Below, piece by piece: positions 1-64,000 of a DNA stretch of 64,000 nt; the first letter of the stretch is position 1, and the number at the start of each line of letters is the position of its first letter. The stretch is from Pyrinomonadaceae bacterium. Lineage in GTDB: Bacteria; Acidobacteriota; Blastocatellia; Pyrinomonadales; Pyrinomonadaceae. Under the pieces are notes generated by a model. That model had not been told where the DNA came from, did no database searches, and was given only the letters and a program-made list of their open reading frames with translations. The stretch lies in the NCBI GenBank assembly GCA_049679665.1, contig JBAUGL010000066.1, positions 3,550-67,549 of the forward strand, in the 5' to 3' direction. Made by a program: the position numbers and the translations under genes.

Positions 1-680
1 GTGATGGAGATCGCGTCTTGGTTCGAGATTATTTTGCGGTAGATCTGCCGATGGTCGAACTCCGAGGAGACACCGGGCTTTCGCTTACCGAGATTGCCGA
101 GTCGTTTTTTCGACGCTATACGAAGGCGCGAAACGCAAAGTTAGAGATATCGAAACGGATCGAAGTCCTCGAGTCCGAGATCAATCACCTGAGGTTAGAA
201 GCTGATCGGATCGAAGCTTCCATAGAGGCGCGTGAACCTTCGCTTTTGGCCGATTCCGTCGATCAGCCCGATGTTCAAGCACGGAGATCGCACAAGAAAA
301 CGGCTGGCCCGTACGCTGGCGCCCGGCAATTCTTTTCTTCTGAGGGATTCGAAATACTCGTCGGCAAAAAGGCAAAGGACAACGATTATCTAACGTTTCG
401 CGTCGCGAAATCACTTGATACTTGGCTGCATGCCGCCGACTATCCAGGGTCACACGTAGTTATTCGCAATCCGAACCGCGCCGAGATCCCGCAAAAAACG
501 CTTCTCGAAGCCGCCGAACTCGCGGCATTCTACAGCACAGCCAGATCTCAGCCCAAAGCAGCTGTAAACTATACGCAGAAAAAATTTGTAAATAAGCCGC
601 GAGGCGCAGCGCCCGGCCTCGTTAGCCTATCGAGTTTCAAGACAATACTTGTCGAACCGAAGGTCTCGACGGCTCAGTGA
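1..680 (+). CDS. C-terminal part of an RqcH/FbpA-like NFACT protein (NFACT-R / DUF814 domain); 5' end lies outside the window
   Basis: Reading frame is open to the window edge. FFSSEGFEILVGKKAKDNDYLTF...ADYPGSHVVIRNP matches the DUF814/NFACT-R signature, preceded by a coiled-coil-like stretch. Confidence 0.7.
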   Translation, partial: DGDRVLVRDYFAVDLPMVELRGDTGLSLTEIAESFFRRYTKARNAKLEISKRIEVLESEINHLRLEADRIEASIEAREPSLLADSVDQPDVQARRSHKKTAGPYAGARQFFSSEGFEILVGKKAKDNDYLTFRVAKSLDTWLHAADYPGSHVVIRNPNRAEIPQKTLLEAAELAAFYSTARSQPKAAVNYTQKKFVNKPRGAAPGLVSLSSFKTILVEPKVSTAQ

Positions 681-785
681 TAGGTGACCTTCGACACTCC
701 GACGCGGGATGGAGATCATTGAAGTATAAGGGTTAGTTCAGCGGCCAACCTGCACTGATTCTTGAAGTACCAAAAAAAGAAAGCG

Positions 786-1409
786 CTATTCGGAAACGAC
801 CTCTGCGACGAGAGCTTTCATATGTTCGATATCCTTGGGATTTGCGCCGCGGAAAACGCCACGCAAGTGTCCCTCACGATCGACAATAAAGCTCTGTGGA
901 ATACCGCCGAAACGGCTGATCTTTACGAGTTCGTTCTGTGTCGCAGAATCGATCCATACGAGCGGATAGTTTAACTTCATATCCGCGGCAAATTTCTCGA
1001 TTTGAGCTATAGGTTCATTATCCGTGTTCAGGCCAATGACTTCAAAGCCTTTATCTTGATGCTGTTCATGCATTTGAACAAGTGAGGGCATTTCAGCACG
1101 GCACGGCCCGCACCACGTCGCCCACATATTGAGAAGGATAACTTTTCCTTTCTTGTCATTGATCGTAAACGTCGAGCCGTCAAGATTTTTCAACGAGGCC
1201 GTTGCCACCGCGGACGCTATTGGCGGGTATTCAGATGACTTCGATTTCCGGGCAGCGCCCGCGGAGGTATCTGATGCCGGCCCCTCGGTGCTGGATAGCG
1301 AGTCCGAAGATTGCTGTGAATTCGCCGTGTCCGAACAAGCCGTTAGCGCCGAAAACGCCATGGAAAATACGACGAATAAAACTAGGTTCGAAAATATTGC
1401 TCTCATCAT
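786..1409 (-). CDS. TlpA/ResA-family thiol-disulfide oxidoreductase, lipoprotein
   Basis: Thioredoxin active site WATWCGPCRAEMP. Hydrophobic N-terminus ends in the lipobox LTAC. Start placed at ATG 1409, 10 nt after the upstream ABC gene stop; the ORF track starts at 1430. Confidence 0.85.
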   Translation of the reverse strand: MMRAIFSNLVLFVVFSMAFSALTACSDTANSQQSSDSLSSTEGPASDTSAGAARKSKSSEYPPIASAVATASLKNLDGSTFTINDKKGKVILLNMWATWCGPCRAEMPSLVQMHEQHQDKGFEVIGLNTDNEPIAQIEKFAADMKLNYPLVWIDSATQNELVKISRFGGIPQSFIVDREGHLRGVFRGANPKDIEHMKALVAEVVSE

Positions 1410-1419
1410 TCTTGTATAA

Positions 1420-4400
1420 TTATTGCACATCCTGCAGCCGCAAGACTATTAGCGTAACTGACGCCAATATACAAAACATCAGAATCAACACGATCTGATT
1501 CAAAACCTCGTGCATCCACGGATGGAGGAATGAAATGTAGTGGCTAAGGTCGGCAGGTATCTCTTTCGCGGGCGAGATGGGTGGTGGTTCTTCGGGACGC
1601 GGGATCGCCGGATTCGCGCCGCTCCTTAATTCGGTGTCATATCGGCGAAATTGCTCCTCGGCATCTCGTTTGAAACTTTCAAAATTCGATCGAGCTTCGT
1701 CTACGGACTTCTGATTTTCCGATGCGATGAATCTAAATAGCCCCAGGCCGCCTGTCTTTCCCCGCGGATCAGCCCCTTCCGGTTCCAGTGTGTCTAGCGT
1801 CGAGAAGCGCTTTATGGTGTCGAAGGACCACGCCGCCGGCATTGCGAGCCCGGCTACCCTGCTCAATCCCGACGGAACACCCATGAGTCCGCCGAAGAGT
1901 ATTTGCGGGATCAATATCAACGGAACAAGGCTAGTCGCCATTTGTTGCGTATTTACAAGCGCTGAGATAAGAAGCCCGAGCGCAATGCCGACACTCGCCG
2001 TCAGGAGCATCGCCCACAATTGCGGCATTCCCAGCATCTCGCCGGGCATCCGCATCAAACCCGTTAGATCAAAAAACTTCAGCGGAATGAAGAGTAACAG
2101 GCACTGCAGGGTAACGATCGTGCCGATCACAACGAGCTTTGAAGCGAGGTATGGCACCACGCCCAAATTGACCATTCGCTCGCGTTGATAGATCGGACGT
2201 TCCCGAATTACCTCTCGCGCCGACACGCTAGTCCCGAACCAAAACGCGGTAAGCGACAAAACAAAGTATACAAAGTCGCGCGGCTGATCATTCTCGACCA
2301 CCAGATAAGTCATCAATGCGATGATCGGAGCCTGTGCGAAAAGAATAAAAAGGTTGAGCTTATCGCGAAACAGTATTTCCAGATAACGCCTCGAAAGCGT
2401 CATCGTCTGCCGAACCGTACCGAAAATACCCAACCGCCTTTTCTTGTGGATCGCGGTCGCTTCGAGCCCTATGAGCTCCTTCAATGGTTCTGCAATGTAT
2501 TCGTGATAATACGGGGTCGCAATAAATTTCTGCTTCCATTGCTCCGCGGATACCAACGAATTCTCAATTGCAACTTTTCCTTCGCTTACTGCAGGCAATT
2601 CGATCGGGTCTTCCAGGCGATCATAAAGATCCGCGAAAGTGGCCGCATCGAAATGTGACAATGCTTCATCGGGCTTTCCATAGAACACCAGCTTTCCGTT
2701 CATCAGCACCACGACCTTATCGAACAACCGCAAATTCTCCATCGTGTGCGTTGTCATTATTACGGTTCGGCCAGATTCCGCGATCTGGTGGAATAACTGC
2801 ATTATCCGTTCCGCCGCAGCCGGATCGAGTCCTGATGTGGGCTCATCCAGAAATATGACTGACGGCCGCGTGATAAGCTCAACCCCGATTGAAACTCGCT
2901 TTCTCTGGCCGCCGGAGAGCTGTTCGATCCGCATTCCACGCTGGTCACGGAGGCCCGTCACGTCGAGCACTTCATCAATGCTACGGTTGATCTCCGCCGT
3001 TGAAACGTCGCGTGAGAGCCTTAGTCGCGCGACATAATACAATGCACTATGAACCGTGAGTTCACGGTGTATTACGTCGTCCTGTGGTACATATCCTATC
3101 GCCTGTTTGAGTGAATCGATATATCGATATAGATCACGATTGTTTACCAATACGTTTCCGCTACCGGTGGGACGCATCCCGCTCATCGCATCCATCAGAG
3201 TCGATTTTCCAGCACCCGAGGGTCCCAATATGCCAACGAATTCGTTGGGCTGAATCGAGAGCGAAACATCATCGAGCAGGCGAAGAGTACCCCCACTCGC
3301 TCGGCTCTTTACGACCTTTGTAATTCTTACGGCATCGATTCTCGTTTTCGCGCGAGTATCGAACACGCCGATGTGCCCGGACTGGTCTATCTGCAGCAGA
3401 AATGAACCGATGTGAACGAAATCGCGCGGATTGATGACGGATCGAGAGATGCGTTTGCCGTTCACGTAAACGCCGTTAGTGGAGTTTAGGTCATCGATCA
3501 CTACGTCCGAGCCATTCTTGGTCAAGCGTGCGTGGCGGTTCGAGATCTGCAGGCCGTCGAGCCGAATATCACATGTACCGTCGCGGCCAATAAGAAGTGC
3601 ATTCTTATTGCCGAATCCAAGCGTCATCAGGAGTTGAGGTTTGATTTCCGTTGTGATTCGACGGTGCTCCTTGTCGAGCTTTATGACCATCGTCTTGGAT
3701 ATCATTTCCTCAAACCGGTCGGCTGATACAGATAGCTGGCTGCTCTCAACAGCTCGCTGACCCGCGCGACTCGCTCCCTTTGGCGCCGGCTGCAGCGGAG
3801 ATTTGAACCGGAGCACTGGCCCGCCGTATCCGAGTTGTATCTCATCGCCGTCATACAAGGGGGTCGGCGTCACGATCCGCTGTCCGTTAATCAGGGTTCC
3901 GTTGAAACTGTTGTTGTCGTACACCAAATACCGATCACTGTCCCTACGAATCTCGGCGTGCTTTCGCGAGACCATCACATCGGATGACTCAAAATTGATC
4001 TCACAGACGCCGTCGCGCCCCATAAACACGCTCGGGCTCTCCAGTTTGAACGGTTGAATTCCCATCGAACTGGGCAATTCCAGGACTGCAACGTCCGGAC
4101 CACCCGCGGCGTGCGAATTCAGTGTAGAACTTTGAGCAACAGGTTCGCTCGGCGATGGCGCCGGAGCAGCGTTTATTTCCGAGGGTAATTCGAACCACAC
4201 TACGTTCAAGATCGGGCCGTTTGTGCCGAATCGTATTTGATCACCGACGCTAAGCGTCGTCGTCGAACCTAATAGGCGGGTTTCATTGAGAAACGTGCCA
4301 AAGCTCGAATTCTGGTCAGCGATGACCCACAAGCCATCGTGCCACCTCAATTCGGCATGTTTCCTGGAAACCATTGGGAAATGAGCGCCGTCGAAAATCA

Positions 4401-4503
4401 CATCGCATTCTGCGGCTTCGCGGCCGATCACGATAACGGCTTTACTGAAGGCGCGTTCGGTCGACCGGCCCTCGTAAACTTTTTCAGCTAGGACTATGTT
4501 CAT
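1420..4503 (-). CDS. ABC exporter (ATPase + ABC-2 type permease fused) with three N-terminal FHA domains
   Basis: Three FHA modules (GREAAECDV...SRKHAEL, GRDGVCEI...SRKHAEI, GRDGTCDI...SNRHARL). Walker A GPSGAGKST, signature LSGGQRKR, Walker B IFLDEPTSGLD, and a multi-TM C-terminal half. Confidence 0.9.
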   Translation of the reverse strand: MNIVLAEKVYEGRSTERAFSKAVIVIGREAAECDVIFDGAHFPMVSRKHAELRWHDGLWVIADQNSSFGTFLNETRLLGSTTTLSVGDQIRFGTNGPILNVVWFELPSEINAAPAPSPSEPVAQSSTLNSHAAGGPDVAVLELPSSMGIQPFKLESPSVFMGRDGVCEINFESSDVMVSRKHAEIRRDSDRYLVYDNNSFNGTLINGQRIVTPTPLYDGDEIQLGYGGPVLRFKSPLQPAPKGASRAGQRAVESSQLSVSADRFEEMISKTMVIKLDKEHRRITTEIKPQLLMTLGFGNKNALLIGRDGTCDIRLDGLQISNRHARLTKNGSDVVIDDLNSTNGVYVNGKRISRSVINPRDFVHIGSFLLQIDQSGHIGVFDTRAKTRIDAVRITKVVKSRASGGTLRLLDDVSLSIQPNEFVGILGPSGAGKSTLMDAMSGMRPTGSGNVLVNNRDLYRYIDSLKQAIGYVPQDDVIHRELTVHSALYYVARLRLSRDVSTAEINRSIDEVLDVTGLRDQRGMRIEQLSGGQRKRVSIGVELITRPSVIFLDEPTSGLDPAAAERIMQLFHQIAESGRTVIMTTHTMENLRLFDKVVVLMNGKLVFYGKPDEALSHFDAATFADLYDRLEDPIELPAVSEGKVAIENSLVSAEQWKQKFIATPYYHEYIAEPLKELIGLEATAIHKKRRLGIFGTVRQTMTLSRRYLEILFRDKLNLFILFAQAPIIALMTYLVVENDQPRDFVYFVLSLTAFWFGTSVSAREVIRERPIYQRERMVNLGVVPYLASKLVVIGTIVTLQCLLLFIPLKFFDLTGLMRMPGEMLGMPQLWAMLLTASVGIALGLLISALVNTQQMATSLVPLILIPQILFGGLMGVPSGLSRVAGLAMPAAWSFDTIKRFSTLDTLEPEGADPRGKTGGLGLFRFIASENQKSVDEARSNFESFKRDAEEQFRRYDTELRSGANPAIPRPEEPPPISPAKEIPADLSHYISFLHPWMHEVLNQIVLILMFCILASVTLIVLRLQDVQ

Positions 4504-4507
4504 TTCA

Positions 4508-4538
4508 AACGAAAAGGCGTAGGAAAACCCCTACGCCC
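4508..4538 (-). terminator. Putative intrinsic terminator/attenuator between the kinase and FHA-ABC genes
   Basis: On the minus strand the stem GGCGTAGG/CCTACGCC (4516-4523 with 4530-4537) has a 6-nt loop and is followed by TTTTCGTTT. Confidence 0.5.
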
Positions 4539-4563
4539 TTGAAAACAACATCGACTTCGCGAC

Positions 4564-6822
4564 CTAGTTCGAGGTAACGAGCCGGAAACCGAGCCCGGGG
4601 CTTCGTGTACTAGCCTTCAGGTCCGCGCGAAATGTCGAATTTATAGCATTATCGCCGGTCGACTTGTATATCGCCCCGCCGCCGCGCACCATGTAAAATG
4701 GCTCCTTAGAATCCGCACGCTCCTGTGCGGTATTTCCTGGATATAGGGTCGCATCCGAGCTCGTCCATTCAAACACATTCCCGATAAGGTCCTGAACACC
4801 CCAATCATTCGGACATGATTTGGTACCAACCTTTGCGGGTTCATTCTGCCCAGTATCAAGTACCGCACATTTGCCATCAAATGTGTCGCCCCATGGATAG
4901 AGATCGTTCTTGTTTCCGTTGCGCGCAGCAAACTCCCATTCTTTTTCGGTCGGCAGGCGATATTCCACAGAGTCTCGCTTTGATCGCCAGACAATAAACG
5001 CCCTAATATCCTCTACATTGACATAACGGACAGGGAGAAGTTCCTGACCCGCGATCGGTTTATCGTTCTCCCAGTGCGCAAGAAACTTCTCAACGTCCGC
5101 AGGCGAGTAGCCGGACTCTTTCATGAATTCAAAAAACTCACCATTTGTTACTTCTGTGGTATCCATTCGGAACGGCGACACTTCAGCCGTATGCTCTGGC
5201 CGCGCATTCTGCGGGCCCTCGTTTCGTCCCATTCTGAATGATCCGCCAGGTATGAGGATCAATTCAGGCTTGAACTGCGAAACCGCCGGCGTTTCAACCA
5301 CGTTCGGCGTTGGTGTCGGTTTTTCGCCGCCGATATATCCAGTAACGTAAGCGCCCCCGATACCGGCGACAGCAAGCGCGACTAAACCCAGCACGCTCGT
5401 TAAGGTGATCGCTAAGGGCGAAAATATCGACTTTTTCGGCGCCTCCGATTCGACCAATTGAGCTTGGTTTCCTGTTTGCCAATTTGCCTGCGACGTTTCG
5501 ACCGCCGACGGATGCGACCGGTGCGTCTGTTGATATTGTGTTGCCGCCTCCAGCATTGTTTCCGGAGCAGGTATCGCCCCGGTCGTTGCCGGTTTTGGAA
5601 TCGCTGGCATCGATGGATACGATACATCACCTTCATTTCGAAGTTGTGCCATCACCTCCTGAGGTTGACCGTCGCAAACAACATCGCCCTGCCAATCCCT
5701 AAAGCCTGGGTGGCTGATCCGAAGGTGGTGGTTGCCGCTCTGGATACCTTCGAGCAGCAGCCAGCCGTTATCCCGAGTCTCACCAACGTGCACGTTATCG
5801 ACAAAAACCCGCGATACTGGCGGGTGTGTACGGATCCGCAGCGACGATACTGGCAAGGCAGTACCCGTCGTGTGCAGGCCCGCAGGCGAAACCGCCTCGA
5901 CAAATTCCCGGACAAGCGCTTCAACTGATGGTGTTCGCGTCGACTGGTCCTTATGAAGCGTATGACGGACGACCTCTTCAACTTCGGGAGGCATTCGGAT
6001 ACCGTATTCGGCAAATGTCGGCGGCGGGTCGCTAATGTGCTTTTTCATTATCGCCGGAATGGACGATCCCTTGAATGGGACGTCGCCGGCCAGCATCTGA
6101 AATAGCATCACGCCGATCGAATAGACATCTGAACGCGAATCCGGATCATCGTCGGCCCATTGTTCAGGCGCCATATAATACGGCGAACCCATTAATCCAG
6201 TAGTTTGCGCTTGTATGAAAGAGCCAAGCAGCTCACCCGATTTTATTTTCGCGAGGCCAAAATCGAGTATCTTTACCGCATGCGATATATCGGGTTTGTC
6301 CCGGCAGATCATTACATTCAGCGGCTTTAGGTCGCGGTGGACAATTCCCTGGTGATGGGCGGCTCCAACACCGGCACATATAGCCGACGTCAACTCCAAG
6401 GCCCGTTCGGGCGAAAGGGCGCCCTCACGGGTCAACAGATCGTGGAGAGACTCGCCATCCACGTACTCCATTACAAGAAATGGAATATTACCGTCGATCA
6501 CGCCATAATCGGACACGCCAACAACGTTTTGATGTCGGATTGCGGCCGCCGCTAGCGCTTCCTGCCGAAACCGTGTTACAAGCTGCGGATCGTTGCCGAC
6601 GAGATCCGGGAGTATTATCTTTATCGCATGAAGGGTTTTTAGGTAAGCATGACGTGACCGATACACGATCCCCATGCCGCCTTGACCGATGCGCGACTCC
6701 AGATGATACTTTCCCTCAAGGACCGGCTCGCCGTTGAGCGTGTGCACCGTTGGCATTCCGTCATTCGGGCAAGGATTGACGTCATCGGAAAAGCAATTTT
6801 TACAAAGCTGACACTCTCTCAT
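4564..6822 (-). CDS. Ser/Thr protein kinase with N-terminal Cys-rich motif, one TM segment and C-terminal FGE-sulfatase (SUMF1/EgtB-like) domain
   Basis: Hanks kinase motifs GQGGMGIVY, HRDLKPLNVM, DFGLAK, SPYYMAPE. TM segment IFSPLAITLTSVLGLVALAVAGIGGAYV. C-terminal FGE-type motifs (GNVFEWTSS, RGGG). ATG at 6822 preferred over GTG at 6849. Confidence 0.9.
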   Translation of the reverse strand: MRECQLCKNCFSDDVNPCPNDGMPTVHTLNGEPVLEGKYHLESRIGQGGMGIVYRSRHAYLKTLHAIKIILPDLVGNDPQLVTRFRQEALAAAAIRHQNVVGVSDYGVIDGNIPFLVMEYVDGESLHDLLTREGALSPERALELTSAICAGVGAAHHQGIVHRDLKPLNVMICRDKPDISHAVKILDFGLAKIKSGELLGSFIQAQTTGLMGSPYYMAPEQWADDDPDSRSDVYSIGVMLFQMLAGDVPFKGSSIPAIMKKHISDPPPTFAEYGIRMPPEVEEVVRHTLHKDQSTRTPSVEALVREFVEAVSPAGLHTTGTALPVSSLRIRTHPPVSRVFVDNVHVGETRDNGWLLLEGIQSGNHHLRISHPGFRDWQGDVVCDGQPQEVMAQLRNEGDVSYPSMPAIPKPATTGAIPAPETMLEAATQYQQTHRSHPSAVETSQANWQTGNQAQLVESEAPKKSIFSPLAITLTSVLGLVALAVAGIGGAYVTGYIGGEKPTPTPNVVETPAVSQFKPELILIPGGSFRMGRNEGPQNARPEHTAEVSPFRMDTTEVTNGEFFEFMKESGYSPADVEKFLAHWENDKPIAGQELLPVRYVNVEDIRAFIVWRSKRDSVEYRLPTEKEWEFAARNGNKNDLYPWGDTFDGKCAVLDTGQNEPAKVGTKSCPNDWGVQDLIGNVFEWTSSDATLYPGNTAQERADSKEPFYMVRGGGAIYKSTGDNAINSTFRADLKASTRSPGLGFRLVTSN

Positions 6823-7019
6823 TATTGTTTCAGACCTGCCCCGGTGCACTTCTGGAGTTCAAACACATAATACTTAGACAATTTTATTGCGGCATTTTTG
6901 CAACTTTTCTTCTAATTGATTTTAGTTTTTTTACGTATTTCAAGCAAGCATAAACGTTACGGGCCCATTAAGAATCGGCTCAAGATACCGCGCCGGGAAC
7001 TATTCCGCGCTCGACGCTG

Positions 7020-9665
7020 TTACCCTTTTAATACAATATTTATGAGCCGTCGCGGAACTATGATCACCTTGGCTACGTCACGTCCTTCGATGTATTCCCT
7101 TACCTTTTCGTCAGCAAACGCCATTTCACGAAGATCCTCGTTCGGCGTCTCAACGCCGGCATAAATGCGCGAACGTAGTTTTCCATTTATCTGGACTGGA
7201 AACTCGATCTCGTCGGCAGCAGCAAGATCCTCGCGATATTCGGGAAAACGAGCGTGGTTGGCGAGCATTCCGTCATGGTTCCCTATGATGACAGCGTAGA
7301 TCTCCTCCGAAATATGCGGGGCAAACGGTGCAAGCATCAGGACAAGGCTTGTAACGGCTTCTTTTATCGCAAGTCTGTCTTCGTCAGTCGCGTCGACAGG
7401 TTCTACCTTGATATTGTAAAGCGCGTTGCAAAGTTCCATAAGTGCCGCAACCGGCGTATTAAACTGAAGTGATTCAAGATTCTCCTCGATCCGTTTGATG
7501 GTTTGGTGCGTTTTTTGCCGCAGATTCCTTGCCGATTCTCCGGACGGACGGTCGGCCATTTCACTAAAACCTGCTGCGGATCCGACCGAGTCCCGCCATT
7601 TCCAAACGAATCGCCAGACACGCTGCAGAAATCGAACGGCTCCCTCGATCCCAGCTTCGTTCCAAACCAGTTCATTCTCGACCGGGGCAGCGAAAAGTAT
7701 GAACAGGCGAGTAGCATCGGCTCCATAGATCTCGACCATTTCGTCAGGATCGACGCCATTGCCCTTTGATTTCGACATTCGCTCGATCGCAAACTTCAGC
7801 GGCTGGCCCGCCGACGAAACCGCGTGGACGATCTTTCCTTTAGCATCTCGCTCGACCGTCACGTCGACCGGCGAATGATAGACCCGCTTGCCCGACTCAT
7901 CTGAAAAAAACGTCTCGCCTACGACCATCCCCTGTGTCAGCAGCCGCTTTATGGGCTCATCGAACTTAACGAGCCCGAGTTCCTGCATTACTTTCGTCCA
8001 AAAACGAGTGTAGATCAGGTGCATCACGGCGTGGTCGTCGCCGCCTATATACTGATCGACCGGTGTCCAGTATTCGGCGATCTCCGGCTCAAAGGGCAAC
8101 GCAGAATTATGCGGATCGGTGTATCTGAAATAGTACCAGCATGAGTCCACGAAGGTATCCATCGTGTCCGTTTCACGTTTTGCATCGCCTCCGCAATCCG
8201 GACAAACCGCATTATAAAACTCCGGAACCTTCGCCAATGGCGATTCACCGGTGCCGGTAAGCGGAGCCGTGTCGGGCAATTCGACCGGAAGGTTTTCGTA
8301 TTTTTCGGGGATAATGCCGCACTTGTCGCAATAAAGGATAGGTATCGGTGATCCCCAATACCGCTGACGAGATATGCCCCAATCACGAAGGCGATAAGTC
8401 GTTGCCGCTTCACCAAAGCCTTTCGTCTCAACGAATTCCGTCATTTCGGCGATCGCGTCTTCGCTTGTTTTTCCGTTCCAATTATCCGAATTTACCAGAT
8501 TGCCGTACCCGGTAAACGCCTGCTCCGGCGCTACGGCTTGCGTCACGTGAGGGTTTTCGATGAGGTGCGATTCTGCGATGACTTGCCGGATCGGCAAGCT
8601 GAAGGTCTTTGCGAACTCAAAATCGCGTTCATCGTGGGCAGGAACGCTCATCACGGCTCCAGTGCCGTATTCCATCATCACGTAATTCCCAACCCAAACC
8701 GATATAACTTCTCCGCTAAAGGGGTTTAGGGCCTTTAGGCCAGTGTCGATACCATCCTTTTCAATCTCTTTCTCACGATCCGCGGGCTTTAGTTTTTCGG
8801 CCCGCATATGTTCGATCTTTTTGATCACCGTCTGCGGAAAAGCCTGCAAATTGTTGTTAATGATCGGGTGTTCAGCGGCGACAACGATAGCGTTGGCCCC
8901 GTAAATCGTATCGATCCGCGTCGTAAATACCCGAACCCGTTCCGAGTCCCCTTCGATCTCGAAATCCACGAAGGCTCCCCGTGAACGACCGATCCAATCC
9001 CGCTGTCGCTTTAGAACGTTATCGGGCCAGCCTGTCTCGATCTTGGAAGCGCCGTCTAATAATCGATCTGCGAAAGCAGTCGTCTTCAGAAACCACTGTT
9101 CCAGATCTTTTTTCGTCACCGGATTTCCGCATCGCCAACATAAGCCGCCACTTGCCTGTTCGTTCGAAAGGGTCGCCTGGTCGGTTTCGCACCAATTTAC
9201 CTGCGTCATCCTTTTGTATGCGAGGCCCTTCTCGTACATCTTCAGGAAAAACCACTGGTCGAATTTGTAGTATTCCGGCCGGTGCGCGTACATCTGCCGC
9301 CGCCAATCATAGCTGAGTCCGAGGCGTTCGAGTTGACCGCGCATTGTTTGAATATTATTCTCGGTCCATTCCTTCGGATTGACACCGCGTTTGACCGCAG
9401 CGTCCTCGGCGGGCTGACCAAACGAATCCCATCCGATCGGATGCAGGACGTTGAAGCCTCGCAGTCTTTTGTACCACGCCACGACGTCGCCGACTGAATA
9501 GTTCCGCACGTGCCCCATATGGAGATTACCCGAGGGATATGGGAGCATTTCCAACTGGTAAAACTTCGGAGCCAAACCGTCCACTTCGGCCTCGAAAACA
9601 CCGCTCGCGGCCCATTTCTTTTGCCACTTTTCTTCAATTAGCTTTGCGAAATACTTCTCGTCCAT
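7020..9665 (-). CDS. leuS: Leucine--tRNA ligase
   Basis: Class I HIGH variant HMGHVRNY, KMSKS motif KMSKSKGN, and LeuRS-typical length and editing-domain region. ATG at 9665; the ORF track TTG is at 9677. Confidence 0.97.
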   Translation of the reverse strand: MDEKYFAKLIEEKWQKKWAASGVFEAEVDGLAPKFYQLEMLPYPSGNLHMGHVRNYSVGDVVAWYKRLRGFNVLHPIGWDSFGQPAEDAAVKRGVNPKEWTENNIQTMRGQLERLGLSYDWRRQMYAHRPEYYKFDQWFFLKMYEKGLAYKRMTQVNWCETDQATLSNEQASGGLCWRCGNPVTKKDLEQWFLKTTAFADRLLDGASKIETGWPDNVLKRQRDWIGRSRGAFVDFEIEGDSERVRVFTTRIDTIYGANAIVVAAEHPIINNNLQAFPQTVIKKIEHMRAEKLKPADREKEIEKDGIDTGLKALNPFSGEVISVWVGNYVMMEYGTGAVMSVPAHDERDFEFAKTFSLPIRQVIAESHLIENPHVTQAVAPEQAFTGYGNLVNSDNWNGKTSEDAIAEMTEFVETKGFGEAATTYRLRDWGISRQRYWGSPIPILYCDKCGIIPEKYENLPVELPDTAPLTGTGESPLAKVPEFYNAVCPDCGGDAKRETDTMDTFVDSCWYYFRYTDPHNSALPFEPEIAEYWTPVDQYIGGDDHAVMHLIYTRFWTKVMQELGLVKFDEPIKRLLTQGMVVGETFFSDESGKRVYHSPVDVTVERDAKGKIVHAVSSAGQPLKFAIERMSKSKGNGVDPDEMVEIYGADATRLFILFAAPVENELVWNEAGIEGAVRFLQRVWRFVWKWRDSVGSAAGFSEMADRPSGESARNLRQKTHQTIKRIEENLESLQFNTPVAALMELCNALYNIKVEPVDATDEDRLAIKEAVTSLVLMLAPFAPHISEEIYAVIIGNHDGMLANHARFPEYREDLAAADEIEFPVQINGKLRSRIYAGVETPNEDLREMAFADEKVREYIEGRDVAKVIIVPRRLINIVLKG

Positions 9666-9916
9666 ATTTGCCGTCAATTCAACGATGCTATCTCGATTGC
9701 CGATAACTAGTGTATTTTAGCGGATACGCTATACCCTTCCAATTCCTCAAAAACGTCCGTTTGTAATCTGGGTTAGAGTGACGCCACGCACGATATGAAT
9801 TCTCATGCTGCTGGCTAGCTAAGGGCGAGATAGTATCGGCCTGTGATCATTTTTCAAGTTTACGGCAACGTCTGTCCCATGTCCACAGTTTCATTGTTAT
9901 TTACAGCAAATTTCCT

Positions 9917-9944
9917 TTGATTTCTGCAAAGTCTTTGTGATATT
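9917..9944 (+). promoter_or_regulatory. Candidate sigma70-type promoter (TTGATT-N16-TGnGATATT)
   Basis: -35-like TTGATT at 9917-9922 and extended -10-like TGTGATATT at 9936-9944, inside the roughly 400-bp non-coding gap upstream of the 10078 ORF and the HEAT gene. Pattern match only. Confidence 0.25.
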
Positions 9945-10077
9945 CTGACAAAACCTTTTCCGTTAGGAGAATTACCAACGAGAATCTTGATGACAAGAAA
10001 AAACGTTTTGCGGATGGTCGATACATAAAGCATTGAGGTGCGGTTTGACTGTCTGCCGAAAAGGTAAGGAGGCAGTA

Positions 10078-10320
10078 ATGATGGTCAACCGAATCGACGC
10101 ACGAATCTCTGACGAAAAAGATAGACTCAACGAGAACGATACCGCCGCCGTATTGACGTACATAAGCGATCTCAAATCAACCCGAAGACCGACGTCAAAG
10201 GACAACACATTAAACGACGACCTGATCATGTATTTATCGGACGCGTACGAGAACAAACGCGACCGGCAGGTTGCGGAATGGGAGCGGCTGCGAAGGGTCA
10301 ACGTACAGCGGGCCATGTGA
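10078..10320 (+). CDS. Small hypothetical protein (80 aa)
   Basis: AGGAGG Shine-Dalgarno sequence 7 nt upstream of ATG 10078. Composition is protein-like, unlike the S/R/L-rich antisense ORF 9972-10316. Confidence 0.4.
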   Translation: MMVNRIDARISDEKDRLNENDTAAVLTYISDLKSTRRPTSKDNTLNDDLIMYLSDAYENKRDRQVAEWERLRRVNVQRAM

Positions 10321-10361
10321 AATTGTTCCCCGTTTTTGAATGGATAAAGGGAAAACGCTCG

Positions 10362-11228
10362 ATGCGTTATTCCCTTTTGTTCTTTATTGCGGCGCTGGTA
10401 CCGTTCAATCCATCTGTCAGCGCCCAGGGACGTTTCGAAACTTTGGCAATAAATCTACTCCGCGGCGACACCGAAACAAAACGGGACGCACTATTCCAAA
10501 TAAGAAATCTTAGATCAGCGAAGGCGTCGCTGCTTGCCGTCCCGGCACTATCCGATAGCGAAGAGATAGTCCGTGCGACAGCCGTCTCTTCCGTGGTTTT
10601 TCTGGAGAAGCAGGAATCGGCGCGGCTGTTGATCCCATTGCTTGCTGATAAAGCGCCGTTTGTCCGTCGTGAATGCGCGTTTGCGCTCGGCAGTGTCGGT
10701 TCGGCCGCCGCAACCACTCCGTTGATCGCAACGATGCAGCATGATAAAGACCCGGAGGTGCGATCCGCCGCTGCCGTTGCACTTGGGAAGCTTGGCGATG
10801 CGAACGCAGTCGACGCGCTGCTTCGCGTATTGCAGAAAAAACCGAACGAGGAAACCGAGTTTATTCGCCGAGCCGCGGCGCGATCGATAGGCCAAATTGC
10901 CCAGATCATTCATAGACATCGGATCGAGGTCGTCACGCCTCAGAACTTTTTGCCGCGCGAATACAAGTTGCTCGAAGTCCCGAAATTTGAGGAACTGTCG
11001 CTACGATACCCCCAATTCCGCGAGGCGGGACGAGCACTCTCGAGCCTGCTAAAAGATAAGCGCGAATCAGATGACACTCGCCGGGAGGCTGCGTTTTCAT
11101 TAGGCGCTATTGGCGGCGGATCGGAGATCGAGTCGCTGAAAACAAACTTGAATAGCACCGACCCGTTCCTTGCCGAGATCTGTGAAGAAGCGATGGAGAA
11201 AGTCGCTGCCGCGTACGATCCCCGATAA
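10362..11228 (+). CDS. Secreted HEAT-repeat (PBS-lyase HEAT-like) protein
   Basis: Signal peptide MRYSLLFFIAALVPFNPSVSAQ. Repeated units of the form D..VR..A..ALG..G...A...L (for example DPEVRSAAAVALGKLGDANAVDALL). Confidence 0.8.
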   Translation: MRYSLLFFIAALVPFNPSVSAQGRFETLAINLLRGDTETKRDALFQIRNLRSAKASLLAVPALSDSEEIVRATAVSSVVFLEKQESARLLIPLLADKAPFVRRECAFALGSVGSAAATTPLIATMQHDKDPEVRSAAAVALGKLGDANAVDALLRVLQKKPNEETEFIRRAAARSIGQIAQIIHRHRIEVVTPQNFLPREYKLLEVPKFEELSLRYPQFREAGRALSSLLKDKRESDDTRREAAFSLGAIGGGSEIESLKTNLNSTDPFLAEICEEAMEKVAAAYDPR

Positions 11229-11272
11229 CACTTTTCTTTCACTTTCGACGAAAGTTTGGTTTAATTGAAATC

Positions 11273-12454
11273 GTGCTTGCCAAACCTAAAACGGTTTACT
11301 CTGAGGACCTATCGGCGAGATTCGCTTCGGTTCGTTCGTTTACCGAATCTCTTTGTGAACCACTTGAAACCGAGGACTATATCCCCCAGCCCATCGCCGA
11401 TGTGTCACCCGTTAAATGGAATATCGCCCACACAACCTGGTTCTTTGAGGAGATGATTCTCAAGAATTTCGTTCCGAAATATTCTGAATACAATAAGGAT
11501 TTCGGATTCCTGTTCAATAGCTACTACAATTCGATCGGCGAGCGCACACAGCGAGCCAATCGGGGCGATCTTAGCCGTCCCACGGTACGTGAGGTCTTCG
11601 CCTACAGGCATTTTGTGGACAAAGCGATGCTCGAATTCCTTTCCGGAGAGATTCCGGAGGGAGTTCGCGATTTGGTTGAACTAGGCCTGAACCACGAACA
11701 GCAGCATCAGGAACTTCTGGTTGCCGACCTGAAGTATATGCTTAGCATGAACCCGCTTTTTCCGGCATATCGGGAAAATTACGCCCCGGTGGAGGTAGCT
11801 GGATCCGGAATCGAGAACTTCATCGAGATGCCGGCCGGACAATACGGCATCGGCCATGAAGGAGACACATTCAGCTTTGATAATGAACTTCAGCGACACA
11901 CGGTTCACCTCGAAGATTTCACGATCTGTTCACAACTTGTAACGAACCGGCAGTACCTCGAGTTTGTCTCAGATGGCGGCTACCGAAACGCGGATCTTTG
12001 GCACTCCGACGGGTGGGATTGGGTAACATCGAATCGGATCGAATCTCCGAACTACTGGCACAATAAGGACGGACAATTGCGACATTTTACGCTCGGCGGG
12101 TTACGCAGAATGTGGCCCGAGGCGCCCGTCTGTCACATTTCCTGGTATGAAGCATCAGCATTCGCCGCATGGATCGGAGGTCGTCTGCCTACGGAATTCG
12201 AGTGGGAGGCGGCCAGCAGCTTGTTCGAATGGGGCCTTCGCTGGGAGTGGACGAACAGTGCATATCTGCCGTATCCAGGGTACCGCAAACCTGCTGGGGC
12301 CGTCGGCGAGTATAACGGCAAGTTTATGGTCAACCAGATGGTCCTGAGAGGTGCCTCAGTCGTCACGCCCCCGAGCCACAGCCGAAAAACCTATCGTAAT
12401 TTTTTTCAACCAAACGTTTGGTGGCAGTTTAGCGGCATTCGACTAGCCCGTTGA
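11273..12454 (+). CDS. egtB: Ergothioneine biosynthesis sulfoxide synthase EgtB (DinB-like + FGE-sulfatase domains)
   Basis: N-terminal DinB_2-like region (VKWNIAHTTWFFEE, LNHEQQHQEL) and C-terminal FGE-type domain (WEWTNSAY, LRGAS). An egtD homolog follows immediately. Confidence 0.85.
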   Translation: MLAKPKTVYSEDLSARFASVRSFTESLCEPLETEDYIPQPIADVSPVKWNIAHTTWFFEEMILKNFVPKYSEYNKDFGFLFNSYYNSIGERTQRANRGDLSRPTVREVFAYRHFVDKAMLEFLSGEIPEGVRDLVELGLNHEQQHQELLVADLKYMLSMNPLFPAYRENYAPVEVAGSGIENFIEMPAGQYGIGHEGDTFSFDNELQRHTVHLEDFTICSQLVTNRQYLEFVSDGGYRNADLWHSDGWDWVTSNRIESPNYWHNKDGQLRHFTLGGLRRMWPEAPVCHISWYEASAFAAWIGGRLPTEFEWEAASSLFEWGLRWEWTNSAYLPYPGYRKPAGAVGEYNGKFMVNQMVLRGASVVTPPSHSRKTYRNFFQPNVWWQFSGIRLAR

Positions 12455-12459
12455 ATATC

Positions 12460-13428
12460 ATGGAAGGTTCCGCAGGTACAGAATTACACAAATTTGCCGA
12501 TGACGTACGACGTGGCTTGACGAGCTCGCCGAAGTACTTGTCCTCGAGATATTTCTACGACGACGAAGGCTCACGACTATTCCAGCAAATAATGAAGCTC
12601 CCGGAATATTATCTGACCGCCGCGGAAATCGACATATTCACGTCGCAGGCCGGCGAAATACTGGATGCATTTTTCGATGGCGAAAGCGCATTCGATCTAA
12701 TTGAACTTGGCGCCGGTGACGGTACGAAAACCGCGATTCTGATACGTCATTTGCTTCATAATACTGTCGATTTGACCTACGCGCCGATAGATATTTCCCG
12801 CGAAGCATTGGACCACCTTACCGAAACATTCCGCTCCGAGTTTCCCAGGCTCCGTCTGAAACCCAGGCATGGTGACTACCTTCAAGTACTTGGATCCCTT
12901 AAGAACGATTCCGTCAGAAAAAAGATCGTAATGTTTCTCGGCTCAAACATCGGCAACTTCCGCCGAGAGCAGGCTCTTGATTTTTTTCGAAACTTGCGTT
13001 CGGCCATGAACGAATCCGATCGATTGTTCATTGGGTTCGATCTCCAAAAAGATCCTCAAATAATTCTTGATGCCTACGATGACGCAGGAGGCGTGACAGC
13101 CGAGTTCAACCTAAATCTGCTCAGCCGTATTAATCGCGAGATCGGCGCTGATTTTGATGTCGACGAATTCTCGCATTATGCAATTTATCATCCGCTGGAA
13201 TGTGCAGCCCGGAGCTTTCTTGTCAGTCGCAAGCGTCAGACGGTAGATATTTCCTCACTTGGAATGAAGGTCGAATTCGAACCGTGGGAAGCGATATTTA
13301 TGGAGATATCACAGAAATACAGCCTTCCGATGATCGAGGACATGGCCCAGGAATGCGGATTTACGGTAATGAAGAGTTTCTTTGACAGTCGTAATTTTTA
13401 TACTGATTCACTTTGGCGGCCGATCTGA
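12460..13428 (+). CDS. egtD: L-histidine N-alpha-methyltransferase EgtD
   Basis: YFYDDEGSRLFQQIMKLPEYYLT and ELGAGDGTKT SAM-binding motifs typical of EgtD (methyltransferase 33 family). ATG at 12460; TTG at 12451 is also possible. Confidence 0.9.
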   Translation: MEGSAGTELHKFADDVRRGLTSSPKYLSSRYFYDDEGSRLFQQIMKLPEYYLTAAEIDIFTSQAGEILDAFFDGESAFDLIELGAGDGTKTAILIRHLLHNTVDLTYAPIDISREALDHLTETFRSEFPRLRLKPRHGDYLQVLGSLKNDSVRKKIVMFLGSNIGNFRREQALDFFRNLRSAMNESDRLFIGFDLQKDPQIILDAYDDAGGVTAEFNLNLLSRINREIGADFDVDEFSHYAIYHPLECAARSFLVSRKRQTVDISSLGMKVEFEPWEAIFMEISQKYSLPMIEDMAQECGFTVMKSFFDSRNFYTDSLWRPI

Positions 13429-13433
13429 GCGCC

Positions 13434-14174
13434 ATGCAACTGACGATACTTCGTTACGACACGATCGATTCAACAAACACTGAGGCCCTTCGTCAGGCCC
13501 GTCTAGGCGCTGCTGAAGGCCTGGTCATACTAGCCGCTGAACAAACCGGCGGCCGCGGACGGCTCGGCCGAACGTGGGTTTCCACAAAGGATGCGGGATT
13601 GTATTTCAGTGTAATTCTTCGTCCTCGATTTGAGATTCAGTATTTTCCCCTGATCACCCTTATGGCTGGCGTCAGCGTTCACGAAGCAATTGAAGGGTTT
13701 GGCTTGAATCCCGATCTCAAATGGGTCAACGATGTGCTTGTCGGCGGCAAGAAGATCTCGGGGATACTAGCTGAGGCGACCGAGACACCAAGTGGAACAG
13801 CGGTGATTGTAGGGATCGGAGTGAATTTGAGATCTTTCGGATACCCGCCCGAGATCGTCGGCACAGCTACTTCGATCGAGCACGAATTAGGAACAGTATT
13901 GGACGCCGAAGCCGTCCTAGAGCATCTCACGAAAAGAATGATCAAAAATTGGAACACATTGAATCTCTCTGACGGCCCTGAACAAATAAGGCAAAACTGG
14001 ACAAATCGGTCGTCGTACGCGTACGGCAAACGCGTTGTAGCCGTTACAGATGAGGGTAAAGTGAACGGAACTACCAATGGAATAGAATCTGACGGGGCGT
14101 TGAGAATAACTTTGGACGACGGAACGATACGCGTGATCCGCGCCGGTGATGTCGAGATGGTGAGAGCGGCGTAG
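13434..14174 (+). CDS. birA: Biotin--[acetyl-CoA-carboxylase] ligase
   Basis: BirA signature GRGRLGRTW followed by KWVNDVLVGGKKISGIL. No N-terminal HTH domain, so a group I type ligase. Confidence 0.9.
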   Translation: MQLTILRYDTIDSTNTEALRQARLGAAEGLVILAAEQTGGRGRLGRTWVSTKDAGLYFSVILRPRFEIQYFPLITLMAGVSVHEAIEGFGLNPDLKWVNDVLVGGKKISGILAEATETPSGTAVIVGIGVNLRSFGYPPEIVGTATSIEHELGTVLDAEAVLEHLTKRMIKNWNTLNLSDGPEQIRQNWTNRSSYAYGKRVVAVTDEGKVNGTTNGIESDGALRITLDDGTIRVIRAGDVEMVRAA

Positions 14175-14235
14175 TGACCACGATACGCAGCCGAATTGAA
14201 CTTTGCTGCCTAAACGTGTAGTTTGTATTTAACCT

Positions 14236-14565
14236 ATGAGCAATGAATTTGGGTTCGAACCGGAATTTGATTTCGACGAAGATTTTAACGATGAGTTGGA
14301 CGGGTTCGACGATTTCGACGCCGAACTGGACGAAGTTCTCGTTCGTACCGCCGTATTACATAAGAACGATATGGTCGCCCTCCTGTGCATAAAGAGTGCC
14401 ACGGCTGGTGCTGCGATCTGTCGAGTCGACCCGCGTGAGTCACAGCCCGCGGTACAACTATACAACGACCCCTCCAAGGCCCTCGAATGGTTCACGAAAA
14501 GTCTCCGCACGAGTCGCGAGAACGGTTGGAACGTCGTCTATGACGGCCTTCCGCTACAAGGTTAA
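14236..14565 (+). CDS. Hypothetical protein with extremely acidic N-terminus
   Basis: Intact ORF filling the birA-coaX gap. N-terminus FEPEFDFDEDFNDELDGFDDFDAELDE. No recognisable domain. Confidence 0.55.
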   Translation: MSNEFGFEPEFDFDEDFNDELDGFDDFDAELDEVLVRTAVLHKNDMVALLCIKSATAGAAICRVDPRESQPAVQLYNDPSKALEWFTKSLRTSRENGWNVVYDGLPLQG

Positions 14566-14588
14566 CTTGCTGCGAAAATTCACCTTGC

Positions 14589-15353
14589 ATGTTGCTAGTG
14601 ATCGACATCGGAAATACCTCGACTAAGTTCGGTGTTTACGACGGCAGCCGACTCCTTTCCAAATTCGCAATACCTACACAGCGCAACGGTTATGCCGATG
14701 ATATAGGGGCTGCGATCAAGAGCAACATCGAAATTCCGATTGACGCCGCAGTTTCTTCGTCCGTGGTCCCGGAAGCCGAAATCCTTATAAATGAAATCCT
14801 TCGGAACGGGTTCGGCATCGAGCCTGTCTCGATCGATCATAACTTCAAAGTCGGATTGAAGATCTTGTACGATCCGCCTGATGCGGTCGGCGCTGACCGG
14901 CTGGTTGCCGCCGCTTCCGCGGCCGAAAAATATGGGGCGCCGTGCGTTGTTTGTGATTTCGGCACGGCAACAACGATCGATGCGGTCAATTCGGCAGCCG
15001 AGTACCTCGGCGGTGCTATTTCGCCCGGCATGAACACCATGGCGGACGCCCTTCATCTTAAGGCATCGAAGCTCCCCCGTGTTGAGATCGCAAAACCAGA
15101 TAAGGTGATCGGAAATTCCACGATCGGCTCTATACGATCAGGAATTTTTTTTGGTTATATAGGGTTGGTCGAAGGTATGGTGTCACGAATGGCGATCGAA
15201 CTCGGCGGCGATCCGAGAGTCGTCGCAACGGGCGGATTTTCCGGGTTAATTTCAAGCGCAACGAATATCATAGACGTCGTCGACGAGGATCTGATCATTG
15301 ACGGGCTTGCGAGTCTTTACTTAAAGCACAGCGCCGGACGAAACAAGCCCTAA
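14589..15353 (+). CDS. coaX: Type III pantothenate kinase
   Basis: MLLVIDIGNTSTKFGVY phosphate-1 motif, DFGTATT and ATGG motifs of the ASKHA-fold CoaX family. Confidence 0.92.
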   Translation: MLLVIDIGNTSTKFGVYDGSRLLSKFAIPTQRNGYADDIGAAIKSNIEIPIDAAVSSSVVPEAEILINEILRNGFGIEPVSIDHNFKVGLKILYDPPDAVGADRLVAAASAAEKYGAPCVVCDFGTATTIDAVNSAAEYLGGAISPGMNTMADALHLKASKLPRVEIAKPDKVIGNSTIGSIRSGIFFGYIGLVEGMVSRMAIELGGDPRVVATGGFSGLISSATNIIDVVDEDLIIDGLASLYLKHSAGRNKP

Positions 15354-16933
15354 CCTGCCGTCGCCAGAAACTTCGGCGCTCGCCTTGCCTTTGTTGTCTG
15401 TTCAAATGAATACGCTATCTTTAACAAGATGCCCTCGGAATAGGCTCGACCGAAGAACGATATCCCTATCGGCAATTCCATTACGAAACCGGCCGGCACG
15501 GTGATATTAGGGTATCCGGCAACCGCGGCCAATGACGAACTTGAGACATAATTGCCACCGCAATCGCCGCTAACAAGATCGGTCATCCATGCAGGTGCGT
15601 TCGACGGGGCCGCGATCGCGTCGATTCCATGATCATTCATTACGTTGTCGATGCCTTTCTTCCTCGACAGCGATCCGCATTTCTTAAGTGCCTGAAGGTA
15701 CGGGCGCGACGTAAGCGGGCCTTTCTTGGCCGCCTGTTCAAATATCTCCTGCTTGAAATAGGGCATTTCCTTCGCCGCGTTGTCTTTATTGAACTGAATT
15801 AGTTCGTCAAGTGTCGCATACTTCGATCCCCTAACTTTCAAATACCTCTCGAGACCGTCTTTGAATTCGTATAGAAGCACCTCGAATTCCGATGAACCGA
15901 ATTTACCGAGCGTGGGGATCTTAACGTCGATCAGCGTCGCACCCGCGTTTTTCATTGCCTCCAAAGCAGCGTTCATCACAGCGTCAACTTCCGGGCGCTT
16001 ACCCCAAAAGTCCCGTGCGACCCCGATCTTTGCACCTTTTAGCCCGTCGGCGATCAAAAACTTTTCATAGTCGTTTCGGATCGACGATCGATTTCGCGCA
16101 GTTGCCTTGTCCAGTGGATCGGCAGCGGTAATTGCTGACAAGAGTGCGGCCGCGTCCGCGACGGTCCTGGTCATCGGTCCGGCGGTATCTTGTGTATGGG
16201 AAATGGGAATGATGCCGCTTCGTGAGATCAGACCAACCGTCGGCTTCAACCCGACGATTCCCGAGATCGAAGAAGGGCACACGATCGAGCCATCAGTTTC
16301 GGTCCCGACACCAACCGCGGCGAGGTTTGCCGCAATAGCGGCAGCGGTTCCCGATGATGACCCGCACGGGTTGCGGTCAAGGATGTACGGGCTCCGCGTC
16401 TGGCCGCCGCGGGCTGACCACCCGCTCGACGATCCCGAGGATCGAAAATTGGCCCATTCGCTGAGATTCGTTTTTGCGAGAATTATCGCTCCCGCATTCC
16501 TAAGCTGTTCGACCAAGAATGCGTCACGGGTTGGCAGAGGAGCATCGAGGAGTGCAAGGCTCCCAGCAGTCGTCTTCATTCGGTCGGCTGTATCGATATT
16601 GTCCTTGATCACAACCGGTATGCCGTGCAATTTACCTCGAAGGCGGCCCGTCGCGCGCTCGGCGTCCATCTTTTCGGCGATCATCAACGCGTCCGGATTG
16701 GTTTCTACGATCGAATGTAGATCCTTGTCAATCGCCTTGATCGAATCTAAATACGACTCGACGATTCGAACTGAGGTAAGTTCTCCGGAAGCCATTAGCG
16801 CTTGCAGATCACTGATGGTCGCTTCCGCAATACGTGGCTGAGACGTGTTTAATTCACCGGCACGGATCGACCCCGCTCCGATGGCCCCTAGTGCGGCAAT
16901 GCCAACGAATTCTCTTCGGTCGATTGATCTCAT
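15350..16933 (-). CDS. Amidase-signature (AS) family amidase with twin-arginine signal
   Basis: Tat motif RREFVGIAALGA. AS catalytic elements VIKDNIDT (Lys) and CGSSSGTAAAIAANLAAVGVGTETDGSI (Ser-cisSer). Confidence 0.9.
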   Translation of the reverse strand: MRSIDRREFVGIAALGAIGAGSIRAGELNTSQPRIAEATISDLQALMASGELTSVRIVESYLDSIKAIDKDLHSIVETNPDALMIAEKMDAERATGRLRGKLHGIPVVIKDNIDTADRMKTTAGSLALLDAPLPTRDAFLVEQLRNAGAIILAKTNLSEWANFRSSGSSSGWSARGGQTRSPYILDRNPCGSSSGTAAAIAANLAAVGVGTETDGSIVCPSSISGIVGLKPTVGLISRSGIIPISHTQDTAGPMTRTVADAAALLSAITAADPLDKATARNRSSIRNDYEKFLIADGLKGAKIGVARDFWGKRPEVDAVMNAALEAMKNAGATLIDVKIPTLGKFGSSEFEVLLYEFKDGLERYLKVRGSKYATLDELIQFNKDNAAKEMPYFKQEIFEQAAKKGPLTSRPYLQALKKCGSLSRKKGIDNVMNDHGIDAIAAPSNAPAWMTDLVSGDCGGNYVSSSSLAAVAGYPNITVPAGFVMELPIGISFFGRAYSEGILLKIAYSFEQTTKARRAPKFLATAG

Positions 16934-18042
16934 TGGTGTCCTTTATCTTGTGTAATGTTTAGGCTTTCGTTGTTCTGCAACAATCTGATATTACCAGAAA
17001 CCCCGGCTTTCGCGGCGCTTTCGTAGAGGAGTCTGAGCGGTTCGCCCGGCGGCTCGTCCGAGAGGTCGAATCTGCCGAAGTGCATCGGGATCAGCGTTTT
17101 TGCCCCAGCATCAAGAAAGGCCTGTACGGCCTCAGTCGGCGAATCGTGGTTCGGCTCCATAAACCACTCAGGCTTGTACCCGCCGATCCCAACGATAAAA
17201 TAGTCGATTTCCGGGAATAACTCGCCCGTCTCCCTGTAGTGCCCGCCATATCCGCTATCGCCGCTAAAATAGATGGTTGTTCCTTCGCTTTCGATCACGA
17301 AGGCACCCCATAGCCGCTGATTGGTATCCAAAAGCCCTCGGCGAGACCAATGGCGCACGGGTAGAAAGTAGATTTTCAGTCCGTCATCAGGAAGTGTGAA
17401 TTGCTGGAACCTGCCGATCGTCTTTACCTCGTTCGATGGAGTCTTCCATTCGTTGAATATGTCTTCTGCCCCAAGGCCCGCCAGGAGGATCGCGTTCGGG
17501 AATTTTCTCACAATTGCCCGAATCGAAGCTTCATCCGTATGATCGCGGTGATCGTGCGACGTCAGGATATAGTCTACGCTGGTCAATTCACCCAACGGAT
17601 TAGGTATGTCGGCATAAATTGATACCAGTGGCGGCTTACCGAAAACCGGGTCCAGCAGGATACTTTTTCCATTCAATCGAATAAAGAATGTGGCGTGCCC
17701 CATCCACAATATACCGTCACGCTCCGAACGTAAAAATTCCGAAGGATCTCGCACTGCGAGCCGGAACTTATCCTCCGCCTTTTCCGTCCGCTGCGGATTG
17801 CCGCCGGCCTTCCACCGGATCAGATCCCAAATGCTCGAAGTGAACGGAAATTCGTGGTTCATGAATCGTCCGTATTGATCGATCGGCGTTCCCTGCCAGT
17901 CCTTGCGGATCGTGATCGCATCTCCGTTGCTGATGCGTGACGAAGCGACCGACGGCTCTCCCGTCGACCACGCGGCGATCAGTGCTACCCCTGCGGCCGC
18001 CGATACCAAGGCCACGCCGATCATAAGTAACAACTTTTTCAT
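16930..18042 (-). CDS. Exported MBL-fold metallo-hydrolase, NAPE-PLD-like (Lactamase_B_2)
   Basis: Signal peptide MKKLLLMIGVALVSAAAGVALIAAW. WMGHATFFI...LLDPVFG...VDYILTSHDHRDHTD parallels the NAPE-PLD/COG2220 core. Overlaps the downstream amidase gene by 4 nt. Confidence 0.85.
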   Translation of the reverse strand: MKKLLLMIGVALVSAAAGVALIAAWSTGEPSVASSRISNGDAITIRKDWQGTPIDQYGRFMNHEFPFTSSIWDLIRWKAGGNPQRTEKAEDKFRLAVRDPSEFLRSERDGILWMGHATFFIRLNGKSILLDPVFGKPPLVSIYADIPNPLGELTSVDYILTSHDHRDHTDEASIRAIVRKFPNAILLAGLGAEDIFNEWKTPSNEVKTIGRFQQFTLPDDGLKIYFLPVRHWSRRGLLDTNQRLWGAFVIESEGTTIYFSGDSGYGGHYRETGELFPEIDYFIVGIGGYKPEWFMEPNHDSPTEAVQAFLDAGAKTLIPMHFGRFDLSDEPPGEPLRLLYESAAKAGVSGNIRLLQNNESLNITQDKGHQ

Positions 18043-18133
18043 CCGATGTGATTATACAAATCGGCGACCTTCCGTTTCAATTGCATTCACCAATTGTGAT
18101 CAATGAACGCCCGCTCCCGCAGATCAAATACGC

Positions 18134-18139
18134 TATAAT
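18134..18139 (+). promoter_or_regulatory. Perfect TATAAT hexamer 8 nt upstream of the helicase-fragment ATG (possible leaderless transcript)
   Basis: cgcTATAATcacttgaaATG. No good -35 element at the standard spacing. Pattern match only. Confidence 0.2.
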
Positions 18140-18147
18140 CACTTGAA

Positions 18148-20007
18148 ATGAATGGACGCTCACCGGAGATCCCGCCAAACAAACTGATCGCGTCGCTTCG
18201 AGGATATAACTTGCTGCCGGCGATCGTGTTTATGCCGACGCGTCGAAAGTGCGACGAATCGGCATTGGAGGTCGCAGCTGATAGATCGCAGAACCTCGAC
18301 ACTGAGCGTCGGGAGCGCCGCCAGAGACTCTTTGACGAGTACGCGGCTGATAACCCCGAGATCGAAAAACACAAACACAAGAAAATACTCGTAGGCAGCG
18401 GTGTGGCTTCGCATCATGCGGGACACATACCGGCCTGGAAGCTCCTGGTCGAGAAAATGATGTCCGCTGGACTCTTGAATGCGATCTTTGCAACGTCGAC
18501 CGTCGCGGCCGGGGTTGATTTTCCAGCGCGGACCGTTGTGATCACGAATGCCGACACCCGAGGGAATGACGGGTGGCGCCCGCTTCGGGCAAACGAGCTT
18601 CAGCAAATGACGGGGCGTGCTGGTCGCAGGGGAAAAGACAATGTCGGATTCGTTGTTCTCGCGCCCGGACAGTTTCAGGATCCCAAACGCATCGCCGAAC
18701 TGCTTAAGATGCAGCCCGACCCTCTCGAAAGTAGGTTCCGCGCCACCTACACCAGTTTGTTGAACTTGCTCGATGCTTTTGGCGACTTCGCACACCTACG
18801 AGAGATCGCAGAAAAAAGTTTTGCCTTTCGCGATACATTGCTCCAGATAGATAACTTGCGGACAGAATCTGATCGGCTCTTTTCCAATATCGACCGCGAG
18901 ATCAAAAACTCAGGCTTGGGTATTTCCCGCGATGACCTGATGGGCTTTGAGCGACTTTCCCGAACTGTTCAAAGGCTCCAGTCAGGGGCTCCGGAGACTC
19001 GGTTCGAATTGCGTCAGAATTGGCTAAGGAAGAATGTTGTAGCCGGAAGGATAGTAAGCAAGGGCCGAAGCGGCAAAAGATTCTTTTTGATCCTTGGTGT
19101 TCATGGTGAAAAAGTGACCGCTATGCGGGATGACGGCCATGGTGCCAGTTTTCCGGTCTTAGGTGTAAACCGTGTTTATTCGAAAAAATATCCTATCAAA
19201 GAAAACGCCGTTGAAAGTGCGTTTTTTGATGTCGTTAACGGTTCGAATCCGGCTATCGCCGAACCAAAGACTGCGTCCCGCTCTATCGACGAAGCCGTCG
19301 AGATCCTTAACACAGCAGTAGAGACACTTTTGCCGAGGAGTCTCGACGAACAAGGACGCTTGAAAGCTCATCAATTCTTTTGGGAAAATCTGGAACGTAC
19401 ATCGGCCGCAGCGTCGATCGAAAGGGACATTCAAATACTTCGCGACCGCGTATGGATGCCTTTCGAGAAACGTGCAAGAGTGCTTGATCATTTCGGTTAT
19501 CTCGATTTTGCTCAGGAAAAAGTGACCGACAATGGCAAGTGGCTCGCAGATTTGAGGGTCGACCGTCCGCTCCTCGTCGGTGAAACGCTCCGGAACGGTC
19601 TACTTGATGATTTGAGCGAACAGCATCTTGCAGGGTTGATCGCGGCCCTGGCGGCGGATGCGGATCGAAATTACGGCGAACTTTATCTTTCTGAAGGCCT
19701 GCTCGATATTTTGTCAGATCTTGAGGAATTGATCTTCGACATATCGAAGGTCGAGGCTGCAATTGGTGTCAACCCGGTCGAGGAGATCAATTTCTCCGCC
19801 GCCGCCGCCGCTGAACGCTGGGCCGGTCGGATCGATTGGAACGATCTTGTGAATCGGACCAGGGCGGAAGAAGGTGATCTTGTGCGTTTGTTATCCAGAA
19901 CAGGCGAGGTGCTTATGCAGATCGCACATCTGGTCGAATCAAACCCCAAGGCGGCGTTGCTCGCACGGCTTACGGCTGAGAGGCTTTTAAGGGAACCGGT
20001 ACGATGA
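18148..20007 (+). CDS. Ski2/HelY-like helicase, C-terminal portion only (RecA2 + winged-helix/ratchet + C-terminal domain); N-terminal ATPase core is missing
   Basis: Begins at the RecA2 region (LLPAIVFMPTRRKCD; HHAGHIPAWKLLVEKMMSAGLLNAIFATSTVAAGVDFPARTVVI; QMTGRAGRRG motif VI). No Walker A or DEAH motif. In-frame TAA at 18136 closes the ORF. Confidence 0.75.
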   Translation: MNGRSPEIPPNKLIASLRGYNLLPAIVFMPTRRKCDESALEVAADRSQNLDTERRERRQRLFDEYAADNPEIEKHKHKKILVGSGVASHHAGHIPAWKLLVEKMMSAGLLNAIFATSTVAAGVDFPARTVVITNADTRGNDGWRPLRANELQQMTGRAGRRGKDNVGFVVLAPGQFQDPKRIAELLKMQPDPLESRFRATYTSLLNLLDAFGDFAHLREIAEKSFAFRDTLLQIDNLRTESDRLFSNIDREIKNSGLGISRDDLMGFERLSRTVQRLQSGAPETRFELRQNWLRKNVVAGRIVSKGRSGKRFFLILGVHGEKVTAMRDDGHGASFPVLGVNRVYSKKYPIKENAVESAFFDVVNGSNPAIAEPKTASRSIDEAVEILNTAVETLLPRSLDEQGRLKAHQFFWENLERTSAAASIERDIQILRDRVWMPFEKRARVLDHFGYLDFAQEKVTDNGKWLADLRVDRPLLVGETLRNGLLDDLSEQHLAGLIAALAADADRNYGELYLSEGLLDILSDLEELIFDISKVEAAIGVNPVEEINFSAAAAAERWAGRIDWNDLVNRTRAEEGDLVRLLSRTGEVLMQIAHLVESNPKAALLARLTAERLLREPVR

Positions 20008-20074
20008 CTGGGTCACCCCGACAATTAGGTTTCAGTTTCCACAAGGCATTTGATAGAATCAAAGGTGATTTTAT

Positions 20075-20941
20075 ATGAGAGTTTTGCTTGCGAATGAATA
20101 CGGATTTTGCTTTGGCGTCGAGCGTGCCGTCGAGATGGTCGAAGGCGCCCTCGACGACGGCGACACGGTTCGCAGCCTTGGTCCATTGATCCACAACGAC
20201 CAGGAAATGCAGAGACTCGGCACGCACGGAGTTTCCACAATAACCGAACCAGTTCAGATAAAACGCGGTGAAACGGCCGTGATCAGGGCCCACGGCGTAA
20301 CTCCGCAAGTTCAGAAAGAGTTGGAAGAAAAGGCGTCAAAGGTCGTTGATGCGACTTGTCCCTTTGTAACTAGGGTTCAAAAACTCGCAGCGCGTGCAGC
20401 TGAGCAAGATCGCCACGTCGTTGTGGTTGGCAGCCCAGATCATCCCGAAATGATCGGCGTGAAAGGCTATGCACCCGACCACGCATTCGTGATTCGCGAC
20501 GAGTCTGAGGTCGCAAGCCTTCCACGTTTGCGAAATCCGCTTGTGGTGTCGCAGACAACGATCAAAGCAAAAACCTTCTTCGACACGGCTGAAGCGGTCA
20601 GATCCAAGACCGATGACAAGGTTCAGATCGTCAATACTATATGTTCGGCGACCCGCGACCGTCAAGATGCGGCCCGCGCCCTTGCCGGTATGGTCGATGC
20701 GTTCTATATCATCGGCGGCCGTCACTCATCAAACAGTGTGAAGCTTCTTGCCGTATGTCAGGAACAATGCGTTAAAAGTTACCTGATCGAAACCGAGGAG
20801 GAGATCGACCCGCTGGACCTCGTCGGCGTGGAAAAGGTTGGCGTAACCGCCGGCGCCTCGACTCCCAATTGGCTGATAGAGAAGATCGTGAAACACCTCG
20901 AAGAGATCGGCCGTGAAATTGCGGACGGCCGCCCGTCTTAG
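20075..20941 (+). CDS. ispH: 4-hydroxy-3-methylbut-2-enyl diphosphate reductase
   Basis: MRVLLANEYGFCFGVERAV N-terminus, conserved Cys positions (CPFV, NTICSAT) and SSNS motif of IspH/LytB. Confidence 0.95.
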   Translation: MRVLLANEYGFCFGVERAVEMVEGALDDGDTVRSLGPLIHNDQEMQRLGTHGVSTITEPVQIKRGETAVIRAHGVTPQVQKELEEKASKVVDATCPFVTRVQKLAARAAEQDRHVVVVGSPDHPEMIGVKGYAPDHAFVIRDESEVASLPRLRNPLVVSQTTIKAKTFFDTAEAVRSKTDDKVQIVNTICSATRDRQDAARALAGMVDAFYIIGGRHSSNSVKLLAVCQEQCVKSYLIETEEEIDPLDLVGVEKVGVTAGASTPNWLIEKIVKHLEEIGREIADGRPS

Positions 20942-20963
20942 TTCTTACAGCATCCTTGACGAC

Positions 20964-21006
20964 GAAGGCCGACGCATTCGATGCATCGGCCTTCTCTCTC
21001 TTTTTA
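20964..21006 (+). terminator. Intrinsic terminator downstream of ispH
   Basis: 9-bp stem GAAGGCCGA/TCGGCCTTC (20964-20972 with 20986-20994) with inner GCAT/ATGC pairing, followed by TCTCTCTCTTTTT. Confidence 0.6.
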
Positions 21007-21014
21007 GCATTGAT

Positions 21015-21929
21015 TTACGGAATCACAAGTTCAGCACCTACCTCGAGGTCGCTGGGACTATTCATTTTGTCTCTATTTGCCTCGTAGATCTTCATATAGT
21101 GCCGTGAACTGCCGTAAAAGCGTGTACTGATCTTGCCAAGCGTATCACCCGGTCGAACAACATATGTTTGACCGCCGCCCGCCGGAGGATCGTCCATACG
21201 GGGTTCATCGGCAGCGGCCCCCGCCTCCGCAAATCGTGGTAAGGAAACCGACTGGTTCAAATAAACGCCGAATTCCGTTCCTGACTTCACCTCGGCTTCC
21301 TCGCCTTTGGTGTAACGCTCGCCAAGAAATCCGCCTGCAGCGCCAATAATGCCGCCAATAAGGGCACCCTTGCCGCCGCCGATCGCAGCGCCTAATACAG
21401 CACCGCCTGCACCGCCACCGCCAATAAAGATGATCTTTCGATGCTTCATCTTATCGCCTGACGCAGTACCTTCAGCATCGCTCTTGGCATCATCGGTGTT
21501 TAGATCTGTCAATGACCCATTGATCGAACGCGTGTACCCGTTCGGCAATTTGACCTGATTGAAGCTGACATCGATCGATCCCGGGTTACCGCCCTTCTTG
21601 GCCGGTGTTGCGGTGTCGACGCGGCCTATCACCGAGCTCCCTGCCGGCATAACGACAACACCGGTCGTTGAATAGACAGGTTCAGTAACGTTCGCGGTAA
21701 AGCTGTCACCAACCTTTGCCGTTTTTGAACTAAGCGTGTCATTCAGCCGAGCGTGGATCTTTGTACCGCTCTCGACAGTAAATAGTTTGGGGGAGACTAC
21801 CCTCTTAACCGTCGTAGTCTTACGTTTGAGGGTTGGTTTCCTCTTTTGCGCGAGCGTGTCAATTGCACTTAGACCAAAAATCAATACAAAAAACGCGACA
21901 AAACTTCTAAGATAAACTGTTCTTCTCAT
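21015..21929 (-). CDS. Secreted LysM-domain protein with glycine-zipper segment
   Basis: Signal/anchor FVAFFVLIFGLSAIDTLAQ. Gly-zipper GGGGAGGAVLGAAIGGGKGALIGGIIGAAGG. C-terminal LysM YVVRPGDTLGKISTRFYG...IYEANRD. Confidence 0.8.
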   Translation of the reverse strand: MRRTVYLRSFVAFFVLIFGLSAIDTLAQKRKPTLKRKTTTVKRVVSPKLFTVESGTKIHARLNDTLSSKTAKVGDSFTANVTEPVYSTTGVVVMPAGSSVIGRVDTATPAKKGGNPGSIDVSFNQVKLPNGYTRSINGSLTDLNTDDAKSDAEGTASGDKMKHRKIIFIGGGGAGGAVLGAAIGGGKGALIGGIIGAAGGFLGERYTKGEEAEVKSGTEFGVYLNQSVSLPRFAEAGAAADEPRMDDPPAGGGQTYVVRPGDTLGKISTRFYGSSRHYMKIYEANRDKMNSPSDLEVGAELVIP

Positions 21930-22115
21930 AGCTTTCCTCCGTTACATAACGTGCATCGAACTTATCCCCTGCACACGGCTCGAGGTGCTTTATTTGATCT
22001 TAAAGCCATGACGAACCGTTGTATGGAATATGCCCGACCAAAACTTTTCGCTACCACTAACAATACCACGTAATTTAGTTTCTTCGGAATGCGAAACGCA
22101 CTAAACGTCGACTTG

Positions 22116-22143
22116 GGAACCTTGCGGACCAAACTTTTCTTAA
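22116..22143 (+). promoter_or_regulatory. Candidate ECF (sigmaE-like) promoter upstream of htrA
   Basis: GGAACCT (22116-22122), 15-nt spacer, TCTTAA (22138-22143). Resembles the GGAACTT-N15/16-TCnAA envelope-stress consensus. Pattern match only. Confidence 0.2.
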
Positions 22144-22218
22144 TCGAATACGCAACGCTCATGCGCTCAAATTGCATCTGACAAATTGTATAAATTATTG
22201 TCTTAATAAAGAGGAATT

Positions 22219-23430
22219 ATGGCTACAAGGTCCGTATATCAATTATCCGCGAGGCAAATTCTCCTTCTTGGTTTCGCTTCGGCGATGATCGCGGTCGGCG
22301 TAACAGCACTGCTGTACACATTTGGCTCGTTTGGCCTCGGCAAGAACAACGCTAATGTCGCGTTTGCCGAACAGCAGCCCCATGGGTTGACTGACCCCAA
22401 CACCGTCAGCGATGAACAAAATAGTATCGAGGTGTACAGATCCATCTCACCCGGAGTCGCTTTCATAAATACGACCTCCTACTCACAAAACTGGTGGGGC
22501 GACGTTGCAGAAGGACGCGGAAACGGCAGTGGTTCAGTTATCGATGCCGAAGGCCATATACTAACGAATTACCACGTAATTGAAGATGCTAATAAACTTA
22601 CCGTGAATTTTGGCGGTGATAAGGTATTTCCTGCGAAGATTGTCGGAGGTGATCCGGACACAGACCTTGCTATTATCAAAATCGAGCCTCCGGCTGGCGG
22701 ATTGACGGTCGTTCCGTTAGGGAATTCCGACAGTCTCATAGTTGGCCAGAAGGTTCTGGCGATCGGAAATCCGTTTGGGCTTGACCGAACGCTTACGACC
22801 GGTGTTATTTCCGGCCTTCAGCGTCCAATAAGGTCCAGGCCTATGCCCGGTGCCGCAAACGGTCGTCCGATCGACGCCGCGATCCAAACTGACGCCTCGA
22901 TCAACCCCGGAAATTCCGGCGGGCCACTTCTGGATAAATTCGGCAAGATGATCGGCATCAATTCTCAGATATTGTCGCCCGCCGGGGGATCCGTGGGTGT
23001 TGGCTTCGCCGTACCTGTAAATACTGCAAAGCGCGTTATCCCACAGCTGATCCAGTTCGGGGAAGTTCGGCGGCCAAAGTTGGGGGCCAACCTGAACAGT
23101 CTCGAACAATTGAGCACTCGCGGTTATCGTATGCCCGTCGATAGTGGTCTTCTCTTGATCAATACACAGCCGGGCGGATCCGCTGAAAAGGCAGGTCTTC
23201 GCGGATTAAGGCAGGATGCAGGCGGTGTCATCTTGGGCGATATCATAACGTCGATCGACGGTGAACCTATGAAATCCGTCGACGACCTATATAGGCTTCT
23301 AGACAAAAAGCAGTTCGGCGAAACTGTCAACGTTGAGATATTGCGGGAAGGAAAGCCGATGACCGTACCTCTTCGGCTGCTTCAGTCGTCGCAGCAGGCG
23401 CGGCCCAGCCGGCGCCCGGTACAGGAGTAA
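22219..23430 (+). CDS. htrA: HtrA/DegP-family periplasmic serine protease (trypsin-like + PDZ)
   Basis: Catalytic triad context TNYHVI, DLAIIK, GNSGGPL. C-terminal PDZ region. GAGGA Shine-Dalgarno sequence before the ATG. Confidence 0.92.
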   Translation: MATRSVYQLSARQILLLGFASAMIAVGVTALLYTFGSFGLGKNNANVAFAEQQPHGLTDPNTVSDEQNSIEVYRSISPGVAFINTTSYSQNWWGDVAEGRGNGSGSVIDAEGHILTNYHVIEDANKLTVNFGGDKVFPAKIVGGDPDTDLAIIKIEPPAGGLTVVPLGNSDSLIVGQKVLAIGNPFGLDRTLTTGVISGLQRPIRSRPMPGAANGRPIDAAIQTDASINPGNSGGPLLDKFGKMIGINSQILSPAGGSVGVGFAVPVNTAKRVIPQLIQFGEVRRPKLGANLNSLEQLSTRGYRMPVDSGLLLINTQPGGSAEKAGLRGLRQDAGGVILGDIITSIDGEPMKSVDDLYRLLDKKQFGETVNVEILREGKPMTVPLRLLQSSQQARPSRRPVQE

Positions 23431-23443
23431 GTTGATCAAACAG

Positions 23444-23728
23444 ATGCGGCGGACCTTACTGGTAACGCCGCATTTTTGCGTGTCGAATATGATAGCTCTC
23501 AACGATTTCTACAATGACGGGTTCGGCTGGATGTGTCGCCATTGCGAGCCCGTGCGCAATCGCGGAAGCTTATCCTCCCCTGGCCTTGGCCGTTTTTTCC
23601 ATGAGGGCGAAGCTGAAAGTAAGTCACCTGTTTTATCAAACAAGGCGCTTGCCAAGTGGGCGGACCCGGCTCATCGTGTCCTTTCCTGCCCGACGTGCGG
23701 GATCACGGAATTGGTGGATAAAAGATAG
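23444..23728 (+). CDS. Small hypothetical protein with two CxxC pairs (zinc-ribbon-like)
   Basis: CRHC ... CPTC spacing typical of a zinc ribbon. Fills the htrA-cysQ gap. No other support. Confidence 0.4.
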   Translation: MRRTLLVTPHFCVSNMIALNDFYNDGFGWMCRHCEPVRNRGSLSSPGLGRFFHEGEAESKSPVLSNKALAKWADPAHRVLSCPTCGITELVDKR

Positions 23729-23754
23729 CGCGGTTACTTGTCTTTGCCGTAAGG

Positions 23755-24618
23755 ATGAATGATTCTTCAAGGGTGATAGATCGCGAACTTGAGACCATTG
23801 TTCAAATTGCCTGCGACGTCGGCCATCTCATTATGCGGCACTACGCTTCCGAGATCTTCGCCGAGCAGAAAATGGGTGCTGATGCGATTACTGAACCGGT
23901 GACCGCTGCCGACCGCGAAGCGAACGCTTTGATAGTGACCGCTCTGGCGAAACAGTTCCCCGACGATCATGTCTTGTCCGAAGAAGAACCAGACGATTTT
24001 CGAACCAGGATGTCCCATAAACGTGTTTGGGTCGTCGACCCGATAGACGGGACGGCGGGCTTTATCAAAAAAGACGATGACTTTGCGGTACAAATCGGGC
24101 TGGCCGTCGACGGTACGCCTGTTGTCGGAGTCGTTTACCTTCCAGCACACGATACGCTCTATTGCGCACGAAAGGGAGCTGGGGCCTTTTCGATAAGTAA
24201 AGGCGGCGATCAGCGAGCGCTACGCGTGTCTTCAACCACAGATCTCCACGATATTACGCTTGCGGTCTCTCGCAATCATCGAAGTCCGCGTATGGGTCGA
24301 GTGGTCGAAGGAGTCGGCCTAAAACGCGAGGTCCAACGCGGGTCGGTCGGACTAAAGATCGGGCTGATTGCTGAACAAACTTGCGATCTTTACGTGCACC
24401 TTTCACCCCGAACTAAACTTTGGGACACATGCGCGCCGCAAATTATACTTGAGGAGGCCGGAGGCAAGCTGACCGACTTGTTCGGTTCCGCGCTCCGATA
24501 TGACAACGCCGATGTCCAGAATCACAACGGAGTGTTGGCGTCGAACGGCGTTTCTCATGATCTCGTCGTCAAAAAGCTAGCACCGATCCTCACCGAATTT
24601 TCGCGCGTCCCAGTATAG
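23755..24618 (+). CDS. Inositol monophosphatase family / 3'(2'),5'-bisphosphate nucleotidase (CysQ-like)
   Basis: IMPase motifs LSEEE, WVVDPIDGT and WDTCAP. Confidence 0.85.
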   Translation: MNDSSRVIDRELETIVQIACDVGHLIMRHYASEIFAEQKMGADAITEPVTAADREANALIVTALAKQFPDDHVLSEEEPDDFRTRMSHKRVWVVDPIDGTAGFIKKDDDFAVQIGLAVDGTPVVGVVYLPAHDTLYCARKGAGAFSISKGGDQRALRVSSTTDLHDITLAVSRNHRSPRMGRVVEGVGLKREVQRGSVGLKIGLIAEQTCDLYVHLSPRTKLWDTCAPQIILEEAGGKLTDLFGSALRYDNADVQNHNGVLASNGVSHDLVVKKLAPILTEFSRVPV

Positions 24619-24755
24619 ATCGAATACCTTAAATACGAAATTTCCGAAAAAACCGCAAAAAAAGACGCAAAGAAAGCGAAGAAAACTTTGACTCGATCGT
24701 GAAATCGAGCCCCGTTCTCTTCGCAGCTTTGCACCATTGCGGGAATGGTCTTCTT

Positions 24756-27659
24756 CTAAAACTTGAACCTTAATCCAAGCTGTACTTGTCGCGGTTCGCC
24801 AAACCCGGCGGACACCGTACCATCGAAATTGAACGTCAACGGCCGCGGAAGGCTTCGCTGATTGCTGTTGTTGAAGATATTGAACGCCTCAAAAATCCCC
24901 TCCAACGACATCCTTTCCGTAAACTTGAATTCTTTCGAGGCACGGACGTCAAACGTGAAGAATTCGTTATCGAGCCGTTCCGTGTTTCGTTGAATGATCT
25001 CTCCATTAACGAGTACAGCGTTTCCGTTGAAATCAGTGCGCGTTACCGACGTCGGCTGTGCCGAACGATACTGCACGATCGGCGAAATGTTGATGTCCCA
25101 CGGAAGCAGAAACGTCGCGAATGCATTGAATCGGTGACGCTGGTCGCGGTCCGAATAGCTGTATTCCGGTGAAAGATCCCGAGGGTCGGCATAACGGAAC
25201 GTGAACGGATCGCGTTCATTATCGTCATCGGATTTGTCCCATGACAAAAGGTAATTGGCCTGGAACTGATAACGGTCTGCGAAACGCTTATTCAAGGTGA
25301 ATGTTACGCCCTGATACAGCGATTTGGCCGAGCTCTCCGTTGAACGTATCTCGCCGACACCCGAACCGTCAGGTCGAGCGAACGGCCCAAAATCTGACGG
25401 GTTACCGCCGGCAAAGCGGCCGTCATTACGATTGACGAATCTTGTGAGTCGGTCCGATTTCGCGAGATTGTAGGCGACAAGGAAGCTTGTGTGCTTGAAC
25501 AGTTCCCGCTCCACGCTGGCACTGTATTGAATCGTTCTCGGATTCTTGAAATTCCGTTCGAACACCGCCACACCCGGGTTAAACGGGCTAAAACCGGCAG
25601 TGGGGACGACGCCCGGAAAAACCGGACAGCCGCCTAGTCCTGGCCCGGAGCAAAGGAAGTTGGCAAAAAAGATGTTTCCGGCGATAACGCCGTCGGTGTT
25701 ACGCGGCCCGGCGACTACCAATCCGGGAATACGGGCATAAAAGACACCCGCCCCAAGTCGAATCGCCGTTTTTCGATCGCTTCCCGGCGACCAGGAAAGT
25801 CCTAATCGCGGCGACCAGCCATCAGTGAAGTCCGGAATGCTGCCATCCGAAGGGAAACTTGGGTCGCTCAGGAATTGACCGTATCGGGTCTCGCTTGGAT
25901 CGTTGATCGGATCGGGCTGATATTGCCCTTCCCATCGAAATCCAAGGTTTACCGTCAGGTTTGGTCGTACCTGCCAGTTGTCCTGTACATACAGGCCCGG
26001 CTCGAACGTCGAATACGACTGCGTTCCCGCTTCTTCGACCGTACGGTTGCCGATCGGCGCAAACTGCAAATAAAGTGCGAGAGCGCCCGCGCTTACACCG
26101 TCAATATAATTCTCAAATCCGTCGATCGCTTGATCGATCGTGGGTGCGGCAAATATATACCTTCCGCGGGCGAAACCGATAAATGTCTGTGAAACCTTGG
26201 TCCGATTCAGATCAATACCGAATTTAACGGCGTGGTTCCCTCTGATAACCGTGAAATTATCCGTAAATTGGATCCGGACATCGTCCGATGGGACCGGCAG
26301 AAAGAATGGACGCCCGAATCGGTATGAGATCGTTCCGTCAAAAGTTCCAATCGTGGTGTCCGGAAGGTCGGGCCCGTCATAAAACCGCGGACGCTCTTCC
26401 TTCGCCCATTGAAAGCGAAATTCGTTAAGAAGCGTTGACGAAAAATTAGTCACAAGCTGACCGATAAACGAGTTTGAATTGTCCGTTTCGCGGCCGTTTG
26501 CACTCACTCCCCAAGTCGGAACATCAAATGTTCCGTTAACCTGTTCAGCACGGCTATAATTGTGACGCAGCGTTAAAAGGTTGTTCGAGTTTACCTGGAC
26601 ATCCACTTTTCCGAGAAGAACGTCGGCGACGTTTGTACGATCGATCACACCCTGTTCGCCGGGCGAATTGAACCTTGTGGCAAAAATATCCACAAGCCGC
26701 GGATCGATGAAATTAGGTTTGGAGCTCGTCCCGTCATTACGCTCATATGCGACAAAGAAAAACGCGCGGTCCTTTTTGATCGGGCCGCCGACGTTGCCGC
26801 CGAATTGATAGTTGCGAAAATCTTCGATCGGCAGGCCCGCATCTACAGCGTCCGGATTTTGGCCTGAAAGCGATTGGTTCCGGAAAAACAAGAAGGCAGC
26901 GCCGGTAAAATCATTAGTGCCTGACTTTGTAACGACGTTGATAAATCCGCCGGAGCTGCGGCCGAATTCTGCCGAGGCACCGACCGGAACAACCTGAAAC
27001 TCCTTGACCGATTCAAGACTTATAGTGAACGCCGGCCGCTGGCCGCCGCGCTGCTCTCCAAAGAATGGATTGTTTGCGTCCGAACCATCGATCGAAACAT
27101 TGTTCTGAATTCCCTTTTGTCCGTTTATCGAAATCTCATCGCCATCCGGTCCTTGGACGATCGAAACGCCCGGCGTAAGCAGCGCAAACCGTGAAAAATC
27201 CCTGCGATTGATCGGCAGATTTTCGACTGATCGTTCGTTCAGCTGAGTGGAAAGCTCTGTCCGCGCCGTTTCGACACCTTCAGGATCGGCGGACACATCA
27301 ACTGTAGTAACAGTGGTTCCGACCGCTAATTCGATCCTTAGGCTCATGGTTTGTCCAAGCGTCACATTGACGTTTTCCAGATTCGACTGAGCAAAACCCT
27401 GCTTCGTCGTCGTTACGCGGTATCTCCCGAGCGGCAGCAAGGGCGCATTAAAAAAACCATCGGAATTGCTCTCGACGGTTCGTTCAAATCCTGTATCCAA
27501 ATTCCGGGCAACGATTCCCGCGCCCGTGACGATTGCGCCATTTTGATCAACGACCGTGCCTTGGATGGTTCCCGTTGTCGCCTGAGACTGAGCAAACCCC
27601 GACATTGCGAGCACGCACATTAGAATGCAGGCCATCGAAAGTTCTTGAATTGTTTTCAT
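24756..27659 (-). CDS. TonB-dependent outer-membrane receptor with N-terminal carboxypeptidase-regulatory-like domain
   Basis: Signal peptide MKTIQELSMACILMCVLAMSGFAQS. CarboxypepD_reg-like GTIQGTVVDQNGAIVTGAGIV. Plug and long beta-barrel ending in the aromatic terminus LGLRFKF. Confidence 0.9.
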   Translation of the reverse strand: MKTIQELSMACILMCVLAMSGFAQSQATTGTIQGTVVDQNGAIVTGAGIVARNLDTGFERTVESNSDGFFNAPLLPLGRYRVTTTKQGFAQSNLENVNVTLGQTMSLRIELAVGTTVTTVDVSADPEGVETARTELSTQLNERSVENLPINRRDFSRFALLTPGVSIVQGPDGDEISINGQKGIQNNVSIDGSDANNPFFGEQRGGQRPAFTISLESVKEFQVVPVGASAEFGRSSGGFINVVTKSGTNDFTGAAFLFFRNQSLSGQNPDAVDAGLPIEDFRNYQFGGNVGGPIKKDRAFFFVAYERNDGTSSKPNFIDPRLVDIFATRFNSPGEQGVIDRTNVADVLLGKVDVQVNSNNLLTLRHNYSRAEQVNGTFDVPTWGVSANGRETDNSNSFIGQLVTNFSSTLLNEFRFQWAKEERPRFYDGPDLPDTTIGTFDGTISYRFGRPFFLPVPSDDVRIQFTDNFTVIRGNHAVKFGIDLNRTKVSQTFIGFARGRYIFAAPTIDQAIDGFENYIDGVSAGALALYLQFAPIGNRTVEEAGTQSYSTFEPGLYVQDNWQVRPNLTVNLGFRWEGQYQPDPINDPSETRYGQFLSDPSFPSDGSIPDFTDGWSPRLGLSWSPGSDRKTAIRLGAGVFYARIPGLVVAGPRNTDGVIAGNIFFANFLCSGPGLGGCPVFPGVVPTAGFSPFNPGVAVFERNFKNPRTIQYSASVERELFKHTSFLVAYNLAKSDRLTRFVNRNDGRFAGGNPSDFGPFARPDGSGVGEIRSTESSAKSLYQGVTFTLNKRFADRYQFQANYLLSWDKSDDDNERDPFTFRYADPRDLSPEYSYSDRDQRHRFNAFATFLLPWDINISPIVQYRSAQPTSVTRTDFNGNAVLVNGEIIQRNTERLDNEFFTFDVRASKEFKFTERMSLEGIFEAFNIFNNSNQRSLPRPLTFNFDGTVSAGFGEPRQVQLGLRFKF

Positions 27660-27883
27660 TGTTTTTCCGTCCGGATAAGTTAAATATTGTGATTCGATTC
27701 GGAGCAAATGGGAAGGTAAATCTCAAATCGATATTAAATCTTTGAGAATTTAACACATTAGTATGAGAAAACCAAATCGCTCTCAATGAGAAGTTTTCGA
27801 CGCGTATTCAGGGTCCGTATAAGCACAAACCTGATCAAGCCGCTTGCCTGGCTCACGTTCACCGATTCCGCCGTTACAAAGGT

Positions 27884-29455
27884 CTATTGGCGCTCGGGCT
27901 CTTGTACGGCAGGAACCATACTACGCTCATAGCGCGTCCGCTTTTTATACGAACGCCAAGTGCGGAAACCTTCTTTTGAAAGGCTGAAGATCGATCGGCG
28001 ATTGTCAAAGACAAGCTTGAACCATGCTGATTTGCTCATCTGTGGAAAGTAGATCCCGCGGAAAAACAACCGGGAGACGAAATGGCCCATCTTCGTGTCG
28101 ATCGGCGCCGATTTGAGCGCCTGGATAGCTTCCCAGTTGCGCTCGGGCCCGTATGACCGGTTCCACGCTTCAAAGGTCTCTTCCTTCGCCTGTTCGATGG
28201 TCATCTTTAACGGGTCATGTGCCATAACGAACGGTGCGAAATCGAGCCAATGCTTTGGCCGCTTCAGCCGACCTGACTTCTCTAGCCGCGTATATAATGG
28301 AGTCGACGGAAATGGTGTTAGCTGACCAAACACCGGCAGTCCGGGCGCCCAGCTTTCGATCTCATCGACCGTTCGGCCCGCGACGCCGACAGTATCATTG
28401 TCCATTCCGAAAATGAACGAAGTGATCGCATAGATATTCCGTCTTGCAAGCCCATCCAGAACCTTCTTGTAGTCGCCTGGTTTGGAAAAATTCTTGTTAA
28501 CATCGGCCATATTCGCCGGGTCGATCGATTCCATCCCGATAAAGATCCATTTGCCGCCGGCTTCGGCGATCAGATCGACGAGCTCTTCATCGCCAAGCAG
28601 ATTCGCGCTTATCTGCGCAACCCATGGCAGCTGTGCATCGGCCGCGATTATGTCACGCAGCAGCCCCTTTAATCGCTTTTTGTTTATCGCGAGATTATCG
28701 TCAATAAAGAAAACCGCCATTTGCCCTTTCTCTTTACGTGCCCGCGCTTTAAGTCGGAGCAACTCCTCGACGACGCTTTCATTAGAGCGAAACCGTATCG
28801 AATCTCCGAAAAAACCGGTGACAGTGCAGAACTCACATCCGTAAGGGCAGCCGCGGCCGGTTTCGATCGGTACCACAAAGAATTTGCCCCAACCCGTGCC
28901 CATTTTAGAAAGGAAAGGACGAAACATTTTTGGCACGAGGCTAAATTGGTCAAGATCAAGCGTCTCCCAGGGGATATGCGGGTATGGCTGCAAATTCGGT
29001 TTTTTGTCGTTCCCTTTCGGGTCGATCTCAGGGGTATAGACCTCTTTTAATTCCCCATTCGCAGCATCCGCAACGATCTGCGGCCACGTTTCGTCCGCTT
29101 CTCCGAGTGCCACGGCGTCCGCATGCCGCGGGCCACCGTCCTTACCTAAAGCCTCGTCCGGGCACTCCGTCACGTGCGGGCCGCCCATTACGACCTTGAA
29201 TCCCGCTTGGCGCAATGAATCCGCAACGAGGTAAGCGCGCGCGACCATTCGCGTCATCGACCCGATCCCGACAAGGCCAACTTCCTCGCGGCGACAGAAT
29301 TCGACAAGTTCTTCGCGGGTCATCGCCTTGGCGTTCCCGTCGATAAGGATCACCTCATGCTCTTTCGGAGTAAGGGATTGCAAAAGAAACATCCAAAGAT
29401 GCGGCATGAAGTTGCGCGTTATCCCATTGTCCGGGTTATAAAGTAATATTTTCAT
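27884..29455 (-). CDS. B12-binding-domain radical SAM enzyme
   Basis: N-terminal cobalamin-binding Rossmann region (MKILLYNP...GLVGIGSMT) and radical SAM cluster motif GRGCPYGCEFCTV. Substrate unknown. Confidence 0.88.
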   Translation of the reverse strand: MKILLYNPDNGITRNFMPHLWMFLLQSLTPKEHEVILIDGNAKAMTREELVEFCRREEVGLVGIGSMTRMVARAYLVADSLRQAGFKVVMGGPHVTECPDEALGKDGGPRHADAVALGEADETWPQIVADAANGELKEVYTPEIDPKGNDKKPNLQPYPHIPWETLDLDQFSLVPKMFRPFLSKMGTGWGKFFVVPIETGRGCPYGCEFCTVTGFFGDSIRFRSNESVVEELLRLKARARKEKGQMAVFFIDDNLAINKKRLKGLLRDIIAADAQLPWVAQISANLLGDEELVDLIAEAGGKWIFIGMESIDPANMADVNKNFSKPGDYKKVLDGLARRNIYAITSFIFGMDNDTVGVAGRTVDEIESWAPGLPVFGQLTPFPSTPLYTRLEKSGRLKRPKHWLDFAPFVMAHDPLKMTIEQAKEETFEAWNRSYGPERNWEAIQALKSAPIDTKMGHFVSRLFFRGIYFPQMSKSAWFKLVFDNRRSIFSLSKEGFRTWRSYKKRTRYERSMVPAVQEPERQ

Positions 29456-29613
29456 TCAAATTCAATTAAGTCAGTATTGGGCCGAATTCGGTTAACGGGG
29501 ATAGAGACACACAAGAGGCCGCGATCGACGCTTAACACCATATTCGCACTTTACAGTTGTTTTGGCTATCGGAATGGGCAAGATTGATACAAGCCGGGGG
29601 TCACGGAAACCCT

Positions 29614-30423
29614 TCATTTTGCGAGTATTGTCTCTATTACCTTGGAAAACACTCGGTCCGGCGTAATTCGCCTAAGAAATAATAAACCCTTTGCGTTGAC
29701 GGGATATCTGAGCTTTTTGCTGCCGTCCGTTACCGAATCGTAAACTACCTGGGCGACCACGGAGCCATCCGGTGCTGTTTCGCCTGCCTTTTTCATATTT
29801 GCCATCGCGCGTGAAACGAGATCGTCGTAGGCAGTTAGCCCTTCCCTATGTGCTGCAACCTGCGATCGGCCGTAGAAATCGGTTCTGATGGGGCCTGGCT
29901 CAATTATCTTTACCCGAATATTAAATTGCTCAAGTTCGTACTGCAATGATTCCGAAAAGCCCTCGACCGCCCATTTTGTCGAATTGTAGACGCTGTAGAG
30001 CGGAAATGTGACCCGGCCGCCGACAGACGCAACATTTACGATATATCCGCGGCGTTGCTCGCGGAAATACGGAATGATCTCGCGGCAAACATTCATCAGT
30101 CCGAACACATTGGTCCGAAACAGTTCGACGATCTGTTCCGCCGTCGCCGCCTCGAACGGTCCGGCCACCGAATAGCCGGCATTGTTGACTATTGCGTCGA
30201 TTCGGCCAAATTTCTCAATAGTTAGATCGATCGCTGCCTTGATCGAGTCCGTATCCGTCACGTCCATTCGCAAACATTCGACATCGACGATGTGCCGTAG
30301 GTCATGGGCCGTGTCCGGGTTTCGCATCGTGGCCGCAACCTTCCAATTCTTAGATTGGAATAATTTAGCGGTTTCTTTTCCGATGCCGCTTGAGGCTCCC
30401 GTTATCAGGACGACATTGTTCAT
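29614..30423 (-). CDS. Short-chain dehydrogenase/reductase (classical SDR)
   Basis: TGASSGIG cofactor motif, NNAG, catalytic YNSTK. Confidence 0.9.
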   Translation of the reverse strand: MNNVVLITGASSGIGKETAKLFQSKNWKVAATMRNPDTAHDLRHIVDVECLRMDVTDTDSIKAAIDLTIEKFGRIDAIVNNAGYSVAGPFEAATAEQIVELFRTNVFGLMNVCREIIPYFREQRRGYIVNVASVGGRVTFPLYSVYNSTKWAVEGFSESLQYELEQFNIRVKIIEPGPIRTDFYGRSQVAAHREGLTAYDDLVSRAMANMKKAGETAPDGSVVAQVVYDSVTDGSKKLRYPVNAKGLLFLRRITPDRVFSKVIETILAK

Positions 30424-30460
30424 AGACGTTAATCTAACACCGTTATGATAAAATTACGCG

Positions 30461-31732
30461 ATGAAGTTCCTTCATATTTCAGACGTTCATCTCGGCTGTA
30501 CGCGTTACAACCTTGCCGAAAGCCCGCGCGATTTCTTTGACGCATGGATAGACGTTCTTCACAAATACGCGATAGGCGAGTGTGTCGATTTCGTGATAAT
30601 GTGCGGGGATTTTTTTCATAAAAAGAATGTGCCGCCTGAAACGATGAATTATGCATTTGCGGGTCTTACTTTACTGAAAGAAGCCGGTATTCCCATCGTT
30701 TCTATTGAAGGTAATCATGACCAAAAGTATTCCGACAGCGATTACAGCTGGCTCCGGTCACTCGCCAACTGGGACCTGCTTACCCTGCTCGAACCAACCA
30801 ATCGCGAAGGAGAAATGGTATACGAGGCATGGAGCAGCGAAGACAGAAAAGGTGGTTACATAGACATCGGCCGAGCGCGGATCTTTGGGTCTGATTGGTA
30901 CGGTGCTTCAGCGAATTGGGCAATTCCAATGCTCACAAAAGCGATCGGCGATAATCGTCGCGACGGGGCGTTTCACATATTAATGCTGCATACCGATGTC
31001 GAGGGGCATCAGACACACCCAATGCCGGCACTTTCGATATCGGCGCTGGCGGAACTCAAATCGGTCACCGATTATGTTGGACTGGGTCATACTCACAAGC
31101 ATTATGAGATAGACAATTGGGCATTCAATCCTGGTTCGCTTGAGATCACCAGCATCGACGAATTTAGAGAAACGCGCGGCGCCTTCTTAGTCGAGGTCGG
31201 TGATGACAACAACGTGTCCGCAGTTCATATTCGCGACTATCGACAGCGCCCTTTCCAGCGTATCTCGTTTAATGTCACAAGTTCCGCGGACGCTGCCTCT
31301 GTAACCGAGGGGGTCCTCGCAATAGTCAGGTCGAACGCTCGGGCCGCCGAAGTCGATCTGCCGCGTCCGATCATTGAACTTACACTAAAAGGACAGCTCG
31401 GCTTTCCGAATTCCCTTCTTGAAACCCGAAAGATCCACGATGAGACACTTCGCCTGACGGGCGCGCTTCATGTACGGCTCAAAAACCACTCGGTCCCGGT
31501 TGAATACGCGGTCGCCGCGGACCTGGAAGACGATGTCGGTCGCGAGAAACTCGAACGTCGGGTGATCGAAGACATTGTCGCCCGCGATTCGCGCTACAAA
31601 GGCAGGATCGGTGATATTGCCGAAGCCGTCATAGGCGCGAAGCGTCTTGCACTTAGTGACGAGCCGGCCGAGAAGATCGCCGAATTCGTTGCGGTAAAAG
31701 CGGTCGGGAAACCCGGGTCGCCCGAGCGTTAA
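30461..31732 (+). CDS. SbcD/Mre11-family metallophosphoesterase nuclease
   Basis: Calcineurin-like motifs MKFLHISDVHLG, MCGDFFH, EGNHD, GLGHTH. Confidence 0.85.
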   Translation: MKFLHISDVHLGCTRYNLAESPRDFFDAWIDVLHKYAIGECVDFVIMCGDFFHKKNVPPETMNYAFAGLTLLKEAGIPIVSIEGNHDQKYSDSDYSWLRSLANWDLLTLLEPTNREGEMVYEAWSSEDRKGGYIDIGRARIFGSDWYGASANWAIPMLTKAIGDNRRDGAFHILMLHTDVEGHQTHPMPALSISALAELKSVTDYVGLGHTHKHYEIDNWAFNPGSLEITSIDEFRETRGAFLVEVGDDNNVSAVHIRDYRQRPFQRISFNVTSSADAASVTEGVLAIVRSNARAAEVDLPRPIIELTLKGQLGFPNSLLETRKIHDETLRLTGALHVRLKNHSVPVEYAVAADLEDDVGREKLERRVIEDIVARDSRYKGRIGDIAEAVIGAKRLALSDEPAEKIAEFVAVKAVGKPGSPER

Positions 31733-31738
31733 ACACTT

Positions 31739-32437
31739 ATGTCCGAAGCCTCCGAGAAGGTCGCTGGGGTCGAACAAATTCCGATATTTCCGTTGCCGTT
31801 GGTACTGCTTCCCGGCGAATTGCTGCCGCTGCATATATTTGAACCGAGGTATCGCCGAATGTTGGAAGATATCCAACTCGAACGAAACCTTTTCGGTGTT
31901 TTGTTATTTGACCCACAAGAATCGATGGAAGCGAAGCCGGCGCCCGGAATCGTTGGGTGTGTCGCCGAAATACGTGAGTCGCATACGCTGCCCGACGGCC
32001 GCTCGAATATACTGTCGACCGGGATCATAAGGTTTCGCATTCGCGAATACGTTGAAGCGGATGTGCCGTATCTTGTGGGCAGAGTGGCATTCTTCGAGGA
32101 CGAGCCGGCTAGCGATTCAGAAACTGAATCACTGGTCGCTGAAGTATCTGATCTGTTTGAGCGCGTAGCAAAGGCGGCCTTCAAAATAAGCGGTAGCAGG
32201 GGGCGTTTTCCCGAAATACCGAAGACCTCACCCGAGCAACTTTCTTTCCTTATCACCGCCGCATTCAATCTGGATATCGCCTTGAAATATGAATTACTCG
32301 AGATGACGTCTACATTCGAGAGATTGAACCGACTGAAAACGATGCTCGCGAAGACGGTTGATAAAATGGAGGAAAACGCGGAACTGACAAAGTTAGCCCG
32401 ATCGAATGGGCACGGAACCAAAAATATCGACACTTAG
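31739..32437 (+). CDS. Stand-alone LON N-terminal (substrate-binding) domain protein
   Basis: IPIFPLPLVLLPGELLPLHIFEPRYRRML is the canonical Lon-N opening. No AAA+ or protease domain. 6-nt gap from the SbcD-like gene. Confidence 0.85.
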   Translation: MSEASEKVAGVEQIPIFPLPLVLLPGELLPLHIFEPRYRRMLEDIQLERNLFGVLLFDPQESMEAKPAPGIVGCVAEIRESHTLPDGRSNILSTGIIRFRIREYVEADVPYLVGRVAFFEDEPASDSETESLVAEVSDLFERVAKAAFKISGSRGRFPEIPKTSPEQLSFLITAAFNLDIALKYELLEMTSTFERLNRLKTMLAKTVDKMEENAELTKLARSNGHGTKNIDT

Positions 32438-32567
32438 TCCGCGTGAAACAATTGCAACTTCCGGCTCGTTCACCCCGTCTTAGTCAAGAGCCTAAAGGCA
32501 AAATATCCTTCTTTGCATCGTTCTATCGTGTTACCATGATGGTCAACATTGCCGGAGACTAATCGGA

Positions 32568-34403
32568 ATGATCTATTTAAGAATCTTAACCCTGTTTGCG
32601 GTGCTTACATCCGCTGTAATTGGCATTTTCGGCCAAACATCGCTCGATAATGGCAGCCGATTTCTTCCGCTGGCCGACGTAAAAGAAGGAATGACCGGCA
32701 TTGCAAAAACCGTATTCCGGGGCAGCGAATCGGAGGAGTTTAACGTCGAGATACTTGGGGTACTTCCCGGCGGGATCGGCCCGAAACAGGATCTAATTGT
32801 TGGACGTCTTAGCGGGAAGAACGCCGAACGAACCGGTGTTTTTGCCGGAATGTCCGGATCGCCTGTATACATCAACGGCAAGTTGGCAGGCGCGATATCT
32901 TACAGTTTTCCTTTCTCCAAGGAGCCTATCTGCGGTATCACGCCGATCGAACAAATGATCGCGATCTTTGAGAGCAGGCAGCCCGATAAAATAAAGTCCG
33001 GCGAGCCTCGTGCCGTGTCGTTTTCTGAACTTGTCTCTTCGATATGGCAGCCCAGCCTGCCTGTCGGCGCTTCCGTCGAGAGTTCTTATACTACCGGGTC
33101 AGCACTGGCAGCTGTTTCCGGCCAGTCGTTCAGGCCGATCGCAACGCCGCTTACTTTTTCCGGCTTTTCACAAAAAACCCTGGATATTTTTAGCGCTCAG
33201 CTCTTGAGCGCCGGTTTGCTGCCTATCGCTTCTGCCGGCGGGGCTTCACCGATCACGCACCTCAAAGCAGCCGATGAAACGACCCTTGTCGGCGGCGATT
33301 CGGTTTCGATGCAGCTGTCTCGTGGTGATTTCAGCCTCGCTGCCGCGGGCACTGTCACTTTTCGGGATGGCGAAAGCATTTATGCCTTTGGACACGCTTT
33401 CCTGAGTCTTGGGTCGTCTGATCTGCCGATGTCAGAATCCAGCGTCGTAACCGTAATTCCGAACATAAACAACTCGTTCAAGCTCGCCGTTCCCGAATCG
33501 ATGGTCGGAAGTATGACACAGGATCGTGCGACGGGCGTCTTTGGCAAACTCGGCCGAGACCCAAAAATGATCCCGGTCACGATTAATCTTAAAACCAGCC
33601 GCGGACAATCGGAATCGTTGAAGCTCGAAGTCGTCAAGGATGATTTTCTGACGCCCTTGCTACTGAATATGTCCGTGTTCAACGCTGTCGTCGCAAACGA
33701 GCGGGGCCTTGGTGATTCAATGATTGAAATGCTGGGTGAGATCATTGTCAAGGGCCAAGCGCCGGTAAACATTCAGCGGCGTTTTGCCGGACCGCAGGCA
33801 ACCCAGTTTGCTGCCGCCGCAGTTACGATCCCGGTCAGTACGCTTATGCGTAGTCGCTTTGACGACCTCGAGATTGAAGGTGTGGTCCTTAATCTCACCT
33901 CGGCGGATGGCAGTAAGACGGCCGTTCTGGAACGAATCGCGGTCGACAAAACACGGGTTAAAGCTGGTGACACGGTGGAGGTACAGGCGTTCGTTCGGAC
34001 CGATTCGAGCAAGCTGTTTGTGCAGAAAATAATGGTGACAATTCCGGCCGACACGCCCGAAGGCCCTTTATCGATAGTTATCGGCGACGGAAACGCTATT
34101 CAACTGACGGCAAATATACAGCAGTTTGTTCCAAAAACGTCGGCTGAACTCGTACAGACGATCAATAAGATAAAGCTGTCTGATCGACTTTATGCGCAGA
34201 CCCTTCGAGTAACAAATGGAGCGATCATCGGCGTCAACGAAATGCCGAACTTGCCACCTTCAATGCTGGCGACACTCAATAACGACCGAACCGTCGGCGG
34301 CGTAAAACCGTCGGTCCAGACGATAATCACCGAGCAGGAGATTCCGCGCGCTGATTTTATTATTTCCGGCCAGCAAACTCTGGCCATCGAAGTTGTAAAG
34401 TGA
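32568..34403 (+). CDS. Secreted peptidase S55 (SpoIVB-like) domain protein
   Basis: Signal peptide. FAGMSGSPVYINGKLAGAIS resembles the SpoIVB catalytic-Ser region. Long C-terminal extension of unknown function. Confidence 0.65.
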   Translation: MIYLRILTLFAVLTSAVIGIFGQTSLDNGSRFLPLADVKEGMTGIAKTVFRGSESEEFNVEILGVLPGGIGPKQDLIVGRLSGKNAERTGVFAGMSGSPVYINGKLAGAISYSFPFSKEPICGITPIEQMIAIFESRQPDKIKSGEPRAVSFSELVSSIWQPSLPVGASVESSYTTGSALAAVSGQSFRPIATPLTFSGFSQKTLDIFSAQLLSAGLLPIASAGGASPITHLKAADETTLVGGDSVSMQLSRGDFSLAAAGTVTFRDGESIYAFGHAFLSLGSSDLPMSESSVVTVIPNINNSFKLAVPESMVGSMTQDRATGVFGKLGRDPKMIPVTINLKTSRGQSESLKLEVVKDDFLTPLLLNMSVFNAVVANERGLGDSMIEMLGEIIVKGQAPVNIQRRFAGPQATQFAAAAVTIPVSTLMRSRFDDLEIEGVVLNLTSADGSKTAVLERIAVDKTRVKAGDTVEVQAFVRTDSSKLFVQKIMVTIPADTPEGPLSIVIGDGNAIQLTANIQQFVPKTSAELVQTINKIKLSDRLYAQTLRVTNGAIIGVNEMPNLPPSMLATLNNDRTVGGVKPSVQTIITEQEIPRADFIISGQQTLAIEVVK

Positions 34404-34951
34404 ACGGTGCGGAGAAAATCCTACGTGCCACAGACTTCGCGGCTCACAAGCACGCCGGGCAAATCCGCAAAGGCCGCAGCGCCCATCCATACATTAATCA
34501 CCCGATTGGGGTCGCTCACCTTGTCGCGACCGTCGGCGAAGTGTACGATGCCGACATTCTCGTTGCAGGTATTCTTCACGACACGGGGGAAGATTGCGGC
34601 GTAACATTCGAGGAGCTTGCCGGTTTATTTGGCCACGCCGCCGCCGCGATCGTGATCGAGCTAACCGACGAGAAATCATTGCCGGACATTGTTCGAAAGC
34701 AGCGACAGATCGAAAACGCCCCTAACCTTTCTGAAAGAGCCAAGGTTGTGAAGCTTGCGGACAAAATCGACAACATTTCGGAACTGGTTGACGATACTCC
34801 TCCAGATTGGCCGGTGGAAAAATGTCGGGAGTATGTCGAATGGGGCGTCAGCGTCGTAGACGGGTTGCGCGGAACTAATGCGCCTTTGGAGAAATTATTC
34901 GATCAGGTCGTTGAACGCGCAAGATCAAAATTTGATGCTTCGACGACCTAA
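34400..34951 (+). CDS. HD-domain small alarmone hydrolase (Mesh1/SpoT-hydrolase-like)
   Basis: FAAHKHAGQIRKG...PYINHPIGVA...LHDTGED...KLADKIDN match the RelA/SpoT-type HD hydrolase motifs. GTG start overlaps the upstream stop (GTGA). Confidence 0.8.
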   Translation: MNGAEKILRATDFAAHKHAGQIRKGRSAHPYINHPIGVAHLVATVGEVYDADILVAGILHDTGEDCGVTFEELAGLFGHAAAAIVIELTDEKSLPDIVRKQRQIENAPNLSERAKVVKLADKIDNISELVDDTPPDWPVEKCREYVEWGVSVVDGLRGTNAPLEKLFDQVVERARSKFDASTT

Positions 34952-34953
34952 AA

Positions 34954-35373
34954 TTACCCAGCGTCATTTTCGACCCACAATTCACCGTCTGAATAGACCT
35001 CTTTTTTCCAAATCGGCACGCTTCGTTTCAGTTCGCGGATAAGCCATTCGCAGGCATCAAATGCAGCTGCTCGGTGCGGGGCCCCAACCGAAATAACAAC
35101 GCTGCTTTCCCCTATCTCCAGCCTCCCGAGGCGATGAACAACGCAGACATTTGCTATCGCAAACTGCTCATATGCCCGAGAGATAAGCTTTTCAATTTCC
35201 TTGAGCGCCATCGGCTCGTAAGCTTCGTAAAAAAGATGCAGCGTCTGGCGGCCCTTTGTAAATTGGCGGACATAGCCGTCAAGCGTAACGGTTGCCCCAC
35301 ATTCAGGGGATACAATGCGGCGGGAGATCTCGCCAACTTCGAGCGGTTTCGTTGTTAGTTCGAAGAAGTCCAT
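34954..35373 (-). CDS. moaE: Molybdopterin synthase catalytic subunit
   Basis: GATVTLDGYVR...LFYEAYEPMA...VGESSVVISVGAPHRAAAF...IWKKE pattern of MoaE. Confidence 0.88.
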   Translation of the reverse strand: MDFFELTTKPLEVGEISRRIVSPECGATVTLDGYVRQFTKGRQTLHLFYEAYEPMALKEIEKLISRAYEQFAIANVCVVHRLGRLEIGESSVVISVGAPHRAAAFDACEWLIRELKRSVPIWKKEVYSDGELWVENDAG

Positions 35374-35375
35374 CG

Positions 35376-35615
35376 TTAGCCGCCGGAGACAGCTGTAAAG
35401 ATCGCAAGCTCGTCACAGTCGGCCAACGCTTCAGTGCCGGTCGCGTATTCATGATTTACTGCATAAAAGAGACCTTGGCCGGACAAATTCGGATAAATAT
35501 AAAGAATCCGTCCGAACGCATCGGCCGCGGTTGAGGGTGGCTCAAGCTCGAGCCGAGTCTCGCGTATGCCCGTGGCGTCGGCCACTGCACCGAAAAATAG
35601 AACCTTTACCGTCAT
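35376..35615 (-). CDS. moaD: Molybdopterin synthase sulfur-carrier subunit (ubiquitin-like, C-terminal GG)
   Basis: 79-aa MTVKVLFFGAVADATG...IFTAVSGG, 2 nt upstream of moaE. The ORF-track N-terminal extension overlapping thiG was rejected. Confidence 0.8.
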   Translation of the reverse strand: MTVKVLFFGAVADATGIRETRLELEPPSTAADAFGRILYIYPNLSGQGLFYAVNHEYATGTEALADCDELAIFTAVSGG

Positions 35616-35700
35616 AATTCGACTTAAGACTTCACAGCGATAAAAACAAAGGATCCAACGCTTACGCGAGTGTATTCCAACTACACCTGGATCTGTCGAT

Positions 35701-36489
35701 CTATTTGATCGCCCCTTCGATAGGGCTGGACGCCGATGCGTACAATCTTTTTGGCATTCGGCCCGAAAGATATGCAAGTCGGCCGGCTCGAACGGCGAAG
35801 TTCATCGCAGTGGCCATAACGGCCGAGTCTCCCGCTTCGGCGATGGCCGTATTCATCAAGATAGCGTCAGCGCCGAGTTCCATTGCCGTTGAGGCGTCGC
35901 TGGGCACGCCAACTCCCGCATCGACAATGATAATTGCGTCGGGCAACTGCTCGCGCATGATACGTAAGTTCGAAGGATTCTGGACGCCCATTCCGGATCC
36001 GATCGGAGCCGCAAGCGGCATGACCGCGGGACAGCCGGTATCCAGGAGTTTTTTTGCCATGATTAGATCGTCAGTAAAGTACGGCAATACGATAAAGCCT
36101 TCTTTCACAAGCACTTTTGCTGCCTCGAGCGTTTGTTCGTTATCAGGCAGGAGCGTCGTAGGGTCACCAATGACCTCGAGTTTAAGCCAATCGGTTTCGA
36201 GGGCTTCGCGCGCTAGTCTCGCCGTGCGGATAGCATGATCGGAATCATAACAACCCGCGGTATTCGGCAGAATATGCATCTGCGGGTCAAGATGGTCGAG
36301 AAACGACTCGGTCGTACGATCGAGTGGCACCCGGTTTACGGCGACCGTAACCATTTCGGCCCCTGAAGCCCTGTGGGCCGCCTTCATTTCGGCGTGCGAA
36401 CGGTATTTTCCGGTGCCAATGATCAAGCGAGATTCGAACAGCTTTCCGGCTAATGAAAACGTGTCGGTCATAGATGGATTTTCCGGCAT
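35701..36489 (-). CDS. thiG: Thiazole synthase
   Basis: LIIGTGKY, LKLEVIGD, VMPLAAPIGSG, DAGVG motifs of ThiG. Confidence 0.95.
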   Translation of the reverse strand: MPENPSMTDTFSLAGKLFESRLIIGTGKYRSHAEMKAAHRASGAEMVTVAVNRVPLDRTTESFLDHLDPQMHILPNTAGCYDSDHAIRTARLAREALETDWLKLEVIGDPTTLLPDNEQTLEAAKVLVKEGFIVLPYFTDDLIMAKKLLDTGCPAVMPLAAPIGSGMGVQNPSNLRIMREQLPDAIIIVDAGVGVPSDASTAMELGADAILMNTAIAEAGDSAVMATAMNFAVRAGRLAYLSGRMPKRLYASASSPIEGAIK

Positions 36490-36528
36490 AGTCGCAAAGA
36501 ACGCAACGAACGGCGCTGGACATTAAGG

Positions 36529-36729
36529 TTATCCGCCGCCAACAAATTGGATCACTTCGATTCGGTCGCCATCTGCCACAAGGGTCTCAGTCCACGCAGT
36601 TCGATGAACCACTTCGCTATTTCGTTCAACTGCGATCCGCTGTGTCGGCATCTCAAAATGCGTCAGAAGTTGAGCAAGATGGAACCCATCCGGGATTTCC
36701 CGAGTTTCTCCGTTAATGAATACTTTCAT
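36529..36729 (-). CDS. thiS: Thiamine biosynthesis sulfur-carrier protein
   Basis: 66-aa MKVFINGE...IEVIQFVGGG with a C-terminal GG, directly upstream of thiG. Confidence 0.88.
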   Translation of the reverse strand: MKVFINGETREIPDGFHLAQLLTHFEMPTQRIAVERNSEVVHRTAWTETLVADGDRIEVIQFVGGG

Positions 36730-36739
36730 TTTGCTTTCA

Positions 36740-36745
36740 ATTATA
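36740..36745 (-). promoter_or_regulatory. Perfect TATAAT hexamer 10 nt upstream of the thiS ATG (near-leaderless transcript?)
   Basis: Minus strand reads cattcTATAATtgaaagcaaaATG. TTGACA lies 23 nt further upstream, which is a non-standard spacing. Confidence 0.25.
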
Positions 36746-36815
36746 GAATGTTACCGGGTAAAAATCATTGTCAAGACCGGGCCATAACGGTCGTTCCTTC
36801 AAGTAAGCAAGTGCC

Positions 36816-36844
36816 TTGACACTAAATCACGCTTAACTTAGGAT
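36816..36844 (+). promoter_or_regulatory. Candidate sigma70-type promoter of the nuo operon (TTGACA-N17-TAGGAT)
   Basis: TTGACA at 36816-36821, 17-nt spacer, TAGGAT at 36839-36844, about 90 nt upstream of nuoA. Pattern match only. Confidence 0.3.
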
Positions 36845-36937
36845 TTAGTTTGTTCCGGTTTTCTAAAGTATACCAAGACAATGTATGATTGACGTTACCG
36901 TTCTATGGATTCGTAGCATCGTTTTTCCGAGGTTCGA

Positions 36938-37426
36938 ATGTCTGATTTCAACGTATTTGATTACGTGCCGATCGTCATAATGTTTCTGGTCGCAATCGGA
37001 TTTGCTGGGAGCCAGTTGCTGGTGACGCAATTGATCGGCCCGCGAAAACGAACAGCGACGAAATTGATGCCCTACGAATGCGGCAAGGACCCGGTCGGTT
37101 CTGCGCGTTCGCGATTTTCGATCAAGTTTTATACCGTAGCGGTCATTTTCCTTTTATTCGATATCGAAGTTTTGTTTATGATTCCGTTCGCGGTTGCATT
37201 TAAGACACTTCTTGCCGAAGAAAAGATCAGCGGCATTGCCTTCGGAACCATCGCGCTTCTGGAAATACTTGTTTTCATAGGAACACTGATTGTTGGGTAT
37301 ATATATGTGTGGCGAAAAGGCACATTTGATTGGGGGGTTCAGGCCCGTGCCGAAGCGCGCGCCCAGGCGAAGATAATGGCGAATAAAAAGCGCAAAGAGG
37401 ATATCGAGGTAAAAAAAGCAGCTTAG
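36938..37426 (+). CDS. nuoA: NADH-quinone oxidoreductase subunit A (with charged C-terminal extension)
   Basis: PYECG motif, three TM segments, first gene of the nuo block. Confidence 0.9.
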   Translation: MSDFNVFDYVPIVIMFLVAIGFAGSQLLVTQLIGPRKRTATKLMPYECGKDPVGSARSRFSIKFYTVAVIFLLFDIEVLFMIPFAVAFKTLLAEEKISGIAFGTIALLEILVFIGTLIVGYIYVWRKGTFDWGVQARAEARAQAKIMANKKRKEDIEVKKAA

Positions 37427-37450
37427 CGGTGTTTGATTGGAATCTAAATC

Positions 37451-38098
37451 ATGGGGTTAGAGAATAAAATATTTGAATCATTGCCGGATGTTGTAACCGT
37501 CAAGCTGGATGCGGTTGTAAACTGGGCCCGAAAGTCCAGTCTTTGGCCGGCGACGTTTGGACTGGCTTGTTGTGCGATCGAGATGATGAATACTGTCTCG
37601 GCCCGGAACGACCTTTCGCGCTTCGGTGCGGAAACGTTTCGTGCGAGCCCGCGGCAGGCGGATGTGATGATCGTCTCAGGGCGTGTTTCACGTAAGATGG
37701 CACCGGTCCTACGGCGGATCTACGACCAAATGCCTGAGCCGAAATGGGTTATCTCGATGGGCGCCTGCGCTACCTCGGGCGGCGTTTTCGATAATTACGC
37801 TATCGTCCAGGGCGTCGACAAGATCGTTCCAGTGGACATATACGTTCCGGGATGCCCGCCTCGTCCGGAAATGCTCGTGCACGCGATAATGATGCTCCAA
37901 GACAAGATAATGAAGGAATCGGTCAAGGATCGCCTGGATACATTTGAACCGGAATCACGCGTTTCCATTGTTCCAGGCACTCTGCCCGTCACTGAAGGAA
38001 CCGCTCTTGAACGCAAAACTGAGATCGAAGTCGCGCAGAATAATGTCTCAAGACCTTATTCGATCCCTTCGAGACACGAGCGCCGACGATCGTCATAA
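37451..38098 (+). CDS. nuoB: NADH-quinone oxidoreductase subunit B
   Basis: N2 cluster ligand motifs [26 protein letters not shown]. About 50 aa of C-terminal extension. Confidence 0.95.
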
Positions 38099-38117
38099 AC
38101 ATCTGATACTGCCTGAA

Positions 38118-38600
38118 ATGAATATCAAAGATTTGCTCGGCTTCGTCGACGCCTTAAAGACCGAGAACACAGCGTGGGTGAGTGAGGTCAAAGACGCGCT
38201 TGGCGAGGTGACGATTACGGTTCCCAGGGAAGCGATCGTCGATGTCTGCTGGGTGCTTAAAACGCAGCACGGTTTCGATATGCTGGCCGATCTTTGCGGC
38301 GGCGATCGCGGGCCGGAAGAAGACCCGCGGTTCGAGGTCAATTATCATGTGTTCTCCACGCGACACTACAATCGTTTACGTTTAAAGGTGTTGCTCTCCG
38401 AAGACGATCCGCTCGTTACCACAGTCACGACCGTGTGGAAAACTGCCGATTGGCACGAGCGCGAAACTTACGACCTTTTGGGTATTAAATTTGATGGGCA
38501 CCCCGACTTACGCAGGATCCTTCTGCCGTCGGATTTTGATGGCCATGCTTTGAGGAAGGATTATCCTTTACGAGGTTACGAGCCGTACAGCATGAATTAA
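38118..38600 (+). CDS. nuoC: NADH-quinone oxidoreductase subunit C
   Basis: WHERETYDLLGIKFDGHPDLRRILL signature. Start at ATG 38118 avoids overlap with nuoB; 38043 is an alternative. Confidence 0.85.
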   Translation: MNIKDLLGFVDALKTENTAWVSEVKDALGEVTITVPREAIVDVCWVLKTQHGFDMLADLCGGDRGPEEDPRFEVNYHVFSTRHYNRLRLKVLLSEDDPLVTTVTTVWKTADWHERETYDLLGIKFDGHPDLRRILLPSDFDGHALRKDYPLRGYEPYSMN

Positions 38601-38654
38601 GTATCACGGACCAATAGTCCGTCGCGACGGCGCTAGCAGCTGTCGTATGTTTTT

Positions 38655-39875
38655 ATGAGCATTTCCGTGGACAGAATTCCGGCACAATTCGAAGTGATCG
38701 ACGGCTCTCTAGATTCACAGATGACACTTTCGATGGGGCCGCAGCACCCTTCGACCCACGGGGTTTTGCGACTGGATCTGAGGCTCGACGGCGAGCTGGT
38801 TGTCAAGGCTATTCCCGACATAGGCTATCTGCATACGGGAATGGAGAAGCTCTTTGAATACAAGAAATACCAGCAGGGTATCGTCATAACGGATCGGATG
38901 GATTATCTTAATCCGCTTGGCAATAACCTTGCGTATGTGATGGCCGCCGAAAAGCTTCTGCAGCTTGAAATACCCGAACGGGCACAGGTCGTCCGTGTGC
39001 TGATGTGTGAACTGCAGCGTATTGCCTCGCATATGGTCTGGTTGGGTACGAGCGCTCTCGATCTCGGCGCGATGAGCGTGTTCTTCTTCTGTTTCAAGCA
39101 GCGCGAAAAGATACTTAACCTTATCGAATCGGCCTCAGGCGGCCGAATGACGCCCAGCTATTTCCGTATCGGCGGACTAATGATGGATCTCCCGGCGGGA
39201 TTCGAACGCCGCTGCAACCAGTTCATGGCCGATTTTCCGGAAGCACTAAGTACCTTTGATACGCTTGTCACCGGGAACACAATTTGGCAAAGCCGAACGA
39301 TGGGGATCGGCGTGATCTCGGCCGAAGAAGCGATCTCATGGGGACTGACGGGGCCGAGCCTTCGCGGAAGCGGGGTTGAACTCGATCTTCGCCGTCACAA
39401 CCCCTATACCGGTTACGAAACTTACGATTTCGACATTCCCACGGAGCCCGACGGCGACGTCTGGTCGCGATTTCGTGTACGTATGCGGGAACTCGACGAA
39501 TCATACAAGATCGTTCGTCAGGCGCTCGAACGCCTGAAGCCCGGCCCGATCAAGGCGGACTCGCCTAAAGTCGTACTACCCGACCGCGACGATATGCGCA
39601 AGCATATGGATTCGCTGATCCATCACTTCCTGATCGTTGCCGAAGGATTTAACGTGCCCGAGGGTGAGGTTTATATGGCGATCGAGGCTTCAAAAGGCGA
39701 ACTCGGTGTCTACATGAAGTCCAACGGCGGCCCGAAGCCGGAACGCGTCCACTTCCGCGGCCCAAGCTTTGTAAATCTTTCGGCGTTGCCCGTGATGAGC
39801 GAAGGAGAGATGGTAGCTGACGTGGTGGCGATAATCGGAAGCCTGGATATTGTGCTTGGAGAGATAGATCGATAG
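38655..39875 (+). CDS. nuoD: NADH-quinone oxidoreductase subunit D
   Basis: MGPQHPSTHGVLRL, GYLHTGMEK, and a C-terminal DIVLGEIDR ending. Confidence 0.97.
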   Translation: MSISVDRIPAQFEVIDGSLDSQMTLSMGPQHPSTHGVLRLDLRLDGELVVKAIPDIGYLHTGMEKLFEYKKYQQGIVITDRMDYLNPLGNNLAYVMAAEKLLQLEIPERAQVVRVLMCELQRIASHMVWLGTSALDLGAMSVFFFCFKQREKILNLIESASGGRMTPSYFRIGGLMMDLPAGFERRCNQFMADFPEALSTFDTLVTGNTIWQSRTMGIGVISAEEAISWGLTGPSLRGSGVELDLRRHNPYTGYETYDFDIPTEPDGDVWSRFRVRMRELDESYKIVRQALERLKPGPIKADSPKVVLPDRDDMRKHMDSLIHHFLIVAEGFNVPEGEVYMAIEASKGELGVYMKSNGGPKPERVHFRGPSFVNLSALPVMSEGEMVADVVAIIGSLDIVLGEIDR

Positions 39876-39881
39876 AACAGT

Positions 39882-40229
39882 ATGGCGGGAGAATACGACG
39901 AGAAATTCGAGCAACTTACAACCGTGATTTCGAGAGTTGTCGGCCGGGTAGACGAACTACGTCTTGAAATGCGTGATATGAGCAGCGAACTGCGATCTAA
40001 TACGACGCAGTTAGGATCGGTTACGACGGCGCTAGGATCGGTTAAAACGGAGCTAAGATCGGTTAAATCGGAACTAGGATCGGTTACGACGCGTCTTGGA
40101 TCGCTTGAAAGTAAAGTCAACTTACTTTCGGCACAGTTCACCGATGTCGCCAGCATGGCGATCAAGGACCATCCGAGGATCGACAACCTTGAACAACGCG
40201 TCGGTGCTCTCGAATCAGAAACACATTGA
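39882..40229 (+). CDS. Small heptad-repeat coiled-coil protein of unknown function inserted between nuoD and nuoE
   Basis: 115-aa ORF 6 nt after the nuoD stop. Its stop overlaps the nuoE ATG (TGATG). Core is LRSNTTQ-LGSVTTA-LGSVKTE-LRSVKSE-LGSVTTR-LGSLESK. Confidence 0.6.
   Translation: MAGEYDEKFEQLTTVISRVVGRVDELRLEMRDMSSELRSNTTQLGSVTTALGSVKTELRSVKSELGSVTTRLGSLESKVNLLSAQFTDVASMAIKDHPRIDNLEQRVGALESETH
39990..40115 (+). repeat. Six tandem 21-bp units (consensus about CTAGGATCGGTTACGACGNNN) encoding heptads
   Basis: Read directly from the sequence. Units start at 39990, 40011, 40032, 40053, 40074 and 40095. Confidence 0.9.
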
Positions 40230-40759
40230 TGGCAACAGCAGCCCCCACAACTTTTACAGATCAGATCGAATACTCCGAAGAAGTAGCGGAGTTTTCGCCG
40301 GATATCATCGATGAAATGTACGGCCACCTCGCTAAGTACCCGCCAGAGCGGAGCCGTTCTGCTTTGATACCGCTCTTGACGCTGGTCCAGCGTGAACGTG
40401 GATGGATAGACAACCCGGGTGTGAATTTCCTCGCAAAATTCCTCGGACTGCATGTTACCGATGTTTGGGAAACGGCGACGTTCTATTCGATGTTCAATCT
40501 GCGCCCAGTGGGCCGCCACCACATCCAGATCTGCAAGACGCTCTCGTGCAAGATCATGGGCGAGCCCGAGATCACCGATCATATCTGTAAAAAGATCGGT
40601 ATTCACCCTGGCGAAACAACCGAGGACGGCAAGTTTACCGTCACGATGGTCGAATGCCTCGGAAGCTGCGGTACGGCGCCGATGATGCAGATCGGGTTTG
40701 ATTATCACGAGGACCTGACAACGAAGAAGGTAGATGAGATTTTGGATTCGTGTCAGTAG
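40229..40759 (+). CDS. nuoE: NADH-quinone oxidoreductase subunit E
   Basis: Thioredoxin-like 2Fe-2S motifs ICKTLSC ... ECLGSCGTAP and the YP...SALIPLL N-terminal region. Confidence 0.93.
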   Translation: MATAAPTTFTDQIEYSEEVAEFSPDIIDEMYGHLAKYPPERSRSALIPLLTLVQRERGWIDNPGVNFLAKFLGLHVTDVWETATFYSMFNLRPVGRHHIQICKTLSCKIMGEPEITDHICKKIGIHPGETTEDGKFTVTMVECLGSCGTAPMMQIGFDYHEDLTTKKVDEILDSCQ

Positions 40760-40814
40760 GTTGGATGTGTCAGTAGCTCGCACGTGTCAGTAGCCCGCAC
40801 GTGAGTAAGGGCTC
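40751..40814 (+). repeat. REP-like cluster: TGTCAGTAG x3 at 17-nt spacing, the third extending into a full unit GTGTCAGTAGCCCGCACGTGAGTAAGGGCTC
   Basis: Copies at 40751, 40768 and 40785. The first copy supplies the nuoE Cys-Gln-stop codons. Confidence 0.75.
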
Positions 40815-41370
40815 GACATATATCTCGTTCAACGTTATTTTGACTACTCGCGACTACATAGAGTTTCAGGATCGTTCGGTAGCAAAAGGGTATTTGATAA
40901 CATTCCGGTGCTACGGAACATGGCTGCACGGAGACGAACAAGGCTCCGTCGATCGACGATGGCACAACACGTATGGCACTACGATGATCAAGCCTGACGC
41001 CGAAAAAGTTAGTCGAAAGGCGAGCCAATTAAAGAGCGAGACTTTTCTGCTGCGCGGACGCGAGCGAAAAGTCGTTGAAGAAGCGATCAGAGAAGTCTGC
41101 GATGTTCGGGGATACGGATTATTCGCTGTGAACGTGAGGACCAATCACGCTCACTCGGTCGTTAGTAATTCCGATAAACCGGAACGATTGATGAATAGCT
41201 TTAAGGCGTATTCTACTAAGGCTCTAAGAACTGCCGGTTTACTCGCAGCCGACGCTCGGGCATGGAGCCGTCATGGAAGCACGAGATATCTCTGGACAGA
41301 CGACCACATTTCAGCGGCGGTTGACTATGTAGTCAACGGGCAGGGCGGTGACTTGCCGAAGTTTGAATAG
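40801..41370 (+). CDS. IS200-like / REP-associated tyrosine transposase (RAYT, HUH-Y1 family)
   Basis: YLITFRCYGTWLHGD N-terminal strand, HUH motif VRTNHAHSVV, catalytic-Tyr region WSRHGSTRYLWTDDHISAAVDYV. GTG start lies inside a REP unit, so the start is uncertain. Confidence 0.8.
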   Translation: MSKGSTYISFNVILTTRDYIEFQDRSVAKGYLITFRCYGTWLHGDEQGSVDRRWHNTYGTTMIKPDAEKVSRKASQLKSETFLLRGRERKVVEEAIREVCDVRGYGLFAVNVRTNHAHSVVSNSDKPERLMNSFKAYSTKALRTAGLLAADARAWSRHGSTRYLWTDDHISAAVDYVVNGQGGDLPKFE

Positions 41371-41375
41371 TAGTT

Positions 41376-41508
41376 GTGTCAGTAGCCCGCACAGTAAGTA
41401 GGGACTCAACGTAGAGCTAGATAACGTTGGCCACCACGCTCGACCACGTTACCTGATATTGACTTATGAATGAACTTGAGCCCTTACTTACGTGCGGGCT
41501 ACTGACAC
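41376..41508. repeat. REPIN-like inverted pair of the same REP unit
   Basis: Direct unit at 41376-41407 (GTGTCAGTAGCCCGCACAGTAAGTAGGGACTC). Inverted unit at 41478-41508 (reverse complement GTGTCAGTAGCCCGCACGTAAGTAAGGGCTC). Spacer is 70 nt. Confidence 0.75.
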
Positions 41509-41559
41509 GAGGATTTGACGACTGAAAAGGTGGATAAGATTTTGGAGGAATGTCAATGA
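41509..41559 (+). pseudogene. Orphan copy of the nuoE 3' terminus (encodes EDLTTEKVDKILEECQ-stop)
   Basis: Hand alignment to 40708-40758 gives about 36/51 nt and 12/16 aa identical. It ends in an ATGA overlap with the next ORF. Confidence 0.65.
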
Positions 41560-41915
41560 GGGAAGGAACTCAAACGATAGCAAATCAGCAACCCACAAAT
41601 GTCTTTGTCGCTTTCGAGATGCTTCTTGAGGAAATAGAGGCGGAGGTCGAAATCGTAAATCGAGCAGGTGGAAGGGCGTTCGAGCGAGGGAACTATGAAG
41701 ATACCCGCGCAATTCTCGAACGAGCTGGCGTGGTCACAAGTTTCCGGGATCGGACTGATGCGTTGCGTCGCGATTGGGATAGCTTCTTCGCTTCAGCCGA
41801 AGCCAAGGAAGATGTTGAGACGCTCGCTGAACGGCGAAATCTTGGACGCCTATCACGAGGATTGAGGACGCCTGAGCAGGCGTACAATCGACCAATTCTT
41901 GAGGTACTGAACTAG
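41550..41915 (+). CDS. Hypothetical protein, N-terminal fragment of a winged-helix protein; ends at an in-frame TAG
   Basis: ATG at 41550 or 41556. The C-terminus ...RTPEQAYNRPILEVLN looks like the opening helix of an Mrr_N-type winged helix that continues in the next ORF. Confidence 0.5.
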   Translation: MSMREGTQTIANQQPTNVFVAFEMLLEEIEAEVEIVNRAGGRAFERGNYEDTRAILERAGVVTSFRDRTDALRRDWDSFFASAEAKEDVETLAERRNLGRLSRGLRTPEQAYNRPILEVLN

Positions 41916-42152
41916 ATGGGCGGCAGGGGGCCAATGAGCGAGGTACTCGACAAAGTTCAAGTCAAGTTGGGTGGTGTGCTAAAAGACGTGGACTTCGAAC
42001 CGTTGGCATCCGACACCAATATTCTTCGTTGGCGAAATGCAGCCCAGTGGGCAAGGAATACGCTGGTTAAGGAAAGGCTGCTTAAGAATGATAGTCCACG
42101 AGGAACTTGGGAAATCACTGAAGCAGGTACTAAGGCCCTACGCGAAACATAA
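41916..42152 (+). CDS. Mrr_N-like winged-helix domain fragment, same frame as the preceding ORF
   Basis: GGRGPMSEVLDKV...LRWRNAAQWARNTLVKERLLKNDSPRGTWEITEAG matches the Mrr N-terminal wHTH pattern. Its stop overlaps the nuoF ATG (TAATG). Confidence 0.55.
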   Translation: MGGRGPMSEVLDKVQVKLGGVLKDVDFEPLASDTNILRWRNAAQWARNTLVKERLLKNDSPRGTWEITEAGTKALRET

Positions 42153-43459
42153 TGGAAATCAAAGCAATTGGCTGTGAGCCGCTTCAGTTGAAGCGAATGC
42201 ACATCAAGGATGGGCACACGCTAAAGGTGTATCGCGAAACGGGCGGTTACAAGACGCTCGAAAAGGCGCTCAAGATGGCGCCGGCGGATATTATCGAAGA
42301 GGTGAAACTGTCAGCGCTGAGAGGGCGTGGCGGTGCCGGATTCCCGACCGGGATGAAATGGTCGTTTGTTCCAAAAGATTCGCCGAAGCAGAAATATATC
42401 GTCTGCAACGCCGACGAGTCAGAGCCTGGCTCATTCAAAGACCGGTATTTGATGGAACGCGACCCGCATTCAATGATCGAAGGGATGATCATCGCCGCGT
42501 ATACACTTGGTTCGCAGACGGGCTACATTTATACACGCGGCGAATATAAGTACCTGATCGATATTATGGATGCCGCCCTTGCCGAGTGCCGCGAAGCCGG
42601 CATTCTCGGCAAAAACATCTTCGGCTCGGATTTTTCGTGCGATATTCATACGCACACCGGCGCCGGTGCTTATATCTGCGGTGAAGAAACGGCATTGCTC
42701 TCGAGCCTTGAAGGGTTTCGAGGTCATCCGCGGATGAAGCCTCCGTTTCCGGCCGTCGAGGGTCTGTATGCATCGCCGACGATCGTAAATAATGTCGAAA
42801 CATTCACCTCGATCCCGCAGATCATCGAAATGGGTGGAATTGCCTGGCGCGATCTTGGCACGGAAAAATCGGGCGGGACAAAGCTTTGGTCTATCAGCGG
42901 ACACGTTAAGAAACCGGGCGTTTACGAGCTTCCGATGGGCTACGCCGATATGGAAAAGTTCATCTTCGAGGATTGCGGCGGGATGCTTCGCGACGATAAG
43001 AAGCTCAAGGCGGTCATCCCAGGCGGTTCGAGCGTTTACATAATGAATGCCGGCCAGATTCTCGGCAAAAACGTCACGCTGGATTACGAGGGCCTTGTCG
43101 CAGCGGGCTCGATGCTTGGCACGGGCGGGATGATGGTTATGGATTCCACGGTCGATATTATGGAATCGACCAAGAATCTGTCGGAGTTCTATAAACACGA
43201 ATCGTGCGGTTGGTGTACCCCATGCCGCGAAGGAACGGATTGGCTCGTCAAAATTTTCGACCGCATTGCATCAGGCGGCGGACGCCCCGAGGATGCACAG
43301 CTGCTGCTCGACATCTGCGACAACATCGAAGGCAAAAGCTTTTGCCCGCTAGGTGATGCGGCCGCATGGCCGGTCCAAAGCGCGATCAAACAGTTTCCGG
43401 ATGATTTTAGGAAGTGGCTCGTCGATAATACGAATGGCGATATCGTTGCAAATGTTTAA
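42152..43459 (+). CDS. nuoF: NADH-quinone oxidoreductase subunit F
   Basis: GRGGAGFPTG (FMN), CNADESEPG, GAGAYICGEETAL (NADH), and the N3 cluster motif ESCGWCTPCREG. Confidence 0.96.
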   Translation: MEIKAIGCEPLQLKRMHIKDGHTLKVYRETGGYKTLEKALKMAPADIIEEVKLSALRGRGGAGFPTGMKWSFVPKDSPKQKYIVCNADESEPGSFKDRYLMERDPHSMIEGMIIAAYTLGSQTGYIYTRGEYKYLIDIMDAALAECREAGILGKNIFGSDFSCDIHTHTGAGAYICGEETALLSSLEGFRGHPRMKPPFPAVEGLYASPTIVNNVETFTSIPQIIEMGGIAWRDLGTEKSGGTKLWSISGHVKKPGVYELPMGYADMEKFIFEDCGGMLRDDKKLKAVIPGGSSVYIMNAGQILGKNVTLDYEGLVAAGSMLGTGGMMVMDSTVDIMESTKNLSEFYKHESCGWCTPCREGTDWLVKIFDRIASGGGRPEDAQLLLDICDNIEGKSFCPLGDAAAWPVQSAIKQFPDDFRKWLVDNTNGDIVANV

Positions 43460-43517
43460 CTTCGTGTTCGAAACTGTCAATACGATTTATGTTTTTCACT
43501 AAAATAGGGAGGATGCT

Positions 43518-44411
43518 ATGAAACAACTTAGACTTCTTGTACTGCTGATGTTGGGTCTCTTGCTTTTTTCTGGGATTATCTCGGCGCAAAACAATCAGGT
43601 CATCATATACAACGATTTCAATTTTCAGGGTGCCAACATAGCTCTTACAGGAAACTGGAACGGAACGGGTGGCTTTGACCGGAACATAAAGTCGGTCCGC
43701 ATTCCCCAGGGGTACAGGGTGACCATGTTCCAAGAGAAGAATTTCAGGGGAACGTCGACGGGGGTTATGACGGAAGACTGGAACCCAGGCCGGGGTGCCC
43801 ACTGGATCAACCGGGTTCGTTCGATCCGGGTCGAAGGTGGATACGCTCCTCCGCCGACTCCGGGCGATTTCCCTGTGATTTACGCCCAGGCGAATTACCA
43901 GGGGCCGGCTGAAGCGATAGAAAACGGCTATGCCGGACGGCGTGACTGGGAAGGCTCGCCTCATCGAATCCGATCGATCCGTGTGCCTGCCGGCTGGAAA
44001 CTTACGCTATATACACTGCGGAATTACACCGGGCAGCAAACCACGGTCACATCCAGTATATCGTGGGTTCCCGGCGATTGGTGGAGCGGGAAAGTTCGTT
44101 CGATACGAGTTGAACGTACCGGCGGCGGCACAACTCCGGGCGGTTCCGTTGTGATCTATGCCCAAAACAACTATAACGGCCCAGCCATGGCCGTCGATCG
44201 CGACTGGCCGGGCAATCGTGATTGGGACGGCAGGCCGCACAGGATTCGTTCCATCCGGGTGCCGCAGGGTCGACCAATTATGGTTTATGAAAAGACAAAT
44301 TACCGCGGCAGGTCATATCTCGTGACATCGGACTGGGCGCCGCAGCCGGGCGATTGGTGGTTCGGTCGGATCCGTTCGATCAAACTCAATCCGGGGCCAC
44401 AGCCTAGATAG
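43518..44411 (+). CDS. Secreted protein with three beta/gamma-crystallin-type domains
   Basis: GGGAGGA Shine-Dalgarno sequence and signal peptide MKQLRLLVLLMLGLLLFSGIISAQ. Three units of the form (V)IYxxxNYxG...IRSIRVPxG...(Y/F)xxxNYxG...VRSIRV. Confidence 0.8.
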   Translation: MKQLRLLVLLMLGLLLFSGIISAQNNQVIIYNDFNFQGANIALTGNWNGTGGFDRNIKSVRIPQGYRVTMFQEKNFRGTSTGVMTEDWNPGRGAHWINRVRSIRVEGGYAPPPTPGDFPVIYAQANYQGPAEAIENGYAGRRDWEGSPHRIRSIRVPAGWKLTLYTLRNYTGQQTTVTSSISWVPGDWWSGKVRSIRVERTGGGTTPGGSVVIYAQNNYNGPAMAVDRDWPGNRDWDGRPHRIRSIRVPQGRPIMVYEKTNYRGRSYLVTSDWAPQPGDWWFGRIRSIKLNPGPQPR

Positions 44412-44432
44412 TACTAACAAAAGTTAGTGTCG

Positions 44433-44460
44433 CGGGAGCCATCGTGAAGCATGGCTCCCG
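44433..44460 (+). other. Strong 10-bp hairpin after the crystallin gene (possible U-tract-less terminator or processing site)
   Basis: CGGGAGCCAT / ATGGCTCCCG with an 8-nt loop. A second small hairpin GCAAA/TTTGC follows at 44461-44478. Confidence 0.4.
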
Positions 44461-44509
44461 GCAAATTGTAAAGTTTGCGACCAACCGGGATATTTTGATG
44501 CAGTTCAAT

Positions 44510-45781
44510 ATGAGTAGAATCTGTGTTCGAACCGCGATCCTCTTTTTGATCGCAATTTCGACATTTGCGGCCTCCGTATTGGCACAAAGCGGTGGCCTTG
44601 TGGCATCGACGCGAATTGCGACGATGCCCGCAGCCCAATTCAACGCACGATTGAACGAGGTCTTTGGCACGTCCGCTCCAGAACCGCTTCGAGGTTCTTT
44701 GAATCTATATAAGGTTACTTACCGCTCGCGGGACGCGAATGGAAGAAATGCGGTCTTGTCCGGACTTGTCGTCGTTCCATCGAATGGGGCACCGAACGGT
44801 CTCGTGGTTTTCAACCACGGCACTACAGTTTACAACGGCCATATGCCGTCAAGATTTACGAGTAAAACTAAGGGAACAGAGCCGGAAACGGCAATACTTG
44901 CCTTCGCGTCGGGCGGTTACGCGATCGCGATGCCGGATTATATCGGCCAGGGCGATCACACCGGCGGACATCCGTATCCGGCGAACATAGTCAACGCGCA
45001 GGCAGGAATCGATTTGATCAAAGCCGCCAGCGAAGTCGGTCGACGAAATACGGTGAATATCGGTCGACAGCTTTTTATTACTGGTTATTCGGAAGGCGGC
45101 GGCGTCGCGATGGCTCAGGTTCGCGAGCTTGAACGCTCAAACGACCCGGCGCACCGCGTGACGGCGGCGGCTCCAGCATCTGGGCCTTATGACCTGTCCG
45201 GATCAACGCGGGAATTCATGCTTGAACAGCCGACAGATCAGGCCGGTTTTGTTGTTCGAACATATCTGCTAGGCGACTTGGTATATTACGTGCATAAGAG
45301 CAAGGGCGTGAAGATCTCGGACTATTTCAAATCGACAATGGCCTTTACGATCAATAACGCTTACGGTGGGAAGACCAAGGACGAAGACATCATCAAGCGA
45401 ATCGGCTTGACCGCCATCCTGATGCGGGCGAAAAACAATATTTACAACGTCGTCACGCCGCGTTTTAAACAAGCAATTGAAACGATGGATCTGCGCGATC
45501 CGGCTGTAAGTTTGCTAAAAGACAACGACGTTTATGACTGGTCGCCGAGATCCAAAATGCTGCTCATTAATCTCGAGGGCGATACGATCGTGACGCCGAG
45601 GAATTCGGAGGTGGCATTCCAGACAATGCGTCGACGGGGAGTCGGGCGCGAGACGCTGCGGCGGTCGATCATACGCGATTCGAGTCTGAATCACATAACC
45701 GCGGTACCGGCAGCGATGCTTCAGGCCCGACATTTTTTCGATGGCGGCTTCCAGGGCGTTCGTGATCTGGACGAAAATTAG
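44510..45781 (+). CDS. Secreted alpha/beta-hydrolase, lipase/esterase-like
   Basis: Signal peptide MSRICVRTAILFLIAISTFAASVLAQ and nucleophile elbow GYSEGGG. Start moved from the GTG at 44444, which lies in the hairpin loop, to ATG 44510. Confidence 0.8.
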   Translation: MSRICVRTAILFLIAISTFAASVLAQSGGLVASTRIATMPAAQFNARLNEVFGTSAPEPLRGSLNLYKVTYRSRDANGRNAVLSGLVVVPSNGAPNGLVVFNHGTTVYNGHMPSRFTSKTKGTEPETAILAFASGGYAIAMPDYIGQGDHTGGHPYPANIVNAQAGIDLIKAASEVGRRNTVNIGRQLFITGYSEGGGVAMAQVRELERSNDPAHRVTAAAPASGPYDLSGSTREFMLEQPTDQAGFVVRTYLLGDLVYYVHKSKGVKISDYFKSTMAFTINNAYGGKTKDEDIIKRIGLTAILMRAKNNIYNVVTPRFKQAIETMDLRDPAVSLLKDNDVYDWSPRSKMLLINLEGDTIVTPRNSEVAFQTMRRRGVGRETLRRSIIRDSSLNHITAVPAAMLQARHFFDGGFQGVRDLDEN

Positions 45782-45824
45782 GTAGTATTTCTGATTCAAC
45801 AGTTTTGATAGAGAGGTAATAATT

Positions 45825-45968
45825 ATGGGAAAAGGCGATAAAAGATCACGAAAGGGAAAGATCGTAACTGGTAGTTTCGGTAAAACCAGACCGAAGAAAA
45901 AGAAGGCTCACAGCGCGGAAGTCGTTGCTGATGCCAAAGCGAAGAAAAAGAAAGAAGCCTCAGGTTAA
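45825..45968 (+). CDS. 30S ribosomal protein Thx (bTHX), 47 aa; absent from the ORF track
   Basis: MGKGDKRSRKGKIVTGSFGKTRPKKKK closely parallels Thermus Thx ([26 protein letters not shown]). GAGAGG Shine-Dalgarno sequence 8 nt upstream. Confidence 0.85.
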   Translation: MGKGDKRSRKGKIVTGSFGKTRPKKKKAHSAEVVADAKAKKKKEASG

Positions 45969-45982
45969 GGTAACAGTTTTCA

Positions 45983-48256
45983 ATGTCAACTGAATTGATC
46001 AAAGTAACGATAAACGAACAGGAATTCGAGGTTGCTAAAGGCTCCCGCCTGATCGACGTCTGCCGTGAAAAAGGCTTTGGGATCCCTTCGTTTTGTTATT
46101 ATCAGGACCTCGAACTTCAGGCGTCCTGTCGTATGTGTCTCGTCCGCATCGAAAAGATGCCGAAGCTCCAAACGTCCTGCACGATCATCTGCTCCGACGG
46201 AATGGTAGTCACTACGACCGGCGACGAGATCGAAAAGGCGCAGCGCGCGATGGGTGAGTTTTTGCTTATTAACCACCCGCTGGATTGCCCTGTTTGCGAT
46301 CGGGGCGGCGAATGCGAACTGCAGGAAGTCATTTTCGATTGGGGCGACGTCGAAGAGCGGTTTACGGAGAAGAAGAACGCAGCGCCGGAGAAATATCTTT
46401 CGCCGATCGTCGCCAACGACCCTCAGAGGTGCATTCTCTGCAAACGCTGCACTCGAGTCTGCGACGAATGGATGGGCGAAGATGCCATTGAAGCCGGAAA
46501 CCGCGGTGTAAATACCGTGATCGGAACCTACGGCGGCTGGCTTAACTGCTCGCAGTGCGGAAACTGTATTGAAGTTTGCCCGACCGGTACCCTCCTCGAT
46601 GGCGTTTACCGTCACGAAACACGTCCATGGGAACTTGAACAGACTGTTTCAACGGACGTTTACGGCTCTGATGGGATGCAGATCAGTATCGGGTCACGCG
46701 CTGGCGCGGTGCATCGGATCGTAGCGCGAGACCGATATGTTAATGGTTTGAACGGTGAGTTTCTTGATGTAAAAGCAAGATTTGGCCACGGATTCGTGAA
46801 CCATCCGGATCGAATCAAGACCCCTATGATCCGTTATTCGAAAGGCGGGAAGCTCATTCCGGCTACCTGGGACAACGCGATCAAGTTCGCCGCTGACAAA
46901 CTCGCTGAATGCGGATCTTCCGTTGGAGTGATCGCGAGCCCGCGTCTGACGAACGAATCGATCTTTACGTTGAAGCGATTTGCGCAGGAAGCAGTCAAAT
47001 CGGACAATTTTGCTACGGCAGATCGCTCTGACCCCTCCCACGTTTTAGAAAACTTAAGTGTTCCACTATGTACTCATAAGGAAATAAGGTACGCAAAAAC
47101 GATCCTGCTCGTCGGCGGGGAGCCGGAAGAGGAACAATCGTTCACGGCTAAGCAGATACGACAGGCCGTCAGGAACGGCGGTGCCGATCTCATTGTTGTC
47201 AACGATCGTCCGATACGTCTAACTGCTCAGGCTAAACAGTTTATTCATATCAATCCGGGTTCATACGATGCATTCGCTCTCGCTCTTTCGGGGACGGACG
47301 TTAATGATTCAGCGGATAGAATGGGTATTCAGGCCGCAGAGCTCGACCTCTTGTCCAGTTCAATGAGCGCGGCCGTCGGAGATCTGATCATAATGATCGG
47401 ATCGGACCTTTCGCCCAATGCCCAAACCGTTTTGGCGGCGACGGCGGCTAAGTTCGAGGCAGGCGATCGTCGAGTGCTGATCCATCCGCTTCCGCTTTAC
47501 AATAACTCGGTCGGTGCCTTTGATCTAATGGCGGGCAAAAAGCCGCTTCGCACCGTAGCTATGAGTTCGAAGGGCTTGCTCATTGCCGGAAGCCTGGAGG
47601 ATGCGACCATTTTGCAGGGTAAAGAGTTCGTCGCGGTGCAGGAACTCTTTGAAACCGAGACGACCGAAGTGGCGGACGTAGTGTTTCCGGCGGCAAGTTT
47701 TGCCGAAGTGGATGGCACGTATACAAACAATTCCGGAAACGTTCAACGGGTGAGGAAGGCCATCGATCCAATTCATCAATCGAAACCGGACTGGCATATC
47801 ACCACTTTGATCGCGCGCGAAATGGGCATCGATTTTGGATATGATTTCTCGGCATCGATGGTGTTTAAGTCCATAGCCGATAGCGTGCCGGCATACAATG
47901 GTCTTCGATATTCGGCATTTAAGGATGAGTCCGATCCGGCGCAAGTGAAGCATTTGATAGTGGAATCTGACGTGACGGGAGCGATCGATGCGCTAAGGAA
48001 AGCGTCGGAAGATATCAAACCGAGCGAGAAGGTCACGGATGTACCTCGTGTTGGTCACAAGCTGCACAGGCTAACCACGTTGACCAGCAAGACTGAGCAG
48101 TTTCACCTTCTTGCCCATGGCAATCCGAAGCCGGACAGCCTTCTGGTGTCCCCGCTGGTACAGTTCCAACCGGACGGAACACCGCGTGAATCAAGCATAG
48201 AAGCATCCGCAGCAGTACATGCTTCGGATCGGGCACACATCGGCATCAACAAATAG
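45983..48256 (+). CDS. nuoG: NADH-quinone oxidoreductase subunit G
   Basis: N-terminal 2Fe-2S (CRMC...C), HPLDCPVCDRGGECELQ, CILCKRCTRVC, CSQCGNCIEVCPTG, and a molybdopterin-oxidoreductase-like C-terminal half. Confidence 0.96.
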   Translation: MSTELIKVTINEQEFEVAKGSRLIDVCREKGFGIPSFCYYQDLELQASCRMCLVRIEKMPKLQTSCTIICSDGMVVTTTGDEIEKAQRAMGEFLLINHPLDCPVCDRGGECELQEVIFDWGDVEERFTEKKNAAPEKYLSPIVANDPQRCILCKRCTRVCDEWMGEDAIEAGNRGVNTVIGTYGGWLNCSQCGNCIEVCPTGTLLDGVYRHETRPWELEQTVSTDVYGSDGMQISIGSRAGAVHRIVARDRYVNGLNGEFLDVKARFGHGFVNHPDRIKTPMIRYSKGGKLIPATWDNAIKFAADKLAECGSSVGVIASPRLTNESIFTLKRFAQEAVKSDNFATADRSDPSHVLENLSVPLCTHKEIRYAKTILLVGGEPEEEQSFTAKQIRQAVRNGGADLIVVNDRPIRLTAQAKQFIHINPGSYDAFALALSGTDVNDSADRMGIQAAELDLLSSSMSAAVGDLIIMIGSDLSPNAQTVLAATAAKFEAGDRRVLIHPLPLYNNSVGAFDLMAGKKPLRTVAMSSKGLLIAGSLEDATILQGKEFVAVQELFETETTEVADVVFPAASFAEVDGTYTNNSGNVQRVRKAIDPIHQSKPDWHITTLIAREMGIDFGYDFSASMVFKSIADSVPAYNGLRYSAFKDESDPAQVKHLIVESDVTGAIDALRKASEDIKPSEKVTDVPRVGHKLHRLTTLTSKTEQFHLLAHGNPKPDSLLVSPLVQFQPDGTPRESSIEASAAVHASDRAHIGINK

Positions 48257-48262
48257 TTCGCT

Positions 48263-49351
48263 ATGGAATCTGTAATAAAAACTGCATTTCCGTTCATCGT
48301 CATCTCGGTCGCGATATTGCTCGCGTTTCAGGGGGTGCTGATGATCGTTGCATACACGGTGCTCGCCGAACGCAAGGTGCTCGGTTGGATCCAGGGACGG
48401 ATCGGCCCAAACCGCGTCGGGCCGTGGGGCCTGCTTCAGCCGTTTGCCGATCTGCTGAAGTTCATCTTTAAGGAAGATCTTGTTCCGGATAAATCGACGA
48501 AGTTCGTCTATTTTCTAGCGCCATTGGTCGCGTTGACGTGTGCCTTGCTGCCGATCGTTGTTTACCCATTCGGACCGGCGATCACTTCTGTCGACTGGAG
48601 CTTTCTCCCATTCGGACTCGGAGATGGCGTGAAGCAGCTGCCGATGACGATCTCGCAGATAGATGTTGGGGTGTTGTTCGTCCTCGCGATAACCTCGATC
48701 GGTGTTTACGGAATTGCACTTGCGGGCTGGTCATCCAACAATAAATACAGCCTTATGGGCGGGCTGCGGTCGTCGGCACAGATGATCTCGTATGAACTCG
48801 CGATGGGCGCATCCGTGATAGGCGTCGTGATGCTCGCTGGTACGCTCGACCTCAACGGCATCATCCACGCCCAGATAAATTCTACATTCAAATGGTTTAT
48901 CATCCCGCAATTTATAGGATTTATCGTGTTTCTGATCTCCGCGTTCGCAGAGACGAACCGAGTTCCGTTCGATCTTCCCGAAGCTGAAACAGAGCTTGTC
49001 GCAGGATTTCATACTGAGTATTCAGCACTGAAATTCGCGCTTTTCTTTATGGCGGAGTACGTGAATATGTTCACCGTATCCGTAATGGTAACTGTGTTGT
49101 TTCTCGGCGGCTGGTACGTTCCGGGATTGAGTTACATCTTTGAGCCGGGCTCGATCCCTTACGCTCTCGCAAGCCACGTCGCCTTTATCGGCAAGATCTG
49201 CGGGTTTTTGTTCTTTTATATCTGGGTCCGCGGAACCTTGCCGCGATTTCGCTTCGACCAGCTGATGAATTTTGGGTGGAAGTTTTTGCTTCCCGTCGCA
49301 TTAGGAAACGTCCTTTTGACTATCCTCGTTGTTTATTTTCTCAATTCGTGA
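48263..49351 (+). CDS. nuoH: NADH-quinone oxidoreductase subunit H
   Basis: AERKVLGWIQGRIGPNRVGPWGLLQPFADLLK and AETNRVPFDLPEAETELVAGFHTEYS. Confidence 0.96.
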   Translation: MESVIKTAFPFIVISVAILLAFQGVLMIVAYTVLAERKVLGWIQGRIGPNRVGPWGLLQPFADLLKFIFKEDLVPDKSTKFVYFLAPLVALTCALLPIVVYPFGPAITSVDWSFLPFGLGDGVKQLPMTISQIDVGVLFVLAITSIGVYGIALAGWSSNNKYSLMGGLRSSAQMISYELAMGASVIGVVMLAGTLDLNGIIHAQINSTFKWFIIPQFIGFIVFLISAFAETNRVPFDLPEAETELVAGFHTEYSALKFALFFMAEYVNMFTVSVMVTVLFLGGWYVPGLSYIFEPGSIPYALASHVAFIGKICGFLFFYIWVRGTLPRFRFDQLMNFGWKFLLPVALGNVLLTILVVYFLNS

Positions 49352-49367
49352 CCGTTGAAATCTTGTA

Positions 49368-49952
49368 ATGGCTACTAACGTTCTATTTTTTCTGTTTGCA
49401 GGCTTGGCGATCGGGTGCGCACTATCGATGGTCTACCATAAGAATCCGCTCTACAGCGCTATTTCTTTGGTAGGTGTTTTTATCTCATTGTCGTGTCTAT
49501 ACGTGACTCTTGCAGCCCCGTTCATTGCTGCCGTTCAATTGCTGATATACGCCGGCGCGATAATGGTATTGGTTGTCTTCGTAATAATGTTGCTAAACCT
49601 TGACGAAGAAAATCGCGACAACCGATTGCGTTACTTATATTTTCTAGGCGGAGCATTGGGCGTGGTACTTCTCGGTCAAACTTTGTTCATATTTTATGCG
49701 GTCTTGAAGGCACCGAAACACACCGTCGAACAATCGGAAACTGTCGGTAAAACCCTGAGCATCGGCACGGCAATGTATACCCAATACCTTCTGCCGGTCG
49801 AAATAGTTGGAATATTACTCTTGATGTCGATCATCGGCGGCGTGGTCCTCTCCAGGCATTTGACTCATCGGCAGCTTGAGTTGGTAGTGGAAAATGAACT
49901 TGACCGACGGAATCAAGAGAGTGAGACAGGAGACTATCGCACCGCGCTGTAA
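49368..49952 (+). CDS. nuoJ: NADH-quinone oxidoreductase subunit J
   Basis: [10 protein letters not shown]...[23 protein letters not shown], typical of NuoJ. Starts 16 nt after the nuoH stop. Confidence 0.93.
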
Positions 49953-49962
49953 CAACAATAAG

Positions 49963-50268
49963 ATGGAACCAAGCTTAGCAAGTTATTTGGCATTATCGGG
50001 CATCCTGTTTGCGATCGGTGCCGTCGGCGTTATCTTTAAGCGCAATGCGTTGGGTATGTTCATGTGCATCGAGCTTATGCTCAACGCAGTAAACCTCACC
50101 TTCGTGGCATTTTCGCGGTACTACGCGGATGTCACTGGCCAGTTGTTCGTATTTATGGTTATGAGTGTGGCCGCGGCTGAGGCGGCCGTAGGCCTCGGGA
50201 TAATAATCACGTTCTTCCGTAACCGCCAGTCGGTGGATGTCGACGACGCGAGCATATTGAAAAATTAG
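49963..50268 (+). CDS. nuoK: NADH-quinone oxidoreductase subunit K
   Basis: 101-aa protein with three TM segments, [11 protein letters not shown] and AAAEAAVGL motifs. Start at ATG 49963. Confidence 0.93.
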
Positions 50269-50349
50269 TGATGGATCGATGCGTGAACAAAGCTTCCGAA
50301 TGTGCATAGGCCGCATCGTACGGCAGCGGTCAGTTAGAGTTTTAGGTCG

Positions 50350-50982
50350 ATGTTAAATGCCGATGTTTTGACATTTCAGGAGTTTGCGATGCATGAACCG
50401 CTTCCGTTATCAAAGATTCAAGGAGCTGTGCTCGAATTTTTGCAAGGGCGGGACGATGCGGTTCTGTTCGGAGCACAGGCCGTAAATGCATATGTCAGCG
50501 AACCGCGTGCTACTCAGGATGTCGACATTATATCCACGCGTGCGATTGAGTTCGCGGAAGAGTTGCGTGAGCATCTTAGCGAAACGTATCATATCGCGAT
50601 TCGTGTTCGCGAAGTTGGTGGCCGAGGGTTAAGGCTTTATCAGGTCCGAAAAGAAGGAAACCGTCATTTGGTTGACGTGCGGATCGAGAATACGCTCCCG
50701 GCGACCGAGGAAATCGAAAAGATTCGCGTATTGACGCCGGTCGAATTGATTGTGAGCAAAGTGATCTCGTATCAATCGCGTCGTGGAAAGCCTAAATCCG
50801 GAACCGACTGGCGAGATCTAGCTATGCTTCTTGTCAGGTTTCCTGAGCTTAAAGTAGCTGATGGTGATGTAGGAAAGATTCTTTTGGAACGTAATGTCGA
50901 TGAAAACGCGGTCAAATTTTGGAACGATTTGGTTCAACAAGATTTTTCGCTCGATGACGAAGACGATGATCTGAGTTTTTAG
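50350..50982 (+). CDS. Nucleotidyltransferase-fold protein (AbiEii/MNT-like) inserted between nuoK and nuoL
   Basis: Pol-beta NTase motif FGAQAVNAYV...RATQDVDII plus the downstream SGTDWRDLAMLL motif. Acidic C-terminal tail. No cognate antitoxin-like neighbour. Confidence 0.6.
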   Translation: MLNADVLTFQEFAMHEPLPLSKIQGAVLEFLQGRDDAVLFGAQAVNAYVSEPRATQDVDIISTRAIEFAEELREHLSETYHIAIRVREVGGRGLRLYQVRKEGNRHLVDVRIENTLPATEEIEKIRVLTPVELIVSKVISYQSRRGKPKSGTDWRDLAMLLVRFPELKVADGDVGKILLERNVDENAVKFWNDLVQQDFSLDDEDDDLSF

Positions 50983-50983
50983 A

Positions 50984-53215
50984 ATGACTGAGAATAACCT
51001 TTTAAGTCTAATAATTTTCGCGCCGCTTGCTGGTGCCCTCATCAACTGGCTGATCGGCGGGCGGCTAAAGAATGAATCATTCAGCGGCCTTGTCGCATGC
51101 GGAAGCATTGCTGTTTCTATGATCGTCGCGTTTATGATCGCATTCGGTATCGGAACTCCGCACGTCGGGGCCCTCGTAGCTCCGGAAGGCAAACCTGTCC
51201 TCGATCATCTATGGACATGGATAAATGTCGGCGGATTTCGGGCCGATTTCGGTCTCGGGATGGACCGGCTTTCCGGTATTTACGCGTGTTTTGTTACATT
51301 CGTCGGCCTTTTGATCCATATATTTGCGACGGGTTATATGCGGGGAGACAAGGGTTTCTACCGCTTTTTCGCATACTTGAACCTGTTCATGTTCTCGATG
51401 CTGACGCTCATTTTGGCGGATAATTTTCTGCTGATGTTCGTCGGTTGGGAAGGAGTTGGCCTCTGTTCGTATCTCCTTATCGGCTATTATCTGAAAAAAG
51501 ATGAGGCTCGCGAAGCCGCCAAGAAGGCTTTCGTGATGAACCGGATCGGCGATTGGGGAGTGCTCATCGGGATATTTCTTATCTTTACGCTTACAGGATC
51601 GATCTCGTTTTATGACAAGACTGTTGACGGAACTCCTGTAGCAAGCGCGCTGAACATTTTCGCCCAAATGTCGGCGGATCCGTTCACGCTCGGATCGATC
51701 GTGGCCGGCGGGATCACGTCCGTTGCCGTGCTTTTATTCATAGGAGCCACCGGTAAATCTGCTCAAATTCCGCTTTTCACATGGCTGCCCGACGCGATGG
51801 CCGGCCCGACGCCCGTTTCGGCACTGATCCACGCGGCGACGATGGTTACCGCGGGCGTTTATATGGTCGTCCGCTGCAATGCGATCTATCAAAACGCGCC
51901 CACAGCAATGTTTATCGTGGCTATCATTGGATGCGCGACGGCCATATTTGCCGCAACGATCGGACTTGCTCAAAACGATATCAAGAAAGTTCTCGCGTAC
52001 TCGACCGTTTCTCAGCTCGGCTATATGTTCCTTGCGTGCGGTGTCGGGGCATTTGTAGCCGCTATCTTTCACGTGATGACCCACGCGTTCTTCAAGGCGC
52101 TTCTGTTTCTCGGTTCGGGCTCAGTTATACACGGTATGCATCACGAGCAGGATATGCGTCGGATGGGCAACCTGCGCAAATTCATGCCCGTCACGTTCAT
52201 CACGATGATGATGGGTTGGCTTGCGATCTGCGGAATCCCGATCTGGGCCGGCTTTTTCTCAAAGGACGAGATCCTTTATAAGACGTTTGCCGCTCCGAAT
52301 ATCCCAGAACCGTGGAATTATGTTTTGTGGGTCGTCGGATTGATCACTGCAGTTCTCACGGCTGCGTATATGACGCGGATGATGTGGATGACATTTTTCG
52401 GTGAGGAGCGATTTCACGAGGATATTGCCGAAGTACACGCCTATGCTGCTCAGACTGACGAGCATTCCGATTCGCATACGCAAGATGACGATGAAGATCA
52501 TCACCACGCCTTACCGCACGACTTTAAGCCTCACGAATCGCCGTGGACGATGACCGTCCCATTGATCGTTCTTGCATTTTTGTCGACCGTTGGCGGCCTT
52601 GTCGGCGTGCCGTATGCGATGAGTTCTCTGTTCGGGGCCGGTGATGTCAACGTTTTTGAACACACACTTGAGCCGGTTATCGCGAAGGTCGGAAATAGTG
52701 CCGCGAAGGATGCGCATTCCGCGGCGCCTGCGAAGGACGTACAAAGCCCCTCGGTAAAGCACTTTTACGGATCCGCGCCGGCTGCAGCTGCAGCATCTGC
52801 GACAGAATCACATGACGCGCATTCTCCGGAAGAGATTCGCACCGAACGGCTCCTCGCGGTCCTTTCCGTTTTACTTGCGTTATCGGGTATCGGCATCGGT
52901 TTTGCGTTATTCGGGAAGACCCCGCTTCGTAAATTGCCGAAGATACTCGAAGAAAAATGGCGTATCGACGAGTTATATAACGGATATATCGTCGACCCCA
53001 TAACGACTCTTTCGCGAAATGTGCTCTGGAAAGGGATCGATCTAGGATTTGTCGACGGTATCGTGAACGGGATCGGCCATTTCGTCACGTCACTCGGCTC
53101 ATTATTTAGAACAATTCAGGTAGGGTTTGTTCGCAGTTACGCGGCATTTATTCTCGCCGGGGCCCTCGTATTGATCGGGTATTTTATGTATTTTGGGTTT
53201 AAGCTGATCGGATAG
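50984..53215 (+). CDS. nuoL: NADH-quinone oxidoreductase subunit L (with low-complexity His/Asp- and Ala/Ser-rich inserts)
   Basis: VGWEGVGLCSYLLIGYY, KSAQIPLFTWLPDAMAGPTPVSALIHAATMV. At 743 aa it is longer than typical. Confidence 0.95.
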   Translation: MTENNLLSLIIFAPLAGALINWLIGGRLKNESFSGLVACGSIAVSMIVAFMIAFGIGTPHVGALVAPEGKPVLDHLWTWINVGGFRADFGLGMDRLSGIYACFVTFVGLLIHIFATGYMRGDKGFYRFFAYLNLFMFSMLTLILADNFLLMFVGWEGVGLCSYLLIGYYLKKDEAREAAKKAFVMNRIGDWGVLIGIFLIFTLTGSISFYDKTVDGTPVASALNIFAQMSADPFTLGSIVAGGITSVAVLLFIGATGKSAQIPLFTWLPDAMAGPTPVSALIHAATMVTAGVYMVVRCNAIYQNAPTAMFIVAIIGCATAIFAATIGLAQNDIKKVLAYSTVSQLGYMFLACGVGAFVAAIFHVMTHAFFKALLFLGSGSVIHGMHHEQDMRRMGNLRKFMPVTFITMMMGWLAICGIPIWAGFFSKDEILYKTFAAPNIPEPWNYVLWVVGLITAVLTAAYMTRMMWMTFFGEERFHEDIAEVHAYAAQTDEHSDSHTQDDDEDHHHALPHDFKPHESPWTMTVPLIVLAFLSTVGGLVGVPYAMSSLFGAGDVNVFEHTLEPVIAKVGNSAAKDAHSAAPAKDVQSPSVKHFYGSAPAAAAASATESHDAHSPEEIRTERLLAVLSVLLALSGIGIGFALFGKTPLRKLPKILEEKWRIDELYNGYIVDPITTLSRNVLWKGIDLGFVDGIVNGIGHFVTSLGSLFRTIQVGFVRSYAAFILAGALVLIGYFMYFGFKLIG

Positions 53216-53226
53216 GGTTCTACCAT

Positions 53227-54834
53227 ATGGATTTCATTTCTGAAAATCTTTTGACAATACTTATTTTGCTGCCGGTCTTCGGTGGACTGCTTGCGCTCGG
53301 CCACCAGATGTTTTGGAAACACGAACAACAGACAAAATGGATCACTCTCGGCTTTACGATCGTCAACTTTCTGATCTCACTGCTGCTTTTGGCCGACAAT
53401 GGGGTGGTTTCTGCGGCTGGGTTTTCGTTTGAGAGGAATGTGCCTTGGATCTCGGCGATCAACACTAATTACCACGTTGGTGTGGATGGACTAAGTATTT
53501 GGCTGGTGCTGTTAACCACGTTCATTATGCCGATCTCAGTGATCTCGGCTTGGAACGCGATTGAAAAATGGCCGACCGCTTTTTTTGTTTTCCTGCTTCT
53601 TCTCGAAAGTGCGATGATCGGCGTATTCGTATCGCTCGATCTGCTCGTTTTTTATCTGTTTTTCGAAGCGTCACTCGTGCCGATGTTCTTCCTAATTGGC
53701 ATCTGGGGTGGTCAGAACCGTATTTATGCCGCCGTCAAGTTTTTCATATTTACGGCACTCGGCAGCTTGCTCATGCTTGCGGCTATCATAGTCCTTTATT
53801 ACCTCCATGCTGATGCAACCGGGATCGGGTCGTTCGATTTTGTAACACTCCTTAATTCCCTTAAGATCGGTAATCTTGTGCTTGCTCCGCAGACCGGAAT
53901 GCTTTTGTTCCTGGCATTTGCGCTTGCGTTCTCTATCAAGGTTCCCATCTTTCCGTTCCATACTTGGCTGCCCGATGCGCATACTGAAGCTCCGACGGCT
54001 GGTTCGGTGATCCTGGCAGCGATCCTTTTGAAAATGGGCACTTACGGCCTAATGCGATTCAATTTCGCTTTTTTCCCTGAAGCGTCACGCGAGCTCGCCT
54101 GGATATTCATTATTCTCGCGATCATCGGGATCATTTATGGGGCCCTCGTCGCGATGGTACAGCCGGATATGAAGCGGCTTGTCGCTTATTCATCGGTCGC
54201 TCATATGGGGTTTGTGATCCTCGGGATGTTCTCGTTTACGGAATGGGGAATGCAAGGTGCACTTTACACCATGCTGGCCCACGGCGTTTCGACCGGAGCG
54301 CTATTCTTGCTTGTCGGATTTATTTATGAACGCCGGCATACCAGAGAGATCAAAGATTTCGGCGGCCTTGCGAATGTAATGCCAGTCTACGCGACGCTCT
54401 TCGTGATCACGACCATGGCGTCCATAGGCCTGCCGTTTCTCAATGGATTCGTAGGGGAATTCCTGATAATGGTTGGAATGTGGAAGTCGCAAATCTTGCT
54501 GATAACCGACGGTGTTAACTGGAACTATATCGCTACGATGTTTGCCGGCAGCGGTGTCATCTTCGCAGCTGTCTATCTGCTGTGGATGGTTCAGCGCGTC
54601 TTCTTCGGCAAGGTCACGAATCCGAAAAACAAGTTCCTCGGCGATCTGAGCTGGCGAGAGATCGGGTTGATGGTTCCTCTCCTTTTTCTAATGATTTATA
54701 TGGGTGTCTATCCGCGGCCGATCTTAGATTTGTCCGAAAAAAGCATCAACGCGATCAAGGAACGGGTTATGCATCAAGCAGGCGGAAGCGTCGACCACGC
54801 AAATGAAGGGGCCCGAGAGGTCATCGGCAATTGA
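53227..54834 (+). CDS. nuoM: NADH-quinone oxidoreductase subunit M
   Basis: KVPIFPFHTWLPDAHTEAPTAGSVILAAILLKMGTYG. Confidence 0.95.
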   Translation: MDFISENLLTILILLPVFGGLLALGHQMFWKHEQQTKWITLGFTIVNFLISLLLLADNGVVSAAGFSFERNVPWISAINTNYHVGVDGLSIWLVLLTTFIMPISVISAWNAIEKWPTAFFVFLLLLESAMIGVFVSLDLLVFYLFFEASLVPMFFLIGIWGGQNRIYAAVKFFIFTALGSLLMLAAIIVLYYLHADATGIGSFDFVTLLNSLKIGNLVLAPQTGMLLFLAFALAFSIKVPIFPFHTWLPDAHTEAPTAGSVILAAILLKMGTYGLMRFNFAFFPEASRELAWIFIILAIIGIIYGALVAMVQPDMKRLVAYSSVAHMGFVILGMFSFTEWGMQGALYTMLAHGVSTGALFLLVGFIYERRHTREIKDFGGLANVMPVYATLFVITTMASIGLPFLNGFVGEFLIMVGMWKSQILLITDGVNWNYIATMFAGSGVIFAAVYLLWMVQRVFFGKVTNPKNKFLGDLSWREIGLMVPLLFLMIYMGVYPRPILDLSEKSINAIKERVMHQAGGSVDHANEGAREVIGN

Positions 54835-54859
54835 ATTACGAATATAAAGCTCGAATCAA

Positions 54860-56404
54860 ATGAATACGATCTTATTAGCAGATATTGTTAATCCCAATGC
54901 AGATATAGGGTCCATCCTGCCCGAATTGATCGTTGCCGCAACCGGCGTGATCGTGATGCTCTACGACAGCTTTTTTCCAAGAGATCGGACCATAACCAGC
55001 GTCATCTCGCTTCTCGGGATTGTCGTATCCGCGGTGGTGCTCACTATGTTGTGGTCGGCCGGAAACACGGCGCCCGCTTCATCGTGGAATGGAATGATCG
55101 CGACCGATAATTTGCGGCTTGCGTTTTCTTTTGTGTTCCTGCTGGTTACCGCCCTGACGATCTTGATCTCTACGGTTTGGGTCGAACGCGAAGACGTCCC
55201 TGTCGGTGAGTACCATGCGCTTCTATTGTTCGCGACATTCGGGATGATGCTGATGGCCTCGGGTAACGATATGGTCGTGCTGTTTCTTGGCCTTGAGACA
55301 TCGTCGATCGCCACCTATGTAATGGCGGGGCTCAGAAAGACCGATCTCCGATCCAACGAATCCGCTATGAAATATTTTATTTTGGGTTCGTTCGCATCTG
55401 CATTTCTACTTTATGGTATGGCCTTGGTTTACGGAGCAACGGGTTCAACCAATATTCCCGAGATCGCGGCCAAAATATCTAACCCTAACTTCCCTGCGCT
55501 TCTGCTTGTCGCTGCAGCTATGATGATCGTCGGCTTCGGGTTCAAGGTCGCAACCGTCCCCTTTCACGTGTGGACACCGGATGTCTACGAGGGCGCACCT
55601 TCCGCGATAACAGGATTTATGGCAACTGGGCCAAAATCAGCCGCATTCGCCTCATTCCTCCGTGTTTTTGTGATCGGTTTTCCGCTGGTCGCGGGCGTAA
55701 AGGCATCGGGCTTTCTTCACGAAACTTGGATCACGACACTCGCGATCATGGCGATATTTTCAATGACCATCGGGAACGTTGCCGCAATTCTCCAAAATAA
55801 TGTGAAGCGAATGCTCGCCTATTCTTCGATAGCGCATGCGGGTTATGCACTGGTCGGCTTTATCGGGGCCGGTGTCGCCGTTTCGGTCCAGGGAAGGGAC
55901 GAAGCCGTGGCTGCCGTTGCTTTTTATTTACTGGCGTATGCAATAACAAATATTGGAGCCTTTGCGATCGTGACACTGGTTGGTCAGAAGAATGACCGCC
56001 GGGCCGAGTTTGATGACTACAACGGTATAGGTTTTCGGTCGCCGGTTATCGCCTTTAGCCTTGCCTTATTTATGCTCAGCCTTATGGGCCTCCCGCTAAC
56101 GGCCGGGTTTATGGCTAAAGTGCTTGTGTTTCGTCCGGCGCTCGAGAACGGGGAACCGCTGCTGGTCATTCTCGTGGTCGCGGCAGTGGTGAACACCGTT
56201 ATTTCGGCTTATTATTACCTTCGTCTCATTGTCGTAATGTTCTTCCGAGATCGAACGACGCAATGGATTGAACCGCGGATGACCATCGGTATGGCGACAG
56301 CGCTCGTTATCGCGGTCATGGGGGTCTTTTACCTCGGGATCTTTAGCGATCAATTGATAAGCAAATTTTCTGAAACGGTACCGTCACAGGTGCTTTTGAA
56401 ATAG
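54860..56404 (+). CDS. nuoN: NADH-quinone oxidoreductase subunit N
   Basis: KVATVPFHVWTPDVYEGAPSAITGFMATGPK and YSSIAHAGY. Confidence 0.95.
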   Translation: MNTILLADIVNPNADIGSILPELIVAATGVIVMLYDSFFPRDRTITSVISLLGIVVSAVVLTMLWSAGNTAPASSWNGMIATDNLRLAFSFVFLLVTALTILISTVWVEREDVPVGEYHALLLFATFGMMLMASGNDMVVLFLGLETSSIATYVMAGLRKTDLRSNESAMKYFILGSFASAFLLYGMALVYGATGSTNIPEIAAKISNPNFPALLLVAAAMMIVGFGFKVATVPFHVWTPDVYEGAPSAITGFMATGPKSAAFASFLRVFVIGFPLVAGVKASGFLHETWITTLAIMAIFSMTIGNVAAILQNNVKRMLAYSSIAHAGYALVGFIGAGVAVSVQGRDEAVAAVAFYLLAYAITNIGAFAIVTLVGQKNDRRAEFDDYNGIGFRSPVIAFSLALFMLSLMGLPLTAGFMAKVLVFRPALENGEPLLVILVVAAVVNTVISAYYYLRLIVVMFFRDRTTQWIEPRMTIGMATALVIAVMGVFYLGIFSDQLISKFSETVPSQVLLK

Positions 56405-56410
56405 GAATTG

Positions 56411-57037
56411 ATGTACCGAGACGTCGATATCGAGACTTGGCCGCGTCGTACGGCATTTGAGTATTTTAGGGATTACGACGACCCATTTTTTAATATTGCG
56501 GCTAATTTAGATGTCACACAGCTTTATGCATACGTAAAAGACTCCCGGCTCTCATATGCTTTAGCAGCGCTGTTTTATTCCCAGGAAAGTGCAAACGAGA
56601 TACGGGAATTCAAGATCAGACTCCTGAATGACCGGCCGGTCGAATGTGATTCGGTACACGCCACACAGACCATCCTGAATCCGGACGAATCGTTTTCGTT
56701 TTGTTATTTTGAGAATCGAACGGATGTGTTCGAATACGTTCGGTATGGACGTGAGGCGACTGCGATATATAAAGAGCGGAAGACATTCGATGTCGAAAGC
56801 GGTCGATTGGATCTGATCTATTATTCAGTAATTCCATGGATTTCGTTTACAAGCTTTAAGCACGCGAGCCGAATAGATAATCGCCAAACGGTACCTAGGA
56901 TCGTTTTTGGCAAAATATTCGATTCGGGTCCCTTAAAACTGATGCCTGTCTCGGTGGAGGTCAACCACGCGATAATGGACGGACTTCATGTAGGCAAGTA
57001 CTTTGCGAGCTTTCAGGATAAGATCCGTTCGCTTTGA
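56411..57037 (+). CDS. Type-A chloramphenicol O-acetyltransferase (CAT) family protein
   Basis: DIETWPRRTAFEYF opening and catalytic-His region VEVNHAIMDGLHVGKYF (compare HHAVCDGFH). Length of about 208 aa. Starts 6 nt after the nuoN stop. Confidence 0.85.
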   Translation: MYRDVDIETWPRRTAFEYFRDYDDPFFNIAANLDVTQLYAYVKDSRLSYALAALFYSQESANEIREFKIRLLNDRPVECDSVHATQTILNPDESFSFCYFENRTDVFEYVRYGREATAIYKERKTFDVESGRLDLIYYSVIPWISFTSFKHASRIDNRQTVPRIVFGKIFDSGPLKLMPVSVEVNHAIMDGLHVGKYFASFQDKIRSL

Positions 57038-57059
57038 CATTGTGCACGCCCGTTTTTCG

Positions 57060-57539
57060 ATGCCCGAAATAGTTTCACGAGTCAAGGAAAAGCTGGGGAC
57101 CGAGTGGATACCAGTCATTTACAGAGAGAAGGTCCGATCACAGCGGACGCGTTTGTACCGGCTCGATGATTTGTATCGCGGCAGTGACCCGATCATTATG
57201 CACACGCTTCTCGGCATAGAACTGAAGGCGGGAAAAACTCGGATCAGCTGCCCGGACCTTGCGACAGCACGGTATTTACGTGTTTTTGCCCGATTCGGAT
57301 GTCGTGAATTTGCAATACCATACGACATTACAAAGATCTCGGCGATAGCGGACCAGATGGAGGTCGCCTGGCACAGGTTAATGCTGACTATCGACGATGA
57401 AACGGCTGGTAAGTCGAAGCGATCTCGCGGTTTTGCCCGCTCATTGGTGATCCGTGAAATGCGCAGAGAGATCGAAGAAACGGGAGCCGGTGCCGTGATG
57501 CCTGAGTTCAGTAAAACAACCAAGCAAATCGCGGATTAG
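57060..57539 (+). CDS. Hypothetical protein
   Basis: Intact same-strand ORF between the CAT and GATase-like genes. No motif recognised. Confidence 0.5.
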   Translation: MPEIVSRVKEKLGTEWIPVIYREKVRSQRTRLYRLDDLYRGSDPIIMHTLLGIELKAGKTRISCPDLATARYLRVFARFGCREFAIPYDITKISAIADQMEVAWHRLMLTIDDETAGKSKRSRGFARSLVIREMRREIEETGAGAVMPEFSKTTKQIAD

Positions 57540-57556
57540 AACTTTCATCGAAGTTA

Positions 57557-58519
57557 ATGACGCTTTTGCAAACCGGCATAGTTTGCGGTATTTTTGTAAC
57601 GCTTATGTTTGATGGAATGACTACAACTAACGAACTGGAAACGCTTCCGTTTCCCTATTCAAGGAATTCTTACTGCCGGTATGAGCCTTTTGAGAAGAAG
57701 ATCGGTCATGCGAAGGTCTTGATCGTAAATGACCTGCTTCGTTATGAATCTGACCTTTCTCCGCTTGCACTGGCCGAATGGAGCGGTTCGATCGATGGCA
57801 AACTCGAGTTCGAGCGATTTGTATCCTCGATGGCATGCAACAATATCGCTAAGAATGTATTGCGCCTCGTCAAAAATCCGAAAACCCTTACTGTTCACTT
57901 ATCTGAGATCGCCGATGCTGCAAGGGATTTCGCTCCGGATGCGATCGTGATGAGCGGCTCTTTCAGCGATTTCGATTATTATAATTTTGATCATCTCCAG
58001 GGATTTGAGAAATTTATAGTAGAAACAAAGATCCCGGTCCTGGCAATATGCGGTGCGCATCAGCTCGTCGGTCAGGCGTTCGGCTCCCGACTCACGACTC
58101 TCGACGACGTCGAATTATCTGAAAAGCGCAACGATCGAATGGTCGAATATCAGTACCGTTTTATCAAGATCGTGGACAAGTCTGACCCGATCTTTGACGG
58201 TATCGATGACCAGGTCTCGGGCATTTGGCAGGATTATACGAAAGATGATGACATACTTCGGGTCTGGCAAAATCACGGTGTCCAGGTCGAAGGTGTTCCC
58301 GAAGGTTTCAAGCTTCTTGCATCGTCCTACCTTTGCAAAAATCAAATGATGGTCAAACGCTCATCGGGTCAGCTTATCTACGGCGTACAGTTTCATTTAG
58401 AGAAGTCCTTCGAAGATTGGTCCAAGAATCCCACCCGTTGGGAGCATCAAAACGAATCCCGCGACGGCCGCATCCTGTTTGAAAATTTCCTCGAGCTCGC
58501 TATAGCCCACAGATATTGA
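57557..58519 (+). CDS. Class I glutamine amidotransferase-like protein with N-terminal extension
   Basis: Nucleophile elbow VLAICGAHQLVGQAFG and His/Glu region GVQFHLE. Confidence 0.75.
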   Translation: MTLLQTGIVCGIFVTLMFDGMTTTNELETLPFPYSRNSYCRYEPFEKKIGHAKVLIVNDLLRYESDLSPLALAEWSGSIDGKLEFERFVSSMACNNIAKNVLRLVKNPKTLTVHLSEIADAARDFAPDAIVMSGSFSDFDYYNFDHLQGFEKFIVETKIPVLAICGAHQLVGQAFGSRLTTLDDVELSEKRNDRMVEYQYRFIKIVDKSDPIFDGIDDQVSGIWQDYTKDDDILRVWQNHGVQVEGVPEGFKLLASSYLCKNQMMVKRSSGQLIYGVQFHLEKSFEDWSKNPTRWEHQNESRDGRILFENFLELAIAHRY

Positions 58520-58646
58520 AAAAACTCTTGCCCTAAAATTGGAATTGTAATAAAGTCGATTCTCCACCCACTATGTGAGCGAATTTACACTCCGGTGATG
58601 TTCGCCTGTTAGTTTCGTAGATCCCTTCGGATCAAGGAGAATAAGA

Positions 58647-59165
58647 ATGACTAAGTTTCGGACTATGGCCATCGCACTTTCGATGGCTTTCATTATGTTT
58701 ACCGGAAATTCTAACGCACAAGGCGAAAAGACTTTGTATGAGCGCCTCGGCGGTGAAGGCGCCGTCTCGGCTGTCATAGATGACTTTGTAGGCCGTGCGG
58801 CCGCCGATGATCGCGTGAACAAGAAATTTGGTAAGACCAATATAGAACGCGTGACATTTCATCTAAAACAGCAAGTTTGCGAGGTTACTGGCGGCCCCTG
58901 CAAATATACAGGGCTGAGCATGAAAAAGACGCACAAAAATATGAAGGTCACCTCTGGTGAATTCAATGCCCTGGTCGAAGACCTTATAGCGACACTCGAC
59001 AAATTTAAGGTTCCGGATAAGGAGAAAGATGAGCTGCTTGGGCTGCGTGGGTCCCTGAAGGGAGACATCGTTGAGGTGGATTCATCCGATACAGGAACAC
59101 CTTTGCCAAATAAATTCAAGCCGGCTCCACCCCTTAAGAGCAAGGCGAAGAGTAGCCCCTATTAG
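58647..59165 (+). CDS. Group I truncated hemoglobin (trHbN-like) with N-terminal signal peptide and C-terminal extension
   Basis: Signal peptide [25 protein letters not shown], then [32 protein letters not shown] ... [22 protein letters not shown], the 2-on-2 globin pattern. AAGGAG Shine-Dalgarno sequence. Confidence 0.85.
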
Positions 59166-59221
59166 CCATTCGAACACGAAGATACCTTCTGATCTGAGGG
59201 CTCTTCTGGAAACGGCGGGAT

Positions 59222-59290
59222 CACGTTGAACGGATTGAACACGTTGAACACGTTGAACACTTGAACACTTGAACACTTGAACGTTGAACC
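59222..59290. repeat. Eight tandem TTGAAC-containing units with 9/9/9/8/8/8/7-nt periodicity
   Basis: TTGAAC at 59225, 59234, 59243, 59252, 59260, 59268, 59276 and 59283, in the 131-bp gap between convergent genes. Confidence 0.85.
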
Positions 59291-59296
59291 GTTTAG

Positions 59297-60418
59297 CTAA
59301 TCGAAGCAAGGTGCAGGCACATTCTCCAGCGTATTCTTCATTAGCATATCGACCACAGCGTTGAAATCCCCGCCGGATTCTTCGTACACTTTGAGTTGTT
59401 CGTCCGCCGACGTTCCGCGATCGAGAATGGTGTGAACATGGTCGATCTCCTTTCGCGAATCGAGCGGATCGACCACGTCATCGACAAATTCCAGAAGTTC
59501 GCGGATCAAATCCTTCACCGGTACTTCTTTTTGCTTTCCGAGATCGAGCAGCATCCCGTCCAGCCCATATCGGATTGCCCGCCATTTGTTCTCCTGGATC
59601 AAACGACGGTGATAAAGCCGGAACCCGAGATTTTTGTCGATCAGGATCGTCAGTTTCGCGACGATCGCCTGAAACAGCGCCGCGACGGCAATTGTGTCGT
59701 CGACACGCGTCGGAATGTCACAAATGCGGAACTCCAAAGTCGGAAACAGATGGTGCGGTCGGACATCCCACCAGATCTTCGAACCGTTTTGGATACAGTT
59801 CATTTTTATCAACAGATCGACGTAACTTTGATATTGCTGAAATGACTCAAAATGATCAGGGATCTCTGTTCGGGGAAACTTTTTGAAAACTTCACAGCGG
59901 TAAGATTTCAGACCCGTGTTAAACCCAAGCCAGAACGGTGACGACGTGGTCAGAGCCAAAACATGAGGCAGAAAATAACGGGCAGCATTCATAATGTGAA
60001 TGCGGCGGTCGAGATCCGGAATACCGACGTGCACGTGTACGCCAAAAATTAAGAGACTCCGAGCTACCATCTGCAGTTCGTCCACAAGCAGCTTATATCG
60101 GTCACCCTCGTAAATCTCTTGTTCTGACCATTTCGAAAACGGGTGGGTCGAAGCGGCGACGATTGCCATTCCTTTTTTTTGAGCGAGATCCGAGATGATG
60201 CATCTAAGCTTTGTAATGTCCTCACGAGCCTCTTGGATATTGGCGCACACGCCAGTTCCGACCTCGATCATGGACTGGATCATTTCCGGCTTGATCTTCT
60301 CCCCGAGAAGCAATTTCCCTTCTTCGAGAATTTCGGAAACGTGCGATTTTAGCTCGCGCGTTTCGGGGTCAACAATCTGAAATTCTTCCTCGATCCCGAG
60401 AGTAAATTGTTCAAACAT
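59297..60418 (-). CDS. ybdK: Carboxylate-amine ligase, YbdK / glutamate-cysteine ligase family 2
   Basis: FTLGIEEEFQIVDPETREL opening and GVHVHVG motif typical of GCS2. ATG at 60418. Confidence 0.88.
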   Translation of the reverse strand: MFEQFTLGIEEEFQIVDPETRELKSHVSEILEEGKLLLGEKIKPEMIQSMIEVGTGVCANIQEAREDITKLRCIISDLAQKKGMAIVAASTHPFSKWSEQEIYEGDRYKLLVDELQMVARSLLIFGVHVHVGIPDLDRRIHIMNAARYFLPHVLALTTSSPFWLGFNTGLKSYRCEVFKKFPRTEIPDHFESFQQYQSYVDLLIKMNCIQNGSKIWWDVRPHHLFPTLEFRICDIPTRVDDTIAVAALFQAIVAKLTILIDKNLGFRLYHRRLIQENKWRAIRYGLDGMLLDLGKQKEVPVKDLIRELLEFVDDVVDPLDSRKEIDHVHTILDRGTSADEQLKVYEESGGDFNAVVDMLMKNTLENVPAPCFD

Positions 60419-60464
60419 ACTATTACCTAATTCCAATTTCCTATTATGTAGAAGTCTATCACTA

Positions 60465-61346
60465 TCACTTGGACATAGTCTTAGCGATCTCTAAAAATGC
60501 TTCCGCCGCATGTGACAAGACGGAGTTTTTGCGATAGATGAAATTCAGTTTCCTTTCCAGCTTCATCTCGTTCACTGATATCCCGACCAGTTCGCCCCGG
60601 GCGACTTCGTGCTCTGCAGAAAGTTTCGGGATCAACGCCACCCCGACGTTGCGGCTAACGAGCCTCTTGATCGCTTCGAGCGAAGGCAATTCGATGGCAA
60701 TATTTAAACGTACACGGTGTTTTTCAAATGTTTCGATAACGCGTCGGCGATAAGGCGACGGCGCATTATGCGCTATAAATATCTCGTCCGCGAGTTCCCT
60801 TACCTGAACGGTCGATTTCGTTCGCAAACGGTGAGATGGACCGACGATCAGAAGCAATTCGTCTGTCAACACCGGCACCGATATTAGCGACGGGTCGTTT
60901 GGCATGAACGAAATAACGCCAAGCTCGACCTCGCGTCCCGTGATCTCCTTTGGGATCCTGCTGGCCACGCCGCGGCGGACCTCGATCTTTACTAGTGGAT
61001 GCCGTAGCCGAAATTCCTCGATCACCGGAAGTAAATAAAAAACGGTATGTTCGTTCGCGCTGATCGATACCTTCCCCTGATGGAGATCGGCCATTTCACG
61101 TATAGCATTCTCAGCCGAATTACGGAGGTTAAGCATCTGTTGCGCATAGTCCAGTAGAACTTCCCCGGCAGACGTAAGGGTCCCGTCTTTTGACGACCGG
61201 TCGAAAAGTTTTTCCCCAAGTTCGGTTTCGAGTCTTCTTATCGCCTGGCTGACCGCAGGTTGCGTCCGATCTAGCACATCCGCAGCTCGCGAAAAGCTCT
61301 TCTCGCGAGCCACTGTGGCCAAAACCTCCAGTTGATTAATGTCCAT
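60465..61346 (-). CDS. LysR-family transcriptional regulator
   Basis: N-terminal HTH LEVLATVAREKSFSRAADVLDRTQPAVSQAIRRLE plus a LysR substrate-binding domain. Divergent from leuA. Confidence 0.92.
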   Translation of the reverse strand: MDINQLEVLATVAREKSFSRAADVLDRTQPAVSQAIRRLETELGEKLFDRSSKDGTLTSAGEVLLDYAQQMLNLRNSAENAIREMADLHQGKVSISANEHTVFYLLPVIEEFRLRHPLVKIEVRRGVASRIPKEITGREVELGVISFMPNDPSLISVPVLTDELLLIVGPSHRLRTKSTVQVRELADEIFIAHNAPSPYRRRVIETFEKHRVRLNIAIELPSLEAIKRLVSRNVGVALIPKLSAEHEVARGELVGISVNEMKLERKLNFIYRKNSVLSHAAEAFLEIAKTMSK

Positions 61347-61580
61347 TAAAGGGTTCCGAAAGTCTCAAAGGATAGACAACAAAATCTTTTCCGCGTTACG
61401 AAACAATATTATCAAAACTTCTGATTAGATAACAGGATATAACTCAACATAGGTCCAGCAACGAAGAATTTGAATTATAATTATTTATGCTTATCTAGGA
61501 TACATAATCTTGACTTTGAGGTCTGTGACTATTAATATCTATTTTTCGGCGAATGAATTATACAATCTACGGGAGTTTTT

Positions 61581-62750
61581 ATGGGTCACGATAGAATTGC
61601 GATATTCGACACAACGCTTCGCGACGGCGAACAGTCACCCGGCTGTTCCATGTATCTGGAGGAAAAGGTGGCCTTTGCGCACCAATTGGAACTCCTCGGA
61701 GTTGACGTGATCGAATCAGGTTTCCCGATCGCCTCCGATGGAGATTACCGGTCTGTCCGGGCGGTCGCAGCTGAATGTAGAAATTCGGTCATCGCGGGTC
61801 TCGCCCGAACGGTCCCTGAGGATATCCTGCGGGCAGCTGACGCCCTAAAAGACGCTTCACGATCTCGGATTCACACGTTTGTCGCGACTTCGGACATTCA
61901 CATGGAGTTCAAACTGAAGAAGAGTCGGGACGATGTTATCCGGATGACCAAGAATGCTGTTCAACTTGCCGCCGATAATGCGGACGAGGTCGAATTCTCC
62001 GCTGAAGACGCCACAAGAAGCGATCTGGATTTTTTGACTGATGTATTTAGTACAGCCGTTGAAGCGGGTGCAACGATACTTAACATCCCCGACACGGTCG
62101 GATATACGTTCCCCTCCGAATTCGCTGCCCTTGTTCGAACGATTAGAGAGCGAGTGGCAGGCGATAACGTCACGATCAGTGTTCATTGTCATAACGACTT
62201 AGGGCTCGCCGTGGCGAACAGCCTCGCAGCCATAGAAGCTGGGGCGCGGCAGGTAGAGTGTACCGTCAATGGAATCGGCGAGCGTGCCGGAAATTGTTCG
62301 CTAGAGGAGTTTGTAATGGCCGGTACCGTGCGTGCTGACCAAATGCCGTATTCAAATAACGTCGATACGACACAATTATATCCAACAAGCCAATTGCTCT
62401 CGTCTATTATCAGTTTCGGCGTCCAGCCGAATAAGGCAATTGTCGGCAGAAATGCATTTGCACACGAAGCAGGCATCCACCAACACGGCGTTTTGAGCAA
62501 TCCGCTTTGTTACGAGATCATGACGCCCGAATCGGTCGGCGTCCCGAAGAACGATATAGTTCTTGGCAAACATTCCGGGAAACACGCGCTTCAAGCGCGG
62601 TATCAGTCACTCGGGTTGGAACTAAGCAATGATGACATTCAGGATATTTATGGTAGATTCATCCATCTTGCAGATCGAAAGAAGAACATTTTTGATCAGG
62701 ACCTTTTAGCCCTGCTGCCTGCATCGTCACCGAGGGCGATAGCAGCCTAA
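61581..62750 (+). CDS. leuA: 2-isopropylmalate synthase-family enzyme, short form without the C-terminal regulatory domain (LeuA/CimA/homocitrate synthase-like)
   Basis: [36 protein letters not shown]. At 389 aa it ends shortly after the catalytic TIM barrel and subdomain. leuB and leuC follow. Confidence 0.8.
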
Positions 62751-62763
62751 GTCATTAGATATT

Positions 62764-63852
62764 ATGAAGATCACCGTATTGCCCGGCGACGGGATTGGGC
62801 CCGAGGTCACGCGCGAAGCCGTTCGGGTGCTGCAACACATAGACAGGTCATTCAAAATTGGGTTCGAATTTACGGAACACCTTATCGGAGGTGCCGCAAT
62901 CAAGGCAGCAGGCTCAGCGTTGCCCGATGCGGCCTTGGCGGCCTGCCTTGCTGGCGATGCAGTACTCTTGGGCGCCGTCGGTTCACCCGAATTCGATCAT
63001 TTAACGCCTTCGGAACGTCCGGAGATAGGCCTTCTTCGTCTGCGCCGGGAATTGGGTGGATTCGCAAATCTACGCCCGGCTCGCTCTTTTCCGGCATTGT
63101 TGGATTCATCACCTCTTCGGCCGGAGATATTTGACGGTACGGATCTGCTGATTGTTCGCGAGTTGCTGGGCGGTATCTATTTTGGCGAGCCGCGCGGATT
63201 CGAAGACTCAAATAATGCCGCGTTTAATACGATGCGATACTCGACTGCGGAAGTAGAACGGGTCGCTCGTCTTGCCTTCGAGTTGGCCCGAACGCGAAAG
63301 AAAAAACTTACATCCGTCGACAAGGCCAATGTTTTGGAGTCGTCCCAGCTATGGCGCTCTGCCGTGACTCGTATCGGGCAAGAGTTTGTCGACGTTTCGC
63401 TCGATCATCTCTTCGTCGATACGTGTGCCATGCATCTCGTCACCGATCCGACGCGATTTGATGTGATACTTACCGAAAATCTCTTTGGCGATATTCTTTC
63501 AGACGAGGCCGCAGTCTTGACTGGCTCATTGGGTATGCTGGCCTCGGCAGCCATCGGCGGCTCGGTCGATCTATATGAACCCGTGCACGGTTCGGCCCCG
63601 GACATCGCCGGAACGGGCCGGGCTAACCCATTGGGGGCGATCGCCTCTGCAGCGATGATGTTGCGGTTCACCGCAAAGAATGAAAGAGCCGCCGTCGGGA
63701 TCGAAACTGCGATTGAGCGTGTTCTTACTGAAGGATACAGGACCGCAGACATTGCGCGGCCGGGCTCGAATCGTATTTCTACTGAGGAATGCGGCGCATT
63801 GGTCGCGAATTTCGCATCCGATTCGGCCGAACGTGCGTCATCGGCGGCTTAG
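62764..63852 (+). CDS. leuB: 3-isopropylmalate dehydrogenase
   Basis: [48 protein letters not shown]. Confidence 0.96.
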
Positions 63853-63859
63853 AATAAGA

Positions 63860-64000
63860 ATGAAAACGCTTTACGACAAGATTTGGGACGCGCACATCGT
63901 CCATGAGGAAGCTGGTAAACCCTCGCTAATTTATATCGACCTGCATTTGATCCATGAGGTCACCTCGCCGCAGGCTTTTGACGGACTGCGGGTAAATGGC
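63860..64000 (+). CDS. leuC: 3-isopropylmalate dehydratase large subunit, N-terminal fragment (runs off the window)
   Basis: [14 protein letters not shown]...[22 protein letters not shown] is the canonical LeuC N-terminus. Confidence 0.9.

What the first reader, a model, noticed from the sequence alone, without database searches (positions are those of the whole stretch)
40751..41508. REP/REPIN-like repeat family flanking the HUH transposase
The unit GTGTCAGTAGCCCGCAC(G)T(G/A)AGTAAGGGCTC occurs upstream of the gene (40784-40814), directly downstream (41376-41407) and inverted (41478-41508). The last two form an imperfect inverted pair of about 30 bp with a 70-nt spacer, which is the REPIN doublet geometry. 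Upstream, the 9-mer TGTCAGTAG is triplicated at exactly 17-nt spacing (40751, 40768, 40785). Each unit has a short internal stem (AGCCC...GGGCT). RAYTs flanked by their cognate REPs are described mainly in Proteobacteria. A clean example in this lineage would be worth documenting.
Basis: partly seen in the sequence, partly recalled or inferred. Interest (0 to 1): 0.6.

Follow-up and report, generated by a model that had tools for sequence, protein, structure and literature searches.

The report
Hairpin repeats with their HUH nuclease
A soil acidobacterium carries one gene for a small DNA-cutting enzyme, bracketed by its own 31-base hairpin repeat inside the complex I operon; this type of system is already described, but about half of the scattered repeat sites here lie in frame inside ordinary protein genes.

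Summary
The 31-nt unit GTGTCAGTAGCCCGCACGTAAGTAAGGGCTC sits at 40784-40814 (+), 41376-41407 (+, degenerate) and 41478-41508 (-). Two 17-nt head copies lie at 40750 and 40767.

The REP/RAYT reading holds in outline:
- The HUH gene (most likely 40840-41370, 176 aa) is single-copy.
- The repeat has 21 copies at 14 loci in this 3.4-Mb Pyrinomonadaceae MAG and occurs in 49 of 61 genomes of the genus.
- About 20 homologous genes elsewhere show the same REP(+)-gene-REP(-) layout.
- More distant paralogues carry variant hairpins with compensatory stem changes.

Three corrections:
- The protein is not a canonical RAYT or IS200 TnpA; its motifs fit the "class 3" Y1 HUH group, already reported from Acidobacteria.
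- The repeats are not extragenic. Seven of 13 dispersed loci lie in frame inside conserved genes, read as VSSPHVSKGS.
- The cassette sits at the nuoE-nuoF junction, supplies the nuoE stop codon and is followed by a second copy of the nuoE 3' end.

New detail: flank duplications of 24-76 nt border 5 of 16 such cassettes.

Verdict: a new member of a known kind, of moderate interest. The scan has noted a similar unit in another genome.

The parts
40226..40759 (+). nuoE (NADH dehydrogenase subunit E). Its last two codons and its TAG stop (TGT CAG TAG, 40751-40759) are the head of the first, degenerate repeat.
   Evidence: Pfam 2Fe-2S_thioredx, E = 4.9e-52. In relatives without the cassette the nuoE stop abuts the nuoF ATG.
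40709..40759 (+). Left copy of the duplicated nuoE 3' end (16 codons plus stop). This is the copy that is translated.
   Evidence: the repeat finder family D2: 50 nt, 76% identical to 41506-41555.
40750..40783 (+). Two tandem 17-nt head copies of the repeat (40750-40766 degenerate; 40767-40783 with 1 mismatch).
   Evidence: Family D1, spacing 17 and 17 nt. Similar head arrays border the cassette in L071 and G044.
40784..40814 (+). Full 31-nt REP unit, left arm of the cassette.
   Evidence: Exact match; nhmmer 40.9 bits. Inverted repeat I1 with 41478-41509 is 97% complementary.
40840..41370 (+). Gene for the Y1 HUH endonuclease (176 aa from TTG 40840; the ORF is open from GTG 40801). Motifs: NHAH (HUH), WSRHGST, YVVNGQ.
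   Evidence: Pfam Y1_Tnp 27.2 bits against a cut-off of 23. Motifs conserved in alignment A1. AlphaFold model pLDDT 78.7; the top 30 PDB fold matches are all Y1 HUH transposases or the E. coli RAYT.
41376..41407 (+). Degenerate REP unit (+), inner arm of the downstream doublet.
   Evidence: 23.9 bits.
41478..41508 (-). Full REP unit (-). It is the right arm of the cassette and the outer arm of the doublet 41376-41508.
   Evidence: 45.1 bits. The doublet folds at -35 kcal/mol, z = -7.5.
41509..41559 (+). Right copy ('X') of the nuoE 3' end: 16 codons and a stop, still an open frame but not joined to nuoE. It carries GGAGG (41545-41549) and the ATG (41550) of the next ORF.
   Evidence: D2; identity matrix. 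An independent Logan contig starts inside the REP(-) at 41480 and runs into X.

Best explanation
The stretch is a REPtron. It consists of one gene for a 176-aa Y1 HUH single-strand DNA endonuclease of the 'class 3' type, bracketed by inverted copies of its cognate 31-nt hairpin repeat. The repeat has a GTGTCAGTAG head, a 4-5 bp outer stem and a 2-bp inner stem separated by a 2x2 internal loop, and a GTAA loop. The cassette lies at the nuoE-nuoF junction of the complex I operon.

Inferred by analogy with IS608 TnpA and E. coli TnpA-REP: the enzyme binds the folded hairpin on single-stranded DNA, reads the conserved head, and cuts and rejoins beside it. In this way it maintains and occasionally copies REP singlets and inverted doublets in trans.

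Shown here: the gene is single-copy while the repeat is dispersed; the repeat type co-varies with the enzyme clade; and about half of the dispersed loci are in-frame insertions in surface loops of conserved proteins. The one stop-free sense frame of the repeat reads VSSPHVSKGS.

The cassette itself moves rarely. When it reaches a new site it arrives with, or creates, a 24-76 nt direct duplication of the flank. At nuoE this keeps a complete gene end on the left and the ribosome-binding region for the next gene on the right.
For: - Single copy of the gene: tblastn against the genome.
- Dispersed repeat: 21 copies at 14 loci. The same 31-mer (up to 3 mismatches) is in 49 of 61 genus genomes, with no hits to the reversed control.
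- Conserved layout: REP(+)-gene-REP(-) in about 20 loci whose enzyme is at least 57% identical. Paralogues at 56% or less have variant hairpins.
- Enzyme clade: the enzymes with type-A repeats form one clade (support 97/94).
- Hairpin covariation: 54 of 54 cells paired, 4 of 6 pairs changed on both sides, 0 of 500 shuffles as good.
- Fold and motifs: Y1 HUH fold; conserved H103-x-H105 and Y163-4-Q168.
- Class 3 description matches: NHVH, Y----Q, 178 aa, Acidobacteria, REP-like hairpins (PMC6006769).
- Intragenic copies: in-frame translations; host genes confirmed by Pfam on both sides of the insert.
- Empty versus filled sites: saccharopine-dehydrogenase-like gene, exactly +30 nt in G000, G044 and G019; HPPD; gltX.
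- Other genomes: 20 of 40 sampled loci lie in long open frames.
- Same nuoE-nuoF position in G044, L071 and L075.
Against: - No biochemistry: binding, cleavage site and strand are all inferred.
- Copy number is low (about 20), far below the hundreds typical of REPINs.
- Most copies in this genome are singlets, not doublets.
- The single hairpin is weak (-4.9 kcal/mol).
- The protein fails the curated RAYT model.
- The cassette occupies 13 different genomic contexts among 24 loci, so it behaves partly like an insertion sequence.
- The genome holds six other Y1_Tnp genes. Each that I inspected has different flanks or none, but action in trans by another enzyme is not excluded.
Confidence: 0.8

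Rival explanations
1. It is an autonomous IS200/IS605-like insertion sequence. The gene plus its terminal hairpins moves as one unit, and the dispersed 31-nt units are its MITE-like derivatives or solo ends.
For: The cassette is found in 13 distinct genomic contexts among 24 loci. Flank duplications border 5 of 16 cassettes. Some MAGs hold two diverged cassettes with the same repeat type. Quentin et al. state that class 3 resembles both insertion sequences and REPtrons. The top fold matches are ISDra2, IS200 and IS608 TnpA.
Against: There is one copy in this genome. No tnpB partner is present. The ends are inverted copies of one hairpin rather than distinct left and right ends on one strand. 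The same nuoE-nuoF site is occupied in four genomes, with enzymes 68-76% identical to this window's, which points to long residence. The IS200 model scores 22 bits against a cut-off of 55.
Confidence: 0.13
2. The repeats are host elements unrelated to the HUH gene. They could be a transcription, mRNA-stability or protein-linker module (VSSPHVSKGS) that is kept for its own function, with the gene merely sitting among them.
For: The 31-mer is almost invariant across species whose proteins are only about 80% identical. At the orthologous HPPD site the repeat core is better kept than the neighbouring insert sequence.
Against: Repeat type tracks enzyme clade, with compensatory stem changes. The repeats sit in unrelated proteins at variable loops that also collect other repeat types. 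Many genus members lack the insert at each site.
Confidence: 0.04
3. The second copy of the nuoE end, and therefore the cassette-inside-the-gene picture, is a metagenome assembly artefact that joins two strains.
For: The genome is a MAG of 162 contigs. The two copies differ largely by synonymous changes, as alleles of two strains would. An independent Logan contig breaks exactly at the REP(-) end.
Against: A second Logan contig from the same run begins inside the REP(-) at 41480 and runs straight into the second copy, so that junction exists in the reads. The two sides share only an 8-nt word, too short to mislead an assembler. Four other MAGs from other studies show the same kind of duplication.
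Confidence: 0.03

Closest known systems
Class 3 TnpA-Y1 (HuH-Y1) proteins with flanking REP-like hairpins (Quentin et al. 2018, BMC Genomics, PMC6006769)
   Same: Length (176 vs about 178 aa), HUH motif NH[AV]H, Y----Q tyrosine motif (YVVNGQ vs YV[VI][AENY]EQ), occurrence in Acidobacteria, weak atypical hairpins flanking the gene, and dispersed copies of those hairpins. Sister repeat types here carry the published CnGA foot (CAGA).
   Different: This repeat type has CAGT followed by AG, so it also reads GTAG. The W motif is WS rather than W[TA]. Copy number is about 20, against about 600 reported for Solibacter. The in-frame intragenic habit, the nuoE site and the flank duplications are not described in that paper. 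Their class 3 profile could not be run here.
RAYT / TnpA-REP with REP and REPIN sequences (Nunvar 2010; Bertels and Rainey 2011; Ton-Hoang 2012; Messing 2012, PDB 4ER8)
   Same: A single-copy Y1 HUH gene bracketed by inverted hairpin repeats that are dispersed in the genome. Inverted doublets occur. A conserved head lies 5' of the stem. Enzyme and repeat co-evolve. Inheritance at one site is vertical over long periods.
   Different: The curated RAYT model is not met (22 vs 80 bits), and the tyrosine motif is YVVNGQ rather than YIxxNP. There are tens of copies rather than hundreds. Half of the loci are intragenic. The stem is much shorter.
Intragenic GTAG/CGTC REPs and Rickettsia palindromic elements (Di Nocera et al. 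2013, PMC3733652; Ogata et al. 2000)
   Same: Short palindromic repeats inserted in frame into conserved genes, adding 10-30 residues in loops. tRNA synthetases are among the host genes.
   Different: In those reports most REPs remain intergenic. Here about half of the loci are intragenic, in this genome and in 12 others. The cognate enzyme is identifiable, whereas RPEs and CGTC repeats have none.
IS200/IS605 family TnpA (IS608, ISDra2)
   Same: Same fold (the best PDB matches) and the same presumed chemistry on hairpins in single-stranded DNA.
   Different: Single copy, no tnpB, inverted identical ends, and the curated IS200 model is not met. IS200/IS605 insertion makes no target duplication, whereas long flank duplications are seen here.

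Membership tests
REPtron (Y1 HUH gene plus cognate REPs) | The gene is bracketed by inverted copies of a hairpin repeat. | tested here: met
   Inverted repeat I1 is 97% complementary. The same layout occurs in about 20 homologous loci.
REPtron (Y1 HUH gene plus cognate REPs) | The gene is single- or low-copy while the repeat is dispersed in the genome. | tested here: met
   One tblastn hit; 21 repeat copies at 14 loci.
REPtron (Y1 HUH gene plus cognate REPs) | Repeat type co-varies with the enzyme lineage. | tested here: met
   Variant hairpins flank the paralogues. The clade with type-A repeats has 97/94 support. Four of 6 stem pairs show compensatory changes.
REPtron (Y1 HUH gene plus cognate REPs) | An unpaired GT[AG]G tetranucleotide lies at the 5' foot of the hairpin. 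| tested here: inconclusive
   GTAG is present directly 5' of the CCC stem, but its last one or two bases pair in the predicted fold. Sister types have CAGAA instead.
REPtron (Y1 HUH gene plus cognate REPs) | The repeats are extragenic. | tested here: not met
   Seven of 13 dispersed loci lie in frame inside Pfam-confirmed genes. Twenty of 40 sampled loci in other genomes lie in long open frames.
REPtron (Y1 HUH gene plus cognate REPs) | The enzyme binds and cleaves its REP on single-stranded DNA. | not testable with these tools
   Needs biochemistry.
Canonical RAYT (NCBIfam NF047646; class 2 TnpA-REP) | Score above the curated model cut-off, and a YIxxNP tyrosine motif. | tested here: not met
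   22.1 bits against a cut-off of 80. The motif is YVVNGQ.
IS200/IS605 TnpA (NCBIfam NF033573) | Score above the curated model cut-off. | tested here: not met
   22.0 bits against a cut-off of 55.
IS200/IS605 TnpA (NCBIfam NF033573) | Multiple near-identical element copies, with distinct left and right ends on one strand. | tested here: not met
   Single copy; inverted identical ends.
Y1 HUH superfamily (Pfam PF01797) | Pfam gathering score, HUH and Tyr motifs, and the fold. | tested here: met
   27.2 bits against a cut-off of 23. H103-x-H105 and Y163 are invariant. The top 30 PDB fold hits are all Y1 HUH enzymes, TM-score 0.5-0.67.
Class 3 TnpA-Y1 (Quentin et al. 2018) | NHVH motif, Y----Q motif, about 178 aa, extended conserved N-terminal region. 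| tested here: met
   NHAH here and NHVH in most homologues; YVVNGQ; 176 aa; conserved N-terminal RDYIEFQ...ITFRCYGTWLHGD, compared with the paper's Table 1.
Class 3 TnpA-Y1 (Quentin et al. 2018) | Flanking atypical hairpins with a 5' foot CnGA. | tested here: inconclusive
   This type has CAGT. Repeat types C, D and E around paralogues have CAGA.
Class 3 TnpA-Y1 (Quentin et al. 2018) | Match to the authors' class 3 profile. | not testable with these tools
   The profile is not available, and the supplements held as text do not list it.

The most novel reading that the evidence does not exclude
The class 3 cassette spreads between related acidobacterial genomes as a unit that carries a donor copy of the neighbouring gene end. 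Integration would be by homology-facilitated illegitimate recombination, or by an att-like site-specific step catalysed by the HUH enzyme at sequences resembling the repeat head. This would leave 24-76 nt direct duplications whose two copies differ mainly by synonymous changes. It would also explain how the element can sit inside tightly coupled operon junctions such as nuoE-nuoF without breaking them. The same enzyme would keep its repeats nearly invariant inside coding loops across species.
Probability: 0.3. Interest if true: 0.65.

Novelty: new member of a known kind. Interest (0 to 1): 0.48.

Why it matters
Class 3 Y1 HUH proteins are the least studied branch between IS200 transposases and RAYTs, and no member has been tested biochemically. 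This lineage offers a compact, well-defined pair for such a test: a 176-aa enzyme and a 31-nt substrate, with natural variant pairs that show compensatory changes.

It also gives a clear case of a mobile hairpin that lives largely inside coding sequence, including glutamyl-tRNA synthetase. That bears on how proteins acquire loop insertions, and on why gene callers and protein alignments in Acidobacteriota show recurrent 10-25 residue inserts.

The long flank duplications with synonymous-only differences give a testable clue to how these cassettes reach new genomes.

Tried and rejected
- Sequence search of the PDB with the family profile found no HUH entry; only the fold search did.
- Rfam found nothing in 40600-41700.
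- The promoter and terminator scan gave no more than chance.
- I looked for a conserved target motif beside the dispersed copies and found none in the 8-nt flanks. The empty/filled comparison leaves the insert boundary ambiguous by 2-4 nt, because the target already holds GT or GTGT.
- The identity matrix of nuoE ends and the enzyme tree could not decide between one ancient insertion and repeated insertions at nuoE. The four nuoE-linked enzymes fall in an unresolved polytomy.
- Sliding identity along nuoE is only suggestive. G044 ranks low over the 5' part (72%) but joint top over the last 51 nt (80%).
- The REP copy near the Y1_Tnp gene on contig C155 is not that gene's flank; that gene has its own GTAGGGT hairpins.
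- The supplements of PMC6006769 held as text carry no class 3 list.
Two independent Logan contigs were used instead.

Full report
**1. Observation**

- A full 31-nt unit at 40784-40814 (+).
- Its near-perfect inverse at 41478-41508 (97% complementary over 32 nt).
- A third, degenerate copy at 41376-41407 (+).
- Two extra 17-nt head copies at 40750 and 40767. These place TGTCAGTAG at 40751, 40768 and 40785 with exact 17-nt spacing.

A mismatch search finds the two full copies and expects none by chance. As single-stranded DNA, the pair 41376/41478 folds into one long hairpin (-35 kcal/mol, z = -7.5). A single unit folds only weakly (-4.9 kcal/mol, z = -2.1) as AGCCC/GGGCT, a 2x2 internal loop, AC/GT and a GTAA loop.

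**2. The gene**

The ORF 40801-41370 matches Pfam Y1_Tnp just above its cut-off (27.2 vs 23 bits). It scores about 22 bits against both the NCBIfam RAYT model (cut-off 80) and the IS200 model (cut-off 55).

A search of the large protein collection finds 1640 relatives. They are almost all 175-176 aa, and JGI often names them RayT. The orthologue in G044 starts with ATG at the codon aligned with TTG 40840. The real product is therefore most likely 176 aa (40840-41370), not 189 aa.

The alignment shows invariant H103-x-H105, WSRHGST and Y163-VVNG-Q168. A profile search of PDB sequences finds nothing. The AlphaFold model (pLDDT 78.7) matches only Y1 HUH enzymes in its top 30 fold hits: ISDra2, IS200, IS608 and the Sulfolobus TnpA, with the E. 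coli RAYT 4ER8 at rank 15.

The motifs, the length and the conserved N-terminal extension fit the class 3 TnpA-Y1 group of Quentin et al. 2018. That group is defined by NHVH, Y----Q and about 178 aa. It occurs in Planctomycetes and Acidobacteria and is flanked by weak hairpins that can be numerous in the genome (PMC6006769).

**3. Lineage and copy numbers**

The window lies on contig C66 of a 3.40-Mb, 162-contig genome. Related records are Pyrinomonadaceae/Blastocatellia MAGs of the Acidobacteriota.

The HUH gene is single-copy in this genome. A profile of the repeat finds 21 copies at 14 loci, with sharp 31-nt boundaries. The same 31-mer, allowing 3 mismatches, occurs in 49 of 61 genomes of the genus at 1-44 copies each. 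The reversed control pattern gives no hits.

**4. Is the repeat cognate to this gene?**

In about 20 loci from other genomes the enzyme is 57-82% identical. There the same repeat sits 20-60 nt upstream (+) and 20-30 nt downstream (-) of the gene. Paralogues at 56% identity or less are flanked by different hairpins. These keep the architecture but change the stem:
- GCCC/GGGC becomes ACCC/GGGT or ACGC/GCGT.
- The inner pair AC/GT becomes CC/GG or CT/AG.
- The head changes from GTCAGTAG to GCAGAAA.

On a hand-registered alignment of nine variants, all 54 cells pair. Four of 6 pairs change on both sides, no shuffle of 500 does as well, and slid controls collapse. The sample is small and I chose the register myself.

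The enzymes with type-A repeats form one supported clade (97/94). The genome has six other Y1_Tnp genes. The one near a repeat copy, on C155, has its own different hairpins.

**5. The repeats are not extragenic**

Translating the long ORFs around the dispersed copies shows that 7 of 13 non-cassette loci lie inside genes, in frame. The host genes are:
- glutamyl-tRNA synthetase
- 4-hydroxyphenylpyruvate dioxygenase (HPPD)
- a saccharopine-dehydrogenase-like protein
- an APH-family kinase
- a DUF1697 protein
- an S58 peptidase
- a xanthine-dehydrogenase-type Fe-S/FAD subunit (four units, including an inverted doublet)

Pfam domains flank the inserts on both sides.

In the sense orientation only one frame of the unit lacks a stop. 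It reads VSSPHVSKGS. The reverse orientation reads ALTYVRATDT or EPLLTCGLLT.

Orthologue alignments show empty and filled sites:
- In the dehydrogenase-like gene, most genus members read FGE-V(T/K)KTG. G000, G044 and G019 carry the unit; G000 and G044 are exactly 30 nt longer than the 36-nt empty allele.
- HPPD and gltX show inserts of variable length at one loop. Some have decayed, and outgroups lack them.

I sampled 40 loci with this repeat from 12 other genomes (every listed match from ten of them, plus most from G006 and G007). In 20 of these loci the unit lies in a frame open for at least 60 codons on both sides. This criterion is by open frame only, not by homology.

The APH loop holds four different repeat types in different species. 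Permissive loops therefore collect these elements. In-frame intragenic GTAG REPs and Rickettsia RPEs are already described (PMC3733652). The unusual point here is the proportion.

**6. Position in the nuo operon**

In several relatives the nuoE stop abuts or nearly abuts the nuoF ATG. In G000 the cassette lies between them. The nuoE reading frame ends in the first repeat head (TGT CAG TAG).

The cassette occupies the same junction in G044, L071 and L075. G013 and G011 have repeat doublets there without the gene, and G017 has a single unit.

Directly after the right-hand unit lies a second copy of the last 16 codons and stop of nuoE (41509-41559, 76% identical to 40709-40759). It still reads as a NuoE C-terminus and carries the GGAGG and ATG of the next ORF. 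L071 has the same arrangement.

**7. Flank duplications are a property of the cassette**

I compared the left flank with the right flank in 16 cassettes. Five show significant direct duplications:

| Locus | Length | Identity | Duplicated sequence |
|---|---|---|---|
| G000 | 51 nt | 76% | nuoE 3' end |
| L071 | at least 38 nt | 87% | nuoE 3' end |
| L074 | 33 nt | about 82% | 5' end of coaBC |
| L076 | 76 nt | 94% | 3' end of a RidA-like gene, again ending in a repeat-borne stop |
| L089 | 24 nt | 100% | gene end plus ribosome-binding site |

In L076 all five differences are synonymous third-position changes. In G000, six codon differences are synonymous and both stops are kept.

The right junctions show microhomology between the repeat end and the target: ..GACAC against ..ATCAC in G000, ..GACAC against ..ACCAC in L071, and ..CGGACAC against ..CGGACAA in L076.

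This pattern fits import of the cassette together with a donor copy of the gene end, anchored by homology on one side and microhomology on the other. A long staggered-cut target duplication is the alternative. Neither is shown.

The cassettes occupy 13 genomic contexts among 24 loci, so they do move on evolutionary time scales.

An assembly artefact is unlikely. Two independent Logan contigs of run SRR28022739 reproduce nuoE through the REP(-) up to 41507, and the REP(-) from 41480 into the second copy and on to nuoF.

**8. Verdict**

The element is best filed as a class 3 Y1 HUH REPtron. That kind is already known from Acidobacteria, so this is a new member rather than a new kind.

Three features add value:
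- a clean enzyme-hairpin pair with natural compensatory variants;
- the high share of in-frame intragenic copies across a whole genus;
- the recurrent long flank duplications, which hint at how the cassette enters new sites.

Another note describes a similar unit in a different genome.

Noticed in passing
G000:C36:392-3193 (outside the window): A 933-aa open frame in which a class-2 RAYT-like domain (GWHERGYLPHFD ... VIMPNHVHLL ... YIERNPVKAGL) sits in frame inside an acetyl-CoA-synthetase-like protein. It could be a whole HUH gene inserted in frame or a read-through artefact.
   Followed up: no
G000 contigs C155:6844-7287, C84:1887-2264, C32:25567-25950, C44:807-1442, C21:16501-17052: Further Y1_Tnp-family genes in the same genome. 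The C155 protein has the subclass 1.2-like motif YIEGQKQHH and its own GTAGGGT...ACCCTAC hairpins. C84 and C32 are fragments of that type. C44 and C21 look like class-2 RAYTs (YIxxNP).
   Followed up: partly
L117 (G044:C37), 970-1245 nt downstream of the nuoE stop: An array of six inverted REP units at a strict 37-nt period downstream of the orthologous cassette. A copy of the nuoE end plus repeat heads lies between the HUH gene and that array.
   Followed up: partly
G000:C5:6016-6039, C80:3224-3248, C152:644-668; also L172 and L173: A second repeat subfamily with head CAGAAG (CAGAAGCCCGCACGAAGTAAGGG), read as QKPARSKG in DUF1697, in the S58 peptidase and in the APH kinase of other species.
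   Followed up: partly
window 40760-42151 and loci L096-L124: The nuoE-nuoF junction is a hot spot in this genus. Besides the cassette, different species carry small unrelated genes there, for example a HicB-like ORF starting MxYKVxL..EGYSVSCP and a SnoaL-like ORF. Gaps range from 0 to more than 1100 nt.
   Followed up: partly
window 41550-42152: Two contiguous ORFs (121 aa, no family; 78 aa, Mrr_N) lie in one frame and are separated by a single TAG. They fall between the second nuoE-end copy and nuoF.
   Followed up: no
G000:C5:4601-4665 and C14:39900-39974: Dispersed repeat copies in G000 lie after a RidA-like gene and before coaBC. These are the same two gene neighbourhoods that host whole cassettes in L076 and L074.
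   Followed up: no
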